This document shows, in pieces, positions 1-16,452 of a DNA stretch of 16,452 nt; position 1 is the first letter of the stretch; each line of letters begins with the position of its first letter. This DNA comes from a bacterium (GTDB lineage Bacteria > Zhuqueibacterota > Zhuqueibacteria > Oceanimicrobiales > Oceanimicrobiaceae), in the NCBI GenBank assembly GCA_046757165.1, contig JBHHXT010000102.1, positions 1 through 16,452 on the forward strand, in the 5' to 3' direction. The position numbers were made by a program, and so were the translations under genes. The notes below the pieces were generated by a model. It made no database searches. It had not been told where the DNA came from and saw only the letters and a program-made list of their open reading frames with translations.

Positions 1-44
1 TGCAACGCTTTAGCGTTGCATGAAATGCTAAAGCATTTCACTCC
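1..44. repeat. Inverted doublet of REP-like palindromes (GTAG/GGAG class)
   Basis: 1-20 TGCAACGCT-TT-AGCGTTGCA is a perfect 9-bp hairpin. 21-44 on the minus strand reads GGAG-TGAAATGCT-TT-AGCATTTCA, a perfect 9-bp hairpin with a 5' GGAG. The two hairpins are 16/20 identical and all 4 differences are compensatory. Confidence 0.65.
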
Positions 45-51
45 TTACGTG

Positions 52-106
52 TTACGCAAAGGTTTTTCTCTGCGATCCCTTTGCGCCTTCGCGTCTTTGC
101 GTGAAA
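52..106. repeat. Short intergenic repeat element built of CTYYGCGN units (copy 1)
   Basis: Units ctctgcga (68-75), ctttgcgc (79-86), cttcgcgt (87-94), ctttgcgt-gaaa (95-106). Upstream ttacgcaaagg (52-62) is complementary to these units. A related copy lies in the opposite orientation at 12032-12070. Confidence 0.65.
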
Positions 107-192
107 TCTTTATCTTTTGGGATTTAATTTTCATTTCTTGCCAAAAAATGACAGAAAATAACTTGTCAGGTATTACACAACGGGAGACGCGA

Positions 193-975
193 ATGTCTTA
201 TGAATTCATCGTTGTCGAGCGGAAAGACAAAACGGCCGTCATCACCATCAACCGGCCGCAGGTCTTAAACGCGCTCAATTGGAAGACCATGACCGAGCTG
301 CACGATGCCCTGGCCAGCATGAGAGACGATTCCTCTACCGGCGGCGTCATCCTGACGGGTGCGGGCGAGAAAGCATTTGTCGCCGGCGCGGATATCAAAG
401 AACTGGCGACGAAAAACGCGGTGGCTGCCAAGGAGTTTTCGTCGCAAAGTCAAGAGATGCTGCGTTACCTGGAGCATTTCCCCAAACCGGTCATCGCAGC
501 GGTCAATGGATTTTGCCTGGGGGGCGGTTGCGAGCTGGCCATGGCCTGCCACATGCGCGTGGCCTCCGAAAATGCGAAATTCGGCCAGCCTGAAGTCAAC
601 CTGGGAATCATGTGCGGCAATGGTGGAACACAACGCTTGCCGAGGCTGGTCGGCAAGGGCCGCGCCATCGAGCTTATCCTCACCGGGAACATGATCGATG
701 CCCGGGAGGCGTATCGCATCGGGTTGGTCAACAAAGTCGCGCCCCTCGCAGAGTTGATGCAGACCGCTGAAACGATTCTAAAGACGATTTACACCAAAGG
801 TCCGATTGCGGTCAGGCTTTCCCTGGAGGCGATCAACCACGGCCTGGAGATGACTCTGGAAGAGGGCATTCAGCTGGAATCCAATCTCTTCGGTCTGTGT
901 TTTTCCACCGAAGACATGAAGGAGGGGACGCAGGCATTCACGGAGAAGAGGAAGCCGGAGTTCAAGGGCGAGTGA
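193..975 (+). CDS. Enoyl-CoA hydratase/isomerase (crotonase family, short-chain type)
   Basis: Crotonase motifs NRPQVLNAL, AFVAGADI, AAVNGFCLGGGCELAMAC, FGQPEVNLG and GGTQRLPRLVG. Start placed at ATG 193 behind GGGAG (182-186); the ORF extension to 16 runs through repeats. Confidence 0.93.
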   Translation: MSYEFIVVERKDKTAVITINRPQVLNALNWKTMTELHDALASMRDDSSTGGVILTGAGEKAFVAGADIKELATKNAVAAKEFSSQSQEMLRYLEHFPKPVIAAVNGFCLGGGCELAMACHMRVASENAKFGQPEVNLGIMCGNGGTQRLPRLVGKGRAIELILTGNMIDAREAYRIGLVNKVAPLAELMQTAETILKTIYTKGPIAVRLSLEAINHGLEMTLEEGIQLESNLFGLCFSTEDMKEGTQAFTEKRKPEFKGE

Positions 976-1001
976 ACCTATGAAAGGCCCGGAGGCGACG
1001 C

Positions 1002-2237
1002 ATGCAAAACGGAAACAAGACTGAGTTGATCTACGATTGGAACGTGCACAACGACCCTGGCTTTCAGCCTCGCGTGCCCATCGAGTTTGACGACGAGACC
1101 TTGAGAGACGGCTTACAAGCTCCATCCGTCACGGATCCCCCCATCGACGATAAGATCGAGATCCTGCATTTGATGGACAAACTGGGGATTCACACGGCTG
1201 CCATCGGGTTGCCCGGCGCCGGGCCGCGCGTCGTCGCGGACGTCACCCGGTTGGCGCAGGAGATCGTGGACAGCAAATTGACCATTCAGGCCAACTGCGC
1301 TGCCCGTACCGTCGAAGCGGACCTCATCCCGATCATCGAGATTTCCCAGAAGGTGGGCATGGCCATTGAAGCCTGCACCTTCATTGGCTCCAGCCCGATC
1401 CGGCAGTATGCCGAGAATTGGGATGTCGATTTCTTGCTGCGACAAACGGAGCTGGCGGTCACATTTGTGGCCAGGCATGGGCTGCCTGTCATGTTCGTGA
1501 CCGAAGATACCGTCCGCTCCAAACCCGAGGATCTGCGCCGGCTCTACACAACGGCCATCAACAGCGGCGCTCAGCGTATTTGCCTCTGCGACACGGTCGG
1601 GCATGCGACGCCGAAAGGCGTAAAAAGTCTGGTCTCCTTCATTGGCGAGGTCGTCGCCTCGGTTGACGACCGCGTGCGAATGGACTGGCACGGCCACCGG
1701 GACCGGGGATTGGATCTCGCCAACACCCTGGCTGCTATCGAGGCCGGAGCGACCCGCGTGCATGGCTGCGCCCTCGGAGTCGGTGAACGGGTGGGCAATA
1801 CACCCATGGACTTGATCCTGGCCAACTGTAAGTTGACCGGCTGGATCCAGAATGACCTGTCAATGCTCAAAACCTACTGTGAAAAGGTGTCGCAAGCGCT
1901 GGGCGTGCCCATTCCGCAGAACTATCCGGTCATTGGGCCGGACGCGTTTCGCACCGGCACGGGTGTACACGCCGCCGCCATCATCAAAGCCGAGCAGAAG
2001 GGTGATAGCTGGCTGGTGGACAATGTCTATTCGGGGGTTCCGGCCGACTGGTTCGGCAGCGAGCAGATCATCGAGGTGGGGCCGATGAGCGGCGTGTCCA
2101 ACGTCATCTACTGGCTCAAGAAACGAAACCTGGAGCCGAAGAACGAGTGGGTGGACGCCATATTCGATCAGGCCAAATCATCCAACCGCTTATTGACCGA
2201 CGACGAAATCTACGGGATTATCGGCGTCAAGAGATAG
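1002..2237 (+). CDS. LeuA-family (2-isopropylmalate/homocitrate/citramalate synthase-like) DRE-TIM enzyme lacking the C-terminal regulatory domain
   Basis: DETLRDGLQ, LCDTVG, metal-binding HGHRDRG, GVGERVGN and AFRTGTGVHAAA. 411 aa. RBS GGAGG at 991-995. Confidence 0.85.
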   Translation: MQNGNKTELIYDWNVHNDPGFQPRVPIEFDDETLRDGLQAPSVTDPPIDDKIEILHLMDKLGIHTAAIGLPGAGPRVVADVTRLAQEIVDSKLTIQANCAARTVEADLIPIIEISQKVGMAIEACTFIGSSPIRQYAENWDVDFLLRQTELAVTFVARHGLPVMFVTEDTVRSKPEDLRRLYTTAINSGAQRICLCDTVGHATPKGVKSLVSFIGEVVASVDDRVRMDWHGHRDRGLDLANTLAAIEAGATRVHGCALGVGERVGNTPMDLILANCKLTGWIQNDLSMLKTYCEKVSQALGVPIPQNYPVIGPDAFRTGTGVHAAAIIKAEQKGDSWLVDNVYSGVPADWFGSEQIIEVGPMSGVSNVIYWLKKRNLEPKNEWVDAIFDQAKSSNRLLTDDEIYGIIGVKR

Positions 2238-2247
2238 ATGGAACTGC

Positions 2248-2724
2248 ATGGATCTGCCGCACCCGGACCGCCGCAAGAACAAAGACCGCAGAGCAAAACC
2301 CACATCTCCGTTCACGCGGGCAAGCCTCTTTGGTTCGAGAAAGACCATCCGGCGCCAGGAAGATCGAGCGGTTCATCGCTTCGTTGACCGCTACAGTTTC
2401 CGAGCTATCCTGGCAGGTGGGGGTGTGGTCCTGCTCTCGCTTCTGGACGCCGTCCTGACCTTGAAATTGCTCGACCTGGGAGCGGCCAGAGAGGTCAATC
2501 CTGTCATGGCGTTTTTCATCAGGCAAGGTCCGGTCATTTTTCTGACCGCAAAATACGTCATCACCGTGGTCTGTGTGACCACGTTCCTTGTCCTGAAGAA
2601 TTTTTCCTATCTGCACGGACGCATCAGCGTAAAGTCCCTGCTGGTGTTCATTTTCATCCTGTACGCGTGTTTGATCGTCTACGAGCTGAGTTTGTTTTAC
2701 AGGTTCAAAACCGGGATGGGGTAG
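2248..2724 (+). CDS. DUF5658-like small membrane protein
   Basis: N-terminal DRR-x-DRR basic region, then LLSLLDAVLTL..GAAREVNPVM..F..AKY and about 3 hydrophobic segments. This matches my recollection of DUF5658. Confidence 0.7.
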   Translation: MDLPHPDRRKNKDRRAKPTSPFTRASLFGSRKTIRRQEDRAVHRFVDRYSFRAILAGGGVVLLSLLDAVLTLKLLDLGAAREVNPVMAFFIRQGPVIFLTAKYVITVVCVTTFLVLKNFSYLHGRISVKSLLVFIFILYACLIVYELSLFYRFKTGMG

Positions 2725-2732
2725 AGAGGAGC

Positions 2733-3110
2733 TTATTGCGGCATGGGAGGAACGCCTTTCTCGAAATCCCAGACAGCCTCCTTGATGGAGTCATAGACGC
2801 GCAGGATCCAGAAAAACTCCAGGACTTTGTAGACTTCGTACACGTTCTCGTTCATATTCACCAGCTTCAAGTCCCCGCCGTTGTCGCGGATTTCTTTTAT
2901 TTTGCTCAGAAAAATACTCCAGCCTCGACTGCTGATGTAGTCAACCTGTTCCAGGTCGATGATGATCCAGTACGATTTCGTCGCGATGAGCGAGTCGAGC
3001 ACATAATCGATTTCATCGGAGGTGCTGAATTCGATATACCCTCCGACCGCCACGACAGCGATTGGCTTGAGCGGCTCTCTGGGAGATTTTTGCAGCGTCG
3101 AGTTTACCAA
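2733..3110 (-). CDS. STAS-domain anti-sigma-factor antagonist (RsbV/SpoIIAA-like); start uncertain
   Basis: IAVVAVGGYI...IIIDLEQVDYISSRGW...IRDNGGDLKLVNMNENVYEV is a STAS pattern with the phosphoacceptor-Ser region. TTG 3110 is preferred over GTG 3203 because a sigma70 promoter at 3185-3213 overlaps the longer start. Confidence 0.85.
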   Translation of the reverse strand: MVNSTLQKSPREPLKPIAVVAVGGYIEFSTSDEIDYVLDSLIATKSYWIIIDLEQVDYISSRGWSIFLSKIKEIRDNGGDLKLVNMNENVYEVYKVLEFFWILRVYDSIKEAVWDFEKGVPPMPQ

Positions 3111-3184
3111 TGGAAAATAGGTCCGGTTGTTGTCCTTTCCTCTCGATCTTTTATGACAAAAGGGTGCGATAAATTTCAAAGGGT

Positions 3185-3213
3185 AAATTAAGGTTGGTTT
3201 CACTAGAAGTCAA
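3185..3213 (-). promoter_or_regulatory. Putative sigma70 promoter for the STAS gene
   Basis: Minus strand TTGACT (3213-3208), 17-nt spacer, TAATTT (3190-3185). Confidence 0.6.
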
Positions 3214-3223
3214 CAGAAAAATG

Positions 3224-3252
3224 TTGCATTTTTATTTCTCCTGAGCTACGTT
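3224..3252 (+). promoter_or_regulatory. Putative sigma70 promoter for dinB
   Basis: TTGCAT (3224-3229), 17-nt spacer, TACGTT (3247-3252). The dinB ATG is only 9 nt downstream. Confidence 0.45.
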
Positions 3253-3261
3253 AGGCGAGCG

Positions 3262-4446
3262 ATGAATCGAACCATCTTACATCTGGACATGGATGCCTTC
3301 TTTGCTGCCGTGGAGCAATTGGACCATCCCCACTATCGCGGCAAACCTGTCATCGTTGGCGCGGATCCCAAAGGCGGACAGGGCCGGGGGGTTGTTGCGA
3401 CCGCCAGTTACGAAGCGCGCAAATACGGCATTCACTCGGCCATGCCGATCTCGCAGGCGTATCGGCGTTGTCCGCACGGAATTTATCTGCGCGGCCGGCA
3501 CAAAAGGTACGCTGAGCAGTCGCGCGCCATGATGGACATTCTCAGGGAGTTCACTCCTGTCATTCAGAAGATCAGCATCGACGAAGCGTTCCTGGATCTG
3601 ACCCAGAGCCTGAATCTCTTTGGCGACGCCGAGTCACTGGGTCGACAAATCAAGGCCCGGATTCTGGAGCAGCTCCAGCTCACGGCCTCGATTGGCATCG
3701 CGCCCAACAAATTCGTTGCCAAGATCGCGTCTGATTTAGACAAACCCGACGGCTTTGTGGTGGTCAGGCCAGGGGAAGAGAAAGATTTCTTGCATCCGTT
3801 GCCTATTTCGAGGCTCTGGGGCGTGGGCAAAAAGACCGAAGCCGTCCTGCGCGAGCTCGGCATCGAAACCATTGGGCAGATTGCAGACGCCTCCGAGGTC
3901 GAGCTGAACAAGAGGTTTGGCAAGTGGGGCAACGCCTTGTGGCGTTTGTCGCACGGGCTCGATGCCCGTGCGGTGGAAACCACGGAGGTGCAAAAATCCA
4001 TCAGCCAGGAGCGGACGTTCGACGTTGATACCGATGACCGCGAGCTGATCGAGCAGACACTCTTCCGCCTGGCCGATTCCCTCTCCCGCATGATGCGCAA
4101 GGACAGGTTGAAAGGCCGCACCATTACCCTGAAAATCCGCTTCGAGGATTTTTCCACCTTTACCCGCAGCAAAACGTTCGCGGATTTCATCGACTCGACG
4201 CAGATCATCAAAGGGGTCGCCATCTCGCTCTACCGGCGATTCAGCAAGAGCAAGAGAAAAGTGCGATTGCTGGGGATCGGTGTCTCGCAGCTCAACTCCG
4301 TCTCTGGCGAACAGTTGGGCTTGTTCGACCAGGAAGCGCCGCTCAACACCAAATTGACGAAATTGCTGGATTCGCTCAAGGAAAAATTCGGCGAAGATGC
4401 CGTGCAGCGTGCGGCTTTGCTGGAGCGAAAGAAACCTACCCCATAA
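3262..4446 (+). CDS. dinB: DNA polymerase IV (Y family)
   Basis: ILHLDMDAFFAAVEQ, RGVVATASYEARKYGIHSAMP, SIDEAFLD, SIGIAPNKFVAKIASDLDKPDG, HhH LWGVGKKT, little-finger KSISQERTF..VRLLGI, and clamp-binding QLGLF. Confidence 0.96.
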   Translation: MNRTILHLDMDAFFAAVEQLDHPHYRGKPVIVGADPKGGQGRGVVATASYEARKYGIHSAMPISQAYRRCPHGIYLRGRHKRYAEQSRAMMDILREFTPVIQKISIDEAFLDLTQSLNLFGDAESLGRQIKARILEQLQLTASIGIAPNKFVAKIASDLDKPDGFVVVRPGEEKDFLHPLPISRLWGVGKKTEAVLRELGIETIGQIADASEVELNKRFGKWGNALWRLSHGLDARAVETTEVQKSISQERTFDVDTDDRELIEQTLFRLADSLSRMMRKDRLKGRTITLKIRFEDFSTFTRSKTFADFIDSTQIIKGVAISLYRRFSKSKRKVRLLGIGVSQLNSVSGEQLGLFDQEAPLNTKLTKLLDSLKEKFGEDAVQRAALLERKKPTP

Positions 4447-4573
4447 CTTGTCCTCCCGCTTTGTCTGGTTTTCCGCACCAACGCCCCATTCGACACCCAT
4501 GTGCTGTCCTTCGCTGAGGCACGATTTCACGGCGCAACAGAATTCAGCAGCACACCGCCGGGCTTTGTCTGCT

Positions 4574-4586
4574 TAACTCCTTGAAA
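4574..4586 (-). promoter_or_regulatory. Possible IHF-binding site upstream of the sigma54 promoter
   Basis: Minus strand TTTCAAGGAGTTA against the consensus WATCAANNNNTTR (one mismatch), about 40 nt upstream of the -24 box. Confidence 0.4.
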
Positions 4587-4625
4587 ATTTGGGATCTTTC
4601 TTCGTCGCCACCGCCATCCTGACGG

Positions 4626-4640
4626 TGGCACGGAGCTTGC
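4626..4640 (+). promoter_or_regulatory. sigma54 (RpoN) -24/-12 promoter
   Basis: TGGCAC-GGAGC-TTGC is an exact match to TGGCAC-N5-TTGC, intergenic, ending 36 nt before the ATG at 4677. Confidence 0.75.
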
Positions 4641-4676
4641 GTCTCCTGGCGCGATTGTTAAGACCATGACACGACT

Positions 4677-5306
4677 ATGAAGAAATATCAATTTGTTTTT
4701 CCCACTCCCTGGCTCTGCGTCACCCTGATGTGCGCGTTGAGCGCATGCACGGGCCTGCGCACTCTGCCACAAAAGCAGAGCGTGCACGACGAGATTCGGC
4801 CCGGAGACGCGGTGGATGTCAAGTTTGACTACTATCCGGATTTGAACCAGACTTTCCTGATTCCGCCGGACGGTAAGGTCTGGCTCAAGGCGGTTGGCGA
4901 GCTGAAGGTCGTCGGTTTGGCAGGAATTGAATTACAGGCTATCCTGCGCGCTGAATATGGCGACATTCTGGCCATGCCCAATCTGAGCGTTGACGTCCGG
5001 CGACATGCGCGTTTTGCCGTCTATGTCACGGGTCAGATCAAACGGCCCGGCATTGTCAAATACGAGCGCAACCTGACGGTCGCACGTGGCATTCTTTTGG
5101 CCGGTGGATTGAAGGTCAAAGCATCGAGCTACGACATTTACGTCTTCAGAAGCGTTGGGGAAAAGGGCTTGCGTGGGTTCAAGATCGAGTGGAGCCGTCA
5201 CGCCGGCCAAAAGGGAATGAACAAGAACTTCAAACTCGCGCCTTTCGACATCGTTTATGTGATGCCGTCACCCGAGGCAAAGAGTCGAAGTGGCATTGAA
5301 ATTTGA
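4677..5306 (+). CDS. Polysaccharide biosynthesis/export (Wza/OPX-like) lipoprotein, short form
   Basis: Signal peptide with lipobox LSA-C, Poly_export pattern IRPGDAVDV..PDGKVWL..VGELKVVGL, and one SLBB domain (VYVTGQIKRPG...LTVARGILLAGG...LAPFDIVYV). Only 209 aa. Confidence 0.85.
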   Translation: MKKYQFVFPTPWLCVTLMCALSACTGLRTLPQKQSVHDEIRPGDAVDVKFDYYPDLNQTFLIPPDGKVWLKAVGELKVVGLAGIELQAILRAEYGDILAMPNLSVDVRRHARFAVYVTGQIKRPGIVKYERNLTVARGILLAGGLKVKASSYDIYVFRSVGEKGLRGFKIEWSRHAGQKGMNKNFKLAPFDIVYVMPSPEAKSRSGIEI

Positions 5307-5316
5307 GGCCTATTGA

Positions 5317-6072
5317 ATGACTGATGATGAGAGATTTCGCAACAAGCTCCCGAGTTTACATCTATTCTGCACCGATGAATCTCTAAGTGGTCCGTTCTGT
5401 GATGTCGATTTTATCCGAGCGCACTACCGAGCGCGGTTGGAGAAGGATACGTTGCCCGCGGGCGCCGAGTACATCATCTCCAATAGCACCACCGCCGATA
5501 TGAAGACGTTGCGGGAGCGCATCTTTGCCCTCAATCAAAACGACGGTAGAAATGTGGTTCTGTTCAATTCGCCCTACCAGGCGAGCATCGCCCCGGAGCT
5601 GATGCTCGAGTTTGCCTGGGAGCGGTCGAAGAGCGGCCACGAACGCATTTTGATCGTGGACTGCAACGCGCGCACCCCTGCTTTGAACCGCGTTTATCAA
5701 TTGTCGCGCGGCGTCGGGCTGGCAGAGCATGTCATCGGCACGCACGATCTGCACGAAATTATCATGAGAACGAATCTTCACAACGTCTTTTTGATCAGGA
5801 GCGGCAGTCTCAAGTTGGACCCGGTACACACGCTGATGTCCAAGCGGCTTGCCCGGCTGTTCAAGCGGGTTTGCAGCCAGTTTGATTTTGTCCTGGTCAA
5901 TACGCCACCCTACCGGGACTACGTTGACGCATTTGTCCTGGCCAAATTCATCCACCCTCTGGTGCTTCTTGTGTTGAGCTCCCGCTATTCGAGCTGGTCC
6001 CAAACCCGCGATATTCGCGATGAGCTGGCTGTGCTTGACGTGAACGTTTTGGGGGTCCTCAACAACCGGTAA
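5317..6072 (+). CDS. CpsD/CapB (Wzc kinase-domain)-like protein with degenerate nucleotide-binding motifs
   Basis: BY-kinase fold pattern KTLRERI..VVLFNS..RILIVDCNARTP..GLAE..TNLHNVFLIRSG..FDFVLVNTPP..DAFVL..VLGVLNN. Walker A GK[ST] is absent and there is no C-terminal Tyr cluster. Confidence 0.8.
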   Translation: MTDDERFRNKLPSLHLFCTDESLSGPFCDVDFIRAHYRARLEKDTLPAGAEYIISNSTTADMKTLRERIFALNQNDGRNVVLFNSPYQASIAPELMLEFAWERSKSGHERILIVDCNARTPALNRVYQLSRGVGLAEHVIGTHDLHEIIMRTNLHNVFLIRSGSLKLDPVHTLMSKRLARLFKRVCSQFDFVLVNTPPYRDYVDAFVLAKFIHPLVLLVLSSRYSSWSQTRDIRDELAVLDVNVLGVLNNR

Positions 6073-6121
6073 GCGAAACCTTTTTTCCCTTCTCCCAACC
6101 AGTACAAATCCCTAAATTAGC

Positions 6122-6150
6122 TTGACTCCAAGTCGCAGATTATCTATATT
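6122..6150 (+). promoter_or_regulatory. Putative sigma70 promoter for the GT2 gene
   Basis: TTGACT (6122-6127), 17-nt spacer, TATATT (6145-6150). Confidence 0.65.
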
Positions 6151-6295
6151 CCTCCTTGTTTTTAAACGGCCTTCAGTCCAGGTCTGCGATGTTCCCGTTC
6201 GCAGGAATAAACAGATGGGCGATTTTGTTTAAATACCAGATTTTTGTCACTTAGCTTGCGGACCAGCGGTCGGGTCGACCAAATAATGTCAAAGA

Positions 6296-7840
6296 ATGGA
6301 GACAATACATTTCATGACCGGACTTGATGTTGGACTTTTGCTCGTGTATGGCACCGTCCTGTTGATGCTGGTGGTTTTCGGTCTTCACAAGTATTTTTTG
6401 CTCTGTTTATACTGGAAATACAAGAACGTTTGTCCCTATCAGGCGGAGCACCAGGATGAGCTGCCCGCGGTAACGGTACAACTCCCGATTTTTAATGAGC
6501 GATACGTCGTCAAACGGCTTATCGACGCGGTCTGTTCACTGGACTATCCGAAGGATTTGCTCGAGATTCAGATTCTGGATGACTCGACCGACGAGACCAG
6601 CGACATCTGCCGGAATCTCGTTGAGGCGTATCAAGAGCAAGGCTTCAGCATTGAGCATATTCAACGCCCGAACCGGGTTGGGTTTAAAGCCGGCGCGCTC
6701 GACTATGGTCTGAAAATCTGCAAAGGTGAGTTTTTGGTGATTTTCGATGCGGATTTCGTGCCCCAGCCAGATTTTCTGCAGCAAACCATCCCCTATTTCC
6801 AGAATAAGGAAATCGGTCTGGTGCAGACGCGCTGGGGACATATCAACCGCGATTATTCATTGCTGACCAGAATTCAATCGATGTTTCTCGACGGCCATTT
6901 TATCATCGAACACGTGGCGCGCAACCGGTCTGGCCGTTTTTTTAATTTTAACGGCACAGCAGGCATCTGGCGTCGGGACGCGATCACCGACGCGGGTGGC
7001 TGGCAACACGACACGCTAACCGAGGACCTGGATCTCAGTTACCGGGCTCAGTTGGCAGGGTGGAAGTTCCTGTACCTGCCGGATGTTGTCGCGCCAGCCG
7101 AGTTGCCGGTTGAAATGAATGCCTATAAGTCGCAACAGCACCGCTGGGCAAAAGGATCGGTGCAAACGGCCAAGAAGCTGCTGCCCGCGATCATGAAAAG
7201 CAAGATCCCATTGTTTGTCAAGCTGGAAGCCAGCGTTCATCTGTTCAGCAATTTCACCTACCTGTTCATGACGATTCCAGCGATTCTGATGCCGATTGTT
7301 TTGCATATTCAGCTCGACCGGGGGTGGCAGTGGATGGTCTACATTTATCTATTCACGTTTTTTTCGGCCTCATTGTCCGTGATCTTGTATTACCTGGTTT
7401 CGCAGCGGGAGAGCAGCAAGGGATGGAAAGAACAGATTCCGTACATGCCACTGTTGATGTCCCTCGGAATCGGGTTGTCGATCAACAACGCCAAGGCGGT
7501 GTTAGAGGGAATCTTCAACCACACCAGCGAGTTCAAGCGAACGCCGAAGTACAAGATCGAGAGATCAGAAGACACCTGGCGTAAGAAACACTATCACGCT
7601 GAATTCAATTTGCAGCCGGTCATTGAAATTCTGCTCGGCGGCTATTTCATCGCCGCATTTGTGAGCTTGCTTGGTAAGGGATTGTACGTTTCAATTCCGT
7701 TCTTCTTTCTGTTTCAATTCGGATTTATCTACATTGGCTTGACATCGTTGCTGCAGTCTAAACCGTTCACCCTTTCGCTGCGTCATCTCAGACTATTCTT
7801 TCAGAATGCGATCCTGGTGTTTACGAAATGGCTGTTCTAA
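6296..7840 (+). CDS. Membrane GT2 glycosyltransferase, cellulose-synthase-like (CslA/CslC-type)
   Basis: VTVQLPIFNE, QILDDSTD, GFKAGAL, IFDADF, VQTRW, FNGTAGIWR, TLTEDLDL and QQHRW (D,D,D,QxxRW). One N-terminal and several C-terminal TM segments. Alternative start at ATG 6314. Confidence 0.92.
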   Translation: METIHFMTGLDVGLLLVYGTVLLMLVVFGLHKYFLLCLYWKYKNVCPYQAEHQDELPAVTVQLPIFNERYVVKRLIDAVCSLDYPKDLLEIQILDDSTDETSDICRNLVEAYQEQGFSIEHIQRPNRVGFKAGALDYGLKICKGEFLVIFDADFVPQPDFLQQTIPYFQNKEIGLVQTRWGHINRDYSLLTRIQSMFLDGHFIIEHVARNRSGRFFNFNGTAGIWRRDAITDAGGWQHDTLTEDLDLSYRAQLAGWKFLYLPDVVAPAELPVEMNAYKSQQHRWAKGSVQTAKKLLPAIMKSKIPLFVKLEASVHLFSNFTYLFMTIPAILMPIVLHIQLDRGWQWMVYIYLFTFFSASLSVILYYLVSQRESSKGWKEQIPYMPLLMSLGIGLSINNAKAVLEGIFNHTSEFKRTPKYKIERSEDTWRKKHYHAEFNLQPVIEILLGGYFIAAFVSLLGKGLYVSIPFFFLFQFGFIYIGLTSLLQSKPFTLSLRHLRLFFQNAILVFTKWLF

Positions 7841-7886
7841 GCCCCGGCAACGAACAAAAACCGCTTGCTATTTTCTGGAGATTTCT

Positions 7887-7944
7887 TAATTTAGGGTGCA
7901 GGTTTGATTTTGTTTGCCTAAAATCGAACCTGCACCCTAAGTTA
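7887..7944 (+). repeat. Long inverted repeat (25-bp stem, 8-nt loop) between the GT2 gene and trxA
   Basis: TAATTTAGGGTGCAGGTTTGATTTT (7887-7911) pairs with AAAATCGAACCTGCACCCTAAGTTA (7920-7944): 23 Watson-Crick pairs plus 2 G-U. Confidence 0.9.
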
Positions 7945-7992
7945 TTCAGGTAACTTTGTAACGAATCTTGTGCATCAACAAGGAGATGTTCG

Positions 7993-8316
7993 ATGGCTAC
8001 ACCGCAGACCTTCACCGATGATAATTTTCAGTCCGAGGTCCTTTCTTCCGATGTTCCGGTTTTGGTAGACTTCTGGGCCGAGTGGTGCGGACCGTGCAAG
8101 ATGATTGCGCCATCTATCGCCGAACTTGCGACTGAATTCGAGGGCAGAGCCAAGATAGGCAAGTTGGATGTAGATAGCAATCAGACGGTCGCCAGTCAGT
8201 ACGGTATCCGCAGCATCCCGTCGCTTTTGATTTTCAAAAATGGCGAAGTGGTTGAGCAAATCGTTGGTGCCGTGCCGAAAAACGCAATTCAGTCTAAACT
8301 GGAAGCGACACTTTAA
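7993..8316 (+). CDS. trxA: Thioredoxin
   Basis: [18 protein letters not shown] and YGIRSIPSL. 107 aa. RBS AAGGAG at 7980-7985. Confidence 0.97.
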
Positions 8317-8335
8317 TCCCATCGCAATGAATTGG

Positions 8336-8373
8336 AAGGGCACTTGAAAGCGAGTTCAAGTGCCCTTTTTTAT
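8336..8373 (+). terminator. Rho-independent terminator after trxA
   Basis: AAGGGCACTTGAA-agcgag-TTCAAGTGCCCTT, a 13-bp stem running into a T-tract. Confidence 0.85.
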
Positions 8374-8390
8374 GTGCACGGTCATCCAGC

Positions 8391-9599
8391 ATGAGTTTTG
8401 ACGTTCTTGTTGCCGGCGCCGGACCCGCCGGACTTTCTGCCGCTTTCGCCGCCGCCAAAGGCGGTGCCCGGGTCGCTGTTTTCGAGCGCAGCAAAGAAAT
8501 CGGCTATCCCATCCATACCAGCGGTGGAAGCTGGATTGACGAGCTGCGCAAACTGGACATCCCGCAGCGATTTATGTCTCCCGTGCGGCAGGGGGTTTTC
8601 GTCTCACCTCATGAACGTGCCACCTTCACCTATGACGAGCCTCTGAGCTGCGTCCTCGATGTTCGTGGCCTGTACCAGTATTTGGCGGAGCTCGCCTCGC
8701 AGGCGGGCGCGGTGATTTTTGTTGACAGTCCGGTGACTCAGCCTTTTATGAACGGGGGCGAGCTTGCGGGTTTGCGGGTGCATCAGTTCGGACACCAGGT
8801 CACGTTTGAAGCACGTCTGGTGATTGACGCGAGCGGTGCCGCTGGTTTTGTTGCGCGCAGATTGGGGCTGACCAGCGGCGTTCGAAGAGTCGGGGTCGGG
8901 GCCGAGTATGACCTCTATGCACCGGACTGGCCGGCGGGGAAGGTGGCGCTGCTTTTCGGGAGCCATATCGCGCCCAAAGGCTACGGCTGGGTTTTTCCGC
9001 ACACCAACCGCCGTGTCCGGGTCGGGATTGGCCTCATTCGCCCGGACACGAAAAAGAGTCCTCGACATTATCTCGAGACCCTGCTAGCAAAGCGCACGCT
9101 ATTCAGCGATGAATTGGCTCGCATCAGTCGGCTGGAGCTCCACACCGGTATCATTCCGAGCGAGGGCTGCGTGCAGCCGACTGTCGCCAACCATTTCATG
9201 ATCACCGGTGATGCCGGCGGGTTGGTTTCGACGCTGCTGGGGGAGGGCATTCGTTTCGCGATTTCGATTGGACGGATGGCCGGGGAGGTGGCAGCTGAGG
9301 CTGTGAGGGAGGAACGCTATGATGTGCAATTCTTGAGGAAATATGAGAGAAGCTGGAAGAAAAGATATGGCAGGATGTTTCAAATAGGCGCCCTGCTCAA
9401 CGACCGTCTGGCCAGTTACTCAGACGACCAGTGGGACGAAAAGATTCGCGCCCTCGCCCGGATGGAACCGGTGCTCGTTGCCCGAATCCTGAAAGGCGAC
9501 TTCACCTATAAGCTGCTTCTGGACCTCATCAAGACGCGAACCCATCTCGTGAGTCGTACGTTCTCATCCGGCCTGAAATCTCTCTTGAAAAATGCTTGA
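8391..9599 (+). CDS. Geranylgeranyl-reductase-family FAD-dependent oxidoreductase
   Basis: DVLVAGAGPAG (Rossmann), VIDASG, PKGYGWVFP (PxxYxWxFP) and GDAGG..GEGI. 402 aa. Confidence 0.85.
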   Translation: MSFDVLVAGAGPAGLSAAFAAAKGGARVAVFERSKEIGYPIHTSGGSWIDELRKLDIPQRFMSPVRQGVFVSPHERATFTYDEPLSCVLDVRGLYQYLAELASQAGAVIFVDSPVTQPFMNGGELAGLRVHQFGHQVTFEARLVIDASGAAGFVARRLGLTSGVRRVGVGAEYDLYAPDWPAGKVALLFGSHIAPKGYGWVFPHTNRRVRVGIGLIRPDTKKSPRHYLETLLAKRTLFSDELARISRLELHTGIIPSEGCVQPTVANHFMITGDAGGLVSTLLGEGIRFAISIGRMAGEVAAEAVREERYDVQFLRKYERSWKKRYGRMFQIGALLNDRLASYSDDQWDEKIRALARMEPVLVARILKGDFTYKLLLDLIKTRTHLVSRTFSSGLKSLLKNA

Positions 9600-9624
9600 T
9601 TTTGTCGAATAGAATTCATAATTT
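9596..9624 (+). promoter_or_regulatory. Putative sigma70 promoter upstream of the manC leader
   Basis: TTGATT (9596-9601), 17-nt spacer, TAATTT (9619-9624). Same style as the other promoters in the window. Confidence 0.5.
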
Positions 9625-9746
9625 TTTTTGCTGGCTACCTGCTTGCCACGTCAATGAGTTTAGTGATAAAATGAACACGTTTGAACGGAACTGAATCGAA
9701 GATTGTATCATCGCGTTGTAATACATAACATAAGCAATCAGAAATG

Positions 9747-9801
9747 AATGCCATTGCTTGATTTGATGCGAAAAGTGAATCAAGACAATGGCATTTTTTT
9801 T
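9747..9801 (+). terminator. Terminator-like hairpin 30 nt upstream of manC
   Basis: AATGCCATTGCTTGATTT (9747-9764) pairs with GAATCAAG-A-CAATGGCATT (9777-9795): 17 WC pairs, 1 GU, one bulge. An 8-T run spans 9794-9801. Confidence 0.6.
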
Positions 9802-9831
9802 CGATGCCATCTCACACGCAGGAGTGACTAG

Positions 9832-10902
9832 ATGTTTGCTCTCATTATGGCAGGGGGATTGGGCACGAGGTTTTGGCCCAAAAGCCGCAAAGGGCATCCC
9901 AAACAGGTCCTGGAGATTATCGGTGAGAAATCGTTGCTCCAGAACACCGTTGAGCGATCGGAGAAGATAATTCCAACAGACAAAATTTTCGTCGTCTCTA
10001 CTCGAGAACAAGTGGCCCAAATAAAGAAGCATATTGGCGCCGTGCCGGATGCCAATATCATCACTGAACCCAAGAGAAAAAACACGGCACCCTGCATCGG
10101 GCTGGCGGCTTTGTTCATGGAACGCCTGGACCCGGAGGCGGTCATGGTCGTTTGCCCTGCGGACCACTTGATTTCCAACTATGAGGTGTTCAACGAAACG
10201 TTGAGAGTCGGCGAGAAGGTCGCCTCCGAAACGAATGGGCTTGTGCTCATCGGCATAGAGCCACACTATCCGGCAACAGGCTACGGCTACATCCAGTTCA
10301 GGCAAAACCTGCAGCACATCGGGGATATCAGCCTGTTAAAAGTCAAAGCGTTTGCGGAAAAACCGAACCGGGAAACCGCTGAACGGTTCCTGCGCAGCGG
10401 CGATTTTCTCTGGAACAGCGGCATCTTTATCTGGAAAATCCAAACCATCCTGCGCGAGATCGAAGAACATGTGCCCCAGCTTTATGACGGCTTGATGGAG
10501 ATTCGCGCGGCCATCGGGACGCCCCGGCAGGAGGAAACGATCAACCGGGTGTATTGTCAAATTCGCAGCATTTCCATCGACTATGGTGTTATGGAGAAAG
10601 CCAAAGAGGTCATGGTGTTGAAGGGCAATTTTGGCTGGAATGATCTGGGCAGTTGGGACGAGGTGTATAAACTCAGGGAAAAGGATAAAAACGAGAATGC
10701 GCTGATCGGTGAGCACATCATCAAGGATTCCACGGGTTGTTATATCGATGCGCCCGAGAAGTGCATTGCTGTGATTGGCATGGAGAATCTGGTCGTGGTT
10801 GATACCAGGGATGCGCTGCTCATCTGTCCACGCGACCGCGTGCAGGAGGTCAAGGATATTGTTGAAATTGCCAAACGTAAGAAGATGGAGCGCTTTTCAT
10901 AA
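9832..10902 (+). CDS. manC: Mannose-1-phosphate guanylyltransferase (monofunctional, no cupin isomerase domain)
   Basis: LIMAGGLGTRFWPKSR..PKQ, EPKRKNTAPCI, PADHLI, TGYGYI, FAEKP, WNSGIF, SIDYGVMEK and WNDLGSW. RBS GGAG at 9821-9824. Confidence 0.93.
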   Translation: MFALIMAGGLGTRFWPKSRKGHPKQVLEIIGEKSLLQNTVERSEKIIPTDKIFVVSTREQVAQIKKHIGAVPDANIITEPKRKNTAPCIGLAALFMERLDPEAVMVVCPADHLISNYEVFNETLRVGEKVASETNGLVLIGIEPHYPATGYGYIQFRQNLQHIGDISLLKVKAFAEKPNRETAERFLRSGDFLWNSGIFIWKIQTILREIEEHVPQLYDGLMEIRAAIGTPRQEETINRVYCQIRSISIDYGVMEKAKEVMVLKGNFGWNDLGSWDEVYKLREKDKNENALIGEHIIKDSTGCYIDAPEKCIAVIGMENLVVVDTRDALLICPRDRVQEVKDIVEIAKRKKMERFS

Positions 10903-10911
10903 TCGTGTAAG

Positions 10912-11172
10912 ATGACTATCGACGATGTTCTTGATAAGCTCGAAGAGCTGCTGGATGGTTTGTCCATCGAAATCCGCTATGAGAAAGGGGACTTTCATGG
11001 GGGCTTGTATCGATACCGGGACAAGCAGCAAATGGTGATCAACAAAGACCTTGCTATTGAGCAAAAGATCAGGATAATCGCAGATGAGATAAGAACAAAT
11101 GTCGAATTTGACAACCTGTATTTGGTCCCTGCTCTGAGAGAGGTAATCGAGAATGCAAGTCGTGTGGAGTAA
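10912..11172 (+). CDS. Small conserved hypothetical protein
   Basis: 86-aa ORF tightly between manC and the PTS IIA gene. The pattern IEIRYEKGDFHGG..MVINKDL..KIRIIADEI..LYLVPALREVIE resembles a small FCB-group family. Confidence 0.75.
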   Translation: MTIDDVLDKLEELLDGLSIEIRYEKGDFHGGLYRYRDKQQMVINKDLAIEQKIRIIADEIRTNVEFDNLYLVPALREVIENASRVE

Positions 11173-11209
11173 TCAAAATGGCATGAACAGCTCTAAAGAA
11201 GGGAAGACG

Positions 11210-11674
11210 ATGGAAAGAAAAGACTTAACCAAATACTTTAGTGAAAGCCTGTTTATCGCAAGCCTGCAGGCAACCACCAAAGAGGAATCCCTGGAAGAGC
11301 TGGCCGGACTCTTTGTTGACAACAAGAGCATTCGCAATAAGGAAATCGTTATCGAAATGCTCCAAAAACGAGAGACGCTTGGCAGCACCGGTATCGGCAA
11401 GGGCGTTGCGATTCCACACGGCCGAACCACGGCGGCTATCGATGTCAAGATTGCGTTTGGCCGGTCGGAGAAGGGCATCGAATTCGCTGCCATCGATGAA
11501 AAGCCAGTTTATTTGATTTTTCTCGTTTTGGCGCCGCCCCAGGAAGAAAACAACCGGTATTTGCCGGTTTTGGGAAAGCTCGTGGAAGTCTTGCATGATA
11601 ACGCGAATCGGGAAAAGCTGCTCAAAGTTGAAAACTACACGGATCTCATCCAGACGATCGAGGGGGTAGGGTAA
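11210..11674 (+). CDS. PTS EIIA type-2 domain protein (PtsN/fructose-mannitol IIA-like), stand-alone
   Basis: RETLGSTGIGKGVAIPHGR (phospho-His motif) and GIEFAAIDEKPVYLIF. ATG 11210 follows AAGGGAAG; alternative ATG at 11183. Confidence 0.9.
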   Translation: MERKDLTKYFSESLFIASLQATTKEESLEELAGLFVDNKSIRNKEIVIEMLQKRETLGSTGIGKGVAIPHGRTTAAIDVKIAFGRSEKGIEFAAIDEKPVYLIFLVLAPPQEENNRYLPVLGKLVEVLHDNANREKLLKVENYTDLIQTIEGVG

Positions 11675-12009
11675 TGTTAAACAAACAGTTGGAGCTACTG
11701 GTGGCGTTGCAAGATCTGGATATCATGATCAAGGACGTCGAGGAGGTCAAGCAACTTGGCTTCGAGGTCGAGGGACGGGAAAAGCTGGAGGAGGCCCGCC
11801 ACGAGCTCGTCGGAAAGATCAGCAAACCCCTGGTGTTCAATTATGAGAAACTGAAAAAGAGATACAAACGCGCAATCGTACCCGTGAAACAGGATGTTTG
11901 CCTGGGCTGCTTCATGCGCGTGCCCACGCAGTTGATCACCCGTGGGCGCAGCGATCAGGACGTGATAAACTGTGAGGGGTGCGGTCGAATTCTTTACTGG
12001 TACGAGTAA
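11674..12009 (+). CDS. C4 zinc-ribbon protein (DUF164/zf-RING_7, CT398/CdsZ-like), short form
   Basis: N-terminal LELLVALQDLD helix, then YEKLKKRY..AIVPV..CLGCFMRVP...CEGCGRILYW. The start overlaps the PTS IIA stop (TAATG). Confidence 0.85.
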   Translation: MLNKQLELLVALQDLDIMIKDVEEVKQLGFEVEGREKLEEARHELVGKISKPLVFNYEKLKKRYKRAIVPVKQDVCLGCFMRVPTQLITRGRSDQDVINCEGCGRILYWYE

Positions 12010-12031
12010 CCAACCTAACCTGAGTCATTCA

Positions 12032-12070
12032 TTCACCGCAAAGGCGCGAAGCACGCGAAGTTTTCGCAGA
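12032..12070. repeat. Short intergenic repeat element (copy 2, inverted relative to 52-106)
   Basis: Reverse complement tctgcgaaaa-cttcgcgtg-cttcgcgc-ctttgcggtgaa aligns with 69-105 tctgcgatcc-ctttgcgc-cttcgcgt-ctttgcgtgaa. Lies between convergent genes. Confidence 0.65.
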
Positions 12071-12078
12071 TTCATGAA

Positions 12079-13209
12079 TTATTCAGGCGACAAGGGCGTT
12101 TCGTAAATCGCGTACTTCTTGTAGATTGTGGCCCCAAGTCCCTGCAGGGCACGATTCATCAAGGTGTTGTCCTCCAGGATCCAGGAAAACTCCCCGAGTG
12201 AATACCCCTTCTCTGTTCCCCGTCGATAGGTTTCATAATAAAACGCCGGTGCCAGGCCGCGCTTGCGTTGAAACTTCTGTCGCACGCCCAGTGTGATGAC
12301 GCGCACCCGCTTTATCTTTTTCTTGTTCAACAGCAGTTTGAAAATGCCGAATGGCAACAAGCGACCGTTCAGGTCCTTGATGATCTCATTGAAATCCGGC
12401 ACAGCCAGGGAAAAGCCGGCCGGTTCACCATCGACCTCCGCGATGTACACAATGTCCGGGTCGACCGCGGGTTTGAGATCTTCGGCCAGATGTTTGAATT
12501 CGTCATCGGTCATGGGCACGAACCCCCAGTTGTGTTGCCACGCGTCGTTGTAAATCTCTTTGACAATTTCTACTTCTTGCTCGAATTGCTTCATGTTGAT
12601 GGTGCGAAATGTGAGCGTCTTGTCTTGCAGGGTTTTCTGTGCGAATTTGACAAACCGCTCCGGAATCGGCATACTGCTATCGAAGCAATAGGCATAGAGC
12701 TCTTTGCATTTCTTCAGGCCTGCCTCTTCTGCCAGGCTGAGATAGTACCGGGGATTGTAGGTCATCATGATCACGGGGCTCGAGTCGAAACCATCGTAGA
12801 GCAGCCCCCAGGTGTCGTTGCTGGAAAAATTTGCCGGTCCCCGCATCAGGGTCATCTCCTTGCCGCGAAGCCATGCCTTAGCAGTTTCGAGCAGCTTGCT
12901 TGCGACCTCCGCATCATGGACGCTTTCGAAAAAGCCGAAAAAGCCAGTGGTTTCATCGTGGAAGCGATTGTGGTTGTTGTTGAGAATGGCCGCAATTCTG
13001 CCCACCAGCTCTCCATTCTTGCGGGCGAGAAAGAGTTCTGCCTCGGAGTGAAGAAAAAAGGGATTTTTGTTCTTGTTGAGGATTCTTTTCATGTCGATGA
13101 GCAGCGGGGGCACCCAGTGCTCATCATCGCGATAGATTTTCCACGGCAGCTTGATAAAATCGTTGAGGTCTTTTCTCGAGTGCACCTGCACGATGTCGAT
13201 GGTGTTCAT
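12079..13209 (-). CDS. GNAT-fold acyltransferase of the YghO / bacterial ceramide synthase (bCerS)-like family
   Basis: 376 aa with FIKLPWKIY..WVPPL, NPFF, VGRIAA, GFFGFFE, MRGPANFS, MMTYNPRYY, YNDAWQHNWGFVPMT, PDFN, LGVRQKFQ and SWILEDN..MN. Starts 31 nt after the spt stop, with RBS GAAGGGGAG. Confidence 0.78.
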   Translation of the reverse strand: MNTIDIVQVHSRKDLNDFIKLPWKIYRDDEHWVPPLLIDMKRILNKNKNPFFLHSEAELFLARKNGELVGRIAAILNNNHNRFHDETTGFFGFFESVHDAEVASKLLETAKAWLRGKEMTLMRGPANFSSNDTWGLLYDGFDSSPVIMMTYNPRYYLSLAEEAGLKKCKELYAYCFDSSMPIPERFVKFAQKTLQDKTLTFRTINMKQFEQEVEIVKEIYNDAWQHNWGFVPMTDDEFKHLAEDLKPAVDPDIVYIAEVDGEPAGFSLAVPDFNEIIKDLNGRLLPFGIFKLLLNKKKIKRVRVITLGVRQKFQRKRGLAPAFYYETYRRGTEKGYSLGEFSWILEDNTLMNRALQGLGATIYKKYAIYETPLSPE

Positions 13210-13240
13210 CGCTCCCCTTCCTCTGAAATAGCGTTCGCCG

Positions 13241-14422
13241 CTAAATTAACCCAAACTCCTTGCCCAAGCGCTCGAAAACATCCAGGACGATGTTGAGCTC
13301 TTCATCGGTATGCGTCGCCATGTAGCTGGTTCGGATGAGCGACTTGCCGGGCGGGACGGCTGGCGGAATCGCCGGGTTGGCAAAAACGCCGTTTTCAAAC
13401 AGCTTTTTCCAGAAGACGAACGTGTCGGCGTCCTCGCCGATCACGATGGGGATAACCGGGCTTTCGCTGCCGCAGGTGTCGAAACCAAGCTGGTCAAATG
13501 CGCGCTTCATCTTGTTGACGTTGTGCCAAAGTTTTTCACGACGCTCGGGTTCTTTTTTGATAATGTCGAGCGCAGTCAAAACCGAGGCGGCATTGGCCGG
13601 CGGAATGCTGGCAGAAAAAATCAGCGCCCGCGCATGGTGCTTAACATAATGAATGACACTTTCGGTAGAAGCGATGAACCCGCCCAGAGAGGCGAACGAC
13701 TTGCTAAAGGTCCCCATGGTGATGTCGACCTCCTGCTCCAGGCCGAAGTGCTCGGCGGTGCCGCGACCATTCTTTCCGAACACGCCTATGGAGTGGGCGT
13801 CATCGACCATGACACGCGCACCATATTTCTTTGCCACTTTGACGATGTCTGGCAAGTCGATGAGATTGCCCTCCATGCTGAAAACGCCGTCCACGACGAT
13901 GAGCTTGCCGGCGTTTGGATTGCTGGCGGCCAACAGCCGTTCCAGATCTCGCATGTTGTTGTGCTTAAACTTGACCACCCTGCCAAATGAGAGGCGGTTG
14001 CCATCCACGATGCTCGCGTGGTTCTTCCTGTCTGCGAAGATAACATCATCTTTGCCGACGATCGTGGCCAGGGTGCCCAGATTGGTCTGGAAGCCGGTAG
14101 AGAAGACCAGCGCCGCTTCGGCTGCCATGAATTCAGCCAGTCTCTGCTCCAGCTGCTCGTGTAGAGAAAGGGTGCCATTTAGAAAACGCGAGCCGGTGCA
14201 ACCGGACCCAAATTTTTCGATCGCATCTTGTGCTGATTTCTTGATGCGCGCATCCTGCGTGAGCCCCAGGTAGTTGTTTGAGCCGATCATAATGAGCTTG
14301 TGACCGTCGATGACGACTTCCGAGTCCGCCCCTGATTCAATTGCCTTGAAGTATGGATACCAACCTTGTGCCTGTAATTCTCTTGCACGCGTAAAGTTCT
14401 TGCACTTATCGAATAGATCCAA
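13241..14422 (-). CDS. spt: Serine palmitoyltransferase (PLP-dependent alpha-oxoamine synthase family)
   Basis: TTG start at 14422 with AAAGGAG 8 nt upstream. YPYF, GSNNYLGLT, GSRFLNGT, STGFQTNLG, HASIVDG, DGVFSMEG, DDAH, PLP-lysine GTFSKS, IFSAS and IRTSYMATH. The pattern follows Bacteroidota-type Spt more than BioF or Kbl. Confidence 0.8.
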   Translation of the reverse strand: MDLFDKCKNFTRARELQAQGWYPYFKAIESGADSEVVIDGHKLIMIGSNNYLGLTQDARIKKSAQDAIEKFGSGCTGSRFLNGTLSLHEQLEQRLAEFMAAEAALVFSTGFQTNLGTLATIVGKDDVIFADRKNHASIVDGNRLSFGRVVKFKHNNMRDLERLLAASNPNAGKLIVVDGVFSMEGNLIDLPDIVKVAKKYGARVMVDDAHSIGVFGKNGRGTAEHFGLEQEVDITMGTFSKSFASLGGFIASTESVIHYVKHHARALIFSASIPPANAASVLTALDIIKKEPERREKLWHNVNKMKRAFDQLGFDTCGSESPVIPIVIGEDADTFVFWKKLFENGVFANPAIPPAVPPGKSLIRTSYMATHTDEELNIVLDVFERLGKEFGLI

Positions 14423-14468
14423 GTTGTGGTCTCCTTTAGTGATTGAGTTCGCATGGTTGGAAGGCCTA

Positions 14469-14497
14469 AATATACTTAATGCTGGAGAAGAAATCAA
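14469..14497 (-). promoter_or_regulatory. Putative sigma70 promoter of the spt-bCerS operon
   Basis: Minus strand TTGATT (14497-14492), 17-nt spacer, TATATT (14474-14469), about 46 nt upstream of the TTG start. Confidence 0.65.
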
Positions 14498-14530
14498 GGC
14501 AAAAAGTGCTGCCACAATCAAAACAGGGGC

Positions 14531-14559
14531 TTGATTCTTTCCTCGAATCTGGCTATTTT
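14531..14559 (+). promoter_or_regulatory. Putative sigma70 promoter for recD
   Basis: TTGATT (14531-14536), 17-nt spacer, TATTTT (14554-14559). ATG is 14 nt downstream with no SD. Confidence 0.5.
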
Positions 14560-14573
14560 GGCTCCGGTTCACC

Positions 14574-16430
14574 ATGACAGACAAGACCACTTTACATCAG
14601 AGCAAATCCATTTCTGCGCTCGATATCCACTTTGCGCGCCTGATGGCGCGACTGTCGGAATCCAAGAACGAGGCACTGTTTCTGGCCGCCGTGCTGGTCA
14701 GTAGTCAAACCCGGGCCGGCCATGTCTGCCTGGACCTGAATGACCTGTGTGATTCAACATTCCTGCGCGAGCAGTTTGGCGATGATCTCGGGTCTTTGCC
14801 GGTTACCGCACTCCAGGAGATCGAGTCGACGCTCGCCGCCGAATCGGTCGTGGTGGGGCGGCCGGGTGAATTCAAACCCCTCATCCTCGACTCTCATAAC
14901 CGACTCTATCTCAACCGCTATTGGCGCTACCAGGAGGCCCTCGCCCGGTTCATCAAGAACAGCGGGCATCTGGCGCAGAAGCATTTCGATTCTCAGGAGT
15001 TGAAAGAACGGCTGGATCGTTTCTTCGCTCCGCCGTCTGCCGGTGAAGTCGACTGGCAAAAAGTGGCGGTCATCATCGCCGTGATGAGAAAGTTCTGTGT
15101 GATCACGGGCGGCCCTGGAACAGGCAAGACGTTTACGGTCGCCAAGATTATCGCAATCTTGCTGGAGCTCAGCGGCGATGATGAGCTGCGCGTTGTTCTG
15201 GCGGCCCCGACCGGCAAGGCGGCGGTCCGGTTGCAGGAGGCGATACAAGCGGCCAAAGAGCATCTTCCGTGCACACCACATCTCAAAGCAGCGATTCCGG
15301 AAGAGGCCTCGACCCTTCACCGGCTGCTGGGCACCCGTCGCTACTCCCCCTATTTTCGTCACAATGCAGACCGTCCTCTGGAGGTGGATGTCCTCGTCGT
15401 CGACGAGGCCTCCATGGTGGATATCGCTCTCATGTCCAAGCTTGTCCAGGCGCTGCCGCCGCACGCACGACTCATTCTGCTTGGCGACAGCAACCAGCTC
15501 GCCTCCGTTGAGGCAGGTGCCGTGCTTGCAGATATCTGCCCCCAGGAGCAGGTGCACACCTTTTCAACAAGATTTGCGAGTCGCCTCGCTGAGGTTTATG
15601 GCCGGGAGCTTCCGGTCGAGACCGTGGACTCCGAAGGCGTCCACGACAGCATCGTCTTGCTGCAGAAAAGCTACCGGTTTGCGTCACAAAAGGGCATCGG
15701 CGAGATAAGCAGTGCCGTGAATGCGGGAGATGGAGCGGGTGCCCTGAACGTGCTCAAAGCGGACGATCTTCCGGATGTCTCCTTGAACAGCCTGAGCGAG
15801 GACGGGTTGAAGCGCATGGTTCTGCAGCCCTTCCAGACCCATTCTGTTCTGCATGAGCCGGCCGAGATGTTCGCGCGTTTTGCGAGATTTCGAATTCTTT
15901 GTGCCGTGCGGGAGGGGCCACAGGGTGTGAGCAGGATCAATGCGCGGATTGAGGAGTTCAACAGGAAGGAGCTGGGTGTCAAGCGCACCGAGATCTGGTA
16001 TCCGGGCCAGCCCATCCTGATCGCCCGGAACGATTACCAGATGCACCTGTTCAACGGTGACTTCGGCATCATCCTGCCGGATCCGGACGCGAATAACGAG
16101 CTGAAAGCATATTTCCCGGCAGGAGGCAATGCCTTCCGCAAGATCCGGCCGTTCAGGCTTCCGGAGCACGAGACCGCCTACGCGATGACCGTGCACAAGA
16201 GCCAGGGCTCGGAGTTCGAGCACGTGCTTTTGCTATTGCCCGCAATGGATTCACCCATCCTAACGAGAGAACTGATCTACACTGGCATCACGCGTGCTGC
16301 CAGATCCGTTGAAATTTGGGGGGATGAGGGCGTGTTCAAAGCGGCAGTTGCCAGGCGTGTGAAGCGGGCTTCCGGGTTGCGAGAGGCATTGTGGGGGGCG
16401 ACAGACTTCGCTGCGAAAAAAGTCATTTAG
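14574..16430 (+). CDS. recD: Exodeoxyribonuclease V alpha subunit (SF1B helicase)
   Basis: RecD N-terminal GHVCLDL..RLYLNRYWRYQ, DWQKVA, ITGGPGTGKT, APTGKAA, TLHRLLG, VDEASMVD, LGDSNQLASVEAG, KSYRF, NGDFG, AMTVHKSQGSEF and YTGITRA. Confidence 0.95.
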   Translation: MTDKTTLHQSKSISALDIHFARLMARLSESKNEALFLAAVLVSSQTRAGHVCLDLNDLCDSTFLREQFGDDLGSLPVTALQEIESTLAAESVVVGRPGEFKPLILDSHNRLYLNRYWRYQEALARFIKNSGHLAQKHFDSQELKERLDRFFAPPSAGEVDWQKVAVIIAVMRKFCVITGGPGTGKTFTVAKIIAILLELSGDDELRVVLAAPTGKAAVRLQEAIQAAKEHLPCTPHLKAAIPEEASTLHRLLGTRRYSPYFRHNADRPLEVDVLVVDEASMVDIALMSKLVQALPPHARLILLGDSNQLASVEAGAVLADICPQEQVHTFSTRFASRLAEVYGRELPVETVDSEGVHDSIVLLQKSYRFASQKGIGEISSAVNAGDGAGALNVLKADDLPDVSLNSLSEDGLKRMVLQPFQTHSVLHEPAEMFARFARFRILCAVREGPQGVSRINARIEEFNRKELGVKRTEIWYPGQPILIARNDYQMHLFNGDFGIILPDPDANNELKAYFPAGGNAFRKIRPFRLPEHETAYAMTVHKSQGSEFEHVLLLLPAMDSPILTRELIYTGITRAARSVEIWGDEGVFKAAVARRVKRASGLREALWGATDFAAKKVI

Positions 16431-16452
16431 CGCTTCGCGCCGTCATTTGCCC

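Follow-up and report, generated by a model that had tools for sequence, protein, structure and literature searches.

Gene content of the spt–bcerS locus

The window, by which we mean the whole 16,452-nt stretch of DNA that was analysed, contains a pair of adjacent minus-strand genes, spt and bcerS, between positions 12079 and 14497 (Table 1). An earlier note had described an Spt-type gene followed after 31 nt by a gene for a 376-aa YghO-type protein, and sequence and profiles bear out this arrangement at the same position with both genes intact. Contigs from three possible source runs cover 11500–16431 unbroken and with identical frames, and a fourth run from the same study bridges 12602–14867. 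The two genes are presumably co-transcribed. They are flanked by a convergent Zn-ribbon gene and by the divergent recD, and profile searches of the neighbour genes found no bio or tdh gene adjoining the pair, nor is there a cerR, ACP or ligase gene within the operon; the earlier note was right on both counts. The end of the window is a high-copy repeat.

Table 1 Features of the spt–bcerS locus and the CerR-like gene found elsewhere in the host genome
Feature	Position	Strand	Description
bcerS	12079..13209	-	ATG 13209 to TAA 12079; predicted YghO/aca-type N-acyltransferase, 376 aa
spt–bcerS intergenic gap	13210..13240	-	31 nt; contains purine-rich RBS for bcerS
spt	13241..14422	-	Spt-like alpha-oxoamine synthase, 393 aa, TTG start; K241 (PLP lysine, GTFSKS), H135, D207, H210, A271
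RBS of spt, AAAGGAGA	14430..14437	-	7 nt 5' of the TTG start; a GGAG-type site precedes the TTG/GTG start in relatives
Putative sigma-70-type promoter of spt–bcerS	14469..14497	-	-35 TTGATT (14497-14492), 17 nt, -10 TATATT (14474-14469)
Divergent promoter-like site	14531..14559	+	TTGATT-17-TATTTT; faces recD in the window, cerR in relatives
recD	14574..16430	+	Outside the pathway; occupies the place of cerR in most relatives
cerR-like SDR	G000:C100:7711-8691 (outside the window)	+	Directly after recC-recB, 203 nt past recB, same strand

The list of open reading frames opens a 449-aa frame for the first gene at GTG 14590. We assign the start to TTG 14422 instead, because the strong ribosome-binding site already noticed in the earlier reading, AAAGGAGA, precedes this codon at close range and because the matching start codon is TTG or GTG in all 20 relatives compared. 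The putative promoter upstream is, taken singly, a weak consensus match of 9/12, and seven sites with such a match occur in 4.5 kb compared with 2.2 ± 1.8 in shuffles. It is nonetheless probably more than a chance match, because a TTG-type -35 box, a spacing of 17 nt and an invariant TATATT are found 46–60 nt above the spt start, both in the window and in every one of the 15 family relatives aligned. A dedicated promoter for the pair, as was proposed, is thus retained as a putative but conserved element.

A serine palmitoyltransferase-like enzyme

The first gene scores best against the NCBIfam profile SerpalmtaseCFB (NF047600, 559.9 bits), followed by the BioF/Kbl-like (420.6), BioF (401.9), Kbl (390.7) and HemA (270.8) profiles. 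NF047600 remains its top model at a score below the equivalog cut-off of 640 bits, and no curated NCBIfam cut-off is passed, those of the BioF and Kbl models included. The earlier expectation that automated annotation would read BioF plus a hypothetical protein is doubtful, since the best-scoring model is an Spt.

Among solved structures the closest relative is the SPT of Sphingobacterium multivorum (SmSPT; PDB 3A2B and 8GUH series) at 448 bits, with 314 bits for the best BioF or Kbl and 231 bits for a cysteate acyltransferase. The alignment to SmSPT is ungapped over residues 4–385. PMC10196870 names 29 site residues of SmSPT, of which the window protein retains 26, as against 11–15 in BioF/Kbl-type controls and 17 in the E. 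coli Spt. The PLP and catalytic set is complete, with H135, D207, H210 and K241 corresponding to His138, Asp210, His213 and Lys244 of SmSPT, and the GTFSKS motif is likewise common to both enzymes.

Two phylogenies were computed, a quick one with 70 rows and a careful one restricted to 26 of these. In the careful tree the window protein lies inside an 18-row group together with the Bacteroidota and E. coli Spts (support 97/96) and apart from BioF and Kbl. This group is not purely Spt, because a Chitinophaga paralogue bearing the lysine typical of SulA also falls inside it. Within the Spt trees the protein sits with KSB1 and Zhuqueibacteraceae rows, beside Zixibacteria, and the branch formed by KSB1 and Zixibacteria adjoins that of the Bacteroidota. 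The window enzyme differs from the Bacteroidota Spts in its branch and in its sub-threshold NF047600 score, and from SmSPT in three site residues considered below. By profiles, tree and active-site residues, the predicted protein is Spt-like, in line with the original assignment to the Spt-type alpha-oxoamine synthases.

A YghO-type protein encoded downstream

The predicted product of bcerS aligns with YghO of E. coli BL21 at 38% identity over 376 aa (E 2e-83) and is the sole YghO match in the host genome. Of 54 columns that are invariant among 69 homologues, 40 are common to YghO. The match to the GNAT family covers residues 47–119, where Pfam Acetyltransf_1 (PF00583) scores 27.4 bits against a cut-off of 20.7; among Atlas look-alikes of the protein the value with PF00583 is 0.98. 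Neither sequence nor profile searches turned up a related solved structure, and no transmembrane segment was found in the protein (maximum hydropathy 1.06).

In PMC9386255, yghO (ECD_02850) is listed as a homologue of Caulobacter aca (CC_1154; Fig. 9 of that paper) and ECD_02852 as a homologue of Caulobacter CC_1164, with roles for the E. coli homologues that are only suggested there. The second gene of the window is accordingly described as coding for a predicted spt-linked, YghO/aca-type protein whose tie to the Caulobacter bCerS runs via the E. coli homologues. The bCerS-like character claimed for it holds in that the resemblance to YghO is full-length and the gene is linked to spt.

Gene neighbourhoods were examined for the best 80 of 189 GTDB loci carrying bcerS homologues. 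Among these 80, an alpha-oxoamine synthase gene is nearby in 50 (directly upstream in 41), a CerR-like SDR gene in 36 and both in 30, and 24 loci have neither nearby; five of the 30 loci that lack an Spt had less than 1.5 kb of upstream sequence. Several class relatives encode two to four YghO paralogues. Homology to YghO alone is thus no proof of ceramide synthesis, given the paralogues and the 24 loci with neither partner, and the paralogues in some class relatives indicate that the predicted functions of the YghO family are wider than ceramide synthesis.

A CerR-like reductase on another contig

A search of the host genome (G000) for CerR, a check that the earlier note had called for, identified a CerR-like SDR gene on contig C100. 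The gene is intact and encodes the GxxGxxG and YxxxK motifs. It is the top match in the host genome to E. coli epi (ECD_02852; 28% identity, E 3e-34), with the next match at 6e-20, and all 35 spt- or bcerS-linked SDRs submitted as queries match it best (36 had been found, one duplicate being omitted). All 20 family genomes and 39 of 40 relatives have an orthologue. Among the family genomes, cerR is head-to-head with spt in 15 and apart from it in three (G004, G005 and G008), and two genomes were not judgeable. Each of the three queries, spt, bcerS and cerR, is matched in 30 of 31 near-complete genomes, which are kin and so not independent, and the exception (G027, 98% complete) misses all three.

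In a quick SDR tree, the C100 protein joins its syntenic orthologues (support 99), and four other SDRs of the host genome nest among the wider group. Because this tree has no clean CerR clade, orthology to the E. coli protein rests on best hits and synteny. That C100 belongs to the host genome follows from two observations: the genes beyond cerR on this contig are those found beyond cerR in relatives, and C100 and the window contig (C102) have similar depths of about 24–26 in the three possible source runs. A reductase encoded elsewhere in the genome, one of the three options left open in the earlier note, is thus borne out, probably by this gene, as judged by best matches and synteny.

Displacement of cerR from the locus appears to be a matter of rearrangement. 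In the host genome, recD is divergent from spt, and cerR follows recC-recB. The same two junctions, spt|recD and recB-cerR, are found in G005, a member of another genus with the nearest Spt (89%), and the other pairing, recB-recD with spt|cerR, is found in G003, G014 and G015. Since the exchange of cerR and recD is reciprocal, one inversion would explain it, and most simply the two genes would have swapped places in G000 and G005 in this way. However, all four genes (spt, cerR, recD and recB) are apart in G004 and G008, so the history may exceed a single inversion. The divergent promoter-like site upstream of spt is spaced 23–34 nt away from the -35 box of spt in nine of 12 genomes that have cerR at this place, and also in G000 and G005; recD appears to have inherited a promoter-like site that in relatives faces cerR.

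We also considered insertion of a recD-recC-recB block between spt and cerR, with C102 and C100 as neighbours, and rejected it. The two contigs do not overlap, and the gene that follows recD in G005 and G004 matches contig C124 of the host genome, not C100. The absence of cerR beside spt–bcerS can reflect simple rearrangement, as with the cerR/recD exchange here.

Predicted ceramide synthesis

Taken together, the pair probably encodes enzymes one and two of the established three-enzyme route to ceramide in bacteria, with the likely third enzyme, CerR-like, encoded on another contig of the host genome. In the Caulobacter model, Spt forms 3-ketosphinganine, bCerS N-acylates it and CerR, which is periplasmic in that organism, reduces the ketone; a rival order with reduction first is also noted (PMC11087976). 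By analogy, the window's PLP enzyme would use its K241 Schiff base to join L-serine and a long-chain acyl thioester with loss of CO2, giving 3-ketosphinganine. The YghO-type protein would then add a second acyl chain to the amine to yield 3-oxo-ceramide, and the C100 SDR would use NAD(P)H to reduce the ketone at C3, which would yield dihydroceramide. The order of the last two steps is taken from Caulobacter and is contested in print.

We hypothesize that the host bacterium likely makes ordinary ceramide. The earlier claim that the organism makes ceramides is supported, at the level of sequence, by the profile scores, the tree and the active-site residues, and by synteny and the joint occurrence of the genes. 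Two further options raised at that time, a reductase of a different type and a keto-ceramide as end product, are not needed given the CerR-like gene on C100.

The closest parallels are the pathway of Caulobacter crescentus (Spt CC_1162, bCerS/aca CC_1154 and CerR/epi CC_1164, plus AcpR CC_1163 and AasR CC_1165) and the cluster of E. coli BL21(DE3) that runs from yghO (ECD_02850) to spt (ECD_02854) and includes epi and acpR. Resemblance to the E. coli BL21 proteins is full-length in every case, at 37% identity for Spt, 38% for YghO and 28% for epi. Unlike both systems, the window Spt is of the Bacteroidota subgroup, and spt and bcerS are adjacent with cerR on a different contig. Among host-genome ORFs of at least 70 codons, E. 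coli queries found no AcpR match at E<=1e-4 and only AasR matches of about 25% identity, again in contrast to Caulobacter and E. coli. Because no dedicated AcpR or close AasR was found, the acyl donor is likely to be acyl-CoA or a housekeeping acyl-ACP. The host genome has one lptF/lptG pair, whereas the ceramide cluster of E. coli BL21 contains an additional one.

A further parallel comes from Black Sea metalipidomics, in which “Spt-like” clade B comprises Spt homologues of uncultured anaerobes with bCerS and CerR nearby (PMC11334938). The same study predicts Spt-like genes with bCerS and CerR across about 40 phyla and notes that they need not be co-located. The host would be one more case of this already widely predicted pathway.

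Alternative readings of the genes

The alternative that survives best, though we regard it as unlikely, keeps the same three genes and supposes that the Spt-like enzyme prefers alanine, glycine or lysine over serine, so that the products would be 1-deoxy- or lysine-type ceramides. Three SmSPT site positions differ in the window protein (S53 to N50, A79 to T76 and M271 to I268), and A79 of SmSPT touches the substrate side chain via water (PMC10196870). All eight KSB1 and Zixibacteria tree rows share N50 and T76, and orphan lipids of this kind are reported from anoxic water columns, with anaerobic producers inferred by co-abundance (PMC11334938). However, the Spt of E. coli BL21 carries the identical N, T and I at the three positions and its product migrated like 3-oxo-sphinganine (PMC9386255), and isoleucine at the M271 position also occurs in Bacteroidota Spts. 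Use of serine is the preferred reading.

We regard it as less probable still that the C100 SDR is no ceramide reductase, or fell silent after its move behind recB, and that 3-oxo-ceramide is the end product. Such an outcome would accord with the low identity of the SDR to its E. coli homologue, with the SDR tree in which CerR forms no clean clade, and with the loss, by the moved gene, of the facing promoter-like site that its counterparts in relatives have. Against this, the gene is intact with both motifs, and its orthologues are present throughout the 20 family genomes and adjoin spt head-to-head in most of them. The moved arrangement is also kept in a second genus (G005), and cerR lies on the same strand as recB at a short distance beyond it. 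The existence of a CerR-like reductase on C100 makes a keto-ceramide end product unlikely, and reduction to dihydroceramide by this SDR remains the favoured final step.

We assign a very low probability to a third reading, in which the first gene is BioF or Kbl and the second an unrelated acyltransferase that adjoins it by chance. The first gene does reach 390–420 bits on BioF and Kbl models, which is true of every member of the family. The phylogenetic comparison suggested in the earlier note bears on this point: in AU tests, trees that unite the KSB1 rows with the BioF/Kbl-type pair (p 4e-5), with Kbl (3e-5) or with BioF (6e-4) are rejected, long branches being present. HemA, for which the Spt trees include no row, was compared by profile and is set apart by its 270.8 bits. 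The one other member of the family in the host genome is a BioF/Kbl-type gene on contig C12, whose scores exceed the cut-offs of both the BioF and the Kbl model. Queries with E. coli BioB and BioD gave no match in this genome at E<=1e-10. The pairing of spt with bcerS is, moreover, conserved across many phyla.

A cysteate acyltransferase (SulA/CapA) making sulfonolipid can be practically dismissed, for although the alpha-oxoamine synthase fold and core residues of the Alistipes finegoldii enzyme (PMC9304779) are also those of the window protein, and one SulA-type row falls within the broad tree group of the window protein, Lys281, the discriminator stated in that paper, corresponds to Ala271 here, as SmSPT also has alanine and the Chitinophaga paralogue lysine, and the score against the solved cysteate acyltransferase is much lower than that against SmSPT (231 and 448 bits).

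Host lineage and wider occurrence

Where homologues of RecA and the GNAT protein carry a taxon name, it is mostly candidate division KSB1 and in some cases Calditrichota or Bacteroidota. Together with the Spt tree, in which class-level relatives stand next to Zhuqueibacteraceae, they make KSB1/Zhuqueibacterota the likely source, which agrees with the FCB-related lineage suggested previously, as Zhuqueibacterota is an FCB phylum (PMC11683472). In our literature searches, no paper connected KSB1 with sphingolipids and, among the matches listed, none joined KSB1, Zhuqueibacterota, Calditrichota or Zixibacteria to Spt; a search on YghO, BT3032 and GNAT also found none. PMC11683472, which treats Zhuqueibacterota, contains no mention of “sphingo”, “ceramide” or “lipid”. 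Names such as KSB1, Calditrichota or Zhuqueibacterota are absent from the main text of PMC11334938, whose supplement may list the lineage.

If the reading is correct, the bacteria predicted to make ceramide would include one more uncultured FCB lineage, in which nearly all near-complete relatives searched (30/31) carry the three genes. This would help in annotation and in tracing environmental sphingolipids to their producers, and the pathway itself would be unchanged. A bolder proposal is that KSB1/Zhuqueibacterota is a near-universal ceramide producer, one that the papers searched do not name in this role, and that its Spt branch, marked by N50, T76 and I268, uses a non-serine amino acid and so contributes orphan ceramides of the 1-deoxy or lysine type to anoxic marine waters; we consider this combination improbable. 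We assign no head group to the predicted ceramide: of the 80 GTDB loci whose neighbourhoods were examined, 10 have a PAP2_3 gene next to the cluster, and the corresponding match in the host genome is 23% identical and unlinked.

Start codon and gene order around the predicted ceramide gene pair

The predicted ceramide gene pair begins with spt, whose start codon is TTG or GTG, and in no case ATG, in the window and in 20 of 20 relatives (L116-L135). A strong RBS precedes this non-ATG start, which is possibly a conserved translation brake. The second gene, bcerS, is met head-on by a convergent block running from a GT2 glycosyltransferase to a Zn ribbon protein, an arrangement shared by most relatives at family and order level. 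Nothing was seen tying this block to the ceramide pathway; its GT2 and its geranylgeranyl-reductase-family enzyme are candidates for lipid-modifying enzymes.

Relative to most family members, the places of recD and of cerR, the CerR-like reductase gene found on another contig of the genome, are exchanged. The exchanged arrangement is also present in G005, from another genus of the family (L117, L165). The exchange separates recD from recC-recB, and recD in the window is now preceded by a promoter-like site which, in relatives, is directed at cerR. Two genes past cerR is a peptidase M2 gene, which occupies the same place in two relatives (G004 and G008).

Several families of short intergenic repeats occur in the genome, each with dozens of copies. 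The window terminates within one such high-copy repeat, and the recB-cerR gap contains two.

Locations of features in the window and elsewhere
Feature	Location	Remarks
HMGL-like (LeuA/homocitrate-synthase-like) protein	window 1002-2237	411 aa; below every NCBIfam cut-off
Convergent block	window 6296-12009	GT2 glycosyltransferase, thioredoxin, geranylgeranyl-reductase-family FAD enzyme, ManC, 86-aa ORF, PTS EIIA, Zn ribbon
spt start codon	window 14420-14422	
cerR/recD exchange	window 14531-16430; G000:C100:3851-8691	
Peptidase M2 (angiotensin-converting-enzyme family) gene	G000:C100:9702-11828 (L084)	
Repeat copies	window 1-175, 12010-12063, 16402-16452; C100:7508-7710	last is the recB-cerR gap
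PAP2_3 homologue, this genome (G000)	C138:196-1164	
PAP2_3 protein beside ceramide genes, example	L043:7258-8235	
Spt-like protein, Priestia megaterium plasmid	L186:5001-6215	

Distribution and neighbours of the pathway genes

Class-level relatives (G023, G025, G026, G028, G030, G033, G038, and others) carry 2-4 YghO-type paralogues besides the spt-linked copy, at 27-46% identity. One class relative (G027, 98% complete) gave zero matches to the Spt, bCerS/YghO, and CerR queries, and joint loss of the pathway genes is possible there.

A PAP2_3 membrane protein, possibly a head-group transferase, adjoins the ceramide genes in 10 of the best 80 of 189 GTDB loci with a bcerS homologue, in other phyla; the homologue in this genome has only 23% identity and is unlinked to the ceramide genes. 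In four Acidobacteriota loci (L030, L057, L061, L070), bcerS converges with a gene for a distantly related alpha-oxoamine synthase (~510 aa) that is adjoined by a CerR-like gene, with an acyl-AMP ligase additionally present in three. The L057 synthase, the one of the four scanned, bears an acyl-carrier domain at its N-terminus. The Spt-like protein encoded on a Priestia megaterium plasmid has 54% identity to the window Spt; its gene has no YghO-type neighbour within 5 kb on each side and is adjoined by a methyltransferase and an acyltransferase.
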